64,000 nucleotides of DNA from contig OZ242351.1 in assembly GCA_965208675.1 (NCBI GenBank), forward strand, positions 3,616,001 to 3,680,000, in the 5' to 3' direction. This document shows, piece after piece, positions 1 to 64,000 of this stretch (the first letter of the stretch is position 1; the number at the start of each line of letters is the position of its first letter). Source of the stretch: Candidatus Poribacteria bacterium (GTDB taxonomy: Bacteria > Poribacteria > WGA-4E > PCPOR2b). Made by a program: the position numbers and the translations under genes. Under the pieces are notes generated by a model that worked only from the letters and a program-made list of their open reading frames with translations, ran no database searches and was not told where the DNA came from.

Positions 1-440
1 AGACAAATGGCAAAGCCGATGGCGTTCAACTTAATGCGTGGCGTTTCGACACTAGTGTAGGTTGGGGTGAACGATTAAAGGCAAATCCCTATCGTGGGCA
101 ATCCTGCTACAAGACGGACTCATAGATGAATCAAACGTCGAAAGCTACACGTGATGCACGGCGTTTCTGGTTGATAATTCTCAACCCAACCCACTCGATT
201 CAACTGATTCATAAAAATAACAAAAATGTGTGAAATTTCGTGACGTTTTCTGACATCCCTTGATATTCCGTCAATATCGAAATGCATCCGAATCCGCATC
301 ACAAGCGAATTTTATCGGGTTTCATAAGGCCGTCTTCCACATCACATACCACCTCGAAAAATGTGACGTGGTGTGAGGTGTTGTGACATCCAGTGGTGTG
401 GTTTGAGTTGATTGTTTGGATTTGCTATTGGCTCAACCCA

Positions 441-650
441 ACCTCCCCTAATCCCTCCTTCGTAAGGAGGGGGATGAATATTGAATGAACCGAAAAAGAT
501 TGCCCACCCTGGGAGAGAGAACTATCGCGTTCCCTGTTCGGTCGCTTGTTCGTTGGGTTACGCTACGCCCAACAAGTTTCGAACGCAAACACCCGAACGA
601 AGCCTTTCGTAATTATCCCCGTATTTCACCAACACCGCTCAACCATACCC
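441..650. repeat. Mosaic of dispersed intergenic repeats
   Basis: 451-570 resembles 3616-3735 (CCTCCTT..AAGGAGGGG..ATTGAATGAACCGAAAA..GGGAGAGA); 551-650 resembles 1549-1650 (CGTTGGGTT.CGCTAC...TATCCCCGTATTT..C); 441-473 is the inverse of 5488-5520. Confidence 0.75.
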
Positions 651-868
651 ATAGGATCAAAAAGAAGTTATCGCAAATGTACAGTAGTTAAGGTTGGCAA
701 ATACAGTTAATTTACATGGTGTTCGGATTTATGTTCTCCGATATCAGGATTACGGATTCATGGATAAGCACGGAGTAGTCCCGCCAAGATTTGAATGGGA
801 TAAGTGTACCGCCGATATAGTCCAAGTCCTTACAGTCCTCAAAACAGCCGAGAAAAACAGAAGGGTAG

Positions 869-1351
869 ATGGGTATGAGAGATAAATCACGCAGAACGAA
901 AAAAAGATGGAAACGTAGATGGAAACCAGCAATTAAACGGAAAATCACGGTAAGGAAAAACGAGAATGTCTCCTACAATACTCACGTATTCAACGGAATC
1001 CGAAAACTAGGTATAATTCTCAGAGATTTGCAAGCAGGAGCTACATTAAACAAACGCACTGTAGAACGCATCCTGGCCAACCTACGCCGGTTGTACAAAA
1101 TCAGAAAATTTTCGCCAAAAACCATAAACCACATAAACGATATAAAACGTAAAATTGAAGCCGCAAGTAAGCACACAACATTAAAACCATCCAAGAGCAA
1201 GAGTCCTGTTAAGCACCTCCACGAGCCTAGTAAAGGCACATATTGCCCCCGATGCGACATGAAATACCTTAAAGTATTCCATGACGAATATCGAACACGG
1301 ACAGAACTTTGCACTTTTTGTGGATATAAAAATGAAATTAGCCTTTTTTGA
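869..1351 (+). CDS. Hypothetical highly basic protein with C-terminal zinc ribbon
   Basis: 160-aa K/R-rich ORF ending in CPRC-x16-CTFC. Confidence 0.6.
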   Translation: MGMRDKSRRTKKRWKRRWKPAIKRKITVRKNENVSYNTHVFNGIRKLGIILRDLQAGATLNKRTVERILANLRRLYKIRKFSPKTINHINDIKRKIEAASKHTTLKPSKSKSPVKHLHEPSKGTYCPRCDMKYLKVFHDEYRTRTELCTFCGYKNEISLF

Positions 1352-1856
1352 GACGGTTGAGAAACAAGCACCATTTGTATTTCAGGACAGCGCCTCCTCG
1401 TAAATCAACTTCGAGTTCATGGAAATGAGCAGGTGTACTTGCCATCAGGCGCCGCAATTGATGTGGCAATATAAAATTCGACACTACACGCTCAATGATT
1501 TCTAGGGTATTGTGTGGCACGGAAGAGAGGTTGGAGAACGACAAAAAGCGTTGGGTTTCGCTACACCCTGCAAATCACGAACGCATTCGACCGAACGAAA
1601 CCCATTCGTAAATATCCCCGTATTTGACCATTTTCGCTCTACCCAACCGACAGAAACTTACGCAATTCAGTTTGTAGTAGCACAATTTATTGCGCGTCCG
1701 GCAGGTCGTTCGCTTCCTTGATCTGACATGTTGTGTTATGCAGTAACGGGCAATGAAGAGGGAACTCTATCGCCTTCGCTATTCGCTCAGTTGATCCCTA
1801 CTACATACCTTTGGGCGTTCAACGGCGTAACTCCTATTTTTGGCAAAGTTTGAATA

Positions 1857-1998
1857 TTTTCATAGTTTTTCATAGTGAGGTTTCGCGCCGCGTCCGATGA
1901 AAACCGCCTGAAGATCCGTCCACGACTGGATTTCCGTCCGTTTTCTCCGCAAATTGGAACTACATCAGAACGGCGCGAAACTATGAAAACTATGAAAT
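1857..1998. repeat. Long imperfect inverted repeat (MITE/REP-like)
   Basis: TTTCATAGTTTTTCATAG..GTTTCGCGCCG arm mirrored by CGGCGCGAAACTATGAAAACTATGAAA. Confidence 0.6.
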
Positions 1999-2246
1999 TT
2001 TTGAATATCTGTAAAGTTGCAATACCCGCTTTCGCAACCCTTTTTTCAAATGATATTAGGTATGGTTTCAACAATCCACCGAAATCTGGTTAGCGACCGA
2101 ACAAGGAACGCTATAGGTTTCGTGTCGGTGAAGACTATCGCCTTCGCTATTCACTCAGTTGATGTTTTTACTTACCCCCAATGTTTAGACAGTAATGCTC
2201 GTCTATTAAGGTGTAATTGCTAGACAATCCGGCTATGCTTCAACAC

Positions 2247-3098
2247 CTAGGATTTTTGAAAATACACCTCATGAGGTGTTCTAGTATTGAGCGACGTATG
2301 AAGCCGCTCCTCATTATAAAACTTGAAATAGTTGTTCAAGCCACACCAAACCGCGTGAACTGAGTCATAAGCGTGAAGATACACATGTTCATACTTGACG
2401 GTCCGCCAGAGCCGCTCAATTAAAATGTTGTCAAACACGCTGCCAGCACCAGTCCAACTGATGGCAATGTTAGCCGATTCAAGCCGAGTCGTAAAGGCAT
2501 CTGACGTGAACTGCGCGCCCTGGTCGCTATTGAATATCAAAGGGCTAGAACAACTCAATGCCCGTTCCAGTGCCGATAGACAAAAGTAAACGTCTAGTGT
2601 ATTTGACAATTCCCATGATAACACATATCGAGAGTACCAATCCATAATCGCCACTAGATACACAAAGCCGGTGTTCAAACGGATATAGGTGATATCAGTT
2701 GCCCATACCTGGTCCGGTCGAGTGATAATTGAATCCTTCAGTAGATAAGCATACTTTTTCGACGGCCTGCCGTGCTTGGAGAGACGGGGCTTGGGATAGA
2801 TGGCAACTAAGTCCATCTTTCGCATCAACCGAGCAATCCGTTTCCGGTTGACAGCGTGGCCATTATCACATAGCCAGTCCGTCATTCGAGGGACACCGTA
2901 GCACGGCGTTTTAATGTACTGTTCATCAATCAGACGCATATAAAGCAGGTTTTCCGGCGATTCTTCCGCTGCGGGTTGATAATAATACGAAGCGCGCGGC
3001 AACCCTAACAGTTCGCACTGTCTCGAAACCGATGGAGCACCGCGCTCTTGCTTGACAAGCCGCCGCTTCTGTGCTAATGGAGCATTCGAGTTTTTTTT
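2247..3098 (-). CDS. IS3-family transposase OrfB (DDE integrase core)
   Basis: WATDITY, NSDQGAQF, IERLWRTVKYE motifs; frame stays open upstream of 3002 to the A9 run (KKNSNAPLAQKRRLV...CELLGLPRASYYY). Confidence 0.92.
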   Translation of the reverse strand, partial: KKNSNAPLAQKRRLVKQERGAPSVSRQCELLGLPRASYYYQPAAEESPENLLYMRLIDEQYIKTPCYGVPRMTDWLCDNGHAVNRKRIARLMRKMDLVAIYPKPRLSKHGRPSKKYAYLLKDSIITRPDQVWATDITYIRLNTGFVYLVAIMDWYSRYVLSWELSNTLDVYFCLSALERALSCSSPLIFNSDQGAQFTSDAFTTRLESANIAISWTGAGSVFDNILIERLWRTVKYEHVYLHAYDSVHAVWCGLNNYFKFYNEERLHTSLNTRTPHEVYFQKS

Positions 3099-3370
3099 TG
3101 AAGCCAGTCTAGTTCTACCTTCAACTGACCGATTTGCCGGTAGAGTTCAGCTATAAGGCGGTCGTTGTCGGAAGTTGATTGCGTGTGTCCGTTCGCAAAT
3201 AGCTGGGGTGATTGTTCCAGAATCTGTCTTTTCCACTGCCTGACCTGATTCGGGTGGACTTCGTAGTCACTGGCAATCTGCGCCATGGTGCGTTCATTTT
3301 TAATGGCTTCAATCGCCACCTGCGCTTTGAATCGATTATCGTACTGTTTTCTACGAGCCATGTTAAACAA
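3074..3370 (-). CDS. IS3-family transposase OrfA (HTH)
   Basis: RRKQYDNRFKAQVAIEA...YEVHPNQVRQWK...LYRQIGQLKVELDWLQKK; A9 slippery run at 3091-3099 puts OrfB in the -1 frame. Confidence 0.9.
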   Translation of the reverse strand: MFNMARRKQYDNRFKAQVAIEAIKNERTMAQIASDYEVHPNQVRQWKRQILEQSPQLFANGHTQSTSDNDRLIAELYRQIGQLKVELDWLQKKTRMLH

Positions 3371-3482
3371 ACTCCTTTCGCAATTCTTGGCATTGCTGAG
3401 CCTTATTATGGCTCATAACATGGCCGTTTTGACAGCAACAATTCCACCTTAAGACACTGTCTAGTTTTTGGGGGTAATTATA

Positions 3483-3583
3483 GTTGGGTTTCGCTTTCCG
3501 ATAATTTCTCTTAAACCATTTCGCCCTTGAAACCAGCCCTAGCTAGGAGACAACTCTTGCTGTAACTGCTCTACCCAACCTAC
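3483..3583 (-). repeat. GTAG-type REP element with long insert
   Basis: GTTGGGTTTCGC...GCTCTACCCAACCTAC; related halves at 57, 432, 1550-1650, 16190, 16522, 19434. Confidence 0.65.
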
Positions 3584-4021
3584 AAGAACTATCGCCCTCG
3601 TTATTCACTCGGTTGATCCTCCTTGGTAAGGAGGGGAATGAACATTGAATGAACCGAAAACGATTGTCCACCGTGGGAGAGAACAATCACGCTCCCAGTT
3701 CGGCTACTTGATTGTTAGGTTACGGTACCCAGCCAATCACCTTTCCTACCAACACCGAATGTTTGAGTGCTCCCTTAATCATAGTCCATCACTCAATCAT
3801 ACAAATCACAGTTCAGACCGCCGCCGTTCCACCTACCGCGAATTTCCCCCTTTTTTTATAGACTGTAAAAACTGTAATTTTCTGCCTCAACATCAGGTAG
3901 GGGAGAATGTAGTTCGACGCCTGCAGCATGTACCTCGACAGGTTTTGCATTCTTGTGTTACAATTACGAGATACTTATGCGTCTTTCAACATTTCACTTT
4001 ATGAAATAGGAGGATTTAAGC

Positions 4022-4600
4022 GTGAAAAAGCGATTCATAGCCTTTGGAAGAGTAGCTTCAATGCTATCTCTGCTGGTTGGGGTTTCGGTTGTTTTGGTGA
4101 GTTGCGATGGGAAACAGAAGAAAGAGACCGCTGCGACGCCGCCGAAACAGGCGACAGCAACGATCAGTTCGGCGAGCGGCAGCGAGGTGACCGGTACGGC
4201 GGTTTTCAAACAGAGCGGCGATTCAATCACCCTCACCGTTGAGATTCAGAACGCGGCGCCGGGACTCCACGCCGTTCATATCCACGAGGTCGGGGATTGC
4301 AGCTCGCCCGACGGGAAGTCGGCAGGCGGGCATTGGAATCCGACGGAAGCCGCGCACGGAGAATGGGGAGTCGGAGAATTTCACCTCGGGGACATCGGCA
4401 ACATGACGGTTGGCGACGACGGCACCGGCAAAATCGAATTAACGACAGACAAGTGGGAGATGGGAACCGGTTCCATCCGAGATATTGTCGGAAAAGGTAT
4501 TATCGTCCATGCGGGCGCGGACGATTTTACGTCGCAGCCGTCTGGGGCTGCGGGTGCACGAATCGGCTGCGGGGCGATTGCGTTGGCAGCGTCGCAGTGA
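4022..4600 (+). CDS. sodC: Cu/Zn superoxide dismutase, probable lipoprotein
   Basis: HAVHIHE, GGHWNP, HLGDIGN, IIVHAGADD, GAAGARIGCG; lipobox-like LVSC. Confidence 0.95.
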   Translation: MKKRFIAFGRVASMLSLLVGVSVVLVSCDGKQKKETAATPPKQATATISSASGSEVTGTAVFKQSGDSITLTVEIQNAAPGLHAVHIHEVGDCSSPDGKSAGGHWNPTEAAHGEWGVGEFHLGDIGNMTVGDDGTGKIELTTDKWEMGTGSIRDIVGKGIIVHAGADDFTSQPSGAAGARIGCGAIALAASQ

Positions 4601-4655
4601 TGTGTGAGTCATGTGAAGGCGGGGGCGCTCTGATATTGCTGGCTGAACGATCAGG

Positions 4656-5177
4656 TCAATTAGAGTTCTGCCAGCCCCAAACCTCGCTCCCGATTTGAGA
4701 AATCAGGTCGGTGAGTTCGGTATCACCCGATTTTTTGGCGAGTTCCATCGCAGTTTCGTAATCATCAAGAGAGGCGAGGTTATGGTGTGCATCACCCGTG
4801 CGTACGCCCCACTCGAACTTGGTTATCCCGCGATGGAGGTATGCTAAAGCGTCATTTGGCTCAAGTTGAATAGCGGTGTCGTAATCAAGTATAGCGGCGT
4901 CGTACTGTTTTAACGCCGCCTTCACGATGCCTCGACTGACATAGGCATCCGAATTGTCAGGCTCTAGAAGGATGATGGTGTCGTACTCTTGCAACTTCGC
5001 CTTTGCATCACTCTCTTCTGGGGAGTCAGCTTGGCGTTCCACCTCGGCTTGGTAGATTCTAACGCTTGCGGCAACCAGTCCGCAGACCAAGAAAGCCACC
5101 GCAACACTCATCAACCACGATTTTATTTTATGCTTCATCTGTTCTCCTATTTTGAAAAAACCAAAATCCGTCGTCAT
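4656..5177 (-). CDS. Membrane-anchored TPR protein
   Basis: N-terminal hydrophobic segment; AYVSRGIVK...AILDYDTAIQLEPNDALAYLHRG TPR pattern; start may be at MKHKIK. Confidence 0.8.
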   Translation of the reverse strand: MTTDFGFFKIGEQMKHKIKSWLMSVAVAFLVCGLVAASVRIYQAEVERQADSPEESDAKAKLQEYDTIILLEPDNSDAYVSRGIVKAALKQYDAAILDYDTAIQLEPNDALAYLHRGITKFEWGVRTGDAHHNLASLDDYETAMELAKKSGDTELTDLISQIGSEVWGWQNSN

Positions 5178-5361
5178 CGGTCAACGCTAAGTCGGTAATT
5201 CTAACACAAAACGAGAGAAATTCAAAGAAAAAATTTAATCCAGATTCAAAGATAATGCCGCTGCCATTCAACTGTCATTCCCCTCCATGCCAAGGAGGGC
5301 GTCGGTTGGTAAAATAGAACGAATGAAAAACCGCTAGGGTTACATTTCGATTTCGTAGGGT

Positions 5362-5386
5362 GTCGCGATTCGGAGATCGCTCCGAC
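5362..5386 (-). repeat. REP family GTAGGAGCGATCTCCGAATCGCGAC
   Basis: Similar copies at 47357-47381 and 49184-49208. Confidence 0.65.
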
Positions 5387-5635
5387 GTTGCGTTCTAGAG
5401 GTAGGAAGGATCAACCTAATGAATAGTGAGGGCGATAGTTTTCGTAAATTTCAACCGACCGAATTGCGACGGCGATAGTTTTTCATTCCCCTCCTTACCA
5501 AGGAGGGGCTAGGGGAGGTTGTCTGTTGAGTAGATTGAGTGGGATCCGCCGATAGTCCAACCCAAAAGAGATTTTGCAGTGCAGTTCCGTGCGGTTTTCC
5601 AAACTCTGTAGCAGATCGCCTCCAACAGAATAACC

Positions 5636-6727
5636 TTGTCCGCTGACCTTTCCGCAACAATTGAACAAATCGCCGACCATCTCCGGGTTGACGCCGCCAG
5701 TCTTCAGATAACCCCCGTACGTCACGGCAGGCTTGAGCGGAACAACGTCTGGCGGTTAAATTCTCCTGAGAAGAGCTATATTCTCAAACAGCATCTTATC
5801 GCTCACCCAGTAGCGAAAACGGCTTTCTCCCCATATCAGATTGAAACTGCGGTACTCCCAATTTTGTATCGGGCGGGTTGCCGCGTCCCTCAAGTTGTAT
5901 GGAAGTCTCAGGCCGATTCGATGCTGCTGTTGGAAGTGTGCGGCGAAAACACGCTCGACGATCTCGCGCAAGCGTCGTCCGCCGAAATCCTCGTGCCGAT
6001 TACCCGGAACGCGGTTCGGGAATTCTGCCGACTGGAATTGGCGTTTGGCGACCGGGCAGAAGCCATCCAACCTTACATCTATCCGTCAGATTCGCCCCTA
6101 GATGAAACACTGGACGGGATATTGGGTCAAGGCAGAAAAACCATGGAGTATCTAGCATGGTTGAGTGGCGGACCGATGCGTCCGAAGGAGCAGGCGAACC
6201 TGGACGAGGTTTGGGAGCACATGTCTAACTGTCTACACAATGCAGAAGCGAGGTTGGGAAGCTTGGATTATAACGCACGGAACGTGGTGGTCGACGGTGA
6301 CAGACCGGCTTTCATCGATTTTGCGAGCATTGGTTGGGACTGGGGAGAAAGGCGTCTGGTTCAAACGTTCAATAGTCTCGGGGCGCATCGATCGGGCGGA
6401 CGGTTTGTCAGCACCTTAAACCGGGAGGTTATCGGCGAATACGCAAGCCAGTCAGCGCAGGGGAGATTGGACGAAGCTGAGATTCGAGTGGATTATCACA
6501 ACATACTCTTCTACCTTTCTGTCGTGTATCGGCTCTTGCAGGCGATTGCTCAGCCGGAGCGTGAAGCGAGCATATTCCTGTTAGACGCGTGGGGCGATGC
6601 CAAGGCGAGACTGCGGCAGGCGATAGACCTACTTGCAGATACTCCGCTGAGTGGCAACCCGTACGCCGCACGGCTCCGGAGCATTATCAGCGAATGGCGA
6701 TCGGCTGCCGCGAAGAGCGGCGATTGA
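5636..6727 (+). CDS. APH/choline-kinase-like phosphotransferase
   Basis: YILKQH, LDYNARNVVV and FIDFAS kinase-fold motifs. Confidence 0.75.
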   Translation: MSADLSATIEQIADHLRVDAASLQITPVRHGRLERNNVWRLNSPEKSYILKQHLIAHPVAKTAFSPYQIETAVLPILYRAGCRVPQVVWKSQADSMLLLEVCGENTLDDLAQASSAEILVPITRNAVREFCRLELAFGDRAEAIQPYIYPSDSPLDETLDGILGQGRKTMEYLAWLSGGPMRPKEQANLDEVWEHMSNCLHNAEARLGSLDYNARNVVVDGDRPAFIDFASIGWDWGERRLVQTFNSLGAHRSGGRFVSTLNREVIGEYASQSAQGRLDEAEIRVDYHNILFYLSVVYRLLQAIAQPEREASIFLLDAWGDAKARLRQAIDLLADTPLSGNPYAARLRSIISEWRSAAAKSGD

Positions 6728-6770
6728 AAGCTATGAAAGCAACTGAAATACAACAGACATGCTTCTAATT

Positions 6771-7532
6771 TCAACCTAACTTTTGGCAAACGTAAATAAT
6801 CCCCGGATACGGAACAACTGATTCGACAAAAATCTCATCACAGACTTTTAGGTTGGTGCTGCGAATCAGTTGCCGCCACAACTCAGGTGGATGGTGGTTT
6901 GGACGAATTTGCGTCGTTACGCCGTACACCCCAACGGTTCGCTTGATTCGCTCCTCAACGTTGACGTACCGATATTTCCACTGCGGCACCGTCGTGTTAT
7001 CTTTAATCAACAGAATACCGCGCGGTTCGAGCGAATCGGCGCAGGCGGCAAGAATGTGTCTTTGGGTTTCATCGGAAAAAAAGGATAGAATATCAATCAA
7101 GAGGAGCGCATCGCCCGGCGGTACCGGTGTCTGCGCGACATCGCCGCACTGAAAGGTCACTTGCCCCAGATCGCGAGCCGCCTCTTTGGCGATTGCAACA
7201 CGTACAGGGGAGGCTTCAATGCCGAGAATCTTTGCTTCTCGCCGCAACGCTGCCATTAGGCTGATTAGCCCGTACCCGGATCCCAAATCCACTAACCGCT
7301 CCGCTGTGGTGGGAACATGCCGATCTATCGCCTTCAGGATGGGTTGTAGACATATCAGACGCGCCCAAATCTTAACCCGTTCGCGGACGGCGGCATGGGC
7401 GTAACGATTCATAAGCCAGCGTACATCAGGGAGCGCCATCGGTCCCTCTCCGAACAGATACGATAACCTGTACAGCACCGGCGCGATCACGCTGTCAACC
7501 GCAGAACGCCGCTGACTCCGTTCTATCCCCAT
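6771..7532 (-). CDS. Class I SAM-dependent methyltransferase
   Basis: LVDLGSGYG motif I, LEPRGILLIKD; true start probably ~7439 (MALPD). Confidence 0.85.
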   Translation of the reverse strand: MGIERSQRRSAVDSVIAPVLYRLSYLFGEGPMALPDVRWLMNRYAHAAVRERVKIWARLICLQPILKAIDRHVPTTAERLVDLGSGYGLISLMAALRREAKILGIEASPVRVAIAKEAARDLGQVTFQCGDVAQTPVPPGDALLLIDILSFFSDETQRHILAACADSLEPRGILLIKDNTTVPQWKYRYVNVEERIKRTVGVYGVTTQIRPNHHPPELWRQLIRSTNLKVCDEIFVESVVPYPGIIYVCQKLG

Positions 7533-8323
7533 CGGGTCTCCGGCGGATCGAATAGAAACCCGTGGAACAGCTTGCGGCGCTCCTCAGACAATCGGGCGTA
7601 GAAACTCTTTTCGTACCCCCAATGCTCCGGTGAAGCCATCATCCAAGGGGGCTCATAGGCGTAATACAGCATGATGCGCGCGCCGTCGTCCAGCGTCCAT
7701 GGCCCCGCGGAATGCCAAAGCGCGTTATGAAAAAGGATGGCACTTCCGGCTGGCGCGCAGAGTTGTATCGCGCCCGGAAACAGGCCTTTTCGTTTAAGCG
7801 CTGCTGAATCCGGCTCATGCACGGCTTTGTGGCTGCCGGGAACCACACATAGGTTTCCGCGCCCCGGCTCGGTCATGTCGGTCAGATAGTATCCGATTTT
7901 AAGCTGCAGCAGGGGGATTGGGGGACCCAGGCCGCGGTATCCATAGTCGCGGCCGTCTCTATGCCATCCCATCTCTCGATCCCTTGTGCTGTACTCAACG
8001 ATTGCGTCGGAGGCATGATGGTGCGGATGTTCATGGAGCAGTTCCGTGACGTACGGAAACATCGGCGGATAATCGAGCATGTCCAGAAACAGCGGGTCGT
8101 CGTCCAGAATATAGAAAATACGCGTGTTGCCGCCTTGGATATCGGTTCTCCCGGTGTGCGGGATTTCACGTTCCTGAAGCCCCCGCCTCCGCGTAACCGC
8201 AGCGTGCAATGCTTCCAATAGGCGCGCGACAAGGTCCTTGCTCAGGAAACTTTCTAGAACAAGGTAACCGTTGTTGTCGAAGAAGAAGCGTTCTGATTGC
8301 GTGAGTTCGGTCATGTTTGTCAC
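7523..8323 (-). CDS. Phytanoyl-CoA dioxygenase (PhyH) family Fe/2OG protein
   Basis: GWHRD, VVPGSH, LWHSA motifs. Confidence 0.9.
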   Translation of the reverse strand: MTNMTELTQSERFFFDNNGYLVLESFLSKDLVARLLEALHAAVTRRRGLQEREIPHTGRTDIQGGNTRIFYILDDDPLFLDMLDYPPMFPYVTELLHEHPHHHASDAIVEYSTRDREMGWHRDGRDYGYRGLGPPIPLLQLKIGYYLTDMTEPGRGNLCVVPGSHKAVHEPDSAALKRKGLFPGAIQLCAPAGSAILFHNALWHSAGPWTLDDGARIMLYYAYEPPWMMASPEHWGYEKSFYARLSEERRKLFHGFLFDPPETRWG

Positions 8324-8380
8324 GATTCGTCGGTGTGCAGTGTCATATCCTCCAACGGACGTCGGAAAGCGGAAGTGATA

Positions 8381-8587
8381 CTAGGGCGTGTTGACATTTG
8401 GCATCCCGTAGGTTGAATTGAACGGTTAAACGGCAGTCCCTATCAAGTACAAAGGAATCTTTTGTAACACAATCTGTTAGATTGTGATGCGAGCCCGCAA
8501 ACTAACAGTTTGCGCTACTTATATCAGATTATCCAATGGTGACAACGTTTGCCGAATCAGTAGCCTCAAAATGTCAACAGAACCTAG
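8381..8587. mobile_element. MITE with IS5-family-like terminal inverted repeats
   Basis: CTAGGGCGTGTTGACATTTG ... CAAAATGTCAACAGAACCTAG; CTAG at both ends; internal GTAG REPs. Confidence 0.7.
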
Positions 8588-8976
8588 TCCTTTTCCGTTG
8601 GCGCGATCGCCGATTCAAGATTACCGAGGAATTCTATCGTTTCGCCCGTTGAGGGCTTTGTGCGTTGAAACTTCTCTTGGTAGGCTTTCAGCGCGCGATA
8701 GAGACGGACGAGATTGGCACGCCGATCGGCGTTTGCGTCCCGGACTCTCTCAAATTGAGAACGAACCTCCGCCTCCGAGACCCCATCCGGACGATTCTTA
8801 AGCAAATGCTCCTCGACCTTGTCCAGCGCGCGCCCTGCCATCCAGTATCGTGCGCCTTCAACGCCGCCGAGCCGCATGTAGACGAATATTCCTGCGGCTA
8901 GGATTAGGAGCCCAAAAATCAGCAGGAAACCCAGTACCCGCCGGTAACAACCCTTCAGCTTATCCGTCCGCGCCAT
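8584..8976 (-). CDS. Hypothetical single-pass membrane protein
   Basis: 130-aa ORF with N-terminal TM helix; 3 nt downstream of the amidohydrolase stop. Confidence 0.75.
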   Translation of the reverse strand: MARTDKLKGCYRRVLGFLLIFGLLILAAGIFVYMRLGGVEGARYWMAGRALDKVEEHLLKNRPDGVSEAEVRSQFERVRDANADRRANLVRLYRALKAYQEKFQRTKPSTGETIEFLGNLESAIAPTEKD

Positions 8977-8979
8977 GCG

Positions 8980-10110
8980 CTACAACTCCCCTCCACGAAT
9001 CGTTAAGTAGGGTTGCAGTTTCTGATTCCCAACGAGCACCGTACCGTGTGTGTCGCGAAACTCAAATTCGCCGGAGATGCAGTCAAAGACTGCGACATCG
9101 GCGACCGTTCCAATCTTAAGATGTCCGAGTTCAGCTTCACGCCGAATCGCTTTTGCCGCGGCAATGGTCGATTTCTCAAGCACCTCTTCAAGAGAAAGCC
9201 CAAGATGCAGAAATTTGGACAATGTGGTTGGTAAATCGTACACGGGCCCGTTGATATTGCCTGTATGCAAGTCGGTACTGATAACATCGGAGATAAATCC
9301 CTGTTCCATAGCGCGTTGCGCGACTTCGTAAGAGAAACTGCCCATGCCGTGCCCCACATCAAAAATAACGCCGTCGTTTCGCGCCGACCATGCCTCGGGA
9401 ATGACACGTCCTTTGTCATCAATGATGCTATCGCCGCGCCCTTGAAAACAGTGCGTAATCACATCTCCCGGACGCATCAGTTTCAACACATCCGGCAGCG
9501 GTACGCCGGCGCCGATGTGGCACATCACGGGGGTATCTGCAAGCTCCGCCGCCTCAATCGCTAGCTTCAACGGTTCGACCCCGTTGCCGCCGACTTGCTC
9601 TGCGCCTTGGCGGACCTTGACGCCGATTGTGATGTCCGGGTTTCGCATCAGCGTTTCGGCAACCTCGCCGGGATTCGCATATTCGAGCTCGTGCATCTCG
9701 CCGACCGGTCCGTAGACCAGACCGATTCCGGAGATGTGGATGTAGGAGAGTACACGGGTTCGGGCGGGTTGCACGACATATTCTCGAAGGCCGGGAAACG
9801 TTACCCAGCTTGAACTGCCGGCATCAACGATTGTCGTAACGCCTGTTGTGGTACAAACCGGATCGGCTTTGATTCCCCATGTCGTCACACCTGCGTAGAC
9901 GTGGGCATGGATATCCACCAAGCCGGGTGTAACGTATTTTTCAGTAACGAAAACCGTCTGCTTTGCCTGATTCGCCGGGATATCGCGTTCAATGGCGGCA
10001 ACTTTGCCATCGGCGATTGCAACATCTCGCTGATCGTGCAGCTGCTGCGCCGAATCAATAACCGTTCCGCCTTTAAGCAGTATGTCGTATTTCATCTCTC
10101 TTGCCTCCAC
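8980..10110 (-). CDS. Amidohydrolase (dihydroorotase-like/deacetylase family)
   Basis: PGLVDIHAH, GVTTIVDAGS, GVKVR, MCHI, THCF, DVGHG, ISTDLH. Confidence 0.9.
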   Translation of the reverse strand: MEAREMKYDILLKGGTVIDSAQQLHDQRDVAIADGKVAAIERDIPANQAKQTVFVTEKYVTPGLVDIHAHVYAGVTTWGIKADPVCTTTGVTTIVDAGSSSWVTFPGLREYVVQPARTRVLSYIHISGIGLVYGPVGEMHELEYANPGEVAETLMRNPDITIGVKVRQGAEQVGGNGVEPLKLAIEAAELADTPVMCHIGAGVPLPDVLKLMRPGDVITHCFQGRGDSIIDDKGRVIPEAWSARNDGVIFDVGHGMGSFSYEVAQRAMEQGFISDVISTDLHTGNINGPVYDLPTTLSKFLHLGLSLEEVLEKSTIAAAKAIRREAELGHLKIGTVADVAVFDCISGEFEFRDTHGTVLVGNQKLQPYLTIRGGEL

Positions 10111-10119
10111 CCCGCGCTT

Positions 10120-10800
10120 TCACACACCGCGCCGGTTCCCCCAAATCTCAACGTGAACCCTCGGCGAATAGCGGTATCCGTATTCCTTGCAGACCTCCAC
10201 TAGCCATTCCTGTTTGGGTTGCAATTCTTCGGAGGTTGTACCCTGGGGCATTAGCACAATGGTCTCCGACGGGATGGAGATTTCCGTTTGCAGGGCACTG
10301 ATTTCTTCGAGATCTTCGGGCTGGTCGACGACAAATTTGACCTGGCAGTCGTATAGGTCGAGGAACTTCCGGATGACATAGGGGCAAATGCGTCCCCGTT
10401 CATGCCGCCGAAAGTATCGGTCGTCCGGATGTGGATTGGAGTTCCGAAGTTTTGGGCTCATCGAAATCAGGTGAGCCGCTACAGGGGCAAAGACTGTTGC
10501 ATTGGTTTCGACGGTGATATGGTGGCCCCGCCGGTCGAGCGTTTGGCACAATTCCATTAACGCCTTGGCTTGGATAAACGGCTCGCCCCCCGTAATCACA
10601 ACATGTTTGCAACCGTACCGCGTGATTGCCGCTGCCGCTTCCGGGACGGATATGTCCTTGTTCTCCGGAACCCACGATGTATAGGGGGTATCGCACCAAC
10701 TGCACCTCAAATTACAGTAGCTCGTCCGGAAAAAAACAGACGGCGCTCCAATGAGTTTGCCCTCGCCTTGAATAGTGTAGAAGAGCTCGCTGAACTTCAC
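10120..10800 (-). CDS. queE: 7-carboxy-7-deazaguanine synthase (radical SAM)
   Basis: IQGEG, CNLRCSWCDT, VITGGEP, VETN, MSPK, SPRVH. Confidence 0.85.
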   Translation of the reverse strand: MKFSELFYTIQGEGKLIGAPSVFFRTSYCNLRCSWCDTPYTSWVPENKDISVPEAAAAITRYGCKHVVITGGEPFIQAKALMELCQTLDRRGHHITVETNATVFAPVAAHLISMSPKLRNSNPHPDDRYFRRHERGRICPYVIRKFLDLYDCQVKFVVDQPEDLEEISALQTEISIPSETIVLMPQGTTSEELQPKQEWLVEVCKEYGYRYSPRVHVEIWGNRRGV

Positions 10801-10841
10801 GTCTTAACCCTGTTTCGATCAGAATTTTCACCCTGCAAAAC

Positions 10842-11228
10842 TTAGGAGCGCTGAAGAAGCTCGATTTGCACGCCGTCAGGCCCCTTGATGAACGCAATCG
10901 TGAAGGACGGGTTGACGACTATCGGGTCACCTTCAAACTCGGCGCCCCGAGCCGTCAACTCTTCTACAGCCGCATCCATGTCCTCAACGGCAAACGCGAC
11001 TTGGTAGACTCCCCACCGCAATTTTCCGCTGTTCGGTTCGACCTCCTCCCCGGCAAGTTTGGGAGAGAAGAAAAGTCTCTGCCCGCCAACTTCGAGCTGA
11101 ACAATGGGCCGCCCTTTGACTTCCACCCGCGCCAGAACCGCGCCGCCAAACACCTTAACATAATAATCAACCGTTGATTCGAGGTCATTACAACGAAAGT
11201 GGACGTGATCGAATGTATACGCCATTGT
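10842..11228 (-). CDS. VOC/glyoxalase family protein
   Basis: FDHVHF...QVAFAVEDM...FIKGPDGVQIEL; AAGGAG RBS ahead of MAYTF. Confidence 0.88.
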   Translation of the reverse strand, partial: TMAYTFDHVHFRCNDLESTVDYYVKVFGGAVLARVEVKGRPIVQLEVGGQRLFFSPKLAGEEVEPNSGKLRWGVYQVAFAVEDMDAAVEELTARGAEFEGDPIVVNPSFTIAFIKGPDGVQIELLQRS

Positions 11229-11404
11229 GATTCTCCTTATGAATGACAAATGATGGGAACCTTTCATCCGCTTTTGCCCGCACTAAACCAAACCCCGCGG
11301 GCTTCGGAAGAATACGACTATTATAGACCAGAAGCAGAGCGAATGTAAATGGAATTCGCCCCGCCAGCCTGAAGCGAAATACCTTCACTCGGACTCATTT
11401 TTGC

Positions 11405-11433
11405 TTGACAAGACGGAAATTATCTGTTATCAT
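11405..11433 (+). promoter_or_regulatory. Sigma70-type promoter for the riboswitch leader
   Basis: TTGACA-N17-TATCAT with extended -10 TG. Confidence 0.6.
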
Positions 11434-11484
11434 TGCGCTTGTACAGCAGCATGGCAGAAGCATTTTAAAACTGAATATTTATTC

Positions 11485-11658
11485 GATTCAGGTGCTAGCA
11501 ATCGTTTGCGATTGTGGAGAATAGGGAAGCGCGGTGAGAATCCGCCACGGCCCCGCCACTGTGAACGGCGAGTAATCGTGTCCACAACGCCACTGTCCCA
11601 GCGTGTTGAGATGGGAAGGCGGACACGGGTTGTCGGAAGTCAGGAGACCTGCCTGAAG
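11485..11658 (+). promoter_or_regulatory. Cobalamin riboswitch
   Basis: CAGGTGC...AATAGGGAA..CGGTGAGAATCCG..ACGGCCCCGCCACTGTGA...GCCACTG...TGGGAAGGC...AGTCAGGAGACCTGCC (B12 box). Confidence 0.95.
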
Positions 11659-11747
11659 CGAGTTTCACACAGAGTTTTCGCGGGAAGGCTGTGAACCAGA
11701 GACTTTGTTCCTTTTGCCGAAGCGGCGGCGTAGGAAAAACGAACTGC

Positions 11748-11782
11748 ACCCCAGTTTTCTATATGAAAACTGGGGTTTTTTG
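11748..11782 (+). terminator. Intrinsic terminator in the riboswitch leader
   Basis: 12-bp stem ACCCCAGTTTTC/GAAAACTGGGGT followed by a T run. Confidence 0.65.
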
Positions 11783-11869
11783 TTTCTGGAGTCCGAAAAA
11801 GGCTGTTTCCGTTAGCAGTCCTTCCACACCTCAAACGGTATTTCCATATAAGAAAGGACAGTCAAACCT

Positions 11870-13585
11870 ATGAAGAATAGACTCCAATATGCGTTAACCT
11901 TCGTCGCCGCGGCGTTGGTGCTTGTTGCATTTCCGGCATTAGCCGCAAATGAAGTTCAGAATCTGGCGGTGGTCGTCAATGCCTTGGCAAATCCGGATCT
12001 TGGAATTTCCACATCCCTATCGATTGTGGACCTCGACGAGCCGGATGTTGAACGAGCAGTCGAGAATGAGATTATTCCGCTCGGATCGGCTCCAACCGGC
12101 ATTGAGGTTCGAGGCGATTTGGGGTACGTCGTCAACACGTTCAGCGATAACGTACAAATTGTAAATTTGAGACATAGGGTCAGCCTCGGAACAATCCCGA
12201 TTGGAACTGGCACCCTGCCGCAAAAAATCGCATTCATCAACGATTCCAAAGCGTATGTCACGTGCAATGGAACGAATGATATCAGGGTTGTCGATGTAAA
12301 AGGGCGAAGCGTGATTAACACCATCCCGGGGGGCTTGAAACCCTCGGGGATAACGATAATCAATGACAAGGCTTATGTGACGAACTCGGCGTGGGAATGG
12401 GATGGACAGGTCACCTACAAGGATAGCAGCGTTACAGTGATCGATATATGGACGGATACCGTCTTAAAGACGATTGATGTCCCGACGAACGCTACAGGCA
12501 TTACAAACGACGGTGAGTCTAGGGTCCTCGTAACCTCGACAGGCGATTACAATACTATCTTGGGCAAACTTGTATTTATCAATGCAAACCGTGATGAAGT
12601 TGAAAAGGTCGTTGACCTTAGAGTGACACCGGGTTTCTCGCTTGTCATAAACAGTATGCAGCACGCTTTTTTCACCGGTGGGGTCGGTTTTTTCTCCACA
12701 AACGACCTAGGTTTGATGGTTTACGACCTAGAGAGAGAAAAGTGGATACGTGATCGAAACGATGCGCTTGCGGATTTCGCTGGCGGTGGAGGGTTAGCCA
12801 TTGATGAGAATGACACCATTTATGTCGCTGTTCCTGATTGGACCGGGGCAAGGCTGGATGAACTGCGTGTCATGGCGCCTGATGAAACCCTTGACAGAAC
12901 CTACCGCGTCGGCCCTGGTGCGAGCGCCGTCGCAATTGCACAGATTCAACCGCTTGAACCGCCGGCGGTTGATGTAAACAGCGACGGCGTCGTAGATGCC
13001 GCCGATTTGGTTCTCGTCGCCCGCAATTTCGGCCAGACTGGGGCTACAGGCGATGTTAATTCGGATGGCATCATCGACATATTTGATTTAGTGCTCGTCG
13101 CCAAGCGATTCGGAGAGGATGTTGCCGCCGCGCCGCCGTATCGGCAATTGCCAACCGTCAACGCCGCGGCTGATACCGCACATATCCAACGCGCGATTAC
13201 TGAGTTAGAATCGTATCCCGATCAGTCCCCCATCATCCGGTTTATTGCCGACTATTTACAGGCGTATCTTACATCGGCGCAGCCAACTGTGTTAGAAACT
13301 GAGTTGCTCGCAAACTTCCCGAATCCGTTCAACCCGGAGACCTGGATGCCGTATCATCTCGCCCACGCTGCTGATGTAACGCTCACCATCTATGACGCAA
13401 AAGGAGCGGTAGTGCGGGAATTAAACATCGGGCATCAACCTGCAGGACTATACGCCGATAAAGCCAAGGCAGTGTATTGGGACGGAAAATCGAAGACCGG
13501 AGAGCTCGTCTCAAGCGGCGTCTATTTCTATCAACTTCGCGCAGGGGATTATTCACAAGTGCGCCGCATGGCAATTCTCAAGTAA
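11870..13585 (+). CDS. Secreted YncE/BtuG-like beta-propeller + dockerin-like domain + FlgD-Ig/CTD-like tail
   Basis: Signal peptide; YVVN/AYVTC/AYVTN blades; DVNSDGVVDAADLVLV and DVNSDGIIDIFDLVLV; NFPNPFNPET...WDGK...SSGVYFYQL. Confidence 0.88.
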   Translation: MKNRLQYALTFVAAALVLVAFPALAANEVQNLAVVVNALANPDLGISTSLSIVDLDEPDVERAVENEIIPLGSAPTGIEVRGDLGYVVNTFSDNVQIVNLRHRVSLGTIPIGTGTLPQKIAFINDSKAYVTCNGTNDIRVVDVKGRSVINTIPGGLKPSGITIINDKAYVTNSAWEWDGQVTYKDSSVTVIDIWTDTVLKTIDVPTNATGITNDGESRVLVTSTGDYNTILGKLVFINANRDEVEKVVDLRVTPGFSLVINSMQHAFFTGGVGFFSTNDLGLMVYDLEREKWIRDRNDALADFAGGGGLAIDENDTIYVAVPDWTGARLDELRVMAPDETLDRTYRVGPGASAVAIAQIQPLEPPAVDVNSDGVVDAADLVLVARNFGQTGATGDVNSDGIIDIFDLVLVAKRFGEDVAAAPPYRQLPTVNAAADTAHIQRAITELESYPDQSPIIRFIADYLQAYLTSAQPTVLETELLANFPNPFNPETWMPYHLAHAADVTLTIYDAKGAVVRELNIGHQPAGLYADKAKAVYWDGKSKTGELVSSGVYFYQLRAGDYSQVRRMAILK

Positions 13586-13602
13586 ACCCGTAAACTACCG
13601 GG

Positions 13603-13638
13603 AGAAACCGAGTTTTTTTCTTCATAACTCGGTTTCTT
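13603..13638 (+). terminator. Hairpin after the propeller gene (REP-like or terminator)
   Basis: AGAAACCGAGTT...AACTCGGTTTCT. Confidence 0.45.
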
Positions 13639-13730
13639 TAAGAGTGCAATTGAGAACATCGGATTTCAGGCGTTAAGTCTAGTGGATTTCAACCCTTCAA
13701 CATTGAGTATTCTATATAAGGAGAAAACTA

Positions 13731-14780
13731 ATGAAACAATTCCCCAAGGTTACTTTTTTTGCTGTAATCGTCTGCTTGTCGATTCCAGCAACCAGTCTTG
13801 CACAGACTGTCGTATCGTTCAATCCCCCTGTAATGGAATCACCAGACACCGCACAGCAATTTACTATTGATGTTCAAATCTCAAATGCAACCGATGTCTT
13901 CGGATATCAAATCGCTCTCACATTCGACTCAACGGCACTCGCATACGTCAGCGTCCAAAATGGAGACTTCTTAGCGGGATCCATCGGCCCGCCAACGCTT
14001 CCCCCAATCGTCGCTGACGGCGAAATCAAGTTCGGTGCAACCCTATTAGGGGCAGTGCCCGGTGTCAATGGAGACGGAACACTCGCAACCGTTACGTTTG
14101 AAGTCGTTGCCGTGAAAACATCTGCACTCGGACTTGATGTTAAGGTGATAGATTCAAACGACCAGCAGTTGGAATTGACAACTGAATCAGGCACGATTAC
14201 CGGCGCACCGCTCGAACCTGTGAGAACTGAACCGGAAGGTGATGTGTTATCGTTCGAAGCAACAATTTCGAGCGCAAACACACCAGCCAAAGGCTTTATC
14301 GCGCTATGGGAAGGAACGATGGAGATACAGGCGGGTACGTCCATTGAATACCAGGTGATGTTCTCAGGGATTAGCGTCCACACACAAGGCGGTGCCTACG
14401 CTCACACTGCCGACGGTAGAATCGTTGGTCTCGTTGATGATGCTGCTGGGTCAGATTGGCAACACCGCAAGGTCTCACTCGACGACATTGCTGGCAGTGA
14501 AATTGTTGCGATAACAGTTGGCACGGATAACGGAGACAATCCGGATAATCCAGCGGGGTTATTTGGAATGGTGATTGACAACGTGCAGATAACCAGCGAC
14601 GCGGGTGTTTTGACGAAGGTATGGGTTGACGAAAGTACGATTGGCGGTGCGCAGGAGGCGGCTGCGCCGTTCGGCGATTCGACCGGTGTTGAGGGCATGC
14701 GGGCATTCATCTCTGCCGTTTCTGTCGAACCGCAATCGAAGATGTTGACAAGTTGGGCGCATCTTAAAGCAGTGCGTTGA
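13731..14780 (+). CDS. Secreted cohesin-domain protein with conserved C-terminal motif
   Basis: Signal peptide; FTIDVQI..DVFGYQIALTFDSTAL..GDFL..VNGDGTLATVTF; ends SVEPQSKMLTSWAHLK. Confidence 0.85.
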   Translation: MKQFPKVTFFAVIVCLSIPATSLAQTVVSFNPPVMESPDTAQQFTIDVQISNATDVFGYQIALTFDSTALAYVSVQNGDFLAGSIGPPTLPPIVADGEIKFGATLLGAVPGVNGDGTLATVTFEVVAVKTSALGLDVKVIDSNDQQLELTTESGTITGAPLEPVRTEPEGDVLSFEATISSANTPAKGFIALWEGTMEIQAGTSIEYQVMFSGISVHTQGGAYAHTADGRIVGLVDDAAGSDWQHRKVSLDDIAGSEIVAITVGTDNGDNPDNPAGLFGMVIDNVQITSDAGVLTKVWVDESTIGGAQEAAAPFGDSTGVEGMRAFISAVSVEPQSKMLTSWAHLKAVR

Positions 14781-14903
14781 ACGAGCCACTACCTTCATAT
14801 TCTGCGAGACGACGCAGATTTAAACCGCATTCGCCAATACATCTCCGATAATCCGATGCAATGGGAGTTGGATCGATTTCAGCCCAACAATTTCACCAAT
14901 TAA
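14781..14903 (+). pseudogene. C-terminal remnant of a REP-associated tyrosine transposase (RAYT)
   Basis: Translates to HYLHILRDDADLNRIRQYISDNPMQWELD, matching the RAYT 'HIIR..L..IR.YI..NP..W' catalytic-Tyr segment. Confidence 0.8.
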
Positions 14904-14908
14904 TCCCC

Positions 14909-14964
14909 GTAGGGGCTGGGTCCCCTAGCCCGTATTTGAACGGGCGAGGTAACCTCGCCCCTAC
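14909..14964. repeat. REP doublet (REPIN), GTAG type
   Basis: GTAGGGGCTGGGTCCCCTAGCCCGT-spacer-ACGGGCGAGGTAACCTCGCCCCTAC. Confidence 0.85.
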
Positions 14965-15163
14965 GGTAGTTTAAACCTCACTTTTCGTACGCGATCAAGT
15001 GAGTGTATGGCGAGCGCGATAGGGATCCGCTCACTAACCGCACCGGACATCGCATCGAATCGCCGCCATCGTCTTTGGCCAATGCGACTAAAAATTACAC
15101 ATTTACGCATTGGTTTGTGGGAGAGGCTCTAAAACTATCGCACTCCCTCTTTGGTCGCTTGAT

Positions 15164-15220
15164 CCTCGATTATCAATCAGCCGATCCCTCCTTGTGTAAA
15201 TATGAACCGAAATGACTATA
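15164..15220 (+). repeat. 57-bp direct repeat, copy 1
   Basis: 51/57 identical to 19613-19669 by manual alignment. Confidence 0.85.
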
Positions 15221-15482
15221 AATGAATGGTAGTCCTTCGGTCCAAAATAGACGCCGCTTGCCCTGGAGATTCACGGGCGGTAATAAGCTTGACAAGAGAG
15301 AGTAAGGAAGCGGTACAAAACACGGTACCGGATAGTGGAGAGAATCTTCCTGCTTACCTGATTTTCCCGGAGACGAACATAGCCTGTACCATTAAATTTC
15401 AGATTATGCTCAAACCATGACCCAGCTTCACACAACTGCTTTTCCCGATAAGCAATCTTGTCTTGATTAGGTATATGTGTCA

Positions 15483-15857
15483 TCAGCTTCCCTTTCTTTC
15501 TTTTCTCACCTGATTTGCAGCGGACGCACTGCGCGCATTGGAAGATCGACTGCTCAATCGTTGAGCGAGTGTCGTAAGGACGCGGAAATCCTCTTTGGAA
15601 CACTTGCGCAACGCTGTGAGGAGCGCCTCATAAAGATGTTCCCACACTTCATCTTCCCGAAATTCAAACATATCTTTCGGCGCGACACCTAACGCACGGG
15701 CAATCCGGTCCAAGGTTTTGATGGATAGTGCACGCTGTCCGCGTTCAACGTACCCTATAAAGTTTGTGCTTACATCCGCAGCTTCAGCGAACTGTTCCTG
15801 CGTCAACCCCGCCGCTTTTCGCAGTGCCCGTATCTTCACGCCTAGTTTGTATGCCAA
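15483..15857 (-). CDS. XRE-family HTH regulator (controller-protein-like)
   Basis: IRALRKAAGLTQEQFAEAADVSTNFIGYVERG..LSIKTLDRIARAL. Confidence 0.9.
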   Translation of the reverse strand: MAYKLGVKIRALRKAAGLTQEQFAEAADVSTNFIGYVERGQRALSIKTLDRIARALGVAPKDMFEFREDEVWEHLYEALLTALRKCSKEDFRVLTTLAQRLSSRSSNARSASAANQVRKERKGS

Positions 15858-16241
15858 ACTCTGTGTTCTCAGAATAAGACTCCCCTCTCTGTAAAAGCCT
15901 TAAGCACGCTATCTTAACACCTATAGCGAGTAGTGAACACAAACGACGTGGATACAATTGTAGTTATTAATATACACTAATAGTATGGTTTTTTGTTGAC
16001 TTAAATAAATATGTAGTTTAGATTATAGGAAGTAAGGATGGTAATTGGGGCGCCCGATACCATATCTTGGGCAGACCGGTGTCATTTTGCAGTTAATAAC
16101 GAATAGAATTTACCCTTAAAGCGGTTTCAATCAATTATATTTTCTAACTCAATCAATCCACATATCGCACGCGGCCCATTGTCTACACCGCTCAACCCAA
16201 CCTACAAAAACTGAAATCCTTAGGCGGAGAAAAGCGGAACT

Positions 16242-16484
16242 ATGAAATACCTAACAGTAGTGAGCGTCCAATGCGATAAGATTGTCCCCTTGATGCTCCC
16301 TCTGGATTTTGACACGCGGTTAGAAATTGCTCAGAAAGCCTGGAATCTCGGCGTGGATTGGGACGAATATTGTTACGATCACATGAGTCGAGACGTTGTC
16401 GCTGTCCCTCATGAATTAGCGAAGGAATGTCGCGCACTACTTTCTCAATTGCAGGATGCAATGTCCCAATTACTCGACACTTGA
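16242..16484 (+). CDS. Small hypothetical protein
   Basis: 80-aa ORF with upstream purine-rich RBS, flanked by REP halves. Confidence 0.45.
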   Translation: MKYLTVVSVQCDKIVPLMLPLDFDTRLEIAQKAWNLGVDWDEYCYDHMSRDVVAVPHELAKECRALLSQLQDAMSQLLDT

Positions 16485-16607
16485 ACTGGGCTGGTGTAAC
16501 CAAACACTCGCCTAAGATTTTGTAGGTTGGGAAAAATCGCCTGAGCGAATGATTCAAATGATCGATACGCGAATTCGATGGTGATTCTATTTGGATTCAA
16601 AATGTAG

Positions 16608-18488
16608 TTGGAGTTGGCCATGATTTCTGAATATGTAGTTGTAGAAGAAGTTGTTAGTTACTTCTCCACGCCGCGGTTTGAACGCGTTAGCGTAAAAAGA
16701 GAGGATGAAATTCAGTTTGGATCGCGTACAGGCTACGCCGATGTTGTGTTGCTTGACGACAAAGCGCACCGCGTCGCGATCATTGAGTGCAAGAAGGTTG
16801 GTTACGAAGGTAACGGCATTGAGCAACTAAAGTCCTATCTTTCCGCAACTAGTACCGTGTTTGGCGGATTTGCCAATAGCACAGACCCTGATGACTGGTA
16901 TTTTTGTGAAAATCTAGGGGCAAATAGGTTTAGAGAAATTACACGTTCTCGGTTTGAAGCGAGGGTTCTCAAATTAGGCATATTTGGATCGATAACCAAT
17001 TTTTTTAAGAGAATTTTTACACGGCGAAAATCCACTCCGCCCGTTGAGTCTAATGAACGAATCATAACCCAATCAGCGCCGTATTATACACCCTTTTCAT
17101 ATACCACTGGAGGATTCCCCCCTGTGCAAAACGAAAATACGGAACCTAGTTTGAATGACAAGCCTTACTATGCTGAAGAAAATGGCTTTAATTGGGCCGG
17201 ATACCAACGTGGCAACACCAATTGTATTGAGTTGCACGTGACCCGAGTAATCTATAACGAAGAATTGAGGTTTTTGCCCGATCGAAACGCTGTTCATGAT
17301 GAGATTAACTCCAAATCCGAAAAGATTGAAAAATTAGAATCACAGAAAAACGATCTTGAGACGGCACGCGAGAAGTACCGACAAGAAGTCGAGGACAAAA
17401 ACAAAGAACTGGTGGAACTCGAGATTAAGGCAGACGCGCCAACCGAAGCGGAATTGGAGACCCCGGCGCCAAATGCTCAATCTGAAAATAATAGCCGGAA
17501 ACGGACTTGGAGCAACTACTTAATCTGGATACTGCCCGTGTTGTTCGCAGCGTACATTTTCATATTCTACGCTTCGGCTATTGATAAAGCCTTTTTCTTA
17601 AACGAAGCCGCAATACAGAATCAGGTGAAAACAGGAAATTACTCTGGAATCCAAGACATTGTTAATCCAGGAGCAATCTATAAAACGCTGACGTTACCGC
17701 CCAATCTGCTTGTCGTATTCTTTCCAATTGTGTTTTTGGCACTTGCAAAGTTGGTGGAGTATTTGTTGGATCACGTGGTCGATTGGTGGAATGAATTTAG
17801 ACGGAGGGCGTATTGGTTTTTGGGAGGACTGATTATGGTGGTAGTAACTATTTTTGTTTTTGACGTGATACTTGCCAACCAGATTTCGAAAAAAATACAT
17901 GTGGCTAGGGATCAAATCGACAAGCGGTTGGGAGGAGAAGGCTTGGGAGATTGGCCCATAAATCCTCTGAATCCTTTGACCTACGATCTTGATATGTGGA
18001 CGGTTGTTTTTTGCGGGTTTGTCTCTGCCTTACTTTATAGCGGGGTATGGTATTGTACCGCAAGAAAATGGAAGCAAATGGGTGTGATAACACCTGATCA
18101 CAGACAATTGAAGGTACAACAACATTGCATTGACAATGAGACTATAGCGCGTAAGGCGAGAATAGCAGGACTGAAGAAAGAAATAGAGAATCATGAAGCC
18201 ATCGCCACTCGATGCGACGATGAGCTCAATCCGCTATTACAGCAGCTAAAAGAGGAGCGTGAGACAATTAGCGAGTTGAAAGAATCGCTAAAGAGACCTC
18301 TGATTAACCGTAGCGAACTGCTAAAGCGTGTAAATCAATTCTTGAACGGATGGTGTAGATTCCTAGCGCAAAGCGGTGCACCAGACCATAAAAATGAGAT
18401 TGAAAATGTGAGAAGGATTGCCTATGAAACGCTTGATCGAGAGCTTGCCGGACGTTATTCGGTACAATCACAGGAGCATCCCGCATAA
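16608..18488 (+). CDS. HsdR-N-like PD-(D/E)XK nuclease fused to coiled coils and ~4 TM helices
   Basis: GYADVVLLD..IIECKK..IEQLKSY; two coiled coils flanking hydrophobic segments. Confidence 0.8.
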   Translation: MELAMISEYVVVEEVVSYFSTPRFERVSVKREDEIQFGSRTGYADVVLLDDKAHRVAIIECKKVGYEGNGIEQLKSYLSATSTVFGGFANSTDPDDWYFCENLGANRFREITRSRFEARVLKLGIFGSITNFFKRIFTRRKSTPPVESNERIITQSAPYYTPFSYTTGGFPPVQNENTEPSLNDKPYYAEENGFNWAGYQRGNTNCIELHVTRVIYNEELRFLPDRNAVHDEINSKSEKIEKLESQKNDLETAREKYRQEVEDKNKELVELEIKADAPTEAELETPAPNAQSENNSRKRTWSNYLIWILPVLFAAYIFIFYASAIDKAFFLNEAAIQNQVKTGNYSGIQDIVNPGAIYKTLTLPPNLLVVFFPIVFLALAKLVEYLLDHVVDWWNEFRRRAYWFLGGLIMVVVTIFVFDVILANQISKKIHVARDQIDKRLGGEGLGDWPINPLNPLTYDLDMWTVVFCGFVSALLYSGVWYCTARKWKQMGVITPDHRQLKVQQHCIDNETIARKARIAGLKKEIENHEAIATRCDDELNPLLQQLKEERETISELKESLKRPLINRSELLKRVNQFLNGWCRFLAQSGAPDHKNEIENVRRIAYETLDRELAGRYSVQSQEHPA

Positions 18489-19398
18489 AAAGACGTACTT
18501 TTTCTCGTTGGGGTTGCTGTGTATGTTGTCCTCCATCATGAGTTGCGAAAGTTGCAATGGTTGCAATTCAACTCTAGATGTTCAACGTAAGCCTATAAAC
18601 ATCGTTGTCATTCTTGATACCTCCGACCGAATTGATGAACGCAAACATCCCGACCAGATAACAATCGATAAGGAACTGGTAAATGGCATCATAGACTCCT
18701 ATCACCGCTATGCGAGGGAAGAGATGTTTTTAATCCCCGATCGTTTGACGTTTATCGTTCCTGAACAGCCCGCGACGGATGCTATTCCACTTAATGTTAC
18801 AAAGAGGTTAAAGATATGGCCGACGCGGACGGCCACCACGGAGGGGGCAAACGCGTTCAAAAAGTTGGAAAATGAAGCACGGTCGGCGGTGGAGGACGTA
18901 TATGCGTTTGTAAAGAACCAAAACAGATATACAGGATCGGATATTTGGAATTGGTTTCGACTACAGTGCGATGGGTGTTTAAACCACGATATGCGGAACA
19001 TAATTATTTGTCTGTCTGACGGATACTTGGATTTTGACAGGAGTATTCAGGAAAAACGCCCCAAATTAAACAATAAAACGTCGTATATGCGCTTCGATTT
19101 GATTAAGAGATTAGCAGACGATCCTGGCTGGAAATCAGTGTTTAACGACGAAGGACATGGACTACTGGAATTTGAACAGGATTTCTCTGATTACGATGTC
19201 AAATTTATGATGGTCGAAATGAAACTTCGGGATTTCAACTTGTTATACGAGCGTGAAATAATAGAAACCTATTGGGAGAAATGGCTTTCCTCAATGGGCA
19301 TTACAAAGTCAAAATTTGTATATTCTGGCGCCAACGCCATCGACGCAGTTGAAGATTATTTGTTGCAGGACGATAAGCAATTAACCAAAACACATTGA
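18418..19398 (+). CDS. Exported VWA-like protein
   Basis: NIVVILDTSDRI, TGSDIW, IICLSDGY; hydrophobic Cys-containing N-terminus; start uncertain. Confidence 0.72.
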   Translation: MPMKRLIESLPDVIRYNHRSIPHKKTYFFSLGLLCMLSSIMSCESCNGCNSTLDVQRKPINIVVILDTSDRIDERKHPDQITIDKELVNGIIDSYHRYAREEMFLIPDRLTFIVPEQPATDAIPLNVTKRLKIWPTRTATTEGANAFKKLENEARSAVEDVYAFVKNQNRYTGSDIWNWFRLQCDGCLNHDMRNIIICLSDGYLDFDRSIQEKRPKLNNKTSYMRFDLIKRLADDPGWKSVFNDEGHGLLEFEQDFSDYDVKFMMVEMKLRDFNLLYEREIIETYWEKWLSSMGITKSKFVYSGANAIDAVEDYLLQDDKQLTKTH

Positions 19399-19612
19399 AA
19401 GAGATGGCCAGTCAAAAATTTTTTATAGCTTTTGTAGGTTGAATCTCGCCAGCCGCGACGCCCAACGATTTTGAAGCCTCCGGGAAACCAAATAGCGTTG
19501 TGTTACACTCCGTCAATCAAATTTTCCAATGCAATTGAACCATTTAACGCACGCGCCACATTGAAATTTTTATTGTCTACACCGCTTACCCCATCCCACG
19601 TAGACTTCCTAA

Positions 19613-19669
19613 CCTCGATTATCAATCAGTCGAATCCTCCATGTGTAAATTTGAACCAAAATGACTATA
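19613..19669 (+). repeat. 57-bp direct repeat, copy 2
   Basis: Matches 15164-15220. Confidence 0.85.
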
Positions 19670-19907
19670 TACTAGCACCATTGGTTATGAGAGTCTCTCT
19701 GCTGAAAATTGTTTTTTCTCAATTTCGTGGCGTATTGGATATGCTCCGACAGAGCGGGTGATACTAAATGTTAATTCCTCCTCAGAATCTTTTGAACCAG
19801 GGGTTGGGTTTATGTGGTTTCCCGAGTCCACCTCCACTGCGGTAGTAAACAAGCTGGTGACATCTAAAAGCCACGCGGTGCACAAGCTACTACACTAGTA
19901 AACTATC

Positions 19908-19942
19908 CAAAGCCCTGCATCAGCAGATGCAGGGCTTTTTTT
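19908..19942 (+). terminator. Rho-independent terminator with no adjacent CDS
   Basis: AAAGCCCTGCATC-AGCA-GATGCAGGGCTTTTTTT. Confidence 0.85.
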
Positions 19943-20236
19943 ACGTTTTGGAAACTCCTTGCAAATCTGGCTTGGCTGATTTAAAATTATGCGCGGCATG
20001 ATTATTCCCAAACGTATAATTTTGAGGGTTCAATCAACCAGTGCCTCAAATCCTGCAAATTATTCAATCACATAAATCACAGTTCAGGCAATAATCACCC
20101 TTACGGATGAAAGAAAACTAATGACTATGCAAATGGTTTGGCATTAAATCTAGCGTATGGTAGAATGTAAAGCGATGTCGAACCGCTCTAGCACAACGTA
20201 AGCTGAGATTCTTGAGTCGGATAGGAGAAAACGAAA

Positions 20237-21130
20237 TTGAGTGAACAATTGGGGTTGGGAGTGTTGGGTTTCGGCACGGCGAGCTACGAAATAACCAAAG
20301 GGCTTCATTCGGAGGGGGTGGCGGACAACCGCGTCTGGAAGCGCGAGCCGTGGAGCGATGAAGTCCAAGCGCGCGCAAATGACGCAGGTGTCATCCTGTG
20401 CAGCGAGGCAAACCAGGTTGCCGCTGCGTCGAACATTATCATTTCGCTAGTCGCACCGACCGCGGTCCCGGACGTGGCTCGGCAGGCATGTTCCGGAATC
20501 GCCGGTAAGTTCTATCTCGACCTAAACGCAGCGTCCCTCAAAACCAAGGAGGCGGCAGCGGCGGTAATACAAGAGGCAGGTGGTCGATTTATAGACGGCG
20601 CAATCATGGGGCCCCTGAAACGGCAACGCCACCAAGTCAGCACCGTAATCTCCGGTGAGGGGGCGGAAGAACTCGCTGGCGTACTGCAGGGTTGGGGCAT
20701 GGACGTGCGGGCGATTGGAACCAAAGTCGGGCTCGCTTCAACCGTCAAAATGATTCGAAGTGTCTACACCAAGGGCTTGGAGGCAATCGTCGTGGAGTTT
20801 ATGGTCGCCGCGCACCGTTACGGCGCCACCGAACAGGTGTTTGACTCACTAGAAGAAATTCTTGAGCTGGGGCCGTTCCTGCTCCCGTTCCGGCAGATGG
20901 TCTCTGAGCTAGTTCTCGAACAGGTAGAGTTCGCGGGGCGGAGAGCTGCCGAAATGGAACAGGTAGTTCTTACCATGGAGGAACTTGGCGTTGAACCGCT
21001 GTTGGCGCGCGGTACGCTACAGCGTCTCCGGTGGGTGGCGGATGAAATTAAACTCCGTGACCGCTTTGAAGGTCGGACGCCGTCTAACTACGGAGAAGTG
21101 CTAGATGCCATTGAATCGGCGGCTAAGTAA
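20237..21130 (+). CDS. NAD(P)-dependent beta-hydroxyacid dehydrogenase-like protein (6PGD/DUF1932 type)
   Basis: GVLGFG, FIDGAIMGP, ASTVKMIRSVYTKGLEA, RRAAEME. Confidence 0.85.
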   Translation: MSEQLGLGVLGFGTASYEITKGLHSEGVADNRVWKREPWSDEVQARANDAGVILCSEANQVAAASNIIISLVAPTAVPDVARQACSGIAGKFYLDLNAASLKTKEAAAAVIQEAGGRFIDGAIMGPLKRQRHQVSTVISGEGAEELAGVLQGWGMDVRAIGTKVGLASTVKMIRSVYTKGLEAIVVEFMVAAHRYGATEQVFDSLEEILELGPFLLPFRQMVSELVLEQVEFAGRRAAEMEQVVLTMEELGVEPLLARGTLQRLRWVADEIKLRDRFEGRTPSNYGEVLDAIESAAK

Positions 21131-21237
21131 GCGAGTTTGAAATTAGGGCAAGCGCCGTTGCCTAGAGTCAGGGTGACACGGCGGAGCCTTTGCCCGCAAG
21201 CGCAATCATACGAATCCTTTGCGAAAGGAGTATCCAA

Positions 21238-22065
21238 ATGATTATTGGCAATCCTATGATTTTCCTGAAATATCCTCTAGAAGAAGCGCTGCGTTCATTG
21301 GTTAAATTCGGGTTTGACGGCGTTGAACTTTGGCCGCCGCAAATTGAAGTGTGCAAAACGGACGAATTACGGAAGCAACTTGCAGAGCATATCTCCTCCT
21401 TGGGCCTGTCCCTCGTCGGATTGAATTGTGCAGACCCGCCTTACTTCGAGGCGCTTGACTCACCGGACGATGTCGAAGGAGTCGTTCAAGGGTTAAAACA
21501 GGACATTGATATCGCGGCTTCTATGGGAATGAGTCAACTCCTAAGCTGGGACGGGAGACGGCGAGAGAGTATGACGGACAGCGACCTTCACGGATGGGTA
21601 CTAGATGAAACCGTAAATATTTTCCGCGAAGCGGTTGCGTATGCTGAGACCAAGGGTATCACCATCACCGTGGAGATTCACCCTTTCACGGTGGGTATAG
21701 ACGTAGATTTTGCCTGCAAGCTGTATGACCGGGTTGATTCACCGTCGTTCGGTATCACTTATGACTCTTGTCACTTCGCAGTTGGATTGCCTAACGGCTA
21801 TATTGATGCCATCCCCAAGCTTGGGCATCGCATCAACAACGTTCATTTCGCCGACAGCGACAAACACAGTTCGGAATTGCATTTCGCACCCGGAACAGGA
21901 TGTTTGGATCTCGACGCTATTGTCAACGAATTGAAAGCGATTCGTTATCAGGGGCCCATGATGCTCGACCTCTGGCTATATCCTTTCCCGGAGGAGGGTT
22001 CAAAAATCGGTATGCCCTATATCCGTGACGTGATGAAAACCTTGGGATATCCGTCTGAAGCTTAG
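21238..22065 (+). CDS. Sugar phosphate isomerase/epimerase (xylose-isomerase-like TIM barrel)
   Basis: GFDGVELW, VEIHP, YDSCH, VHFADS, PGTG; AGGAG RBS before ATG 21238. Confidence 0.88.
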   Translation: MIIGNPMIFLKYPLEEALRSLVKFGFDGVELWPPQIEVCKTDELRKQLAEHISSLGLSLVGLNCADPPYFEALDSPDDVEGVVQGLKQDIDIAASMGMSQLLSWDGRRRESMTDSDLHGWVLDETVNIFREAVAYAETKGITITVEIHPFTVGIDVDFACKLYDRVDSPSFGITYDSCHFAVGLPNGYIDAIPKLGHRINNVHFADSDKHSSELHFAPGTGCLDLDAIVNELKAIRYQGPMMLDLWLYPFPEEGSKIGMPYIRDVMKTLGYPSEA

Positions 22066-22199
22066 TTAATGCAACCGCCTGGCGCCCCGCACGCTTCGAG
22101 GGTGGGTGCCGCCACCATGAAGCTGGTGTGCGTGTTTGTTTCCGCCTGAAGACGGTATTACGATTTGCGGCAAAACCTCGTTGAGCCGATGATTATCTC

Positions 22200-22532
22200 A
22201 TGAAAAAGTTCACCTGCTATCTATTATTGATTGTTTTCCTATTGGCCTCCATCTCAACTGCCCACAGCGTCAGCGTCAAAACCCGGGGGAAATTGACGCT
22301 GGCGGCAATTTTGTTCGGCATCGCGGCTTTGACGAAACATTTGGTCGATCGGGATAAACAGACTGTCGAAGCGCTCCATGCCAAGCTGGGCGAGCCGGAT
22401 CGAACTGTTGAATATGAACGCGGATTTGATGCCTGGCGAATTGAGTGGTATGGCAATCAAAAATACATCTTTCGCAATTATGTCTTCCAGAAAATGGTTG
22501 AATCGGTTCAAAGCCCCAACGGTTGCGATTGA
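22200..22532 (+). CDS. Small exported/membrane hypothetical protein
   Basis: Signal peptide, second hydrophobic stretch, LGEPD motif. Confidence 0.65.
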   Translation: MKKFTCYLLLIVFLLASISTAHSVSVKTRGKLTLAAILFGIAALTKHLVDRDKQTVEALHAKLGEPDRTVEYERGFDAWRIEWYGNQKYIFRNYVFQKMVESVQSPNGCD

Positions 22533-22757
22533 GTTGATGTATCAATCTTCGGTTCGACCCTGATACGGCTCAAAAGAACTGATATGATTCATATGCTGCT
22601 TCTACAACCCGACGCGGCGTGAGGAAAGTTTTCCCATTTTTTCTTGTGATTATTCAGTCTTTCGGGAATCCTAATTTACAGATTAATATTTGCCGATTCC
22701 TAAATTTCTCAATTCCGCTTGGACAAATTTTCGTAGCGCGAAGAAAGGCAGATCGTT

Positions 22758-23357
22758 TTGCGGACTTCGGATGAAGAATTGATGATGAAATGTCGGAACG
22801 GCGACATGAGCGCATTCGAATTGCTGGTCATGCGCTATAAGGACGTAATTATCAATTTCATTTACAGATCTATCGGCGATTATCACCGCGCGGAAGATCT
22901 CACACAGGAGACATTCCTGAGAGTTTTTAGAAATTCGAGCCGCTATGAACCTAAATCAAAGTTTAAAAATTGGATCTACCTTATTGCGACGAATCTATGC
23001 CGGAACGAAGTTCGTAATCGCAAGCGCCGAAATACAGTGTTCTTTGACGATTTGGTACCCGATGAAGACTATGAAAACTACCCTGCATTGATGCAGGATG
23101 TAAAAAATCTTCCCGACGAAATCTACGAGAAAAAAGAACAACAGTTAATCATTCAGGAAAAAATCAACTGCCTGCCGGACAATCAACGGTTGGCGCTAAT
23201 CCTCGTGACCTATCACGATTTGAGATATGAAGCCATCGCGGAAGTGCTTGACTGTTCTGTTAGCGCCGTGAAATCCCTCATTCATCGGGCACGGCAAAAG
23301 GTAAAAAAACACCTCGTGGAAGTGGGAATTGGAGAGAGTTCTAATGCTAAACTGTGA
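22758..23357 (+). CDS. ECF sigma-70 factor
   Basis: AEDLTQETFLRV..F.NWIYLIATNLC; SAVKSLIHRAR. Confidence 0.95.
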   Translation: MRTSDEELMMKCRNGDMSAFELLVMRYKDVIINFIYRSIGDYHRAEDLTQETFLRVFRNSSRYEPKSKFKNWIYLIATNLCRNEVRNRKRRNTVFFDDLVPDEDYENYPALMQDVKNLPDEIYEKKEQQLIIQEKINCLPDNQRLALILVTYHDLRYEAIAEVLDCSVSAVKSLIHRARQKVKKHLVEVGIGESSNAKL

Positions 23358-23892
23358 AGATGTTCAACCCCAGATATCCGCTTATTTGGATCGGGAGATG
23401 CCGTTGTGGAAAATACAACTGATTCAGTTGCATCTCAAACGCTGTTCACCTTGTGCGCATGAGAATATGCGCCTGCAGCAAACCCACAAAATGCTGGGGC
23501 GGCTTGATTCGATTAGAACGTCAAATGAATTCCTGTCCGATGTGATGCGTCGAGTCTCAACCATCTCAAGCATAGAGCGGCAACGAGTTTTGCCCATCCG
23601 GCGAATCTTTCGCAGGTTGGAGTCCTCACTGACATGGCTGCAGTATCGTTTCTGGACACGCCCCTCATCCTACGCTTTGGGGTTATCGTTTGCATTGATT
23701 GTTACGGCGGCGAGCATCGCGACATTCTATCAACCGTTCAAGCAATCAAATCTGTCAGGCTCAATGCACATGTTAGCCCGTTCTCAAACGCAGGAACCGT
23801 TTATTCATGTCAACGAAATATTCTCGGTCGATCGGTTTACAAAACCCCACCTAACTCCTAAACACCGATCAATAATCCAAACTAATCCTTGA
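23344..23892 (+). CDS. Zinc-binding anti-sigma factor (ZAS) with TM helix
   Basis: C..V...ISAYLDRE...HLKRCSPC; overlaps the ECF stop. Confidence 0.88.
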   Translation: MLNCEDVQPQISAYLDREMPLWKIQLIQLHLKRCSPCAHENMRLQQTHKMLGRLDSIRTSNEFLSDVMRRVSTISSIERQRVLPIRRIFRRLESSLTWLQYRFWTRPSSYALGLSFALIVTAASIATFYQPFKQSNLSGSMHMLARSQTQEPFIHVNEIFSVDRFTKPHLTPKHRSIIQTNP

Positions 23893-23906
23893 GATTCGTA
23901 AGCAAA

Positions 23907-25823
23907 CTACATGCTATAGGTCGGTATTTTGAGCACCACACCGATGACGCCCCAAATTGAGCCGCCTACGTAGTCTCCGAGAATTAGCCCGGCAAAAAAG
24001 GGAATCGCTTTTCGATACGCTTGCAATCCGCCGTGCCGTAGCACGACAGCCTTAATCGCCCAACTCACCAGCACGGGTAACCAGTAAAACGACATATCCC
24101 CCCACCGGCCGGTGCCGATGACGTAACCAATCGGATGGAAAGGCCACCAGAAAAACCGTAGTTTCATCGCTATCAAAAACAGCGTGAAGCCCAGCCCTGT
24201 GCCCATGGCGAGCATCGCGGCATAATCCACATCCGTCAGATAAATCAACCGCGTTTGCAAAGCATGAAAGGTGTGGCTCATCGGCACTAGTGTGTGACGC
24301 GCCCCGTAGCCGCCGAAATCATAAGAAAGGCCGAGATAAGTGATGAATGTTACGGGGATGCCGACTGCTAATCCTATCAGCATTGCCGCTAGGAGTTTTC
24401 TACTATCTATCCTTGCCTGACGACCGATATGAAAGGCTTCCAGTTGATTCGGCATGGGGTGTGCGGTATTGACGCGGTTCAACCAGAAAAAGAAGGACAG
24501 AACAGTTAAGCTGCTTGCGCCAATCATCCGCGTTCCCAGGGCTGACACCATCGTTGCCGCGGGGTCTTTGCCAATGACCTCGTGCATCGGCGGTCCCAAA
24601 CCGGCTCGGACTTTCGTCAGGCTAATCGCCATCAGGAAATAGATGCCGAAAAAGAGTAATACGCACCAAAGGGACGCCCCCGCCTTATATCCAAACAGAA
24701 GGACGCAAAGTACACCGCATATCGTTCCCCAAACTGCCCATTTATACGGCATCGGTTCCGCTGAATCATCCACATGATTTTTCCCCGGCATCGCCTGTTT
24801 GAAAACACGCTTCAAATGCCGCCGTCCAATCCATAAAGCGAGTATCCCTAACCCAATCCATGCTCCTTCCGATTGTTCGTCGAGATAGAGGTCGGTACGC
24901 CATCCCAAAACACTCTTCAGTACAAGCAGAAATTTGCCAAAAAAGTAAAAAAACCATGATGAAAAAGCCAAATCTAGGGGCATGAAAAAAGCCAAACCTA
25001 TCACAAAAGGCCGAGCAGTAAAAAGGATTGTGCCGACAGCATTCCAAGGTTTTTCTTGAAACAGGTGGGAAACGTTCTGGATTCCTATAGGGACAGAAGG
25101 AATAGCAGGATACAGAAAGTTGATGCCGTTGAGGACCTCAATCCCGCCGGCGACTCCAAACCCAGCCCACATTAACCGGTTCCTAAAGAAGCCTGTCGGG
25201 TTATTCCCCATTTCCAGCGGCAGCCAAGTGATGGGAAACGTTAACCGCTCATGTTCTGCAAACTGCTTCCTGAGTATCACATTCATGCAGATGAGGGTGA
25301 CGTATAGGACAAAAATAAAGGCGGACCACACAAGGAGCGTGGCGAGCCAACCCTCGACGTACTGAGCCATAAAAAACGATGATTCTCCCTCATAAAAACC
25401 GCGCAGTACCTCCTTGTCGCGGACGGTAAACCACCGAGGGATGTGGCCGCCGAATAGCTGCAACCAGTCATTTTCTGCTGTCTCGAACCAAAAAGGATAG
25501 GCAAGGATGTAGAGCAGGTACCCCATGTTTGTGTTTCCACTGAGCGTGGAAACCATGAGAACCATCACATAGATGACAAGGAGTTCGGAACGGTGGAACG
25601 CATATTGAGGACACGCTCGCCTCAACAAGAAATTCATGAGGACGAGCAAAAATAGGCAAAAGACGGTATTGATGAATAGTGAAATATAGGTGTGCAGTAT
25701 GCGCCCCGCCCACGTCGCCTCGTTCAGCCAGTAAGAATTTGCGATAATTAGGACGACGCCGATACACAGCGCTCTCAGTGTCAGACCGCTTGACCCGCTG
25801 TCAGACCGAGATGCGAACTCCAT
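23907..25823 (-). CDS. Large multi-pass membrane protein (DUF6784/DUF6785-like, putative transporter)
   Basis: Many TM helices; ERLTFPI, WWPFHPIGY, PFFAGLILGD motifs. Confidence 0.7.
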   Translation of the reverse strand: MEFASRSDSGSSGLTLRALCIGVVLIIANSYWLNEATWAGRILHTYISLFINTVFCLFLLVLMNFLLRRACPQYAFHRSELLVIYVMVLMVSTLSGNTNMGYLLYILAYPFWFETAENDWLQLFGGHIPRWFTVRDKEVLRGFYEGESSFFMAQYVEGWLATLLVWSAFIFVLYVTLICMNVILRKQFAEHERLTFPITWLPLEMGNNPTGFFRNRLMWAGFGVAGGIEVLNGINFLYPAIPSVPIGIQNVSHLFQEKPWNAVGTILFTARPFVIGLAFFMPLDLAFSSWFFYFFGKFLLVLKSVLGWRTDLYLDEQSEGAWIGLGILALWIGRRHLKRVFKQAMPGKNHVDDSAEPMPYKWAVWGTICGVLCVLLFGYKAGASLWCVLLFFGIYFLMAISLTKVRAGLGPPMHEVIGKDPAATMVSALGTRMIGASSLTVLSFFFWLNRVNTAHPMPNQLEAFHIGRQARIDSRKLLAAMLIGLAVGIPVTFITYLGLSYDFGGYGARHTLVPMSHTFHALQTRLIYLTDVDYAAMLAMGTGLGFTLFLIAMKLRFFWWPFHPIGYVIGTGRWGDMSFYWLPVLVSWAIKAVVLRHGGLQAYRKAIPFFAGLILGDYVGGSIWGVIGVVLKIPTYSM

Positions 25824-25901
25824 CTGATAAGCTCCTGTGGCGAGGGATTTCAGATGTTCCTCTCTTATGTAAAGATAGGATGCGGCGGTGATTCATCCGT
25901 G

Positions 25902-26417
25902 TCAGCTTTCCTTCGCCTCCCTCATCAACTGCCCGCGCAGAACGTAGTCGTTTTTTCCAAGTCGCATGCGTTCGAGTTCTTCCGCTGTGACATCCCGCCT
26001 AATTTGCGCCGGTATGCCTATCGCCAAAGATTTGGCAGAGATTTCCTGTCCTTCGCGTACTACAGCGCCCGCGCCGACAATTGCACCTGCGCCGATTTTG
26101 GCACCAGTGAGAATAATAGCCCCCATTGATATCATTGCGCCGTCACCAATTGTGCAGCCGTGAATAATTGCACCGTGGCCGATCGTCACATCATCGCCAA
26201 TTATAGCCGGGAAGTTTCTGTCCATATGCACAACTGCGCCATCCTGGATGTTGCTGCGCGCGCCGATTTCGATGCGGTCCACATCGCCGCGCAACACGCA
26301 ATTGAACCAAACACTCGATTTTTCGCCAATGGCAACATCTCCGATAATCATAGCACCTTCGGCGATGAAAGCGGATGGATGAATTCTTGGCGTTGTATTC
26401 TGATAGGCGATTAGCAT
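25902..26417 (-). CDS. Gamma carbonic anhydrase family protein
   Basis: Hexapeptide repeats; VLRGD, NIQDGAVVH, TIGHGAIIHGC. Confidence 0.93.
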   Translation of the reverse strand: MLIAYQNTTPRIHPSAFIAEGAMIIGDVAIGEKSSVWFNCVLRGDVDRIEIGARSNIQDGAVVHMDRNFPAIIGDDVTIGHGAIIHGCTIGDGAMISMGAIILTGAKIGAGAIVGAGAVVREGQEISAKSLAIGIPAQIRRDVTAEELERMRLGKNDYVLRGQLMREAKES

Positions 26418-26441
26418 TTTCCCTCCAAGATGGTTTATGTT

Positions 26442-28097
26442 CTAACTCAGCAGTTTTCGTAGTGATCGCTTTCCAGACAAGTAGGATAACCCCCAAACCC
26501 CAATCATCACGACCAAGGTTGCAGCGATGCCGAGTAGCTTTAGCACGCTGATCGACTCGTCGTCAAGTACTGCAATGCCCCAAATGAGTGTTGGACTCAA
26601 CAACACAGCATTAACGGCAATTGCAAAAAGAATCGTTGCGATTCGCGTAACTGGCCTCTTACTCGAATTCCGATACGACTCTCCAATTTCCGCCACCCAA
26701 GGAAGCGCCCCCATCGCTGTGTTGAATGAAATTGCAGCAGCCGTCGTAAATGTTGTCACAATTAGGATCGGCAGCCATAGTTCGAGGGACACCCGAAACA
26801 GAATCAGCCACAGGCAAAACCCAACATTTGTGTAAGCAACCGAACAACAGCTCGCTATCAAGATTTTGCTCGTGAAAAGTAACCCTGGTGAAACCGGTCC
26901 AGATTTTAGAATCCACCACGTTTTCGCCTCGGTTTTGAACCCGCCCCATGTGAATCCTAGCGTTATCATCACGCTAATTATCATGAATTGGATTCCTAGT
27001 GCAATGTATAGCGGGATTAACTCTCCTCGATCTGCTCCACTACTGTCCCTGATTTCAGATGCTGCCTGAACCATTCCCACTATTGCGATTAGTGTAAATA
27101 TAACAACCGTCGTCACCTGCTTCCTATCTCGAACAAACACCCGAAAATCTTTTGCTAGAATCGCACGAATCTGCCCACGCCCTATGAGAGAGTTGCCGGA
27201 TTGTTTTTTCACTTTTCGATCAGCCTTTACTTCCACACGTCTCGCATACTCCCAACTTCGATAGTAAACCTTGGACGCAATGAGCACGCTCAAAACTGAT
27301 ATTCCCACACCCACAGCAATCAGTTGGGTTCCCCAACGCAGGGCGTGCATATTCGATTCAGGGAGCCAAGCCATCATCATTTTTGCCACCCACATGTGAG
27401 GAAACCAATCGGATTCCGGCACTTTCAACCGCTCGAGCGTAAATTCGGCAGCCAAATCCGCACCAAGGAAACTCACTGCTATAAGAAATCCGGCGGCTAA
27501 CCCAATGGTCGAACCGAGAATTTTTAAGACTTTTATCATCAGCCCCGACGAAAAAAAACGTACAATCAACATAGTTAATATGGAAATTGCGCTCACAACG
27601 ATTACAAGCAAGCAGAAACACGCCGGGAGAAGCGCAACGTAGAAATGCCAAGGCAGATGAAAAAGTTGACCGACAGCGAACCAAGGTGGGAGTAGCCAGA
27701 TGACCATACTCAAGGAATTCGCGGCGATGATTTGGATTAATTTAAACCCAAAAACAACAGAAGGCGGCAGCGGTGATGATAAAAGCAGCGATGTATCCGG
27801 TACCTCGTACAATTCCTTCATTGTACGCGCCATCGCATCCGTCATTAAGACGCAAATACCAAGCGTCATGAAGATATTAATTGTGCGTATTATCGTTGCA
27901 TTGCCCGGTTGGATTTCCACCGCTCTGAATACAGCGCGGCCTAACCAATAGAGTGCAGCAATCAGCACGAAGAAACCGAAAATCTCTATAGCCCTTTTGC
28001 GCTTCTCATTCGAAACGTATCGAAAACCATTCGTCCAACCGTACCAACTGGTTTTGAGTAAGATTGCTAATGTGCGCATGATCAGTAGCGAGTACAC
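26442..28097 (-). CDS. ABC exporter permease
   Basis: Multi-TM; LLSSP; ILAKDFRVFVRD; adjacent to ABC ATPase. Confidence 0.8.
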   Translation of the reverse strand: MYSLLIMRTLAILLKTSWYGWTNGFRYVSNEKRKRAIEIFGFFVLIAALYWLGRAVFRAVEIQPGNATIIRTINIFMTLGICVLMTDAMARTMKELYEVPDTSLLLSSPLPPSVVFGFKLIQIIAANSLSMVIWLLPPWFAVGQLFHLPWHFYVALLPACFCLLVIVVSAISILTMLIVRFFSSGLMIKVLKILGSTIGLAAGFLIAVSFLGADLAAEFTLERLKVPESDWFPHMWVAKMMMAWLPESNMHALRWGTQLIAVGVGISVLSVLIASKVYYRSWEYARRVEVKADRKVKKQSGNSLIGRGQIRAILAKDFRVFVRDRKQVTTVVIFTLIAIVGMVQAASEIRDSSGADRGELIPLYIALGIQFMIISVMITLGFTWGGFKTEAKTWWILKSGPVSPGLLFTSKILIASCCSVAYTNVGFCLWLILFRVSLELWLPILIVTTFTTAAAISFNTAMGALPWVAEIGESYRNSSKRPVTRIATILFAIAVNAVLLSPTLIWGIAVLDDESISVLKLLGIAATLVVMIGVWGLSYLSGKRSLRKLLS

Positions 28098-28128
28098 TGA
28101 TGTGTTGAATTACGCCGGTTACCTACAA

Positions 28129-28887
28129 CTATTCCGATAAAATCTTCACCATCTCACTATCCTCAACGTCTCCTGTGAGTTCCAAGAAAATCTCCTCCAA
28201 GTTCCTATCCACCGCGGTATTGTCTTGGCGTAGCTCATCCATCGTGCCGACTGTGACAAGTTTTCCCTCGTTGATGATACCAATTCGGTCACAGACCCGC
28301 TCCGCAATCTCTAAGATGTGTGTGCTCATGAACACTGTGCAACCGCGGTCACAAAGAAGGCGCAATATCTCCTTTACTGTACGAGCGCTTTTGGGATCAA
28401 GTCCGCTTGTCGGTTCGTCAAGAAATAGCACACGCGGTTCATGCACGAGCACGGCGGTCAAGAGAATCTTCTTCTGCATGCCGTAGGAATAGCTTTTGAT
28501 TAGTTCATCCTCGGCATCGACCAGATCCAGCATCTCCAACAGCTCCGCCATGCGTCTCTCGGATCGCTGCGAAGGTATTTCGTACAAATCTGCGATGAAA
28601 CGGACATACTGGCGTCCCGTCAAGGTATCGTAGAGATAGGGAGTGTCGGGCATAAGTCCTGTTAACGCCTTTGCCTGTAGCCCTTGGGTTTTAATATCAT
28701 ACCCGCAAATCGCCGCCGTTCCCGCGGTAGGGCGGATTAACCCGGTTAGCATATTTATCGTGGTGGTTTTTCCAGCACCGTTCGGGCCCAAGAAGCCAAA
28801 GAGTTCTCCGGATTCAATCCGCATCGTCAGGCGATCCACTGCAGTAAACTTGCCAAAAAATTTGGTCAGATTGGTTATTGTAATCAT
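28129..28887 (-). CDS. ABC transporter ATP-binding protein
   Basis: GPNGAGKT, YSYGM, LDEPTSGLDP, STH. Confidence 0.95.
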   Translation of the reverse strand: MITITNLTKFFGKFTAVDRLTMRIESGELFGFLGPNGAGKTTTINMLTGLIRPTAGTAAICGYDIKTQGLQAKALTGLMPDTPYLYDTLTGRQYVRFIADLYEIPSQRSERRMAELLEMLDLVDAEDELIKSYSYGMQKKILLTAVLVHEPRVLFLDEPTSGLDPKSARTVKEILRLLCDRGCTVFMSTHILEIAERVCDRIGIINEGKLVTVGTMDELRQDNTAVDRNLEEIFLELTGDVEDSEMVKILSE

Positions 28888-29208
28888 AGGGTGATGGCTT
28901 GTAAATTCGCCAGAATGAAATTTCCCTTGATTTGTCGGTTTCTGGTATATATCCTAATCTCCAGTATTATAAAGCCAAGTAGAAGGATTGAACAAGTGGA
29001 AATCGCCCTTGCCATGTGAACCTTCGGTATACACCTTTCGGTGATATTCGGTTCTCCCTTAAAAAATTCGTTCCCGTTCTTAGGTAAAATAGAACAGAGT
29101 TAACCCCATGAGCGATTGTCGCAGATGCATCATGCTCCTCTGTCAAATCTCACTCACTAAACCTCTCTTTTGAGTTGCCCATACCACTCTTTCGAAAGGG
29201 ATTTCCTG

Positions 29209-29237
29209 TTGACGAGATGCGGGCAGTTGAGTATAAT
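29209..29237 (+). promoter_or_regulatory. Sigma70-type promoter
   Basis: TTGACG-N17-TATAAT. Confidence 0.6.
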
Positions 29238-29362
29238 GTCGAAACGCTTTAAATCAGGTGGTTGCGCTGGATTGAAGGCACGGGGTTTTTTCGTACAGAA
29301 TGTTGTCAGTTGGTCCGGATTCTATATAACGGTATTTTAATTCACGATATTTATCTGGAAGA

Positions 29363-31288
29363 ATGTGTATGGTCGTACCCTACGGCTCATGGAAATCGCC
29401 AATCACTGCGGACGTTATCGTGTCTGAAACCAGCCGGTTTGGAGGACTTGCGCTTGACGGAGAGGATGTCTATTGGGTCGAGAGCCGCCCAGCGGAAGCA
29501 GGCAGATACATAATCGTTCGACGGACCCCGGACGGGCGGACAGAAGATATGACGCCAGTCCCGTTTAACGCTCGCACGCGCGTTCACGAATACGGAGGCG
29601 CAGCCTTTGCCGTCAGTGGCGGGACAATTTACTTCTCCAACTTCGCAGATCAACGCCTGTATTGTCAAAAGCCTGGCCGCACACCGTATCCGATTACTCC
29701 CGATGCCCCGCTGCGTTATGCAGATGGTATTTTTGACCGCCGCCGCAACCGGTTAATCTGCGTGTGCGAAGACCACACTGATGTCGAAGGCGAAGCCGTC
29801 AACAGCCTGAGTGCCGTCCGGCTTGCACACACACCGGACGTGCAGGTGCTTGCCTCTGGCGGTGATTTTTACGCCAGTCCGCGCCTAAGCCCGGATGGGT
29901 CTCAACTCGCTTGGCTCACTTGGAACCACCCGAACATGCCGTGGGACGGATGCGAACTCTGGGTCGGCGAGGTTAAGGAGGACGGATCCATCGGTCAAAC
30001 CGTAAAGGTTGCAGGCGGGCAAGATGAGTCGATTTTTCAACCCGATTGGTCTCCGGATGGCGTGCTGCACTTTGTCTCCGATCGAACTGGCTGGTGGAAT
30101 CTGTACCGCAGGAGCGATGGCGGCATCGAGCCGATGCGCCAAGTGGAGGCAGAGTTCGGGCGGGCGCAGTGGCTGTTCGGGATGTCCACCTATGCGTTCG
30201 AATCAGCCAATCGAATCATATGCACCTTCAACGAGCGAGGTGCCTGGTATCTCGGAAATTTCGATACAACTACGGGTAAGTTTGAACGAATTGAGACGCC
30301 GTATTCAGAAATCTCCTTTCTCCGGTGTGGTTCCGGGCACGCCGTTTTCTACGCGGGTTCGCCGACTACGCGCGAATCCATTATCCGACTCGACCTTGCC
30401 ACGCGCCAGACTCAGGTCCTGCGCCATTCAAGCAATGTTGTGATTGATGCTGAATATCTGTCCGTACCCCAAGGGATTGAGTTTCCTACTGAAAATGGGT
30501 TTACAGCATACGCCTTCTTCTACCCGCCCCAAAACTGCGGATACACCCCCCAATCCAGTGAACGTCCGCCGCTGATTGTTGTGAGCCACGGAGGGCCAAC
30601 CGGGGCAACATCGACGGCTTTAGACCTGAAGATTCAATACTTGACGAGCCGTGGTATAGCTGTGCTGGACGTGAACTATGGCGGCAGTACAGGCTATGGA
30701 CGTGCGTACCGCCAGCGGCTTAACGGCCAGTGGGGAACAGTTGATGTCGATGACTGCGTGAATGGCGTGCATTACCTCGCCTCGCTCGGTGCAGTTGACG
30801 AAGGCCGGACTGCCATCCGCGGCGGCAGCGCGGGAGGTTACACCACCCTCTGCGCCTTGACCTTCCGAGACACCTTCAAGGCAGGTGCAAGCTACTACGG
30901 TGTTAGCGACCTTGAAGCATTGGTACATGACACACACAAGTTTGAATCCCGATACCTAGATAACCTTATTGGCCCTTATCCGGAGCAACGCGATCGTTAC
31001 CGTGAAAAATCACCAATTCATTTCACCGATCGGCTATCGTGCCCGTTAATATTCCTCCACGGTCTTGAGGATAAAGTTGTTCCGCCCAATCAGGCGGAGT
31101 TAATGGTTGAGGCGTTGCGCGCAAAAGGGATGCCTGTCGCCTACCTGGCGTTTGAAAGCGAGCAGCACGGCTTCCGCCGCGCCGAAAATATCAAACGCGC
31201 CCTTGAAGCTGAACTCTACTTTTACGCAAAGGTTTTCGGCTTTGCACTTGCCGATTCGGTAGAGCCGGTGCGAATTGAGAATCTCTAG
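29363..31288 (+). CDS. S9 family peptidase (prolyl oligopeptidase/acylaminoacyl peptidase)
   Basis: PYGSWKSPIT, HGGPT, GGSAGG, DKVVPP, EQHGF. Confidence 0.95.
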   Translation: MCMVVPYGSWKSPITADVIVSETSRFGGLALDGEDVYWVESRPAEAGRYIIVRRTPDGRTEDMTPVPFNARTRVHEYGGAAFAVSGGTIYFSNFADQRLYCQKPGRTPYPITPDAPLRYADGIFDRRRNRLICVCEDHTDVEGEAVNSLSAVRLAHTPDVQVLASGGDFYASPRLSPDGSQLAWLTWNHPNMPWDGCELWVGEVKEDGSIGQTVKVAGGQDESIFQPDWSPDGVLHFVSDRTGWWNLYRRSDGGIEPMRQVEAEFGRAQWLFGMSTYAFESANRIICTFNERGAWYLGNFDTTTGKFERIETPYSEISFLRCGSGHAVFYAGSPTTRESIIRLDLATRQTQVLRHSSNVVIDAEYLSVPQGIEFPTENGFTAYAFFYPPQNCGYTPQSSERPPLIVVSHGGPTGATSTALDLKIQYLTSRGIAVLDVNYGGSTGYGRAYRQRLNGQWGTVDVDDCVNGVHYLASLGAVDEGRTAIRGGSAGGYTTLCALTFRDTFKAGASYYGVSDLEALVHDTHKFESRYLDNLIGPYPEQRDRYREKSPIHFTDRLSCPLIFLHGLEDKVVPPNQAELMVEALRAKGMPVAYLAFESEQHGFRRAENIKRALEAELYFYAKVFGFALADSVEPVRIENL

Positions 31289-31411
31289 CGATAAACTGAG
31301 CGGGTAGCGAAGGGAAGACTATCGCGCTCCTTATCTAGTCACTTAATCTGTCTACTATGAATCGACAAATAGGCACTTGTCTTACGCAATACCTGAAAAA
31401 GGATGCTTTGC

Positions 31412-32897
31412 AATGTTCACTAAACGAAAGTACAAACTGTATTGCAGACTATCCCTGATTCAGATTTCGATTTTTTCCTTTATCGGTATCTGGTTTTGCC
31501 TTTCAGGTTGCGGCGAAGAGGAGACACCTGCACCAATCATTGTCAAAACGACAACGCCGCCTACGCTTATCGCTACTAATGTGCAAGGCGGCCCGATTCC
31601 TGTCAATACACCAATTATCCTCATTTTCAGTAAGAGAGTCCATCTAACCTCCGCACAACGCGGAATCTCAGTTCGATCTGCCATTGACGCCGAAGTTGTC
31701 AAAGGGGTTATCACCCTTGAGCAGCAGAATCGCGCAGTCAAATTCACACCGACAGAACAGATGACAGCCGGACCTTACGTCCTGACAGTTTTGGGTGTTG
31801 AGGATTTGGAAGACAACACATTAACCACGCCTTTTTCAATCTTTTTCAATACGGTTGAAGTCGATATCACACAACAACCCGCAGACGTTATACCGCCTAG
31901 GGTTGTAAATACTATTCCTGTTGAAGGTGGCTCCGTCAAAGCAACCGGCAGTCTTGTGGTACGTTTCGATGAAGAAGTGGATCCTGTTTCAGCACAAGCG
32001 GGCATCGTGGTTTCCGGCATTGAAGGGCTCGTTGAGGTTGGCGGCGCTGTGGCTGTATTTAAACCGCAGAAGCGGATGGCGGTTGGTAAACACACACTAG
32101 CCATTCTCGGCGTAAGGGATTTGGCGGGGAATGTCATGGGAACTTCCGTGCTCCTTTCCTTTGAGGTCATTGCACCGCCCGCTGATGAGATTACCCCACC
32201 CGTTTCAAGACCGCCGCTAATAACCGGTGGGCGGGTCATCTTCTGGGAGGCTGAGAATTTCACCGCGAAAAACGGAAATGGTATTGGGGTGTTTAAACCT
32301 CCGCATCAGGACACAGGTGCAAATAACGCACAGTATAAGATTGTCGAAGCGTCTAACGGCGCATTTGTCGGTTCAGAAAACGGCGCGGGGGGTGTCTCGA
32401 ACTCCTGGCTCAAATATGTGTTTAACGCCTCAGTGGCAGGGGATTGGTATTTCTGGGGAAGGGTCATTGGCCCTCCGAATAGCGACAATTCTTTCTTCTG
32501 GGGGGTGGATATCAAGGATGCTGATGCCAAGTCAGTGGACAACGGTACCATCAACATCTGGGATTTCAATGAGGCAGCCGGCGGCTCGGTGAATTTCCCA
32601 TTTGGCAATCCGGCGCCGGCGAAAATTTTACATCAGTGGGCGTGGTACCGGTTGAGCAGCCGCAGCGGACCTTTTCCGGGCAGAGGCTCATACGACGATC
32701 CAACGCCTCTGGAATTGACGGCGGGCAAGCATACGTTTCACCTCATCGATAGGGAGGATGGGGCGTATTTGGATGCTGTTTTTGCAACGACGGACAAAGC
32801 ATTCGATGCCAATGAAACGCCTCCTGACGGCAGGCTCTCCGTCGAACCGCACGGCAGATTAGCAACAATGTGGGCAAACCTCAGGCGAGTTAAATAA
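31412..32897 (+). CDS. Lipoprotein with two Ig-like (Big_5-type) domains + CBM-like paralog domain + C-terminal motif
   Basis: LSGC lipobox; F.K.V/FDEEVD Ig repeats; WEAE..WLKY.F..GDWYFW..DNSFFW; SVEPHGRLATMWANLR. Confidence 0.82.
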
Positions 32898-32962
32898 TTA
32901 TTCCCTGGTTGAAGCGTTGAACTTTCCCCCATTCGTTGAATAGCCAAAAATAAGATTTTCTA

Positions 32963-33190
32963 ATGTGGGGTTCACTGATGATACTTTGGGAATGGTACAA
33001 AGGTAGAGTTTATACAAAAGGCAAATCCGAAGGTATGTCTGCAGGTATAATTGAACAACAACAGAAGTGGGAAGAGTGGAATACCCGTCAATGCAAAACT
33101 GAAGCTGAAGGTACTAAATTTGATGAACCCCCGCCACATGCCGAATATGGATCGTCTATAGATGAATCTACCCATACGAACAAAAACTAG
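32963..33190 (+). CDS. Small hypothetical protein
   Basis: 75-aa ORF, GKSEG..WEEWN..FDEPPP; possibly truncated. Confidence 0.45.
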   Translation: MWGSLMILWEWYKGRVYTKGKSEGMSAGIIEQQQKWEEWNTRQCKTEAEGTKFDEPPPHAEYGSSIDESTHTNKN

Positions 33191-33361
33191 TTAATCCGTA
33201 AAATACCATTTCAAACCTCCCACCTTTGGCACACTCCAACGGTTTTTTATTCTCTGTACAATTCACGTTGAAATTAATACATCCTGACGATTCAACCTTC
33301 CTAAAAACGCCGGCAACAATCCTTCCTCCGCTGATAAAAACCCAAAATTCTTTTATTTCAA

Positions 33362-33390
33362 TTGACCGAAATTCTGATTTATGCTATAAT
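33362..33390 (+). promoter_or_regulatory. Sigma70-type promoter
   Basis: TTGACC-N17-TATAAT, extended -10. Confidence 0.6.
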
Positions 33391-33448
33391 AAGCCATTCT
33401 GTGTCGGTACAGTTCGAAATCGATAACATATTGAAAGGAGAGACATAT

Positions 33449-34168
33449 ATGCGACAAATCACCTTTTTCACATTAGCTAGTGTCGTCGCCTTAAGCCTAA
33501 TCGTTTGCACGGCAGATGCACAGCATCAAAGAGGCTGGGAGGCGGAAAACTACACAGACCGAAGCGGCGATGGTATGCAGATTTTCAATTCTCCGCATTC
33601 AGCATCAAATGGGGGTGAATACACAATCTCTGATGCTTCCGGCGGTGCATTTATCGGTTCTGACAATGGTGCAGGAGGCAGTTCAAATTCTTGGTTTAAA
33701 TATGCGTTCAACGCCCCAGTGGCAGGAGGTTGGTATCTCTGGCTAAAAGGTATCGGCCCGCCAAATAGCGACAATTCTTTTTTCTGGGCGATAGATATCG
33801 CAGATGAAGACGCTGCGTCAGCAGATAACGATCAGATAAACATTATTGATTTCAATGAAGCCGCTGGCTCCTCACAGAATTTCCCGCTTGGCAACCCACC
33901 TCCGGAAGGCGCAATACATGACTGGATGTGGTTCCGTGCAGGTAGCCGCGGCGGACCGTTTTCTGGAGTCGGTGATGCAACGCCTCTCGAATTATCCGCG
34001 GGTACGCATACGTTGCACATTATGGATCGAGAGGACGGAGCTTATCTGGATGCCTTCTACATAACAACCGATGCGGATTTCAACGCCAATGAGACTGAAC
34101 CCATAGCCGTTGAATCTCAAGGTAAATTAGCAACAACCTGGGCAAATCTCAAGGGGCAAACACGCTAA
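33449..34168 (+). CDS. Secreted CBM-like paralog 2
   Basis: AAGGAG RBS, signal peptide, WEAEN..WFKYAF..DNSFFW; AVESQGKLATTWANLK. Confidence 0.85.
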   Translation: MRQITFFTLASVVALSLIVCTADAQHQRGWEAENYTDRSGDGMQIFNSPHSASNGGEYTISDASGGAFIGSDNGAGGSSNSWFKYAFNAPVAGGWYLWLKGIGPPNSDNSFFWAIDIADEDAASADNDQINIIDFNEAAGSSQNFPLGNPPPEGAIHDWMWFRAGSRGGPFSGVGDATPLELSAGTHTLHIMDREDGAYLDAFYITTDADFNANETEPIAVESQGKLATTWANLKGQTR

Positions 34169-34265
34169 TTTCGTCCTTGTTTAACATGCATCAAATATGG
34201 TATAAGCGCGTATTCCGACAAAATTGACATTTTTCACAGTCGATTTTTACATGAGGAGGTCAAGT

Positions 34266-35015
34266 ATGCGATTCATTACCTTTTTCACGCTAGTTAGTCT
34301 TGCCCTCTTGAGCGTTCTTACAATCGAAGCAAGCGCCCAAGAATTTCAATTCGCCGCAGAAGACTTTATCGCGTCCAGCGGAGAACGGTGGCAAATTCTC
34401 ACGCCTCCGTTCTCAACCGTGGCATCGGACAACCCGAACCGGGCTCCGGAACTTCCGGAAAATCGTGAGTACACCATTACGGAGGCGGTCGGAAACGCTT
34501 TCATCGGCTGGCCTGATGGACCGGAGGCTTGTTGCGGGGATGGCAGTTGGGTAAAATATTCAGTTAACGTACCAGCAACAGGGACATGGTACCTCTGGGC
34601 ACGGGCTGTCGTTGCGACACAGGCAGATAATTCGTGGTTTTGGGCGTTCGATTTGGCTGATGACGAGGTGGTTTCTGACGACGCCAACGGTGCAGGCCCG
34701 ATGAACATCTGGGATGTCCTTGAGAATGCCGAGTTGCATGACCGGTATACGCTCGATTGGACCTGGTATCCGCTAGTTAGCCGCAGAGGACCGCATCCCG
34801 GTGGAGAGGTTGGTCAGTTTACCGCCGACCGAGTGGGTGTGGAGCTTTCGGCTGGCACCCATACGCTACACTTCAGCTACCGAGAACACTCCCAAATTGA
34901 TCACGTTTGGGCAAGCATGGAGCAGGCGCGCGACCCGAACGTGGATGCGCCGGCTTCTGTGAATCCGCGTGGGAAATTAGCTGCAAAGTGGGGAGATATC
35001 AAAGGCGGTTTTTGA
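34266..35015 (+). CDS. Secreted CBM-like paralog 3
   Basis: AGGAGG RBS, signal peptide, FAAEDF..CCGDG.WVKY; SVNPRGKLAAKWGDIK. Confidence 0.85.
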   Translation: MRFITFFTLVSLALLSVLTIEASAQEFQFAAEDFIASSGERWQILTPPFSTVASDNPNRAPELPENREYTITEAVGNAFIGWPDGPEACCGDGSWVKYSVNVPATGTWYLWARAVVATQADNSWFWAFDLADDEVVSDDANGAGPMNIWDVLENAELHDRYTLDWTWYPLVSRRGPHPGGEVGQFTADRVGVELSAGTHTLHFSYREHSQIDHVWASMEQARDPNVDAPASVNPRGKLAAKWGDIKGGF

Positions 35016-35048
35016 CCAACACACAAAACATAGTAAATTAGCTAGCTC

Positions 35049-35079
35049 AGGGTGTCCTGTAAAGGACACCCTTTTTTTT
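35049..35079 (+). terminator. Rho-independent terminator
   Basis: AGGGTGTCCT-GTAA-AGGACACCCT followed by a T run. Confidence 0.85.
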
Positions 35080-35281
35080 GCGCTTGAATTATTTTAGGTT
35101 CATGCTATAATTTAGTGCAGTTGGTGACCTCAAAATTGATAGGGTCCGATTCTATTTGCAGGGCTGGGTCGACTATTCAGATCATGAATTTCACCGTAGG
35201 GCAACCAGAAAAACTCGTCCTATTGTGAAGGATGGGATGGTCACATTTCTAACCACTAACACTATTACAAGGAGGAGGGCC

Positions 35282-36046
35282 ATGCGACTGCGGTATCCAA
35301 ATTTACTTATGTTAGTTAACCTTGTCATATTCAACATTGTCGCTTACGAGGCGAGCGGTCAAACGTTTCAATTTCAAGCAGAAGACTTCATTGAGCAACA
35401 AGGGCCGAGTTGGGAAATCTTGAGTGTCCCTTATACGGCAGCGGCATCGGGGCACGCCGAACGGGCGGCAGAGCTAATTGATAGTGATGGAAACAAAATT
35501 CTGGAGTTTACCATCGACGAGGCGTTCGGCGATGCGTTTATCGGCGATCCATCATCCGACGGCGGCTGTTGCGGCGACGGTGATTGGATTAAATATGAAT
35601 TCAGCGTCCCTATGACCGGAACATGGTACATCTGGGCGAGAGCCATTGCGCCGACGAGGGCAGAAAATGCGTGGCATTGGGGATTAGATATTGATGGGAG
35701 CGATATTGAGGCTGGCAACAACGATCAGAATCCGTCCCTAAATATCTGGGATCTATTCGAGGGAAGCCAGTTCACATGGTCTTCCGATTGGATGTGGTAC
35801 CCAATCAATAGCCGCAACGGTCCGTTTCCAGGCCTTGAAGTCGATCAGCTCACAGACAATCGAGTCGGCTTGGAAATCTCCGCCGGCAGCCACACCTGGC
35901 ACGTCGTCGATCGAGAACGAGCCTATATCGACATGTTTTGGGCAACAATGGAACAGGCACGAGATCCGAACGCAGATCCGCCGGTTTCCGTCAATCTACA
36001 AGGTAAATTAGCAGCACAGTGGGGAGATATCAAACGCAATCTTTAA
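35282..36046 (+). CDS. Secreted CBM-like paralog 4
   Basis: AGGAGG RBS before ATG 35282; FQAEDF..CCGDGDWIKY; SVNLQGKLAAQWGDIK. Confidence 0.85.
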   Translation: MRLRYPNLLMLVNLVIFNIVAYEASGQTFQFQAEDFIEQQGPSWEILSVPYTAAASGHAERAAELIDSDGNKILEFTIDEAFGDAFIGDPSSDGGCCGDGDWIKYEFSVPMTGTWYIWARAIAPTRAENAWHWGLDIDGSDIEAGNNDQNPSLNIWDLFEGSQFTWSSDWMWYPINSRNGPFPGLEVDQLTDNRVGLEISAGSHTWHVVDRERAYIDMFWATMEQARDPNADPPVSVNLQGKLAAQWGDIKRNL

Positions 36047-36197
36047 TCAATTCTTTGCAATACGGAAAAGGGATTGTTTCAATGCGGTCTGAATCACCCG
36101 CGGGGTTTGACGTTCTACTTCCAACGCTTCTGCATAGCGTACCTGTTAATCAACCGGCTCCCAAGAACACCTACTTCTACGCCCCGGCGTCAGAAAA

Positions 36198-37082
36198 ATG
36201 GACATAAGTTTTCAGGCTGATGGGGAAGGTTGGAACCTCGAGAAGTGCGCCGCGTGGGCACAAGCAAACGACTTCGACTGTGTACGATTGGCCGATAGCG
36301 GCGTGCTGGAGTCTGACCGAATTCTCACCGAGGGACCGGACAAAGTATTGGCGACACTCAATCAACACGGCCTCTATCTTGCAGCTATCACCTCACACTG
36401 CAATCTGCTGGACGACGATGAAAATGTTCGGCGGTCCGAACAGACCCGTCTGATGAAGGCGATCGAATCCGCGAACGTGTTGGAATGTCCCGTGGTAATT
36501 ACCGGCAGCGGCGCGCCGGTGAAGAACGGCCGGTTCTACGGTATGTACTCATCGCCGCCGGGAAATCCGAGCGACCGCTCGGCGGAACTAGTTGAACGAT
36601 TTGCAGAAATGTTTGCGCCGGTGGTCAAAGTAGCCGAGGACATAGATATCAAGATTGCCTTGGATGTAGCTGTACGCATGGGAAATATCGGTTGCAACCC
36701 TGAAATGTGGGACAAAATCCTGGACGCGGTACCCTCCGATCATCTTGGGTTGTCCTGCGACCCGTCACATTGGTTGTGGATGATGATTGCCCCAATCGAA
36801 GACGTAATTCGAGGTTACGCTGGTAAGTGGTACTATGCGGACGTAAAGGATTGCGAAGTAAATCCGCACATGCTATATCGACAAGGAATCATTGGCAACT
36901 GGTGGTGGCAGTATAGGGTGCCGGGAAGAGGCGCGTTGGATTGGGGCACTGTGATTGGTTCACTGCTAGAATCGGGCTACGATTATGTGCTCTGTGTGGA
37001 GAATGAGGACAGGGAAATGCCCGGTCTGGAGGGCATCGCCTATGGTTGCCGACATCTGCGCCAATTTTTGCCGCCCAAGTGA
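36198..37082 (+). CDS. Sugar phosphate isomerase/epimerase family protein
   Basis: GLSCDPSHW, VKD, YRVPGRGALDW, VENED. Confidence 0.85.
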   Translation: MDISFQADGEGWNLEKCAAWAQANDFDCVRLADSGVLESDRILTEGPDKVLATLNQHGLYLAAITSHCNLLDDDENVRRSEQTRLMKAIESANVLECPVVITGSGAPVKNGRFYGMYSSPPGNPSDRSAELVERFAEMFAPVVKVAEDIDIKIALDVAVRMGNIGCNPEMWDKILDAVPSDHLGLSCDPSHWLWMMIAPIEDVIRGYAGKWYYADVKDCEVNPHMLYRQGIIGNWWWQYRVPGRGALDWGTVIGSLLESGYDYVLCVENEDREMPGLEGIAYGCRHLRQFLPPK

Positions 37083-37222
37083 GCAGATTGTGACGCACCT
37101 CTCATGTCCGCAAGGAACTGCGGTTACGAACCCACCCCGATCTGCTGGTTTTACTACCCAGTCTTGCACCCTTGGTAAATAATACCGTTGTCAGTTCTCA
37201 AGCAGATACTTCAAGCTCAAAC

Positions 37223-37975
37223 CTAATACTGTTGCCTGATATTACCCCACGTTACCGCCAATTTCCCTTGCGGCGATACAGCTAACGATGGAAGTACCTT
37301 ACTCGGGTCTTGCGCTTTGTTGGTGGTGGCAAAAATCACATCAATATAAATCCCGTCTTCGCGGTGAACGATGTGCAGCGTATGGTCCCCGGCAGACAAT
37401 CTCACAGGTTTTGGATTTTGCCCGTTCTGCGTAGCTTCAGGTCCATTGAACGGTCCCGAACGGCTATTGATTTGGAACCATACCCAGTCAGAGGACAGTT
37501 CCCCCCGGAATTGCGCAGCTTCGTAAAAATCCCAAATATTCATGTGCTTATTGTCTTCGGACGCCGCCTTGTCATCGTCAATATCCAACCCCCAATAGAT
37601 TGAGTTATCGCCGACAGTCGGAGCAATAGCTCTCGACCATATGTAATAACTGCCTTCTGCCGGGACATTGAACGCATACTTAATCCATGCGCCCCCAAGA
37701 ACGTTGATCCTGTCGCCCGGACCATTGGGAATACCGATAAAGGCGCCGTTGGACGCCTCAGCGATAGAATATTTGCCTTTACCGCGAATCTCCTTTGCCA
37801 TGTGTTCATGCACTTGTACCGGGGCACTAAACGGCGGCTTCAATTTCTCCCACTCCTTTCCATCGGAGTCGATGAAATCTTCAGCTTCAAAGTGGAAGGT
37901 TTCCGCATTCATCTGAACAGCAACAAAGTTCATGATGATAAAGCTAGCAAGAAAGGTAACGGTCATAAATCGCAT
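37223..37975 (-). CDS. Secreted CBM-like paralog 5
   Basis: AGGAGG RBS; FEAEDF..WIKYAF..DNSIYW..HREDG; AVSPQGKLAVTWGNIR. Confidence 0.85.
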   Translation of the reverse strand: MRFMTVTFLASFIIMNFVAVQMNAETFHFEAEDFIDSDGKEWEKLKPPFSAPVQVHEHMAKEIRGKGKYSIAEASNGAFIGIPNGPGDRINVLGGAWIKYAFNVPAEGSYYIWSRAIAPTVGDNSIYWGLDIDDDKAASEDNKHMNIWDFYEAAQFRGELSSDWVWFQINSRSGPFNGPEATQNGQNPKPVRLSAGDHTLHIVHREDGIYIDVIFATTNKAQDPSKVLPSLAVSPQGKLAVTWGNIRQQY

Positions 37976-38303
37976 GAAAGTGACCTCCTTAACGCGTCAG
38001 GTTTTTGATGTTTGTAGACATGTTATTTTAGATAGCAACATCATCAATACACATAAAAAAATTAGGGGCGCACTAAATGGTGGAAGTTTCCCCATGTAGG
38101 AAAGTCAACTCGTATGGCTCTCCGCGGCCTGCTGAAGAGGCGGCATACAACTTCGCATCCGTAGAAACCGCCATCGCAACAGATGCGCGCTCGAATTTCC
38201 TCAATATTCGCCAAATATTATACAAACCTAATTTACCTTTGGCAACGACAATCTTGTTTCGAGTGTCCCATAAACTGCCAATGTTTACCAAAAGGGAAAT
38301 AAA

Positions 38304-39398
38304 ATGCACGGCAAAATGAAAATCGGAATTATCGGCTGTGGTATGATTAGCAGTACCTATTTCGGCGCCGCCCAGAACACCGATGTTCTAGAAATCAAAT
38401 CTTGTGCTGACATCAATATGCACGCTGCCCGGATCCAAGCGGACAAACACAACTGCCAAGCAGTAAGTGTTGACAAATTGCTAACCGATACAGAGATTGA
38501 ACTTGTCCTGAACCTGACTGTTCCCAAAGCCCATGGGGAAGTCGGGTTGGAGGTGTTGGAGGCAGGGAAGCACGTCTATAGCGAAAAGCCGTTTGCTGTA
38601 GACATTGAAAGCGGCGAAAAGCTTCTTCAAACCGCAACCAAACTGGGTTTACGCGTCGGCTGTGCACCGGACACATTTTTCGGGGCAGGGATTCAAACCT
38701 CCCGAAAGATGGCAGATGAAAACCGCATCGGCAAAATAATCGCCGGAACGGCATTCATGTGCGGACATGGTCCCGAAAACTGGCATCCGAATGCTCCATT
38801 TTACTTCGATATTGGCGGAGGTCCCATGATGGATATGGGACCTTACTACATCACAGCGCTTGTAAACATCCTCGGTCCTGTCAAGCGGGTCGCGGGCATT
38901 ACAGCCAAGGCATTTGACGAAAGAATACCAACTAGCGGCGCATTAAGTGGGGTGCATATTCCCGTACACACCTCCACACATCTGGCGGGCGTAATGGAGT
39001 TTGTTTCCGGTGCCGTCGTCACAATGATTATGAGTTTTGATATGTGGAGACACAGCCTACCGTGCATTGAACTATACGGTACAACAGGTTCGATGCAGGT
39101 CCCCGACCCGAATAATTTCGGGGGACCGGTGCGCAATTCTGATTCCGGTGGAGATTGGTACGATGTTCCGCTCGCTTTTCCACAGAATGCCCGCATGATT
39201 GGCGTTATTGATATGGTTCGTGCAATTCGATCGGGAAGAGAGCACCGTGCTAGCGGCAAGTTAGCACAACACGTTCTGGAAACGATGCTCGCGTTTGACA
39301 AATCTTCGCAGTCCGGCAAATATGTCCAAATTCAGAGTGCGGCGGAACGCCCCGCGCCGCTTCCAATCGGCCTTAACGAATGGGAAGTGGAAAGCTGA
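38304..39398 (+). CDS. Gfo/Idh/MocA oxidoreductase
   Basis: IGIIGCGMIS, GKHVYSEKP, GGGPMMDMGPY. Confidence 0.93.
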   Translation: MHGKMKIGIIGCGMISSTYFGAAQNTDVLEIKSCADINMHAARIQADKHNCQAVSVDKLLTDTEIELVLNLTVPKAHGEVGLEVLEAGKHVYSEKPFAVDIESGEKLLQTATKLGLRVGCAPDTFFGAGIQTSRKMADENRIGKIIAGTAFMCGHGPENWHPNAPFYFDIGGGPMMDMGPYYITALVNILGPVKRVAGITAKAFDERIPTSGALSGVHIPVHTSTHLAGVMEFVSGAVVTMIMSFDMWRHSLPCIELYGTTGSMQVPDPNNFGGPVRNSDSGGDWYDVPLAFPQNARMIGVIDMVRAIRSGREHRASGKLAQHVLETMLAFDKSSQSGKYVQIQSAAERPAPLPIGLNEWEVES

Positions 39399-39544
39399 TA
39401 TTAAAGCCTTGTATGTTTTGTAATCGTTGAGGATAGATTCCATCGAAAGGTCGTCGGAGTCTATTAAAAAAACAGGATAAAAAAGGATAGTTGTAATACA
39501 TCGGTGGGAATTCAAACTGACAAGTTAGAAAATCGTTGGGCAAA

Positions 39545-39620
39545 TGGTGGGGCGTACTGGATTTGAACCAGTGACTTCTACCGTGTGAAGGTAGCGCTCG
39601 TACCCCTGAGCTAACGCCCC
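39545..39620 (-). tRNA. tRNA-Val(CAC)
   Basis: Cloverleaf GGGGCGT...CTACC-TTCACAC-GGTAG...GTTCAAATC...ACGCCCCACCA. Confidence 0.95.
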
Positions 39621-39651
39621 ACTAGGCGAGAACGATAAACAAGTTGAAAAG

Positions 39652-39727
39652 TGGTGGGCCCACTAGGATTTGAACCTAGGACCTGCCGGTTATGAGCCGG
39701 CTGCTCTAACCACTGAGCTATAGGCCC
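39652..39727 (-). tRNA. tRNA with CAT anticodon, probably Ile2 (lysidine)
   Basis: GGGCCTATAGCTCAG..GCCGG-CTCATAA-CCGGC..GGGCCCACCA; lacks initiator features; lies downstream of rpoD. Confidence 0.9.
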
Positions 39728-39833
39728 ATCTGAAATTGTGACCTTAGTGTAAAAGGTTGACTTTGATTTGTCAATAGAATTCCAAAATGGGGCAATTGAC
39801 ATCAGTGAAGGCGAGAAACTCCTTCGGAGATAG

Positions 39834-41672
39834 CTAATCCAAATATCCCCTTAGTTGCTGGCTGCGGACCGGGTGACGCAGTTTTCGCAAAGCTTTCGCT
39901 TCAATTTGACGGACACGTTCCCGCGTTACCTGAAATACTGCGCCTACCTCCTCAAGTGTCCGAGGGTATCCATCCCCAATTCCAAACCGCAAGCGGATTA
40001 CCTTCGCCTCACGTTCCGTCAATGTCGTCAACACATCTTCAACCCGTTCCTTTAGCATCGTGAATGCTGCTTCGCTCACCGGCGATTTCGAATCCTTATC
40101 CTCAATGAAATCGCCGAGTTGGCTATCTTCCTCTTCGCCCACAGGCATTTCTAGCGAGACAGGCTCTTGGGCAATTCGAAATACCTGTCTTACCTTTTCA
40201 AGGGGAAGGTCCATTTCATCTGCAATTTCCTGCGGCGTAGGTTCACGTCCCTTTTCTTGCACAAGATGACGAGAGGTGCGGATAAGTTTATTTATTGTTT
40301 CAATCATGTGGACAGGAATACGGATGGTACGGGCTTGATCGGCAATCGCGCGGGTGATGCCCTGGCGTATCCACCACGTCGCGTAGGTGCTAAATTTGTA
40401 ACCGCGCTGATAATCGAATTTATCCACTGCTTTCATCAAGCCGATATTTCCTTCTTGGATGAGGTCCAAAAATGCCAATCCAGGCGTACGATTCCTATAT
40501 TTCTTTGCAATGCTCACAACCAGCCGCAAGTTTGATTCGACAATCATCATCTTTGCCTCTTGCGCGAGCATTTCGCCCTTATGAATCCGCTGAATCACTT
40601 CGTTCAATTGCGCACGTGGAAGGCCAATTTCGCGCTCCAATTCTCCAATCATGCGCTGTGCCCTAACAATTTCTCCACTATGATGTTTTAGCGGCTCCGT
40701 CGCCGCCTCCGAATCGGGGCTTTCTATTTGGTCACGCGCGCCGTTTCCAGCTAGCTGGCAGAGTTGGTCCGCGGGCATCTGGTACGTCCGCTCAATTCGC
40801 ACAATCTCTTTTTCCAAATCAGTAATTGTATTGCCGGCTTCTTTAATCTTGCCTGAAATCTTGCTGATTTCCTCCTGATTAATCTTCACCTGTTTTAAAG
40901 TGTGAATTAATTCTGCGAAATACGATTTAGGCATTTCGCGGACGGTTTCTTCCTCATCAGGCGGCAATGTTTGGTTTTGGAGCCCATGCGCTCCGTTAGA
41001 CCTTTCCAATTCGACATCTTTTAAAGTGGTTAAAAGCTGCTTCGCCGTGTTGAGGTATTTCTCTTCTTTATCGCCAGCCGAAGTGCTGGAAACCGGCAAC
41101 TCTATCACCTCGGACGGTTTCTTGCCCCCTGCCAATATTTGGTTAAGAAGTTCCCCCATCCCTGCAATTGCCAATGGGGTTTCAAATATTGCTTCCTGGA
41201 CGATTCTGTGCGCTTCCTCAATTCGTTTTGATAAAATGACTTCCTGCTGCTTAGATAGTAGAGGGATACGTCCCATTTCCCTGAGGTAAACACGGACCGG
41301 GTCATCAACCTTGTCAAGTTTTTCCGCATTCAGATTGAGCAACAACGCATCGTCGTAGTTTTCGTCATCGACATTGTCCTCACTATCAGAGTAAACATCA
41401 CTGCAATCAATATCTCTTAAATCCATTGTCATTAAATCTCCCTCATCAAGAACGGCCGTGTCATTGGAAGGATTAAGTTCTTCCACATCCAAACATAACA
41501 AATCATCGAAATCCTCTGGTGAGGTATCCGGTTGCTCACTATATTCCAAATAAGCTTGATCTCTGTCTGGTTCGGCCACGCCGTTGTTCAATTTAGTCGT
41601 CGAAACCATTATTAATAATTTCTCCTTTAGGTCTAGAGAGTGCCAATCTTTGAGATTGTCACCATCTAACAA
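39834..41672 (-). CDS. rpoD: Primary sigma factor
   Basis: [60 protein letters not shown]; start may be ~41609. Confidence 0.97.
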
Positions 41673-41681
41673 AAAGAGGGA

Positions 41682-43466
41682 TTAATGGACGAAATGTCGT
41701 CTTCGGTTTGATAGTTCAACAAGTTCCTTAAGCGTCTCAATGTTATCATCACCCTTCGTCAGGGCGGTGGAACGTCTTTCACGCTCTATATCGCGCAATA
41801 GAAATTCACTGAGTTTTTTCAAACACCCTTCAACCCGCACTTTAAGATTTGGCGTAATCTTCCTTTGCAGGAGGGCATTCGAGATAGTGCCTTTAATTCT
41901 CTCATTCTCACAAGTGTCAATCAGGCCTTGCACGTCAAGTGGGTCGTCAGACTTGCACCCGTCCCATAGCATTTGCGCAATAATTGCAAAATCGGGGTGT
42001 GTAAAATCTTGATAGCGAAATTTCTCTTTTACACCTCGAATAAGATTCGGACTCTGAATTAGGGATTCAATCAACTGCCATTCGATTGACTCGCGCGGCT
42101 TGAGGCTTGCCTTTCCGGCATATTGGGAGGGGGGACGCACCTGGGAAGAACGGTTTGCTTTCACACCGAGACGCTGCAATTCCTTCGATAGCACTTCACG
42201 TTCAATATTGAGTTCTTGCGCGGCATATGTAATATATTCATTTAGTTCAACATTGCTTGTAATATGAGACAAGGTTAATGCAATCTCTTTAACTGTATGA
42301 GTTTTCACATCAATTCGGCGGATTGCATCTTGTTGAGAAGCGCGTTGAATCTGAAATTCGATGAGATTCATCGCAGAGTTGCAGAGTTGATTAAACGCGT
42401 CCAAACCTTGTGATTGAATAAATTGATCTGGATCTTCACCAGTCGGCAGAAGCGCAATGCGAACACGCAGCCCTTTCTTCAGAAGAATGTGCAACCCTCG
42501 AAGCGTCGCTTGGAAACCCGCGGCATCGCCATCATAAACGATAACCGTCTCTTCAGCAAATCGATTCAATAAACTGGCGTGTGATTCGCTAAATGCCGTT
42601 CCTAATGAGGCAACAACATGTTTCACACCTACCTGATAGGGCATGATCGCATCAAAATAGCCCTCGACCAGAATGGCTTTCCCTGCCTTCTGAATTGCTT
42701 GCCGTGCATGGTATAGATTATAGAGCGTTTTGCTTTTATCATAAAGACCTGTTGTAGGCGAATTCAGATACTTGGGAAGCGTTTCTTCAGATAACGCGCG
42801 CCCGCCGAATCCAACAGGTATCCCGCGTTCATCAAGAATTGGAAATATGATTCGACCTCGAAAGCGGTCTATGGACCCGTGTTCATCCTTCTTGATGAGC
42901 CCGGCATCAATTAACTGTTGCACCGAAAAATCGGCTTTTGCCGCAGTTTTGAAAAGATCTTGGCGTCCACGGGTGGCATACCCGAGTTGGAAATGGCGGA
43001 TGGTTTCATCTTTTACACCGCGCTTTTTGAGATATGCCAACGCGTGGCCGCCGATTTGAGGCGTCAAGAGTTGTCGATGAAAATGCGCCATGGCAAAACG
43101 GTTGACATCCTGAAGTTCAAGACGTTTACGACTTTTCTCACGCGATTTCCCGTCCTGACTCGGCAATGAAATTCCAACACGTTGCGCTAACCACGCTACG
43201 GCTTCTATGAAAGGCATACCTTCATGTTTCTGAAGGAAGCTAATCACATTGCCGCCGCTATTGCAACCGAAACAGTAGAAGATTTGCTTCTCGGGAGATA
43301 CGCTGAAGGAGGGCTTTTGCTCTTCGTGGAAGGGACAGAGCGCACTGAATTCCTTACCGGCGGCACGCAACGGAATTCCACACTCAGATATCACCTCCGC
43401 AATATCGTTTTGTGCTCGAATTTCGTTCAGTAGTTCCGGTGGAATGTAATTCGACGATTGATTCAT
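41682..43466 (-). CDS. dnaG: DNA primase
   Basis: CPFH..CFGC zinc finger, KYLNSP, VEGYFD, YDGDAAG. Confidence 0.97.
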   Translation of the reverse strand: MNQSSNYIPPELLNEIRAQNDIAEVISECGIPLRAAGKEFSALCPFHEEQKPSFSVSPEKQIFYCFGCNSGGNVISFLQKHEGMPFIEAVAWLAQRVGISLPSQDGKSREKSRKRLELQDVNRFAMAHFHRQLLTPQIGGHALAYLKKRGVKDETIRHFQLGYATRGRQDLFKTAAKADFSVQQLIDAGLIKKDEHGSIDRFRGRIIFPILDERGIPVGFGGRALSEETLPKYLNSPTTGLYDKSKTLYNLYHARQAIQKAGKAILVEGYFDAIMPYQVGVKHVVASLGTAFSESHASLLNRFAEETVIVYDGDAAGFQATLRGLHILLKKGLRVRIALLPTGEDPDQFIQSQGLDAFNQLCNSAMNLIEFQIQRASQQDAIRRIDVKTHTVKEIALTLSHITSNVELNEYITYAAQELNIEREVLSKELQRLGVKANRSSQVRPPSQYAGKASLKPRESIEWQLIESLIQSPNLIRGVKEKFRYQDFTHPDFAIIAQMLWDGCKSDDPLDVQGLIDTCENERIKGTISNALLQRKITPNLKVRVEGCLKKLSEFLLRDIERERRSTALTKGDDNIETLKELVELSNRRRHFVH

Positions 43467-43496
43467 CTCAACCCACCAATTTTCTTAGCCCTTAGT

Positions 43497-45944
43497 TTAA
43501 TCCTGTAGGCTAATGGTTGTCACGCCCGCGCCGCCTTGGTTAAGTGGTGCTTCCCGAAAATCTACAACTAAAGGATGCTCACATAAAAATTTCTGTATTG
43601 CACCGCGTAGCGCACCGGTGCCTTTGCCGTGGATAATTCGAACAGTTGATAAACCGGCGAGAAAAGCGTCGTCCAAGTATTTATCGGTTTCATCTAACGC
43701 ATCGTTGACTGTTTTCCCTCGCAGATTTAGTTCGGTTTCGACAACGCCCGCCTTTTGGTCTTGTACATCCAACACGGAAGCAGACAGATTCGGTGTGTCG
43801 CCCCCAACCGACGGACATAATTCAACTTCATCATATGAAACCTGCATCGCCATATTCCGAACCCAGATTTTTAACGGCGCCTTGCTGCTTTTTTTGATTG
43901 ATAGGACTTCCCCAAACTGATTTAGTTCTTTGAGCCGAACCTTATCTCCCACCTGTATCGTTGGAAGTGATAGGAGGTCTGTCTGCGCTTCTCCCTTTGG
44001 TAGATGGCGCTCCTCGAGTTCATTTTCAGCATTCTCAATGTGTGTGAAAGCCGAACGTACACTTCTTTTTGATGCACCATCGTTTCGCACGTCCGCGATT
44101 GTTTGTTCAATTAGTTTACGCGCATTCTTGAGAATCTCGGCGGCCTCTTTTTCTGCCGCTCGCTTAAGTTCATCGCGCTCAACTTCAAATTGGCTAATTA
44201 GCGCTTCATGTTTTTTATATTTGGTTTCAGCCGCTCGGACTCTCCCCTGCACAATTTCACGCTCAGCTTCAAGTTCACGTTGTGATTCTTGCATGCTAAC
44301 GATGAAGTCTTCAACGGCGACTAGCCGACCGCCCATGTGCGCTTTTGCCTCGTCAGTTATCGAGTCGGCCATTCCCAACCGCTGCGCGATTTTTATCGCA
44401 TTACTACTTCCCGGCACGCCAATTAGAAGCCGATAGGTAGGGCTTAAAGATAGCCAATCAAACTCCATAGAGGCGTTCTCCATCCCCTCCTGAGTATGGG
44501 CAAACGATTTCAAGATGCCGTAATGGGTTGTTACCATAGTACGAGCGCCATTTTTGCCAAGCCGGTCAAGAATCGCCATACCCAATGCTGCTCCCTCAGT
44601 AGGGTCTGTGCCTGCACCAAGTTCGTCCAGCAGCACCAACGACTTCCCATCATGCCGTGCATTGCCATTGTGGATGTTGCCTCGTTCAATATGCTTCAAA
44701 ATCTCAATAATCTTGGTGATGTGCGATGAAAACGTGCTCAAATTCTGTTCGATACTCTGTTCGTCGCCAATATCGGCGAATATATCATCAAATACCGCAA
44801 TTTCACTACCGCTTCGTGCTGGAATGTGCAATCCCGATTGAGCCATGAGCGTCAGCAGACCGATTGTTTTGAGAACGACAGTTTTTCCGCCTGTGTTGGG
44901 CCCTGTAATGACGACCGTGTGAAATGAGTCGCCGATGTGTAAATCAGTCGGAACTATGTGCTCCGGTTTACCCGATTTCCCTTTCCCCCCATGTGCTCTT
45001 AAACTCGCTTCTAGTAAGGGATGCCTCGCTGATTTCAATTTCACAAAACCGCGTGTGTTGAGGCGGGGTTCAACCGCGTTCAGCTTAAGACTTAATTCTG
45101 TCTTTGCACCCAAGAAATCCAGTTCGCCCAGTGTGTCCATTGCGGCTTCCAGATTGGTTGAACACTCGCGAACTTGTTCACTCAATGCAAACAACACCCT
45201 GCAAACCTCTTCACGTTCTTCATCTGCTAGTATATGCAAGGTGTTATTGAGTTCAACAATACTGAAAGGTTCTATGAATACGGTTGCCCCACTTGTGGAT
45301 TGCCCTTGGACAATTCCAGGGAAATGGCTTCTAGCGTCTTGTTTAATTGGAATGACGTAGCGATCGTTTCGGAGGGTGATGATGTTTTCTTGGAGCGATT
45401 TCTGATGGTGGGAAGAACGTAGGATTGTTTCTAATTTCGATTGAATCTTTTCCCGGGTGTTCACCAACTGCAGTCGGATATGCCTAAAGGTCCGACTCGC
45501 TTGATCTAGAATTTCACCTTCCGAACCGATACAGCCGGCAATTGATTTGGATAACTCGATAAATTGCGGAAGATTATTGACGAGTGAGCAAAGGTTTGGA
45601 AAGTCGTCCGCGTCTATTTTCGCTAACCATCGTCTGACGTTCTGAGCAACGTTCGCAAAACGACTGACATCAAGGAGTTCATCGGCTTCTAGTATTGCGC
45701 CCGGCTTCACTGCCTTTCGAAGAACCGGAGAAATATCCGTTAAACCCCTTAGTGGAAAACCGGTCGATGATTCATAAAAAGCCTTCGCCTCACTACCAAG
45801 TTTTTGTTGTTCTCGAATCTCATCTATCTTCCGGCTCGGCCTTAGCTTCTCTACTCTTGATACGCCCAACTGAGAAAGAGCATATTTCTTGAGCAGTGAT
45901 TTCAACTTATCATATTCAAGAACTTTTTCTGTATGGGCGACCAT
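43497..45944 (-). CDS. mutS2: MutS2 with Smr domain
   Basis: TGPNTGGKT, DIGDEQSIEQNLSTFSSH, DELGAGTDP, IIHGKGTG. Confidence 0.96.
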   Translation of the reverse strand: MVAHTEKVLEYDKLKSLLKKYALSQLGVSRVEKLRPSRKIDEIREQQKLGSEAKAFYESSTGFPLRGLTDISPVLRKAVKPGAILEADELLDVSRFANVAQNVRRWLAKIDADDFPNLCSLVNNLPQFIELSKSIAGCIGSEGEILDQASRTFRHIRLQLVNTREKIQSKLETILRSSHHQKSLQENIITLRNDRYVIPIKQDARSHFPGIVQGQSTSGATVFIEPFSIVELNNTLHILADEEREEVCRVLFALSEQVRECSTNLEAAMDTLGELDFLGAKTELSLKLNAVEPRLNTRGFVKLKSARHPLLEASLRAHGGKGKSGKPEHIVPTDLHIGDSFHTVVITGPNTGGKTVVLKTIGLLTLMAQSGLHIPARSGSEIAVFDDIFADIGDEQSIEQNLSTFSSHITKIIEILKHIERGNIHNGNARHDGKSLVLLDELGAGTDPTEGAALGMAILDRLGKNGARTMVTTHYGILKSFAHTQEGMENASMEFDWLSLSPTYRLLIGVPGSSNAIKIAQRLGMADSITDEAKAHMGGRLVAVEDFIVSMQESQRELEAEREIVQGRVRAAETKYKKHEALISQFEVERDELKRAAEKEAAEILKNARKLIEQTIADVRNDGASKRSVRSAFTHIENAENELEERHLPKGEAQTDLLSLPTIQVGDKVRLKELNQFGEVLSIKKSSKAPLKIWVRNMAMQVSYDEVELCPSVGGDTPNLSASVLDVQDQKAGVVETELNLRGKTVNDALDETDKYLDDAFLAGLSTVRIIHGKGTGALRGAIQKFLCEHPLVVDFREAPLNQGGAGVTTISLQD

Positions 45945-45970
45945 AGCTTTTCCAACATTACTCGGAGTTA

Positions 45971-47104
45971 CTAGTCCGAGTCAGCAAATTTTACAGTGTG
46001 TTGGAGTCTATCGTGATGGAAGCGAGCAGTTTCATAGAGGTTGCGGCTCGGCGCAAAGTCGAGATTTACTGCTTGATCGTAATAGTACAAAGCCGTGCTC
46101 TGTTGACCCTCCGACTCATAACGGCGCGCATCTCGAAAGTTTTTTAGAAAATCATCTGCTTTCTTTTCAAAGTTATAAATTCCTGAACGTAACGCCTTAG
46201 TTAATCCGCGGTCAATTTCTCTATTGACTTTGTAGAGATGTACCGCGTCAACGTATGCAATGAAGGCTTTATAATAAGCTCCTTCACTTTCTAGCTTTTC
46301 GGCCTCCGACACATTGGGGGCGTCTGGAAGCGAAGCGAGCAACGATTTAACGCTCGGAGTTAGGTTGCGTCCGAAAATGAAATCGCGGCTTTTCTCTTGG
46401 ATGGCTTTGTCTAGGTTTTCAGCAAATAGATCTATAATATTTTTATAAATTGCTACTGCGTCGTCAAGGCGGTCGAGTTTCTCATAGCATCGTGCTTGGC
46501 TCAACTGGGCATCTACAAGTGCATGCTCGCGAACTGGTACCGGGAGGTCTGGCAGATTTTCATAGGCTTCAATTGCTTTTTCATATTGGCCTTGCTGCTC
46601 ATAACAGTTTCCTATTGCCTTTTGAGCATACAAAGAAAAAATCTGATTATCCGATTCACGGCTTTCCTTGACGGATTCAAATTGTTCTATTGCCGCCGCA
46701 TAATCACCCTGGTAATAGAGGGTCCTCGCATAGTTGTATCGCGCTCTATCAGCAAACGGGGTGCCAGAAAAATTCTGGAAAATCGTTTGAAACGCCTCGC
46801 CCCCTGTCTGGAATTGCTCACCGCTAGTTTCGAACTTCTCGTGATCCAACCAACCGTCTTCCGCTTCTAAATATTTTTCAATGGCTTCCGCAAAAGCTAG
46901 AGATGCTTCCGCACGCGTCTCTTGTTGTTCTTGTGAATAGAAGGAAATTCCTGCTACAAGAACAAGCACAACCGCTGCTGTAATGATTATCAATCTTAAG
47001 TGCTTCTTGAGAAAATCGTAAAATTTGAGGACAGACTCGACAAATTGATCTCGTTTTATCTCTTCCTTTGTCAGACGGTTACCTTGAGCCATTAGCTTCC
47101 TCAA
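45971..47104 (-). CDS. Membrane-anchored TPR protein (YfgM-like N-terminus)
   Basis: LTKEEIKRDQF, single TM helix, multiple TPR repeats. Confidence 0.8.
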   Translation of the reverse strand: MRKLMAQGNRLTKEEIKRDQFVESVLKFYDFLKKHLRLIIITAAVVLVLVAGISFYSQEQQETRAEASLAFAEAIEKYLEAEDGWLDHEKFETSGEQFQTGGEAFQTIFQNFSGTPFADRARYNYARTLYYQGDYAAAIEQFESVKESRESDNQIFSLYAQKAIGNCYEQQGQYEKAIEAYENLPDLPVPVREHALVDAQLSQARCYEKLDRLDDAVAIYKNIIDLFAENLDKAIQEKSRDFIFGRNLTPSVKSLLASLPDAPNVSEAEKLESEGAYYKAFIAYVDAVHLYKVNREIDRGLTKALRSGIYNFEKKADDFLKNFRDARRYESEGQQSTALYYYDQAVNLDFAPSRNLYETARFHHDRLQHTVKFADSD

Positions 47105-47165
47105 TTAATCTTCTGCGGCGATTTTAGAAACTTAAAATTCTTTCGCTAGAATACACGGTTGTTGA

Positions 47166-47237
47166 AGCGGGTGACGGGAATTGAACCCGCGGCCCTCAGC
47201 TTGGGAAGCTGACGCTCTACCGCTGAGCTACACCCGC
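47166..47237 (-). tRNA. tRNA-Gly(CCC)
   Basis: GCGGGTG...TCAGC-TTCCCAA-GCTGA...CACCCGCT; followed by TCA, not CCA. Confidence 0.93.
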
Positions 47238-47600
47238 ACGGAAATTGATAAATTATACTGATTGACATACGCCATTGTCAAGAGGATTTTCTTGAACATT
47301 TGGGTTAGTTAAAGGCGAAAATTCCAGCACGTTTAATGTGAAGTATCCACAAAATTGAAGGAGCGATCTCCGAAACGCGACTACAATCTTGCCGCGATGC
47401 GCGCCAGTTTTCGCCTAGAGTTTACAAAAACTATGTTATACTTTAAGGGGATTTACCATAAGGAAGGAATGTTTGGCCGCACTCCCGAATTTTCCACCGT
47501 CTGGCATATTTGGGCGGCGGCTGAAAAACTCGGATAAGGAACAACACGCGCAGTATTTAAGTCTTGCCGCGAGTAGACAACTGCAGCAGGAAGATTTCAA

Positions 47601-49082
47601 ATGAGCATACGGTCACGGGGCGCAGTTTTGCTAATCTCCTGTTACGAACTTGGACACGAACCTCACGGTATCAGTCTGCCGCTTGGATTTTTGGAAAATG
47701 CCGGATTTGCACCCGATTCAATGGACATAGCGGTCGAGGCGTTCGACACAGAAAAAATTGAACGGGCTAGATTCATAGGAATCTCGGTACCGATGCACAC
47801 CGCTTTGCGGCTGGGTGTCCATGTCGTGCGGCGCATTCGCGAAATCAATCCGCAAGCAATTATCTGCCTCTACGGCTTGTACGCTGTGCTAAACGCAGAG
47901 TACCTCCTAGAACACGGCGTGGACTTCTGTATAGGGGGCGAGTTTGAAGCACCTCTCACGGAGCTCGTCGAAGCATTCGATTCGCAGCCACAAGACTCCC
48001 CACGCCGCCCAACGCGCAACGTTCCGATAGAGGGTGTTATTCAGCGCGGCGCGAAACCGCGGCCTTTCCTTCGACGGTTGCCTTTCGCTGTCCCAAGCAG
48101 GAACACACTGCCGCCTCTTGAAAAGTACGCCCACTTGGAGCACAACGGCGAGCACCGCGTAACCGGTTACGTCGAGGCAAGCCGGGGGTGCGTACATCTC
48201 TGCACGCATTGTCCGATTCCGCCGGTGTACGGTGGACGGTTTTTTGTAATTCCGCGGGAAATTTTACTTGAAGACATACGAAGACAGGTGAACGCCGGTG
48301 CAACGCATATCACGTTTGGGGATCCCGACTTCCTAAACGGACCAACGCACTCGTTGCGTATCATCCGTGCGATGCATGAGGAATTCCCACACCTCACTTT
48401 CGACTTCACTGCTAAAATCGAGCATATCCTAGAACACCGAAAGGTTTTCCCCGAACTCGCAGCGTCAGGCTGCTTGTTTATGATTTCCGCGGTTGAGTCG
48501 CTAAGTGATACTGTCCTAGAGGTATTGAGTAAGGGCCACAAGCACGAGGACATCGTTGAGGCGTTAAAGATTGTACAAAACGCTGGCATCGCACTTCGTC
48601 CTACCTGGGTCATGTTCACACCGTGGACTACCATAGACGATTACACCAACGTGTTGGAATTTCTCGATACACACAACCTTATTGACCACGTAGACCCGGT
48701 ACAATACGCGATTCGACTGCTGATTCCGCCCGGATCCATTCTGCTTGAGTGCCCTGCCGTGAAGCCTTATCTTGGATCGCTAAACCAAGCATCTTTTAGC
48801 TATGAATGGCGTCACCCCGATCCCCGTATGGATGAACTCCATAAAACCGTCAGTACGTTGGTAGAACGGGATTCCCAAGCAGGCGAGGACGAAATGAGTA
48901 TTTTTTACAGGGTGTGGGCGCTTGCGGCAAAAATGCGGGGTGAGTCACTTCCCGAGTCTGTACACCGTAGTCGCCGCGCTAATCGAATCCAAGTGCCGCG
49001 AATAACCGAGCCATGGTTCTGCTGAGCAGAGCCGACCGAGGGTCAGTTGGACCCGCTTCAAGCACAAATGGCCGGTGTGTAA
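47601..49082 (+). CDS. B12-binding radical SAM selenoprotein with CUAEP tail
   Basis: N-terminal cobalamin-binding-like domain, CVHLCTHC; TGA 49023-49025 continues in frame WFC-U-AEPTEGQLDPLQAQMAGV to TAA 49082. Confidence 0.85.
49029..49058 (+). promoter_or_regulatory. Candidate bacterial SECIS element
   Basis: GGGTC-AGTTG-GACCC hairpin whose loop begins 19 nt after UGA, with G at loop position 2. Confidence 0.6.
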
Positions 49083-49548
49083 ATCGGCGGGAGGGATGTT
49101 ATAGACCCATGCGAATTTTCAACTCGCTGTGGTTGGAGGAAATGTACTTGGAAGGACTTGCGCCGTGAAGCATCAAAAAAATTGTAGGAAAGATCTCCGA
49201 GTCGCGACATTTTTGCTCAAGTAAAACCCGGTCCTACACGAGACCTCAAATTAAAAGCGCTGCTACCAATTGTGTTTGTTCTATATTTACAATTCTTGGT
49301 TGAATTAACTATACCAAATTAATTCTCGGGGGCACCACGCCGTAGTTGGAAATGTCCAGCAGTAACATCAAGGGCCTATACGTCGACGTATTCAGAACCA
49401 TATCAGGTATCGTCACAATCAGCTTAATCGCATAGGGGAAACGCCTATTTCCGTAGCAAGTGCCATCCCGCACTTAACCCTGAAGACCGGATTTAGCTAA
49501 GGGTATTTCACACGGTTTTAGGAAAGTGCAGATGTGCTATTCCCCTTA

Positions 49549-50202
49549 TTATCGGCTTTTAACCTTGACTTGAGAGGCGTGAGTTGCGGTGAGATATTTC
49601 GCCAAGACAGAACGTACCTTTGCCTCCGTGAATGCCAAGCCTGGCGCAACAAGCATACATCGTCTAGCAGACCACCGAGAAGACCACATCCTAACAAAAT
49701 CCGAATAGGGCAAATGCCTTATCCTCTGACGTTTTAGATCGTTCGTGCCTGAATGGGCTCTCGAAATATTCGTCAGTTGGATTTGCTCATCGCCGTCGTT
49801 GTAGCCAAGCAATGCCCAGAATTCCACTGGACCGTCATACCGTAACAATACCACAGGCGCCCAGCCTGCTGCAATAAACGCCTTCAATACATCAAGATTG
49901 CAATTCGACACTAGGCTAATATGGTCGTCCTGTCTCTTTATTCTTGCGTAGAAATCTTCAATGCCGTGATTGAGAGGTTGGTTTTTGAAAATAGTTTTCG
50001 GCAACGGCAGCCGTGCTGACTCTACCTCTGCTACCCACGGTAATGACGGGCTTGACGATGCCGGTACATTTCTCGGTGCGAAACTGCCATCTATGGAAGT
50101 TGATGCGCTCGGGATATATCTTTTCCCGGGCGCGGGACCGCAACCATTTAGTAAGATACACAACACTAGAAACATTGCAAGATTAGAAGTTGCAGTTCTC
50201 AT
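49549..50202 (-). CDS. Hypothetical lipoprotein, possibly degenerate C39-like fold
   Basis: LNGC lipobox after MRTATSN; LKAFIAAGWAPVVLL..ALLGYND; no evident catalytic Cys/His. Confidence 0.6.
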   Translation of the reverse strand: MRTATSNLAMFLVLCILLNGCGPAPGKRYIPSASTSIDGSFAPRNVPASSSPSLPWVAEVESARLPLPKTIFKNQPLNHGIEDFYARIKRQDDHISLVSNCNLDVLKAFIAAGWAPVVLLRYDGPVEFWALLGYNDGDEQIQLTNISRAHSGTNDLKRQRIRHLPYSDFVRMWSSRWSARRCMLVAPGLAFTEAKVRSVLAKYLTATHASQVKVKSR

Positions 50203-50436
50203 AATTCTCTCTACCTTATTTTGCACTGCAATTATATCCCCAAGCGGGTAAACAACGCAGCAGCCAATAAGTAAACCTCCCATTTGAACGATGCATTGAC
50301 CGTTTGCATGCCGACACGGCCAAAACATACGATTTGTTACTAATAGCAAATTCCTTAAACGGCCCCTGAGTAAAATAAGATGAACTGATAGTTGATTGAG
50401 TGGATTAAAACGCGACGGTTAAAATACAAAACCGTC

Positions 50437-53400
50437 TTATCCGCTAAACTTCGCCGAGACGACTTTCGACACCCCCGCCTGCTCCATCGTCACGCCATAC
50501 ATCGTATCGGCAATCTCCATCGTTCGTTTGTTGTGGGTAATAATGATAAGCTGTGTCTGTTCAGCGTATTTCCGAATGAGGTTGGTGAAGCGGAGTACGT
50601 TCGCTTCATCTAGCGCGGCATCAACTTCATCAAGAACACAGAAGGGGCTCGGTTTGATTTTGAAGATTGCAAACAGCAGAGCGATAGCAACCAATGACCG
50701 TTCACCGCCGGACAGTTGTGTTATACTCTGAGGGCGTTTCCCCGGCGGACAGGCGATAATTTCAATCCCGGCTTCTAACACATCGGACTCGTCCGTTAAC
50801 CGCAATTCCGTCTCCCCGCCGTTGAAGAGTTCCTCAAAAACAGCCTGGAAGTTAGATCGAATCTGCTCAAAGGTATTGAGGAAGGCGTCCCGTGAGGTCT
50901 TGTTTATCTTTTGAATCGCCTGATAGGTTGATTCCAGCGACTTCTGCAAATCTTCACGCTGCTCCGCGAAAAAAACCTCGCGTTTCTTGTGTTCGTGATA
51001 CTCTTCAATCGCCACTAGGTTTACGGAACCCATGCTCTCAATCTGAACCTTCAGCGTCTCAATCCCGTCCATCAACTCAAGATTGCTAGACGGATGCTCT
51101 TCAACTTCAATCTGATCTATGGACACCTGATATTTGTCCTGAATGCGCGCGGAGATTGCCTTCAGTTGCATCTCCAATTGTGTAGTCGTTACCTCCAAGT
51201 GATGCCGCATGCGGTTATGTTTATCAAATTCACGCCTCGCTCTGCGCATCAGTTTCTGTGCTTCAGCAATCTGTTCGATTAAACCATCACGCTCCGCTTC
51301 CAGTTGACTCACACACTCTTCGGCTTCAAATTTCCGACCCTCCGCCTGCACAAATTGGCGCTGAGCTTCGTCAATCTGTTCCGAGAGATTCTGTTGCGTC
51401 TGGTTGTCCGAGTCAATAATTTCCTGATGTTCTCCAATGCTCTCGCTGATTTGCACCTGATTTTTCTGCAGTGTTGCGAGCTCACTGCCCAAACCCTGTA
51501 ATCTCTCACGCTTGCCAGCCAGATTAATTTCAAGTTCCTGACACGATTCTGAAACTTCATCTCGCTTCTTACACTCGACTTCAATCTGCTCAGATAGGCG
51601 TTCAATCCGCCGCTGTAGTGTATGTTGTGTTTTTTGGTCTTCCGCAAGTTGGCTTTGAAGCGCCTTCCGGTCTGTCTTGACCTTCTCCGTTTCCTGATGG
51701 AGACTTGCGCCTTCCGTTTCAGCATCGGTCAGTTGCGAGTTGAGATGCGTTAATTTGTCATGAAACTGTTCCAAATCCTTTGTCACGCTTGCACGTTCGA
51801 TTTCGTTGTCTTGCTGTTTCGAGATTAGCGTTTGGCGAGTCTGCTGTAGCTGCGCTAACAGTTTGACATGTTCTTTGCGTTTGACGTCTTTCTTGCTCAC
51901 AACGCCCGTCAGTTGATCGATTCGCTCCTGTAAATCTCCCAACTCTCTCGGCCGGCTAAGCAGGCCGCTGGTTTGAGTTTTGCTGGAACCACCTGTGACT
52001 GCACCGGAGGTATTGATCAATTCCCCTTCCAACGTGACCAAACGCGCGTTTGGACGGAAACTCCGCGTCAATTCTATTGCCCTGTCGATATTTTCAATGA
52101 CGACTGTATTTCCCAACAGTTGTTGAACCGCAACTGTATATTTTGGATCGTATTCCAGCAGTTCGGAGGCTAAACCGATTACACCGGTTTGATTGAGCAG
52201 GTTGTTGTCCCGGAAGGAACGGGAACGGAGAATATCCAGAGGCAAGAAAGTCACCCGACCAGCCTGTGTCTCCTTGAGAAATGTAATCCCCGCCTGGGCA
52301 TCCTCCGCCGTTTCTGTAACGACGTTTTGGAGGGCGTTGCCCAACGCCACTTCCATGGCTAACTCGTAGTCTGGCTCGGTGCGAATCAGTTCCGCGATAA
52401 CTCCGCAAACCCCGCCGAATCGTTCGGGATGTATTTCTCTAGCTTTTAAAATAGCTCGTACGCCTGTATAATAACCCTCGTGGGCAGCTTTTAATTCCTG
52501 CAATGATTTGAGACGCGATACGCTCATGCCAAGCGAATCTTGAAGGCCGCGCATCTCAGATTCCAGCTTCCGAAGTTCATCTTGATGATGTTGCAGTTTT
52601 TCTTCAGTGTTTTGTTTTTCAGTGTCAACCCGAAATTGGTCCGCAGTTAACTGTTGCTCGCGTTTCTGTGCCTTTGTTTGTGCTTCCTTCGCGGTTTCCA
52701 GTTCGGTTTGCAACACCCTTGAGTTCTCAACAACCCGGTTCAAATTGTCCGATGAATACGCAAGTTTGCCTTCGAGTGAAGTGAGCTGCGCTTCCGCCTG
52801 CGAAACTTGGGTGTTCGTTTCATCCAACTGTCCTCTAGTTGTATTCACTGTCTGCTCAGCGTCATTTACTCGCGTAGTGAGTTCTGTTAGAACGCGGCGC
52901 CGCGCGGTTAGGCGGCTTTCCTCCAGCTTGAGCGCGACATCCAGTTGTGTCCGTTCTCGGTTGCGTTCATCCTTTTGGGATTCGAGTTCAGCGTGCTGTT
53001 TCTCCAACGATTCAATCGCTTGAACCGCACGTTGACGCTGCTGCTGGATATTTAACTGTCGTTCCTTGTAAAGCGCAATCTGTCGCTCCGTCTTCTCAAT
53101 TTCACCCATGAATTGACGTACGACCTCTTGCGCATCCCGGATAGATGCGTCTAATTCAGACCGTTTCTCTGTTGCCTCTTCAATCTGTCCTTCGGTCGTT
53201 TCAATTGTCGCATTTGCGCCCGCCGTCAGACTCAAAATTTCATCCAAGCTTAGTTGTGTTTCGGTCAGCTCCTTGACAAAGCGTCCGTGCTCCCGGCGAT
53301 TCAGTTCCAGTTCCAACGTTTTTAACTGATCGTGCAATCGTTGATAACTCTCAGCTTCTTGCGCTTGCCGTTTGAGCGACTCGGTTTCGCGCTGCAATTC

Positions 53401-54039
53401 GTGAATGATATCGTTGATCCGCACTAGGTTTTGCTCCGTGGCTTCCAATTTCTTTATCGCGGCTTTTTTGCGGCGCTTATATTTGGTGATACCCGCAACT
53501 TCATCAAACAGAAAGCGGCGTTCCTCCGGACGATTGTTGAGGATGAGGTCAATCTTGGCCTGTTCCATTATGGAGTATGCATCAACACCGATACCGGTGT
53601 CCATAAAGAGTTCCGTGATATTTCGCAGCAGGCAGGGGCTCTGATTGATGAAATAATCGCTCTCACCACTTCGTGTCAATTGGCGGCGAACCTCAATCTC
53701 CGGAGATTCGAGCGCGAGTTTTCCATCGACGTTGGTGAAACGCAAAGAAACATGCGTCTTTGGCGCCGGTTTGAAATTAGCACCGCCGTTGAAAATGATG
53801 TCCTGCATAGTGGCGCAGCGAAGCGCACGCGCACTCTGTTCGCCAAGCACCCACCGGATGGCGTCGGAAACGTTGCTTTTGCCGCAGCCGTTCGGTCCCA
53901 CAACCACAGTGACGCCCGGCTCGAGCAGTAATACCGTCTCTTCGGCAAAACTCTTAAAGCTACTGATTTTAATCTGATTGAGATACAACGGGTTTCCTCC
54001 TTCGATTGACAGACTGTTCGGCAAGCCTACTTCATTCAA
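50437..54039 (-). CDS. smc: Chromosome segregation protein SMC
   Basis: FKSF, GPNGCGKSN, hinge GRVTFLPL, LSGGE, LDEVDAALD; start probably TTG ~53988. Confidence 0.97.
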   Translation of the reverse strand: MNEVGLPNSLSIEGGNPLYLNQIKISSFKSFAEETVLLLEPGVTVVVGPNGCGKSNVSDAIRWVLGEQSARALRCATMQDIIFNGGANFKPAPKTHVSLRFTNVDGKLALESPEIEVRRQLTRSGESDYFINQSPCLLRNITELFMDTGIGVDAYSIMEQAKIDLILNNRPEERRFLFDEVAGITKYKRRKKAAIKKLEATEQNLVRINDIIHELQRETESLKRQAQEAESYQRLHDQLKTLELELNRREHGRFVKELTETQLSLDEILSLTAGANATIETTEGQIEEATEKRSELDASIRDAQEVVRQFMGEIEKTERQIALYKERQLNIQQQRQRAVQAIESLEKQHAELESQKDERNRERTQLDVALKLEESRLTARRRVLTELTTRVNDAEQTVNTTRGQLDETNTQVSQAEAQLTSLEGKLAYSSDNLNRVVENSRVLQTELETAKEAQTKAQKREQQLTADQFRVDTEKQNTEEKLQHHQDELRKLESEMRGLQDSLGMSVSRLKSLQELKAAHEGYYTGVRAILKAREIHPERFGGVCGVIAELIRTEPDYELAMEVALGNALQNVVTETAEDAQAGITFLKETQAGRVTFLPLDILRSRSFRDNNLLNQTGVIGLASELLEYDPKYTVAVQQLLGNTVVIENIDRAIELTRSFRPNARLVTLEGELINTSGAVTGGSSKTQTSGLLSRPRELGDLQERIDQLTGVVSKKDVKRKEHVKLLAQLQQTRQTLISKQQDNEIERASVTKDLEQFHDKLTHLNSQLTDAETEGASLHQETEKVKTDRKALQSQLAEDQKTQHTLQRRIERLSEQIEVECKKRDEVSESCQELEINLAGKRERLQGLGSELATLQKNQVQISESIGEHQEIIDSDNQTQQNLSEQIDEAQRQFVQAEGRKFEAEECVSQLEAERDGLIEQIAEAQKLMRRARREFDKHNRMRHHLEVTTTQLEMQLKAISARIQDKYQVSIDQIEVEEHPSSNLELMDGIETLKVQIESMGSVNLVAIEEYHEHKKREVFFAEQREDLQKSLESTYQAIQKINKTSRDAFLNTFEQIRSNFQAVFEELFNGGETELRLTDESDVLEAGIEIIACPPGKRPQSITQLSGGERSLVAIALLFAIFKIKPSPFCVLDEVDAALDEANVLRFTNLIRKYAEQTQLIIITHNKRTMEIADTMYGVTMEQAGVSKVVSAKFSG

Positions 54040-54394
54040 CGTGAATACGTAATGGTGCGTTTCAAGTCCTCATAAGAAAAATCCGTCGCTTTAATTTGTA
54101 ACTCCTCATCGGTTTTAATCCAATTCAAGATACGGAATGATAGCGCATTGTCGTCGTCTCTAGATAGATGAACGTGCGCCGAAGCTTCCACAGGAACCCT
54201 CTCTCATAAAATCGGCGCCAGTTTCGGTGCATCATGTTGGTCATGGTTGGACCCTGTCACACCACCAATTATAGAATTTATTGCGTGTGTGAAGGGGCGA
54301 GCAACGCTGCTGTATGACGCAGGCCAACTAACTGAAGCAGATGAAAAACACACGGCAATTACGCGGCTGTGTTCGCCAAGCGCAAAACTTGATA

Positions 54395-54423
54395 TTGACA
54401 AAGACTGACAGTTGTGCTATAAT
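54395..54423 (+). promoter_or_regulatory. Consensus sigma70 promoter
   Basis: Perfect TTGACA-N17-TATAAT with extended -10 TG. Confidence 0.8.
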
Positions 54424-54542
54424 CGCTTAGGTTGTGACTTGCACCCATGATGAGCATTTATTCTTGACGATACATTACCAGATGCACAGATTCCAATATC
54501 CAAGCATATTTTTCAATCTCAAATTTAGATTACGAATTCGGA

Positions 54543-55154
54543 ATGGAGAACAATCGGATGAACATAGAGCAACGCTTCGATGAAATCATTGAGAATCGGA
54601 ATTTGCTCAACCACCCCTTTTATTTAGCTTGGAGCGCAGGCCAGTTGCCCCAAGACGCATTGCGAACATACGCCCGTGAGTACGGCGCCTTCATCGCGCT
54701 TGTACCTGATGGTTGGCAAACTTTGAACGAACAGGAAATTGCGCAAGAAGAAAAAGAACATCTCGAAATGTGGAAAGACTTTGCACAAGGATTGGGAACA
54801 CACGTTGGCGAAGCCCATGTTGCGCAGGTGAAAAATCTGGTTGGCGTCGCACGGTCGCTATGGGAAAACCCGGAAACTGCACTGGGAGCGCTTTATGCCT
54901 TTGAAGCCCAGCAGCCCGCCACATCAAAGTCTAAACTCGAAGGGTTGAGAGCGTTTTACCAACTGCCGGGTGAAGTAGAACCTTACTTTGAAATCCACTC
55001 TCATAATGAGCACGAATCGGAAAAACTGCTGCATCGAATGCAACAACTTGCTCCAGGCGAACAAGATTCTGCTTTTCAAGCTTGTGAGAAAATGTGCGAC
55101 GCGCTTTGGTCGGCACTCAGCGGTATTTATGATGCGGAATGCGCGGTTAACTAA
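54543..55154 (+). CDS. Heme-oxygenase-like diiron protein (CADD/PqqC/TenA fold)
   Basis: LLNHPFYLAWSAG, YAREY, EE..H..W, ALYAFE, KLEGL, YFEIH. Confidence 0.85.
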   Translation: MENNRMNIEQRFDEIIENRNLLNHPFYLAWSAGQLPQDALRTYAREYGAFIALVPDGWQTLNEQEIAQEEKEHLEMWKDFAQGLGTHVGEAHVAQVKNLVGVARSLWENPETALGALYAFEAQQPATSKSKLEGLRAFYQLPGEVEPYFEIHSHNEHESEKLLHRMQQLAPGEQDSAFQACEKMCDALWSALSGIYDAECAVN

Positions 55155-55371
55155 CGCTCAATATTAAAGCCGTATACCGGGCGCTCCTAATGGCTGAGGG
55201 CATGAGGAACGGCATTAATCTCTCATTAATTTCCGTCTGCGATGCCCCTCGCCTCCCATTCCACAAACCTCACCTACCCGTGTACGATTGAGAGTAATTC
55301 TGTATAAGCAGATGACAGTTTAATCGTCGATACGCTCTATTGTTTGTACAGAATTACAAAATACGGCAACT

Positions 55372-55754
55372 TCAGTAGCTGTTAGATTCATCTGATTTGG
55401 GGTCCGACCCAAATCGCAATACGTGATTATCAAGGTCTTCCACTTTCATTTCGTACGCCCAGGGGTAGTTTGTTGGGACCTCTCGATTCGTAGCACCGCT
55501 CGCTTGGTGTTCTTCATATAACTTCTCGACATCCTCGACACTTATCCAAGTCCAGGTTCCAGCTTGTCCCTGATCGCCGTGGCATAGCATTATATGACAG
55601 TGGCCGCGTGATACAGACCCAAAGCCTGGCGGATCTCCCCAATCCCAATCCTCTTAAAACCGAGCACTTTTACATAATAGTCGATACTGGCTGGAAAATT
55701 CTTGACATTGAAGATGGGTATGATGCACGCAAACTTGGTTTTTGTCCTTTTCAT
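55372..55754 (-). pseudogene. Frameshifted VOC/bleomycin-resistance family gene
   Basis: IPIFNVKNFPASIDYYVKVLGFK continues in another frame as DWDWGDPPGFGSVSRG..YEMKVEDLDNHVLRFG; shift near 55650. Confidence 0.75.
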
Positions 55755-55952
55755 TGCATCCGCACTCGGCATTTCAAGAATTACGTTCCGTCAGAATTGT
55801 GTCCGCAAGTGTTGACCATTATGGCACAATTGGCAGTATTGTGTCAAACAGTATTCCCCACCCACTGGCATACGTAACAAACGCTTTCGTCTTCTATCTC
55901 GCCTCGATTTCCCACTCAACAAATTTCCCGCTGAATTTTTCTTCCAGTCTGT

Positions 55953-55980
55953 GAACTTTTCATTTCCTTGCGGTGTCATT
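55953..55980 (+). promoter_or_regulatory. Candidate ECF-type promoter
   Basis: GAACTT-N16-GTCAT about 110 nt upstream of the ECF gene. Confidence 0.45.
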
Positions 55981-56091
55981 TAGAATGGAAGCTTACCGGA
56001 TGACCTATCGCCCCGCCTTTCGCCGGTAATTTTGATAAGCAATATCAAAGTGTCCTGAACCTAAGTCGGTACTTTCTTAAGCTGATGAGCA

Positions 56092-56706
56092 TTGATATTA
56101 CAATCCGATGAATTTCTCATTGATAAGATTCTTGAACGCGATGCGGAGGCGTTTGAAGTGCTTTGGGCACGATATAGCGCGTCCGTCCGCCGACACATCA
56201 TACGCACCGTACAGGACGAAAGTGCAGCCGAGGATTTGGTTCAGGAAGCATTCTTGCGTCTATGGACATCCGCTGAGCAGTGGGATGGGCGAGGCAACTT
56301 CAAGGGGTGGTTCTTCCGTATCGCCACAAACCTCGCCCTCAATCACCTGCGCGCCCTGCGTCGGCAGAAGCAACAGCCCCTCGAAATACCGCTGGACGAT
56401 TTTGATGATACGGACGACTACTCGTCCGACCCGGATTGGATGATTGACACATCGTTACGCAGTCCCGATGTGATGCTAGAACAAGCCGAGCAGTCTAATC
56501 TGCTCTGGCGGCTGGTTGAAGAACTGCCCGAAGATAAACGAGAAGTGCTTCACCTTGTATATCGGAAAGAGATGAATCTTCGTGACGTTGCCGCTGAGAT
56601 TGGCATCCCGGAAGGCACGGTGAAGTCGCGTTTACACTATTCCATAAAGCGTCTCGCTCAAGCATGGAAGGAGATTACAGGCGAATACGAGGAAGATAGT
56701 CAGTGA
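56092..56706 (+). CDS. ECF sigma-70 factor without adjacent anti-sigma
   Basis: AEDLVQEAFLRLW..FKGWFFRIATNLALNHLR; IGIPEGTVKSRLHY. Confidence 0.95.
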   Translation: MILQSDEFLIDKILERDAEAFEVLWARYSASVRRHIIRTVQDESAAEDLVQEAFLRLWTSAEQWDGRGNFKGWFFRIATNLALNHLRALRRQKQQPLEIPLDDFDDTDDYSSDPDWMIDTSLRSPDVMLEQAEQSNLLWRLVEELPEDKREVLHLVYRKEMNLRDVAAEIGIPEGTVKSRLHYSIKRLAQAWKEITGEYEEDSQ

Positions 56707-56727
56707 ACAAGCGAGGCTATTACTCGC

Positions 56728-56797
56728 CACGCATTACGCATTCCGTATTACACATCACGATTCACGCTACACACTACACACTACACACTACACGAAA
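56728..56797 (+). repeat. Heptamer tandem repeat (10 degenerate units)
   Basis: CACGCAT TACGCAT TCCGTAT TACACAT CACGATT CACGCTA CACACTA CACACTA CACACTA CACGAAA. Confidence 0.85.
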
Positions 56798-56822
56798 TTC
56801 CCAATGGGAGGAGGAGACCGCA

Positions 56823-59800
56823 ATGTCACACAACATCACCGCATTATGGCACAAAAAATCTTTTGACCAACTGATGAACAATCGGCTGCCAGACCTACTC
56901 GCCGAGCGATTGCCGATAGCTGGCTACCATTTTGAACCTACCAGCACCTACACCGGTTGTATCAAAATCTCCCTCACGTCAACTGATGGCGACGTTGAAG
57001 TCGAATACACCGATATCCCGCAACCGGACAAGGAAGGGATGTTCAAAATTGACGGAGAAAACTATGTTGTCGTTCCAACGGCTTCGACTGATAACCTGAA
57101 AAAAGCGAAAATCAGATGTATTGGAGAGCAACTATATAGTTATATCAAAATGCGCTTGAAAGGTGCCACCTTAGACCTGTCATGGGAAACAGCCCCTGTA
57201 CGATCATGGCTCCCGCTTGATAAATGGATACAGGAATTCTTTCGTGACACATTTTACTCGCAGAAACTTCAGGAGACCAACTGGCTCGACAAGTATAGGC
57301 ATCTTCGACGGTTATACGTTCTGAACCGCGAGCAGGTATTCACGCCCTCCCACTTCGGGCGGGCATGCCCTTTCGAGACGCCAGAGGGGCCAAACATAGG
57401 TCGAATCCTTACGATTGCTAGGGGCGCCGAGATTCGCGGCGGAAAACTGGTCGTCGTTGATGAAAACCCCGAAGCAAACCTCGGCTTAGCATCGGCAATG
57501 ATCCCATTTCTTGAACACAACGATCCTGCCCAGACAATGATGGGGGCTAACATGTTGTGTCAGTGGATGGCGCCTTCGTCTCCGGAGACAGCTCCACTAC
57601 GCCAAGCCAAAGAGATACCGAGGTTGGCTGCTGCTCCGGAGCCCGCACTTGTCCAAACTGGTTTAGAACCGGATGTGCCCGACTTTTGGTGCGGTCGCAA
57701 CCTATTGACCGCTTTCATTTCTTGGGGCGGCGATACCTTCGAAGACGGCATCGTGATAAGCCGGTCGTGCGCAGCGCGTCTAAAATTTCCTTATGCAGTT
57801 GAACCCGGCGATAAGATTGGCAACCGTCATGGAACGAAAGGCGTCGTTTCGCGCATCCTGCCTGACGATGAGATGCCGCACCTTGCCGACGGTACACCGG
57901 TGGAACTTGTATTCAGTTTCGGTGGCTTGCACGCGCTAATGAACCTCGGTCAATTACGAGAGGCGGTGATGGGGCGTATTGCACGACTGGAAAATAAGCC
58001 AGCTATCGTGCCGCCATTCCGCGCTCCCTGTGCGGATGAATTGCGCGAACGCCTTAAGAACGCAGGACTTCCGGAAGATGGAATGGAACGCCTTACATTT
58101 GGGAGGAACGGTAATAAGGTGGGGCGGCATAGCACAGTCGGTTGGGTGTATTGGGGACGTCTGGCTCATATTGCGTTAGATAAAATAAAAGCCTCCGACT
58201 CAACCGATATTGAAGACCATAGGTACTTCCAAACACTTGGTGAACTTGAATACGATAGACTACGCAACGCCTCAGTACTTGAAACATTGAGGGAACATTT
58301 TAACACCCGCGCCATGAATCGGACTGATGCGCATACGTTAGCGGAGCGCGTCGCAATAGGCGAAGTTGAGCAGGCGGGTCCGCCGACGCCGATGTTCGCT
58401 AACCTCACGAATCGACTCTCGGCAGCAGGAATTTGGGCCGAACTCTACGGCGGCAAGTTGATTTTTAAATTTGGGCGACCGAATGGAAATACGCTCAAGC
58501 TTGCTCAGCCCGTCCCTTATCCGTGGTGCCGCGATCGAATCCTTGATGAAGTCGGGGTCCGTGAAGGCATGCCTGAATATCAGTCGCTTGCCGATGTCAA
58601 CGCCAGGGCTGACCGTATGCTTGCGAGTAATGCACCGGAAAGTTTAACCCGCCAAACCATCGTGCAGCTCCAAACCCGCGTCGCGGATTATGTCAATGCG
58701 CTCCTAAGCCCAACCGTCATGAACTTTAAGTCACGGAGCCTCTTCAGCGGACGCGCTGTCATAGCACCGGGTGCAGAGTTACACGCTGATCAGGTCGGTA
58801 TTCCGGAGGAGATGGCGTGGGCACTCTTTGGACATCATGTTACAAATCGGCTCGGTGATGCCGAAGAAGTACGGCGGCGTAGTCAAGGTGCAACACAAAT
58901 CCTGGATGAATTGATGGCGGGTTCGTGGGTAATTGTGCTTCGTCCACCGGCGCATACACTCACTAACCTCGTTGCGTTCCATCCGGTGCGGCACCCCGAC
59001 CGTGTCATCCGCGTGCATCCATTCGTGTGCGAGTTTATGAACGCCAATTTTGACGGCGATCAAGCAGCAGTCTTTCTCCCAATCACTGAAACCGGACAAC
59101 GCGAAGCCGGTGAACGGCTTTCCATCGCCGGGCATCTGAAACACGACCCAAGTTTATCCAAATTGCTGGCACCGACGCATGACGCGATGTGGGGATTGGC
59201 ACATTTAAGCCTCACCCCGGAAGGGCGCGGCGAAATCGCAGAGATTGTCGGAACCAACATCCCCGCCCCAGACGGTCTGGTTAGACAAGATTCGCTGGCA
59301 AAGTCACTAGAAGCCATCCTCAAATGCGATGGAATAGACCGCACGATTGAAATAGCCGAGCGTCTAATGCGGCGCGGGCTCGCAATTACTAAGGAATCGG
59401 GTGCCTCCATGAGCCCATTTATCAGTAGACCCGCTGGCAGCCCATCCGTTCCGGTAGATCCCGATGATGCACCCGCTTGGAACGCTCACGCAGAGGAACT
59501 TATCGAGTGGCTTGCCGCGTGTAACGACTTCGCGGACAACAACTTGGGACCGCACATCCTTGCGGCAAAAAGCCAAGACGCACGCAGTAGACTTTATCGA
59601 ATCGCTTGCTGTGTCGGGGCAAGAGGTACGGTTTTGGACCTTCGAGGAAGAGATATCATCGTTCGCAACGGGTATAGCGACGGTTTAACACCCGGTGAAC
59701 TTTACCCGCTTTCCGTCACTTCGCGGGAGGAGATTGTGCGGCTCAATTTGGAACGGCAACGGATAGAATTGGAATTGCGCAACGACAGTGAGCCAGCAGG

Positions 59801-59942
59801 ATTCACCGTCCTGGTGCGTGCAATGCGTGCCAAACACCCAGGTGTCGTTTTCGCCCGAGCCGCTGCAACCGGTGAGGTCGATCCGCTTACTGATGTGGAC
59901 AGCCGTCTTTTCGTCGGGCTACCTGTATCAACTGAGGAGTGA
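56823..59942 (+). CDS. Miniaturised single-chain RNA polymerase beta-beta' fusion protein
   Basis: beta motifs CPFETPEGPNIG, IPFLEHND..MGANM, FEDGIVIS, GDKIGNRHGTKGVVS, followed by beta' motifs FSGRAVI, LRPPAH, NANFDGDQ; GGAGGAGG RBS before ATG 56823. Confidence 0.9.
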   Translation: MSHNITALWHKKSFDQLMNNRLPDLLAERLPIAGYHFEPTSTYTGCIKISLTSTDGDVEVEYTDIPQPDKEGMFKIDGENYVVVPTASTDNLKKAKIRCIGEQLYSYIKMRLKGATLDLSWETAPVRSWLPLDKWIQEFFRDTFYSQKLQETNWLDKYRHLRRLYVLNREQVFTPSHFGRACPFETPEGPNIGRILTIARGAEIRGGKLVVVDENPEANLGLASAMIPFLEHNDPAQTMMGANMLCQWMAPSSPETAPLRQAKEIPRLAAAPEPALVQTGLEPDVPDFWCGRNLLTAFISWGGDTFEDGIVISRSCAARLKFPYAVEPGDKIGNRHGTKGVVSRILPDDEMPHLADGTPVELVFSFGGLHALMNLGQLREAVMGRIARLENKPAIVPPFRAPCADELRERLKNAGLPEDGMERLTFGRNGNKVGRHSTVGWVYWGRLAHIALDKIKASDSTDIEDHRYFQTLGELEYDRLRNASVLETLREHFNTRAMNRTDAHTLAERVAIGEVEQAGPPTPMFANLTNRLSAAGIWAELYGGKLIFKFGRPNGNTLKLAQPVPYPWCRDRILDEVGVREGMPEYQSLADVNARADRMLASNAPESLTRQTIVQLQTRVADYVNALLSPTVMNFKSRSLFSGRAVIAPGAELHADQVGIPEEMAWALFGHHVTNRLGDAEEVRRRSQGATQILDELMAGSWVIVLRPPAHTLTNLVAFHPVRHPDRVIRVHPFVCEFMNANFDGDQAAVFLPITETGQREAGERLSIAGHLKHDPSLSKLLAPTHDAMWGLAHLSLTPEGRGEIAEIVGTNIPAPDGLVRQDSLAKSLEAILKCDGIDRTIEIAERLMRRGLAITKESGASMSPFISRPAGSPSVPVDPDDAPAWNAHAEELIEWLAACNDFADNNLGPHILAAKSQDARSRLYRIACCVGARGTVLDLRGRDIIVRNGYSDGLTPGELYPLSVTSREEIVRLNLERQRIELELRNDSEPAGFTVLVRAMRAKHPGVVFARAAATGEVDPLTDVDSRLFVGLPVSTEE

Positions 59943-59979
59943 TTCATTATCTCGAACACACACATTATCCCTGATACAG

Positions 59980-60786
59980 TCATTCATCAAAGACTTCGCT
60001 GCCGATTGAGCCGCCGGCATTCATCGCCAAGTTGCCGCCGTCCATCGGAATTATCGCACCGGTAATCCATGAGGACGCATCCGATGCGAGAAACACGGTT
60101 AGACCGCGGATGTCGTCAGGACTCCCGAATCGACCCATTGGAATGCCGCTGAGGAACCGATCCCTAATTCGCGGATCAGCGTCGATGCGTTTCTGCAAAT
60201 CTGGGTTTAATACTTGTGCGGGTAAAATCGCATTGACTCGCACACCGCGCCCCGACCATTCGGTGCTCAGCTCACGTGTCATCTGAACAACCGCACCCAT
60301 CGCCATGCTGTATGCGATGTGCCCGCGGCCCATACCCGTGATGCTTGCCAAAGAACCGAGACTTACGATGCTCCCACTTCCAGCAGTAAGCATCCGCCGC
60401 CCGGCTTCCTGACAACAACAGAATCTGCCATAGACAAGGTTGCGCCAAGTCTGTTCAACGTCTTCTAATGAGATAACCTCCGGTTTTGATCGGGTCGCTT
60501 CGCCCGCGACATTACCTAGAAAATCGATCCGACCAAATTCCTCGTCCACTCGTGCAAACATGGCGCGGATTTGATCCGGACGCGATACGTCACAATCAAC
60601 AGCGATGGCACGGCGTCCCATCGCCTTGATTTCTCTAGCAGTTTTCCCCGCACCAGCCAAGTCAATATCTGCAAGCATCAAGTCCGCCCCCGCTTCTGCC
60701 AAAGCTAACGACATCGCACGACCCATGCCACTAGCCGCTCCCGATACAACTGCAACTCGTCCGGCAAGATTGAACATCTCCGTCAC
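59980..60786 (-). CDS. SDR family oxidoreductase
   Basis: SGAASGMG, VRVNAILP, PMDGG; catalytic YxxxK appears as YSMAM. Confidence 0.9.
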   Translation of the reverse strand: MTEMFNLAGRVAVVSGAASGMGRAMSLALAEAGADLMLADIDLAGAGKTAREIKAMGRRAIAVDCDVSRPDQIRAMFARVDEEFGRIDFLGNVAGEATRSKPEVISLEDVEQTWRNLVYGRFCCCQEAGRRMLTAGSGSIVSLGSLASITGMGRGHIAYSMAMGAVVQMTRELSTEWSGRGVRVNAILPAQVLNPDLQKRIDADPRIRDRFLSGIPMGRFGSPDDIRGLTVFLASDASSWITGAIIPMDGGNLAMNAGGSIGSEVFDE

Positions 60787-61319
60787 AATCCCCTCTCTGT
60801 CTTCATTTTAAATCCAATTACGCTCTCATAGTTGGTGACCGGGATTGAAGCCCTTCTATTTCGTGATGCCTTGGCGCGGGTTCAACTCTTTAATCGCTAA
60901 CACATTTTACACACCGCGCCAAGTGTGTCAAGATGAGAAATTCAGGATTAACAAAAAAGACCTCAAGCATGCGTCATTGAGATTGGCAGCTGTTTTTACG
61001 TGTTGACTCTTTCTTTTCCAATCAACGATTCGAGTTTTTTCTGCAACTGGAAAGTCCTTTCGAACTTCTATGTCCGCTGCTTCTATCGTCTCTCGTAGGG
61101 CTCGATTTGCCTGAACGGCGCCGGCTCCATTGCCTTGTACCTGCTTCTCAAAAAAGATTGTAAACGACGCCGCTTCGACAAATTCATACCGCCGGCCGCA
61201 CACGGTTCTCTGTTCAAATTTATCCCCGGCAAGTGCGAATTTCACCGAATTAAACTATTCTCTTTCACTTTCGGTCTATAAGTAACGAAAATTCAACTCA
61301 AACGCCTGGAGGACTTACT

Positions 61320-61715
61320 ATGCACAGCCAGTTTGACTGGCCCCTTAGACCAGCCGATCTGAATACATCAACGACGCAGGCGCTTCCACTTATGTCAATG
61401 GCAGAAAACCTTTTGAAAGAAGCAACGCTTAAGGCGTCCGGGCGGTCCGCGCTGACATTAGCCCGCGGCGATGAGCTTACGGTGGTATTGACCGTACTCA
61501 AAGCTGGACATAAACTCGCCGAGCATCCTGCGCCAGCCGCAGCCGCTGTCACTTGCCTCGGCGGAAACATCTCGTTTAATACTGACGCTGAAAGAATTAC
61601 GCTAGAGCAAGGCGAGGCGGTTGTTTTTACCGCCGATGTCCTTCACTCTGTTTACGCCAACGAGGACAGTGTGTTTTTAATCGTTATTGGCGGCGCAGAG
61701 GCTAAACACAACTAG
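61320..61715 (+). CDS. Cupin domain protein
   Basis: LAEHPAP..LEQGEAVVF..LHSVYA; GGAGG RBS. Confidence 0.85.
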   Translation: MHSQFDWPLRPADLNTSTTQALPLMSMAENLLKEATLKASGRSALTLARGDELTVVLTVLKAGHKLAEHPAPAAAAVTCLGGNISFNTDAERITLEQGEAVVFTADVLHSVYANEDSVFLIVIGGAEAKHN

Positions 61716-61899
61716 GGCGGCAAATAGCGGATTTTCTTCGATAACCATAGACCGTTATGATGCGCTTAACCATTTCTCAAATTACTCGCCTTTTCCTGAT
61801 TGTCATCGCAATTTGCCCGCAGAAATTTGCCGCGGCAAAAGCGGTCCATTCAGTTTGGTTGGCCTGAATGCGTAGGGACGCTGCGTCTCCGGCTGCTGG

Positions 61900-63060
61900 T
61901 CAGATTTTGGCGCTGTGGGCACGTAGATACCGCGCCACCTCAACACGGTCTTCGTGTTCTGCCCATGCAAGCGGGGATAGGTGATGAGCACCGTCTTTAT
62001 GATTTAGGTTTGCACCTCGCTCTGCGAGAAGCATGGCTACCGCGAGATGGCCCTTGAACGCCGAAAAGTGGAGCGGCATCCACACTGCACCTAATCCGGG
62101 CGGCATCGCATCTACTCCCGCGCCTCGGTCAATCAGCAAGGCGGCAACCTCCGCACGACCATTCAAACTGGCAATACACAATGCTTCATCAAGAATCTCT
62201 TGCGGTTCGTCCGACCGAGACTTCTCTTCAAACCAGCCGATGTCGCCGAGGTTCGGTCGATCAGATGCCGCCTCCGGCTTCAGGGTTCCATCTTCAGCAA
62301 AGTAAGACTTAACCAAGTCAATGCCGCCGCCGCCCGCCGCCATCCAAAAGCTACACGGCGATATACCACGCTCAATCCAAAAATCGACAGTATCCCGATT
62401 CCCGTGCAACATGGCCGATTTTATCTGCCAAATGGCAGGAGATTCGTCCGAGCGTAACGCGCCGGTTTCGATGAGGAGTTGGACAGCTTCTAGATTGTTT
62501 GCCCAAAACACTTTTTCCATTCGAGCCCCCGCCCCAATAAGGGCGCGCATTATGGGAAGTCGAGTGTCGGTGGAGATGCCTTCGATCGAGGCGGCGTATT
62601 CTAGAAGTGTGATATAGTCCTCAGATACCTCTGGCACCTTTATCATCGCGTTGACAATGGAGGGGTCATGTGTTAACAGTTCTCTCAGTGTGTCTGAATC
62701 GCCTTTCCGGACGGCTTCAAACGCTGCACTCAAGGTTTCGTCGGTGCGCTCCGTAGGGTCGGCTCCGAGCATGATTGCACGTTCCACGAGTTTCGCCCAA
62801 CTCCTAAAACCCCTTTCACGCGCAATCACGAGTTGCGCCTCTTTTAATGACAGGTCAAACGCGCGGATTTGTTCATCTTTTGCGCCCGGGAAAAGCGGAT
62901 GGTATTCCCGAAGGCGATGAACAGCCCAACGCAAACCAGATTGATGCGCCTTCAATAGAGTTCGCGCTAGTCTGTGGTAGTAGGCGCCGCCATTCCCCCA
63001 TCCCCACAGCATATGGTCGCGCGGGTCTCGCGTGGAGTGCTCGATCAAGTTCACAGTCAT
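61900..63060 (-). CDS. Ankyrin repeat protein
   Basis: AQLVIARERGFRSW N-terminal motif; PLHFSAFKGH..LLAERGAN, SPLAWA. Confidence 0.88.
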   Translation of the reverse strand: MTVNLIEHSTRDPRDHMLWGWGNGGAYYHRLARTLLKAHQSGLRWAVHRLREYHPLFPGAKDEQIRAFDLSLKEAQLVIARERGFRSWAKLVERAIMLGADPTERTDETLSAAFEAVRKGDSDTLRELLTHDPSIVNAMIKVPEVSEDYITLLEYAASIEGISTDTRLPIMRALIGAGARMEKVFWANNLEAVQLLIETGALRSDESPAIWQIKSAMLHGNRDTVDFWIERGISPCSFWMAAGGGGIDLVKSYFAEDGTLKPEAASDRPNLGDIGWFEEKSRSDEPQEILDEALCIASLNGRAEVAALLIDRGAGVDAMPPGLGAVWMPLHFSAFKGHLAVAMLLAERGANLNHKDGAHHLSPLAWAEHEDRVEVARYLRAHSAKI

Positions 63061-63146
63061 TGATTAAAATTGTCCTCGTAAATCTTATGGGCTAGTAAAC
63101 TATTGGCTTATTTCAATCTTCATTTCTTAGACGTTCCTACCCCATT

Positions 63147-64000
63147 TTATAAGATCTTCGGTAGGTTGCAATTTTTGGTTGGAGTAACTATTATTGCCGC
63201 TGTAATGACAGTTCCGACAACGCCGATTGGCCAGAACCCACCGACTAAATCGACCGCCCAACCGAGCAACGGCGCAAGAACAACTGTCGCCGCCGATTTG
63301 GACTGCGATTCAATCGAAAGCACTGTTGCGGTCATATCCGGCGTGGAATGGGCGTTGAATCGGCTAATCAAAACCGGGCGCCAGAAATTCTCAAGGACGG
63401 CTAACGCCACGAATAGGCAAATAATCGCGGGATACAAGCCGAACCACAGCGACGGAATCAACATGGCGAACACTGCGCCGTTAATCCACCACAAAAAACG
63501 CGCCGCACTGTCATCGCTGCCCCGCCAATCGGCAATTTTGTGCGAATTGCGTGACGCGAGTGAAGACAGAAAGTAGAGTGCAAAATAAACGCCCGCTACC
63601 AGTATCGCTGTGCGCTTATCTGCATCAAATGCCAAAAGCAACGGTATTGCTATCGCTGTCTGCTTGAGAATGGGTTGGAGATAGTCCTTGCATGCCTTGT
63701 ACATCCCTTCAAACCCCATTGATTCGAGGTTAAGTCGACGGAGCGGGGCGGATTGGAGGAGCTGTTTCAGGGCTTTGCCGAGAACGATGAAAACCGCTTT
63801 GAGTGAAACCTGACTTTTCCGATCGCCGTCCAGTTGCACCGGATAACCCAAAAAGTTGATGATATTCAAGGCGTAGGGAATGACTGAGAACCAAAAGATG
63901 TCCGTAAAGTTGCCTCGGTAAAAGACCAACGCGCCGGCAATCAGCACTGAGATTGCAGATCCCATTTGTGACCACGAGCGCGTGTAACCGTAAACTTTCG
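63147..64000 (-). CDS. MFS transporter (5' end outside the window)
   Basis: Multiple TM helices; ATVLSIESQ; frame open to the window edge. Confidence 0.8.
   Translation of the reverse strand, partial: KVYGYTRSWSQMGSAISVLIAGALVFYRGNFTDIFWFSVIPYALNIINFLGYPVQLDGDRKSQVSLKAVFIVLGKALKQLLQSAPLRRLNLESMGFEGMYKACKDYLQPILKQTAIAIPLLLAFDADKRTAILVAGVYFALYFLSSLASRNSHKIADWRGSDDSAARFLWWINGAVFAMLIPSLWFGLYPAIICLFVALAVLENFWRPVLISRFNAHSTPDMTATVLSIESQSKSAATVVLAPLLGWAVDLVGGFWPIGVVGTVITAAIIVTPTKNCNLPKIL

Follow-up and report, generated by a model that had tools for sequence, protein, structure and literature searches.

An ECF σ gene paired with a single-chain mini-RNA polymerase gene behind a promoter of their own in Poribacteria

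What does a homologue of the RNA polymerase (RNAP) core do in the place that an anti-σ gene usually takes beside an ECF σ gene? The question is raised by a locus in a 64,000-nt stretch of Candidatus Poribacteria DNA (contig OZ242351.1; this whole stretch is the window referred to below), in which an ECF σ gene and the gene of a single-chain mini-RNAP make up a two-gene unit that has a promoter to itself. The original prediction, made from these letters, envisaged either a private holoenzyme or an RNAP mimic that sequesters its σ. Full-text literature searches found no published description of such an ECF σ/mini-core unit. The pair is best explained as a self-contained, autoregulated two-gene module in which the mini-core fills the usual anti-σ slot.

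The σ gene and the start of the fusion gene

56092-56706, + strand: ECF σ, RpoE/AlgU-like, 204 aa, TTG start (Pfam and NCBIfam)
56707-56822, + strand: intergenic spacer with a CACTACA-type simple repeat at ~56760-56795 (sequence read)
56823-59942, + strand: single-chain β-β' fusion, the mini-core, 1039 aa (Pfam, NCBIfam, PDB, hhalign, AlphaFold2)

The σ ORF matches Sigma70_r2 (E 2.5e-18), Sigma70_r4 (1.2e-11) and Sigma70_ECF of Pfam as well as TIGR02937 (E 4.7e-34), and consists of domains σ2 and σ4 only. Among proteins of solved structure it is nearest to AlgU, SigW and E. coli σE (E 6e-35 to 2e-29). In region 2.2, which is canonical, the residues D48, Q51 and W58 do not vary, and dN/dS of 0.13-0.23 indicates purifying selection. 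Alignment of 34 orthologues (A3) reveals conservation of an acidic W-E-E C-terminal tail and of the σ2/σ4 linker (P96, L97, W116, D119), whereas ECF linkers are generally without conservation in the account of them given in PMC6648896.

The mechanically called fusion ORF (1079 aa) runs from GTG 56703 and overlaps the σ stop codon. Translation almost certainly begins at ATG 56823 instead, because a strong Shine-Dalgarno sequence, GGGAGGAGGAG, precedes it and the 1039-aa homologues begin there; with this start the σ-fusion gap comes to 116 nt in this genome. The two genes of most other phyla instead share an ATGA overlap (for example, σ ending at 6004 and fusion starting at 6001).

Anatomy of the mini-core

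57786-57794, + strand: flap-loss junction, residues ~322-324 (hhalign gap)
59691-59786, + strand: bridge helix, residues 957-988 (hhalign to host β' 810; model helix H957-988)

The fusion matches Pfam domains in β-then-β' order (Rpb2_3; Rpb2_6, 2.4e-37; Rpb1_2, 1.5e-15) and PDB chains of both subunits (β, 4.8e-42; β', 4.8e-18). Profile alignment places residues ~89-522 on host β 412-1284, with the flap removed, and residues ~542-986 on host β' 257-810, the canonical rpoB and rpoC genes (1305 and 1415 aa) being located elsewhere in the same genome. The AlphaFold2 model (pLDDT 91.9, pTM 0.90) finds its best Foldseek matches in bacterial and plastid RNAP β and β' chains. Kept are the two catalytic barrels together with the clamp coiled coil and the bridge helix; the protein has lost its β flap, most lobes and what would follow the bridge helix, and about 60% of the β plus β' mass is gone. 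Deletion of the flap, already noticed in the original prediction, is evident from the ~245 host β residues (~805-1050) missing between family columns 322 and 323 in the hhalign comparison; HMMER alignment with a PDB β chain likewise jumps, going from chain residue 794 to 932 while the query, the 1079-aa ORF, advances only from 355 to 365. Only ~50 residues follow the bridge helix, so that, judged by length, a trigger-loop-sized insert is probably absent. Conservation is 0.77 in the β barrel and 0.73 in the β' barrel, as against 0.67 for the whole protein; the bridge helix and the switch-2 region likewise exceed this average.

The mini-core is thus homologous to both subunits of the canonical core, in the same order as in the full-length β-β' fusions PRK14844 and PRK09603 (E 1e-48 against TIGR02013, 2.8e-45 against PRK14844), and shares with them the two double-psi barrels, fork, switch-2, clamp coiled coil and bridge helix. 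Unlike them it lacks the flap, most lobes and the rudder loop, and has only a short C-terminal segment past the bridge helix. At 1039 aa it compares with ~2700 for host β plus β' and ~2840-2890 for the full-length fusion models, one of which it matches with 154 bits where the cut-off is 4632. It also differs from the canonical core in being an accessory gene (32/176 genomes) with variable catalytic residues.

The clamp coiled coil

58572-58703, + strand: clamp coiled coil, residues 584-627, the canonical σ2-docking element (hhalign, AlphaFold)

The 35-residue peptide encoded at 58578-58682 (fusion residues 586-620) had been taken for the clamp coiled coil, rightly so: it maps on the host β' clamp coiled coil (hhalign probability 99.8%, E 9.9e-30), and AlphaFold renders the element as a helical hairpin (H584-601 and H606-627). 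Y586, N593, R595, R598, A604-P605-E606, R610, L616-Q617 and V620 are identical to the aligned host β', and Y586, L589, N593, R595, R598, P605, L608 and L616 are at least 90% conserved in the family. The polar residues N, R, R, R and Q of the host coiled coil are therefore also found in the fusion; σE2 contacts the clamp helices via a conserved polar surface, as this interface is described in PMC6648896. Conservation of the coiled coil, at 0.60-0.64, is not above the protein average of 0.67. Three E. coli β' positions that we take to be critical for σ70 binding, presuming their numbering, seemingly are not conserved in the family. Pairwise identities of σ and fusion are correlated (r = 0.87 over 496 non-independent pairs), which speaks for co-evolution of the two. 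A single protein joining σ and fusion (a 'Rosetta' protein) was not found, a null result of little weight.

Promoter and leader

55952-55979, + strand: conserved ECF-type promoter (6-mer enrichment, family boxes, genome PWM scan)
55980-55991, + strand: conserved box, consensus ACAGTGGAAG, here TTAGAATGGAAG (0.7-1.4 bits per position, 31 sites)
55992-56091, + strand: extra leader of ~100 nt, present only in the window's genus and its nearest relatives

The GAACTT-N16-GTCAT element first noted at 55953-55979 (GAACTT 55953-55958, 16 nt, GTCAT 55975-55979) turns out to be part of a promoter shared by the family. In the window this consists of TGAACTT at 55952-55958 (-35 box), a variable spacer of 11 nt and GCGGTGTCAT at 55970-55979 (-10 box); the family consensus is TGAACYT-N13-GCGGTGTCAT, at fixed spacing. 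An unbiased count of 6-mers in the DNA upstream of 38 orthologous σ genes ranked GGTGTC (24/38, expected 2.5) and TGAACT (20/38, expected 2.0) at the top. Both boxes occur together at 33 of the 38 loci, 31 of which share the window's spacing, an enrichment far beyond chance.

The conserved box that follows probably marks the transcription start and an ancestral ribosome-binding site, the σ start codon lying no more than ~10 nt past it in most loci. The distance from promoter to σ start is 139 nt in the window, 97 and 77 nt at two further loci (L006 and L016) and ~45 nt in other Poribacteria.

A PWM scan of the whole 4.89-Mb genome finds the full promoter once (34.8 bits, next best 16.9), the runner-up being antisense to ORFs. 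On this ground the σ appears to have no regulon beyond its own module. Many ECF σs have tiny regulons that amount to their own operon. This favors a reading of the σ as a switch and nothing else, acting solely with host RNAP to turn on the operon, with the mini-core serving, alone or with host factors, as a polymerase or nucleic-acid-binding protein that makes no specific σ contact; uniqueness of the promoter in the genome is in accord with it. So is the standard ECF -35/-10 geometry, which is partly set by the β flap according to the treatment of promoter spacing in PMC2613000, and only the host enzyme has a flap. On the other hand, this reading leaves unexplained why the σ2-docking coiled coil, with its canonical polar residues, should have survived amid so much reduction and why catalytically eroded copies are still paired with σ, and it leaves the σ without post-translational control. 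We consider it rather unlikely as an account of the whole.

Spacing that is rigid and flap-dependent (PMC2613000, as above), together with a flapless fusion, implies that the first round of transcription, if no other, is probably the work of host core with σ.

Linkage, distribution and descent

The analysis covers 40 genome loci of the family; with three that lack upstream DNA left out and one metagenome locus included, 38 loci from about nine phyla are testable. The predicted conservation of the gene pair is decisively borne out as far as linkage is concerned: an orthologous ECF σ gene lies directly upstream, on the same strand, at 37/37 genome loci and at the 1/1 metagenome locus, and unlinked homologues were not encountered among these 38. 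Pfam domains likewise uphold the order first proposed, ECF gene and then fusion without an anti-σ: there is no anti-σ domain at the locus and no conserved third gene beside the pair across loci, the neighbor genes being variable. Among 176 genomes of the phylum, 32 have the fusion, 32 the σ and 31 both; the exceptions are a σ remnant with two stops (G061) and a genome, 79% complete, with a fusion fragment only (G015).

Distribution within the phylum is patchy, and some congeneric closed genomes lack the pair. This, together with neighbor genes that differ from locus to locus and with the circumstance that reduced two-barrel polymerases are usually phage-borne (in the examples treated in PMC2919709 and PMC10770324), might suggest the cargo of a mobile element or phage, that is, a private polymerase of viral type together with the factor that gives it specificity. 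However, 2.9 million viral contigs contain no close relative of the fusion (the best match has 25-33% identity); no integrase, capsid or other conserved neighbor accompanies the pair across loci; and the window's neighbors are ordinary genes (an SDR, an ankyrin-repeat protein and a haem-oxygenase-like protein). Moreover, phyla largely cluster in a quick tree, in which Poribacteria form one clade (support 99) and phylum labels change 6 times against a minimum of 5, and this fits mostly vertical descent with losses. A mobile-element origin of this kind is very improbable.

Catalytic residues and selection

57807-57842, + strand: β-barrel motif GDKIGNRHGTKG, residues 329-340, with universal lysines K331 and K339 (sequence comparison)
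59040-59060, + strand: metal-binding motif NANFDGD, residues 740-746 (family consensus NADFDGD)

In the window's fusion the universal Asp triad begins with an asparagine, N742, in place of the usual Asp; the other two members, D744 and D746, are kept, and these two are invariant in 101/101 and 32/32 sequences (alignments A2 and A4). All eight universal residues are kept in 75/101 and 18/32 sequences and in 45/65 family representatives, with changes in 26/101, 14/32 and 20/65; all three residues of the Asp triad are lost in two representatives and one residue in a third. Universal catalytic residues, then, are not inviolate in the mini-core family, yet purifying selection persists, with dN/dS of 0.15-0.21 for the fusion and still 0.15-0.22 in clades with catalytic changes. 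This is new, and it implies that polymerase activity is not the whole of the selected function. The mini-core's polymerase activity may be weak or absent in the window, and a role that does not require catalysis is favored in at least some lineages, because the residues are repeatedly eroded while selection persists.

The D-to-N change in the window's triad and two broken copies elsewhere (L036, in three reading frames, and L035, with an internal deletion) are also what a functionless, decaying rpoB-rpoC duplicate would present. The window's ORF is intact over 1039 aa and under the selection just described, length and sequence of the fusion are conserved over about nine phyla, the structural model is confident, and canonical rpoB and rpoC genes exist outside this locus. 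Selection and conservation effectively refute such decay, to which we assign a negligible probability.

Repeated loss of catalytic residues under purifying selection, with N742 as the window's own instance, bears more directly on the second of the two original proposals, an RNAP mimic acting as an anti-σ by holding σ on a copy of its docking site and away from host core. Catalysis would then be a relic, and cue-driven release of σ would fire the positive-feedback promoter. The mini-core occupies the exact anti-σ position, often with an ATGA overlap; neither an anti-σ domain nor a third gene is found with it; the clamp coiled coil survives; and σ and mini-core are gained and lost jointly. However, ~50-100 residues would do for a pure decoy, which has 1039 here; above-average conservation takes in the switch-2 region as well as the two barrels and the bridge helix; in the larger samples 69-74% of members have the full set of eight universal residues, with D744 and D746 present in 133/133 (A2 and A4); and a σ without a regulon outside its module leaves nothing to regulate. 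As a complete explanation, sequestration alone is doubtful.

A tentative model

The anatomy and linkage of the two genes, their promoter and the selection that persists despite catalytic erosion lead us to infer the following steps. ECF σ on host RNAP, which still has the flap that spaces σ4 from σ2, would read the single promoter, and σ and mini-core would be co-transcribed. The mini-core, having shed nearly all accessory domains, would then dock σ domain 2 at its clamp coiled coil, conceivably in 1:1 amounts, given that translation of the two genes is usually coupled. Where the active site is intact, σ and mini-core would be a working two-protein polymerase that, being flapless, starts transcription mainly via σ2 and the -10 element. 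Where catalytic residues are eroded, the mini-core would, by the same docking, chiefly be a sink or buffer for its own σ. That the docked pair is a working polymerase in most lineages is a proposal to which we give somewhat less than even credence.

Two features of the promoter sit uneasily with a holoenzyme. There is no visible output, the genome's only full promoter being the module's own. In a flapless, σ-docking enzyme σ4 would also be without a known anchor, yet the -35 box and its spacing are strictly conserved, a pattern predicted by use of host core alone.

Relation to known systems

In its regulation the module resembles the RpoE-RseA and AlgU-MucA operons, with an autoregulated GAAC...GTC promoter and a second gene that is co-transcribed and often overlapping. 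Unlike in those operons, the second gene specifies an RNAP core homologue in place of an anti-σ and the promoter seemingly serves its own operon only.

YonO of the Bacillus subtilis SPβ prophage is a single-peptide RNAP homologous to the multisubunit enzymes, and demonstrates that processive, DNA-dependent RNA synthesis is within reach of so reduced an enzyme (both as presented in PMC5467207). YonO and the mini-core are each one chain of ~100 kDa with both barrels and no detectable trigger loop, in so far as YonO is characterized there. YonO is prophage-borne, has few catalytic residues in common with multisubunit enzymes and is stated to have an unknown initiation factor (PMC5467207 and, for the last point, also PMC10770324, in their sections on this enzyme). 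The mini-core, unlike YonO, is chromosomal, aligns over ~850 residues with β and β', keeps the coiled coil and is always ECF-paired. P23-45 gp64 and gp96, crAss-like φ14:2 gp66 and QDE-1 have, like the mini-core, a minimal two-barrel body and a clamp of variable size; they are viral or eukaryotic and highly diverged, and the description of them in PMC10770324 names no σ partner, whereas the mini-core is cellular and σ-linked. Description of these polymerases without a σ (PMC10770324 and PMC5467207, in the portions concerned), along with the statement on YonO, is more easily accommodated if the σ is only a switch.

The AR9 nvRNAP is, like the proposed two-protein polymerase, a reduced β/β' homologue with a dedicated specificity factor. 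As portrayed in the relevant parts of PMC5449584 and PMC9209446, nvRNAPs of this type are phage-encoded, have several subunits and use a specificity subunit that recognizes uracil-containing promoters on their template strand; here, by contrast, a one-chain polymerase-like protein is paired with a standard ECF σ.

The gene pair and its distribution

The original prediction described an ECF σ gene followed by a β-β′ fusion gene and preceded by a promoter, and this description holds: the domains, the clamp coiled coil and the promoter are all found.

55952-55979, + strand: conserved ECF-type promoter TGAACTT-N13-GCGGTGTCAT (from 6-mer enrichment and the family consensus)
56092-56706, + strand: ECF σ gene, TTG start, 204 aa (Pfam and NCBIfam matches)
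56823-59942, + strand: β-β′ fusion gene, start at ATG 56823 (mechanical ORF 56703-59942)
58578-58682, + strand: clamp coiled coil peptide, residues 586-620 of the fusion (from hhalign to host β′ and the hairpin of the model)

The σ consists of domains σ2 and σ4 only (Sigma70_r2, Sigma70_r4, Sigma70_r4_2 and Sigma70_ECF all exceed the Pfam cut-offs, and TIGR02937 of NCBIfam, with a cut-off of 42.9 bits, reaches 117), and its domain content as well as possession of its own promoter place it among the ECF (group 4) σ70 factors; among solved structures the σ is closest to AlgU, SigW and E. coli σE. A cognate anti-σ gene beside an ECF σ gene is common, if not universal. None lies next to this σ gene, the downstream gene having RNA polymerase domains only (Pfam), and no anti-σ domain in the module is matched by Pfam or NCBIfam at E <= 0.1. 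As judged from sequence, the missing domain lowers the case for membership of the fusion protein (the mini-core) in an anti-σ family, not the case for its working in an anti-σ-like manner.

Conservation of the gene pair across genomes, named beforehand as the test of the pairing, strongly supports it. A linkage scan with one genome per species yields 40 fusion-family loci (L006-L045) in Poribacteria, Chloroflexota, Armatimonadota, Planctomycetota (Phycisphaerae, Planctomycetales and Brocadiaceae), Latescibacterota, Kiritimatiellota and Hydrogenedentota. In 37 of them the fusion is immediately preceded, in the same orientation, by a close orthologue of the window's σ (E 4e-29 to 2e-118); in the other three of the 40 the contig has no DNA upstream of the fusion. 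One metagenome locus is arranged in the same way. The σ stop and the fusion start overlap in many loci. (The two genes overlap in most other phyla and are separated by a spacer in Poribacteria, which in the window holds a CACTACA-type simple repeat of about four units at 56760-56795. In one poribacterial locus, L022:3233-5638, the same place as genome G030, an 801-aa gene of the S9 prolyl-oligopeptidase family stands between σ and fusion, on the same strand.) When the flanking ORFs of the 40 loci are clustered all against all, no third gene proves to be conserved.

The 176 genomes of the window's phylum include 32 with the fusion and 32 with the σ orthologue, the two lying side by side in 31; the exceptions are an incomplete genome with only a fragment of the fusion and a genome with only a σ remnant, interrupted by two stop codons (G061:C1:5436385-5436942; the genome has no fusion). 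Both genes can be absent from closed genomes of the window's genus, so the module is accessory. Pairwise identities of σ and fusion are correlated (r = 0.87, over 496 pairs that are not independent), and a quick maximum-likelihood tree groups the sequences mostly by phylum, Poribacteria being one clade (support 99). No close relative of the fusion is present in 2.9 million viral contigs, and phage origin of the module is rejected on that ground. Taken together, linkage, co-occurrence, clustering in the tree and the null result with viral contigs suggest that the module is old and cellular and has been lost many times, rather than being of phage descent. A Rosetta-stone search for the σ fused to a longer protein returns none at E <= 1e-20 among 1959 candidates, which is weak evidence.

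Decaying copies of the fusion gene are seen at L036:5965-9006 (Armatimonadetes; three reading frames) and at L035:3252-5837 (residues ~45-226 absent). Metagenome clusters contain other uncharacterised single-chain β-β′-type proteins of 1221-1787 aa, and many contigs among viral loci L115-L194 carry contiguous β/β′-like stretches with ~25% identity to the fusion family.

Architecture of the mini-core

Translation of the fusion almost certainly starts at ATG 56823, with ribosome-binding site GGGAGGAGGAG before it, because the 1039-aa homologues begin there. Pfam domains Rpb2_3, Rpb2_6 and Rpb1_2 follow one another in the order β, then β′, and PDB matches are to β chains (E 4.8e-42) and β′ chains (E 4.8e-18). 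The fusion is an extra and reduced copy, since normal rpoB and rpoC (1305 and 1415 aa) exist elsewhere in the genome.

The anatomy of the mini-core has been derived from a profile of 101 fusion-family members aligned (hhalign) to the host's own β and β′. Residues ~89-522 correspond to host β 412-1284 (probability 100%, E 1.4e-45), and the flap, ~245 residues of host β, is missing between family columns 322 and 323. Residues ~542-986 correspond to host β′ 257-810 (probability 99.8%, E 9.9e-30), a stretch that spans the clamp coiled coil, a shortened rudder region, switch 2, the metal-binding barrel and the bridge helix. Homology thus extends over both double-psi barrels, of β and of β′, that define the two-barrel RNA polymerase core. 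An AlphaFold2 model (pLDDT 91.9, pTM 0.90) folds residues 584-627 into a helical hairpin and 957-988 into a long helix, and its best Foldseek matches are β and β′ chains of bacterial and plastid RNAP. The bridge helix is accounted for by this modelled helix and by alignment to host β′ as far as residue 810. There the alignment ends and only ~50 residues follow; judging by length, a normal-sized trigger loop is therefore probably absent. Within the coiled coil, Y586, N593, R595, R598, A604-P605-E606, R610, L616-Q617 and V620 are the same as in aligned host β′. Residues ~146-166, which align to the rifampicin-cluster-I region of β, differ at several positions from the host sequence (the host β gene is at L113:6002-9919, - strand).

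Catalytic residues and selection

Of the eight residues reported as invariant in all two-barrel polymerases (PMC2919709), three form the Asp triad, three (an Asp and two Lys) belong to the second-largest subunit and two (an Arg and a Pro) to the largest. The eight were mapped by us from yeast numbering onto the fusion family by way of the alignments to host β and β′. In the window's fusion, N742 replaces the first Asp of the triad and the remaining seven are present, so that the full invariant set of a two-barrel polymerase core is not found in this protein. NADFDGD, the canonical motif, is the consensus of the family; NANFDGD occurs in the window, its genus and four other lineages (7 of 101 close homologues and 5 of 32 genome sequences). 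All eight residues are kept in 75 of the 101 close homologues, 18 of the 32 genome loci and 45 of 65 full-length cluster representatives. (The 32 are the window and 31 of the 40 loci, with L011, L018, L035, L036 and L040-L045 left out as partial, deleted or frameshifted; the 65 are those of 940-1110 aa among 150 returned, the other 85 being fragments or canonical long polymerases.) Substitutions in the family include E, N, S and Y at the β Asp; A, S, T, M, R, W and L at the two Lys; and H, S, C, G and K at the Arg. The whole Asp triad is lost in two representatives. A metagenome scan with one triad-less representative, P0154, returns only a partial locus (L195, 46% identity), in which σ and promoter are present and the triad is not reached.

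Selection on the fusion is not relaxed despite these catalytic changes: dN/dS is 0.18-0.21 in the window's genus, and 0.15-0.22 in a second poribacterial clade. Two Chloroflexota in which Tyr replaces the β Asp give 0.18, against 0.16 for a canonical pair. The σ is kept by members with changed catalytic residues, namely the window's genus, L012 and the second poribacterial clade (L020, L022, L037 and L039); it is also present at L017 and L023, where the promoter regular expression finds no site. (Each of the four members of the second clade has a different catalytic substitution; the clade's branch in the quick tree is long (0.66), and its fusions have 40-60 extra residues.) By their sequences, most family members look like competent polymerases. 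Because catalytic residues change while selection persists, the family is also retained for a role that persists when catalysis is lost. Such erosion favours the notion that the mini-core is purely an anti-σ, a mimic of polymerase; on the other hand, its size and its conserved barrels disfavor that notion, which is judged rather unlikely.

The promoter and its uniqueness

Counting of 6-mers upstream of 38 σ genes, with no motif assumed and expectation taken from shuffles, puts GGTGTC (24 of 38; expected 2.5) and TGAACT (20 of 38; expected 2.0) at the top. Both boxes occur in 33 of the 38 loci, 31 of these with the window's spacing. The consensus promoter, TGAACTT-N13-GCGGTGTCAT, has a further conserved box, ACAGTGGAAG, downstream of it. 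The element GAACTT-N16-GTCAT of the original prediction is the window's copy of this family promoter. Its combination of an AAC-containing -35 and a GTC-type -10 at 16-17 nt spacing we take to be of the ECF consensus type.

In a scan of the 4.89-Mb genome with a weight matrix built from the 31 exact-spacing sites, the window's site scores 34.8 bits (a score inflated by its being one of the training sites) and all others score at most 16.9; the runner-up, C1:4117425(-), is antisense to ORFs. A loose pattern, TGAAC-N15-GGTGTC, has 2-5 matches in each of five other carrier genomes against 1-2 for a control pattern (a repeat family in G005 set apart), and these sequence matches are at chance level. 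Thus, on the evidence of these scans, the σ seems to have a single promoter, its own. The G005 family (Armatimonadetes; L085, L090, L099, L103, L106-L111) comprises ten identical copies of a 26-mer fitting the loose pattern, presumably a repeat or insertion element.

Promoter geometry and single target would suit a σ that is a mere switch, turning on the fusion gene through the host polymerase. Survival of the coiled coil in the mini-core and the lack of any control of the σ disfavor this explanation, and we consider it, like the pure anti-σ, rather unlikely.

The TTG start of the σ gene has no obvious Shine-Dalgarno sequence in front of it. In the window's genus an extra leader of ~100 nt (55992-56091) intervenes between the conserved promoter/ribosome-binding box and the σ start; the leader region includes a short upstream ORF at 55985-56029 (ATG 55985 or 56000; stop 56027-56029), and the leader has 7-nt inverted arms, TTACCGG / CCGGTAA. 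An Rfam scan of 55300-60300 gives no match, and a scan for σ70 promoters and terminators stays below shuffled expectation.

How σ and mini-core may act together

In ECF factors, σ2 docks on the β′ clamp helices by way of a conserved polar surface, the flap tip helix carries σ4, and the linker threads the cleft (PMC6648896); the flap contact helps to set -35/-10 spacing (PMC2613000). The mini-core has kept the σ2 docking site, the clamp coiled coil, and lost the σ4 site, the flap. The original prediction offered either a private two-gene holoenzyme or a polymerase mimic sequestering its σ. The reading favored here joins the two, and is held with somewhat less than even confidence as a whole: host core with σ would fire the module promoter, which fits the rigid ECF spacing of that promoter; the mini-core made along with the σ would then capture it on the clamp coiled coil. 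Where the active site is intact, σ and mini-core would constitute a two-protein polymerase relying mainly on σ2 and the -10 element; where it is eroded, as perhaps in the window, the mini-core would be mostly a sink for σ. Complex prediction with full-length σ (alignment of σ orthologues) and fusion residues 250-1039 (alignment of 32 fusions), which omits residues 1-249 and with them a conserved N-terminal helix, counts neither for nor against binding (score 0.17, mark 0.32).

A stronger version of this reading, possible but doubtful, is that σ and mini-core (~23 + 115 kDa) make up a complete, self-sufficient and promoter-specific two-polypeptide transcription machine. It would have evolved from the bacterial enzyme and been maintained in at least nine phyla as a channel for orthogonal transcription, and lineages without catalysis would have turned it into a polymerase-mimic anti-σ. 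No reading explains the module's output, because the only detectable target of the σ is the module itself.

If σ and mini-core do work together, they would define the minimal polymerase parts for σ-dependent initiation (both barrels, bridge helix and clamp coiled coil; flap, lobes, trigger loop, α and ω would all be dispensable) and provide a natural two-gene, one-promoter orthogonal expression system; a true two-polypeptide machine would be the smallest σ-programmed RNA polymerase known. If the mini-core is instead a mimic that holds the σ, it would represent a new class of anti-σ built from polymerase itself. Under either reading, the module is a natural experiment in which an essential enzyme has been pared down and then partly made into a pseudoenzyme.

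Relation to known polymerases

The module joins two known kinds, an ECF module and a reduced two-barrel polymerase. Full-length β-β′ fusions (PRK14844 / PRK09603) are whole enzymes of ~2840-2890 aa. With its 1039 aa and scores far under the equivalog cut-offs of these NCBIfam models (153.9 bits against 4632 and 142.1 against 5372), the mini-core is ruled out as one of them. Single-chain two-barrel enzymes, as treated in the pertinent parts of PMC5467207, PMC10770324 and PMC2919709, are viral or eukaryotic and highly diverged (YonO, P23-45 gp64 and gp96, crAss phi14:2 gp66, and QDE-1), and those parts describe no σ-family partner for any of them. YonO-like polymerases are borne by prophages or phages, and their likeness to multisubunit enzymes is limited to a few catalytic residues; the mini-core has no close relative in the viral contigs and extensive β/β′ homology, and is set apart from YonO by the description of the latter.

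Databases name members of the fusion family 'hypothetical protein' or 'DNA-directed RNA polymerase family protein'. Full-text literature searches find no published description of the family or of an ECF σ paired with a polymerase homologue; an earlier mention (e.g. in Iyer & Aravind 2012, J Struct Biol) is possible. The paper that reclassified ECF σ factors (PMC7826278) mentions no polymerase partner in its main text; its supplements may list the σ group and the genomic context of that group. The module is an uncharacterised conserved one of Poribacteria, Chloroflexota, Planctomycetota, Armatimonadota, Latescibacterota, Kiritimatiellota and Hydrogenedentota.

Other features of the window

Two short ORFs (72 and 60 aa) on the - strand at 55372-55772 abut at 55590 and may be one frameshifted gene. 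Ankyrin-repeat proteins are typical of sponge-symbiont genomes, and one of 386 aa is encoded at 61900-63060 (- strand).

Follow-up and report, generated by a model that had tools for sequence, protein, structure and literature searches.

The window analyzed here is a stretch of 64,000 nucleotides from the genome of Candidatus Poribacteria bacterium, a sponge symbiont. It encodes a small RNA polymerase-like protein, hereafter called the mini-RNAP, in which the catalytic motif NADFDGD reads NANFDGD. The aspartate motif is called universally conserved in the accessible part of PMC13198411. The question raised by this locus is whether such a protein still makes RNA or has been kept for another purpose. 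The gene lies in a self-contained two-gene module, consisting of an ECF-type promoter, an ECF sigma factor and fused, trimmed beta and beta' cores, with the following parts:

55951..55978, + strand: ECF-type promoter-like motif GTGAAC-N13-GCGGTGTCA, 114-141 nt 5' of the sigma gene; putative function
56092..56706, + strand: gene for an ECF-type sigma factor of 204 aa, in which an acidic linker joins sigma-2 and sigma-4 (Pfam, NCBIfam)
56823..59942, + strand: mini-RNAP gene including its stop codon, a single-chain beta-like/beta'-like fusion of 1039 aa (Pfam, homologues, AlphaFold2)
58572..58703, + strand: two long antiparallel helices, residues 584-627, aligned to the E. coli beta' clamp helices (model, BLAST)

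The start of the mini-RNAP was taken as ATG 56823 in place of GTG 56703, the start in the open reading frame list, because alignments with the homologues listed start only from query residue 41. Three Pfam domains, Rpb2_3, Rpb2_6 and Rpb1_2, each scored above cut-off in the protein. Rpb2_6 (129.4 bits against a cut-off of 23.4) corresponds to a beta-like barrel with the GDK..HG.KG lysines, and Rpb1_2 (58.3 bits against 25.3) to a beta'-like barrel with the metal-binding motif. The structure predicted with AlphaFold2 (pLDDT 92.9, pTM 0.90) was searched with Foldseek, and the top 50 matches were RNAP beta-type chains (E from 1e-22, TM 0.3-0.58), with bacterial RNAP beta chains as the best PDB matches. 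With both barrels and this fold, the mini-RNAP belongs to the two-barrel, or cellular-type, RNA polymerase superfamily. BLAST aligned window residues 586-796 with E. coli beta' 269-514, and the two helices of the model in this region (584-601 and 606-627) are presumably the clamp helices, the usual docking site of sigma-2.

Among the matches listed, at least 120 homologues were 50-94% identical to the mini-RNAP, 990-1106 aa long and aligned over 92-97% of the query. As delimited here by homology, these sigma-linked mini beta-beta' proteins form a large, unnamed family present in several bacterial phyla, in which the catalytic set is normally complete, with NADFDGD, the ED pair and both lysines of beta, and the NTP-pocket arginines. 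Around residue 538, some homologues contain another FDGD-like string. A sequence search of the PDB returned canonical RNAP chains only and no solved mini-enzyme, and PHROGs returned generic RNAP beta-type families only. PADLOC gave no match for the mini-RNAP, and Rfam gave none over 54000-61500. The gene is present in a single copy in the genome; the only other matches were the canonical rpoB and rpoC located elsewhere, which read NMQRQ, SRMN and NADFDGD, and no second, intact mini-RNAP copy was found.

The substitution and the catalytic residues that accompany it are located as follows:

57741..57746, + strand: E307-D308, equivalents of beta E813/D814, kept (alignment, BLAST)
57813..57839, + strand: GDKIGNRHGTKG, containing K331 (beta K1065) and K339 (beta K1073), both kept (alignment, BLAST)
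59040..59060, + strand: NANFDGD, with N742 (AAT, 59046-59048) in place of beta' D460; D744 and D746 kept

The codons of the last feature, AAC GCC AAT TTT GAC GGC GAT, are in frame, base 59046 is the A of AAT, and BLAST aligned the encoded residues with NADFDGD at 458-464 of E. coli K-12 RpoC. A competent RNAP centre requires all three aspartates, of which the mini-RNAP has two; the required beta residues K1065, K1073 and E813/D814 each have their counterpart. An initial annotation, made from the DNA letters, had described both the NANFDGD motif and the retained ED pair and lysines, and the alignments bear this out. It had also raised the possibility of a sequence error, with G as the true base at 59046. 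The base was checked in Logan contigs, not in raw reads. Contigs from four runs in four studies span 59046-59048 without difference and carry A (one run, X1, may be the source of the window itself), and three other complete genomes of the genus read AAT. A sequencing or assembly error can be dismissed for practical purposes.

Two further possibilities had been proposed, that the change is family-wide or that it is a strain-specific inactivation, and neither held. The suggested tabulation across homologues, an alignment of 205 rows, gave Asp in 188, Asn in 15 and Gly in 2 at the D460 column, which excludes a family-wide change. AAT was found in all four species genomes of the window's genus, and Asn in nine distinct proteins 80-94% identical to that of the window, which excludes a strain-level one. 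The sister genus g5 has Asp in 15 of 15 loci. On a tree of 36 rows, built with the trait columns masked, three Asp-to-Asn changes are needed (the starred branches force three), all within Poribacteria. Asn is fixed throughout the genus around the window and arose separately in two further Poribacteria lineages.

Fixation of the same change three times fits a tolerated or useful variant. The Asn form could still function as a polymerase, at a lower rate or with altered requirements for metal or substrate; the Asn amide oxygen would then still ligate metal, and the active centre of the family would tolerate what cellular enzymes do not. We regard such a working polymerase as the main alternative, though a less likely one than a loss of activity. 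It is also favoured by position 740, which is Asp in three of the nine clade proteins (DANFDGD), but no compensating acidic residue common to the three Asn lineages was found. Against it, the available part of PMC13198411 describes Mg A and Mg B, the two catalytic metals, as both coordinated by E. coli beta' D460, and the D460A substitution inactivates the E. coli enzyme in the available part of PMC5730371.

Three additional substitutions, at positions of the NTP pocket, bear on the same question:

57531..57533, + strand: Q237, codon CAG, equivalent of E. coli beta R678 in the NTP gamma-phosphate pocket (ungapped BLAST against RpoB)
57558..57560, + strand: C246, codon TGT, equivalent of E. coli beta R687; NMQRQ reads NMLCQ (family column, 190 rows)
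57936..57938, + strand: L372, codon CTA, equivalent of E. coli beta R1106; SRMN reads ALMN (BLAST, family column)

The NTP gamma-phosphate is held by beta R678 and R1106, which the accessible portion of PMC13198411 likewise terms universally conserved. With Q237 and L372 the window protein lacks both gamma-phosphate arginines, and thus the basic pocket, which argues against a working polymerase. Among 190 family rows, the R678 column contains R in 169, H in 17 and K in 3, the R687 column R in 189 and K in 1, and the R1106 column R in 186; the window protein reads Q, C and L. By homology to E. coli, the four changed residues would be expected to cluster in space. The reading of SRMN as ALMN in the initial annotation was confirmed by the placement of L372 at R1106. 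Its reading of KMHAR as KIKAS was also correct, but as a deviation it was rejected, since the last column of that motif varies within the family (K 44, H 41, R 37 of 190).

The three arginine losses differ in their distribution. Q237 is a strain-level variant, because contigs of runs X5, X6 and X7 have G at 57532 and so encode Arg (CGG). Cys at the R687 equivalent is shared by five of the nine distinct Asn-clade proteins and Leu at the R1106 equivalent by three; both codons, TGT and CTA, were unchanged in four runs, and CTA differs at two positions from CGG, the codon in relatives. All 28 Asp-bearing sister sequences have R/R/R, and at least one Arg is lost in eight of the nine distinct Asn-clade proteins. 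In the third Asn lineage (L011, L053), Gln occupies the R1106 equivalent and the GANM loop has a three-residue deletion; their six to seven nearest Asp-bearing relatives have neither change. At 166 family-conserved columns, deviating cells amounted to 6.1% in the Asn clade and 2.6% in the sister clade. NTP-pocket arginine losses thus appear to be confined almost entirely to Asn lineages, which counts against a working polymerase, and the suggestion of a pseudo-enzyme in the initial annotation is strengthened because the losses track those lineages. It is weakened by the remaining Asn lineage, P0029 and P0034, in which no Arg is lost, and by P0003 of the window's own clade, which has all three (this protein is a mosaic whose N-terminal 400 residues derive from another allele). 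The argument from arginine losses is itself weakened because Arg codons of the CGN type mutate easily and Q237 occurs only at the strain level.

Other parts of the active centre have been preserved. E307/D308, K331, K339, R707, D744 and D746 are kept in the Asn clade, with both lysines in 12 of 12 Asn-clade rows, and the barrel cores (residues 281-360 and 721-800) are the most conserved parts of the protein there, with a pairwise difference of 0.07-0.09, as in the Asp clade. This conservation favours a working polymerase and weakens the case for a catalytically dead one, in which the loss of these elements might be expected. Genus g11, an Asp-bearing member of the Poribacteria, has A, T or S at the K1065 equivalent and H at the R678 equivalent. 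Because an Asp-bearing genus has such unusual active-site changes, the pocket varies within the family, which may tolerate more than cellular polymerases do; this again supports a working enzyme and weakens the alternative of a dead one.

It was also considered whether the gene is simply dispensable in Poribacteria and in early decay, the Asn and the arginine losses being first hits with no function retained. The patchy occurrence of the mini-RNAP is in line with this, as it was detected in 32 of 61 genomes of relatives at E <= 1e-50. Five of 20 g5 genomes gave no match, four of them 98-99% complete, and among relatives one genome contains only a 152-aa remnant and another has the gene split across two frames. 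Selection was assessed by pairwise NG86 dN/dS, the values from which any relaxation is deduced. Median dN/dS for the mini-RNAP was 0.209 in the window's genus (6 pairs) and 0.144 in the Asp-bearing sister genus g5 (91 pairs), a modest rise that also fits decay. The rise is specific to this gene, because canonical rpoC gave about 0.04 in both genera, and a lineage-wide increase was excluded on the same ground. Against decay, the reading frame is intact in four of four genus genomes and in nine of nine distinct proteins, and dN/dS values of about 0.18-0.27 at dS up to 0.48 are far below 1. The mini-RNAP is under purifying selection and is not decaying; early decay is accordingly improbable, and the earlier proposal of an inactivation confined to one strain does not survive this result. 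Strong purifying selection on the entire gene is equally a point in favour of a working polymerase.

The partner gene has been retained as well. The sigma gene product matched Pfam Sigma70_r2, Sigma70_r4 and Sigma70_ECF, and scored 117 bits with TIGR02937 against a cut-off of 42.9. A sigma homologue is located 5' of the mini-RNAP gene, on the same strand, in all 17 loci with upstream DNA, and is the sole neighbour that different clades have in common; its dN/dS within the genus was 0.16-0.22. The promoter motif lines up ahead of the sigma gene in every one of the 11 loci compared (the window, L006, L007, L016, L008, L010, L011, L014, L020, L021 and L022), one of which reads GTGGTGTCA, and the flanking DNA is unconserved. 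The strict form of the motif occurs once in the 4.89-Mb genome, upstream of sigma, and looser patterns gave 2, 4 and 13 genome matches. A scan for sigma-70 promoters and terminators found nothing above shuffled sequences, and the runs listed for the 4-kb stretch included no RNA data set. These patterns suggest that the motif acts as an ECF-type promoter, and promoter and sigma are both conserved in the Asn genus alongside the polymerase gene, a further point against decay. A predicted complex of sigma and mini-RNAP scored 0.35 (best control 0.02), a weak signal that may reflect likeness to solved sigma-beta' complexes.

The mini-RNAP is probably kept for something besides normal RNA synthesis. 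The explanation we favour, to which we assign about an even chance, is that its polymerase chemistry is crippled and that it retains a function independent of catalysis, for example the binding of sigma or of a promoter. A single G-to-A transition turned the first metal-binding Asp into Asn and became fixed in the genus, which would have crippled nucleotide addition. Selection on the remaining NTP pocket would then have relaxed, so that the equivalents of R678, R687 and R1106 came to vary or were lost. Purifying selection maintains the protein, the sigma factor and the promoter, most likely for a role needing binding and not synthesis. One such role could be to occupy promoter DNA in complex with sigma, much as the engineered beta' D460A enzyme remains trapped in an open complex. 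The modest size of the dN/dS rise weakens this explanation. So does the lack of any strong promoter match in the genome outside the module, which leaves unexplained what a non-transcribing complex would be good for. Residual or Mn-dependent activity can, moreover, survive the replacement of one Asp by Asn, which counts against a dead polymerase.

More broadly, and tentatively, these loci may represent an undescribed family of sigma-dependent single-chain mini RNAPs in several bacterial phyla, members of which would have turned at least three separate times in Poribacteria into a natural "dead polymerase", a sigma-guided promoter binder that makes no RNA and is kept by selection. This would be the first natural pseudo-enzyme derived from a cellular RNAP core. 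The Asp triad is treated as invariant in cellular-type RNAPs, and here a natural series with and without the first Asp is found outside an essential enzyme, in which the same change occurred three times and the NTP pocket would have eroded stepwise afterwards. The series offers a test of what the two-barrel core can do without full metal binding and of the route by which an enzyme can turn into a binding protein. The family merits study in its own right: the 1039-aa protein described here joins beta and beta' in one chain and comes with a dedicated ECF sigma and promoter. As far as we could find, it would be the smallest relative of the bacterial enzyme to depend on a sigma factor. Literature searches, which covered sources other than subscription journals, returned no description of a sigma-linked mini-polymerase family or of a natural Asn at the D460 position.

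Compared with E. coli RpoB and RpoC, the mini-RNAP has the same two barrel cores and the same order of motifs (NMQRQ of the fork loop, ED, GDK..HG.KG, SRMN, clamp helices, NADFDGD and a C-terminal region). It differs in being one chain of 1039 aa, as against 1342 and 1407 aa, in having only about 20 residues between ED and GDK, where beta carries the flap, and in the four replaced residues at D460, R678, R687 and R1106. The predicted structure also suggests that a trigger loop could not be accommodated past the long helix 957-988. The full-length beta-beta' fusions of NCBIfam, PRK09603 and PRK14844, likewise carry beta and then beta' in one chain, and were matched at E values of 8e-42 and 3e-45. 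Their models span 2839-2890 positions and have cut-offs of 4632-5372 bits; at 142-154 bits, the mini-RNAP is a member of neither. The yeast killer plasmid pGKL2 encodes Orf6, a 982-aa Rpb2::Rpb1 fusion with about half of each subunit deleted, according to the accessible part of PMC2919709. Compared by description, it shares with the mini-RNAP the layout of a beta-like half joined to a beta'-like half, and differs in being eukaryotic, in residing on a cytoplasmic plasmid and in having no sigma.

YonO of prophage SPbeta, a single-peptide two-barrel RNAP, resembles the mini-RNAP in consisting of one chain, about 100 kDa in size, and in lacking homology to the trigger loop, as described in the available part of PMC5467207. 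In the same text, its homology to cellular RNAP is very distant, which by description sets it apart from the mini-RNAP with 129 bits to Rpb2_6, and a sigma partner is unmentioned in that part. With all three Asp residues changed to Asn, YonO binds nucleic acid scaffolds and forms stable elongation complexes, yet is inactive (PMC5467207, same part). The closest functional parallel to the role proposed here is the engineered E. coli beta' D460A enzyme, in which the same residue is lost. In the portion of PMC5730371 available, this enzyme is inactive, yet forms open complexes and stays trapped there, still bound to the promoter. It is a laboratory Ala in the full enzyme, whereas the mini-RNAP carries a natural Asn in a mini-enzyme.

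The initial annotation had read AAC GCC AAT TTT GAC GGC GAT at 59040-59060, an altered form of the catalytic NADFDGD motif, and this was borne out by the sequence and by the frame of the long ORF that contains it. The features considered here are as follows.

55951-55978 (+): promoter-like motif, GTGAAC-N13-GCGGTGTCA
56092-56706 (+): ECF-type sigma gene
56823-59942 (+): mini-polymerase gene, 1039 amino acids
59040-59060 (+): NANFDGD motif of the mini-polymerase
61900-63060 (-): 386-amino-acid protein with ankyrin repeats

The mini-polymerase was taken to start at ATG 56823, where the homologues listed begin, which leaves a gap of 116 nt after the sigma gene (56703-56822 region); the mechanical ORF start is GTG 56703, overlapping the sigma stop codon. 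Rpb2 domain 3, Rpb2 domain 6 and Rpb1 domain 2 of Pfam were matched in that order, each above cut-off, and the NCBIfam rpoB and rpoC models gave partial matches far under their cut-offs, so the protein is a fusion of beta and beta' cores, each of them trimmed. The AlphaFold2 model, built from 83 sequences, was confident (pLDDT 92.9, pTM 0.90). Its best PDB fold matches were bacterial RNAP beta-type chains, and no solved mini-enzyme was found among the PDB sequence matches. The gene is single-copy in a genome of one 4.89-Mb contig, which also encodes canonical rpoB and rpoC carrying NMQRQ, SRMN and NADFDGD. Among public records, the nearest are MAGs of Candidatus Poribacteria, and most of the runs in which the stretch occurs carry a sponge-metagenome label.

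The family alignment had 205 rows: one for the window, those of 17 loci, and 187 proteins that are 900-1200 amino acids long. Three rows are duplicates between loci and protein identifiers. The Asn had been proposed to be either family-wide or strain-specific, and tabulation of the motif favored neither: 188 rows have Asp at the catalytic column (N742), 15 have Asn and two have Gly, and all four genomes of the window's genus carry the gene with AAT. The Asn rows represent 12 distinct proteins, namely those of the window and eight relatives (P0003-P0010) 80-94% identical to it, P0029 and P0034 (~67%), and L011 (46%). The gene was present in 15 of 20 genomes of the sister genus g5, with Asp in all; among eight loci of genus g11, Asp was found in seven and Asn in one. 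On a tree of 36 hand-chosen rows (the 12 Asn proteins and 24 Asp relatives or outgroups, with four trait residues masked), three state changes were needed and well-supported branches force three, the Asn lineages being poribacterial in every case. The A at base 59046 was upheld by contigs rather than raw reads: codon 59046-59048 showed no difference in the contigs of four runs, each from a different study; one run (X1) is possibly the window's own source. These contigs represent distinct strains, since they differ elsewhere at 6 to 27 places. The Asn change is thus real, fixed in the genus and recurrent.

Outside Poribacteria, P0158, P0192 and P0163 are further candidate inactive forms; in two distant family members the motif is degenerate throughout (EVGFSAQ, NAGFGGL) and other catalytic positions are changed too, and one protein has DFDGN. 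A second catalytic-motif-like string, e.g. GIHANFDGDKLTFQF, occurs near residue 538, within the segment that links the beta-like half to the beta'-like half, in P0011-P0013, P0016, P0017, P0022, P0024, P0028 and P0039. The window lacks it, and its residues ~535-550 read GIWAELYGGKLIFKF.

Residue equivalences were set by BLAST against E. coli K-12 RpoB and RpoC. Q237, C246, E307/D308, K331, K339 and L372 correspond to beta R678, R687, E813/D814, K1065, K1073 and R1106, and N742, D744 and D746 to beta' D460, D462 and D464. In the E. coli Michaelis complex, as the available text of PMC13198411 describes it, Mg A and Mg B are both coordinated by D460, the gamma-phosphate sits in a pocket made by R678 and R1106, and K1073 touches the alpha-phosphate; these contacts are there called universally conserved. 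Of 175 columns conserved at ≥90% in the 190 rows outside the window's clade, that clade deviates at 22, the arginines being the striking ones. Among those 190 rows, position 237 is Arg in 169, His in 17 and Lys in three, position 246 is Arg in 189 and Lys in one, and position 372 is Arg in 186; all 28 Asp-bearing sister sequences have Arg at the three sites. The nine proteins of the window's Asn clade read QCL (window), RCL (two), RCR, QCR, QRR (three) and RRR. This pattern disagrees with the tree because of recombination, seen in P0003, and because the Arg codons are CGN. From residue 401 on, the identity of P0003 to the window's protein is 94-100% in most segments of 50 residues (90% in one); over residues 1-400, which carry Arg at 246 and 372, it is only 74-96%. 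P0003 is a mosaic, indicating within-gene recombination between alleles. Comparison of contigs showed Q237 to be a strain-level variant and C246 and L372 to be common to them. In the independent Asn lineage L011/L053, position 372 is Gln and three residues are deleted from the GANM loop, changes that its nearest Asp-bearing relatives lack; in P0029/P0034 none of these Arg has been lost. In two of three lineages, then, Asn comes with an eroded NTP pocket, as would be expected had nucleotide addition ceased to be selected.

In Asp-bearing g11 loci (L010, L013, L014, L020, L021, L046, L048-L052) the K1065 equivalent is Ala, Thr or Ser (GDA/GDT), and in most of them the R678 equivalent is also His, with GMQRQ for NMQRQ. 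The family's active center is thus unusually variable in Poribacteria even with DFDGD intact.

Pairwise dN/dS (NG86) was calculated for the mini-polymerase, sigma and canonical rpoC; the g5 rows exclude L040, which belongs to another genus, and L043, where the gene is split.

Pairwise dN/dS by gene and group
Mini-polymerase, window's genus: 0.183-0.266, median 0.209; 6 pairs; median dS 0.44
Mini-polymerase, g5 (14 genomes): 0.102-0.190, median 0.144; 91 pairs; median dS 0.41
Mini-polymerase, g11-type loci: 0.14-0.21; 21 pairs; dS 0.24-0.61
Sigma, window's genus: 0.16-0.22; 6 pairs; dS 0.22-0.42
Canonical rpoC, window's genus: 0.041-0.079; 6 pairs; dS 0.23-0.68
Canonical rpoC, g5: 0.038; 1 pair; dS 0.55

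From these values the mini-polymerase is clearly under purifying selection, and its relaxation is modest and gene-specific. They are at odds with early decay of the gene, an improbable reading that draws on its patchy distribution among relatives, a 152-amino-acid C-terminal remnant in one genome (G006) and a gene split over two frames near residue 555 in another (G020). No match at E ≤ 1e-50 was found in four g5 genomes that are 98-99% complete (G014, G017, G019, G022), and none in families f2 (0/14) and f4 (0/7). Along the protein, variability in the Asn clade is relatively raised around residues 121-200, 361-400 and 961-1000, and the two barrel cores equal those of the Asp clade in conservation. 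A weak or altered polymerase, which we consider possible but doubtful, would fit this conservation, the other acidic and basic residues that are kept, and the fixation of Asn three times.

The ECF-type sigma gene lies directly 5' of the polymerase gene in the window; a homologous sigma gene is upstream in 17/17 related loci with upstream DNA, and is the sole neighbor common to distant clades. Upstream of sigma, GTGAAC-N13-GCGGTGTCA resembles an ECF promoter and is kept in 11/11 aligned loci within otherwise unalignable DNA, even between clades in which polymerase identity is only 46%. Since the strict pattern occurs once in the 4.89-Mb genome, no target of this sigma beyond its own module is evident from motif searching. 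A predicted complex of sigma with mini-polymerase residues 480-1039 scored 0.35 (best control 0.02), with at least 30% contact agreement between runs and partner pLDDT of at least 64. The mark it passed was reached by 58/80 solved complexes and 2/110 mismatched pairs, and scores ≤0.60 included only seven of those 80 plus both passing mismatches, so support is weak; as sigma-beta' complexes are already solved, the score may reflect mere likeness to them. ORFs between sigma and polymerase in L013 (801 and 140 amino acids) and L009 (two, minus-strand) may be insertions into the module. Ankyrin-repeat proteins, such as that at 61900-63060, are common in sponge symbionts; the remaining neighbors are ordinary chromosomal genes (SMC, haem-oxygenase-like protein, short-chain dehydrogenase, radical SAM protein).

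Purifying selection persists on protein, sigma and promoter, which shows that something is still selected. With middling confidence, we read the mini-polymerase as a crippled enzyme retained for binding. In the available text of PMC5730371, beta' D460A RNAP served as an inactive enzyme that still formed and kept the open complex, and in that of PMC5467207, a YonO mutant in which Asn replaces each of the three Asp was inactive, yet gave stable elongation complexes. Literature searches found neither a single Asp-to-Asn change reported for the D460 position nor a published account of any sigma-linked mini beta-beta' family. Among the matches listed, those with names are 'hypothetical protein' or bare domain lists, and protein atlas clusters are named only generically. 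The nearest described analogues are the pGKL2 Orf6 fusion, as presented in the available text of PMC2919709, and YonO.
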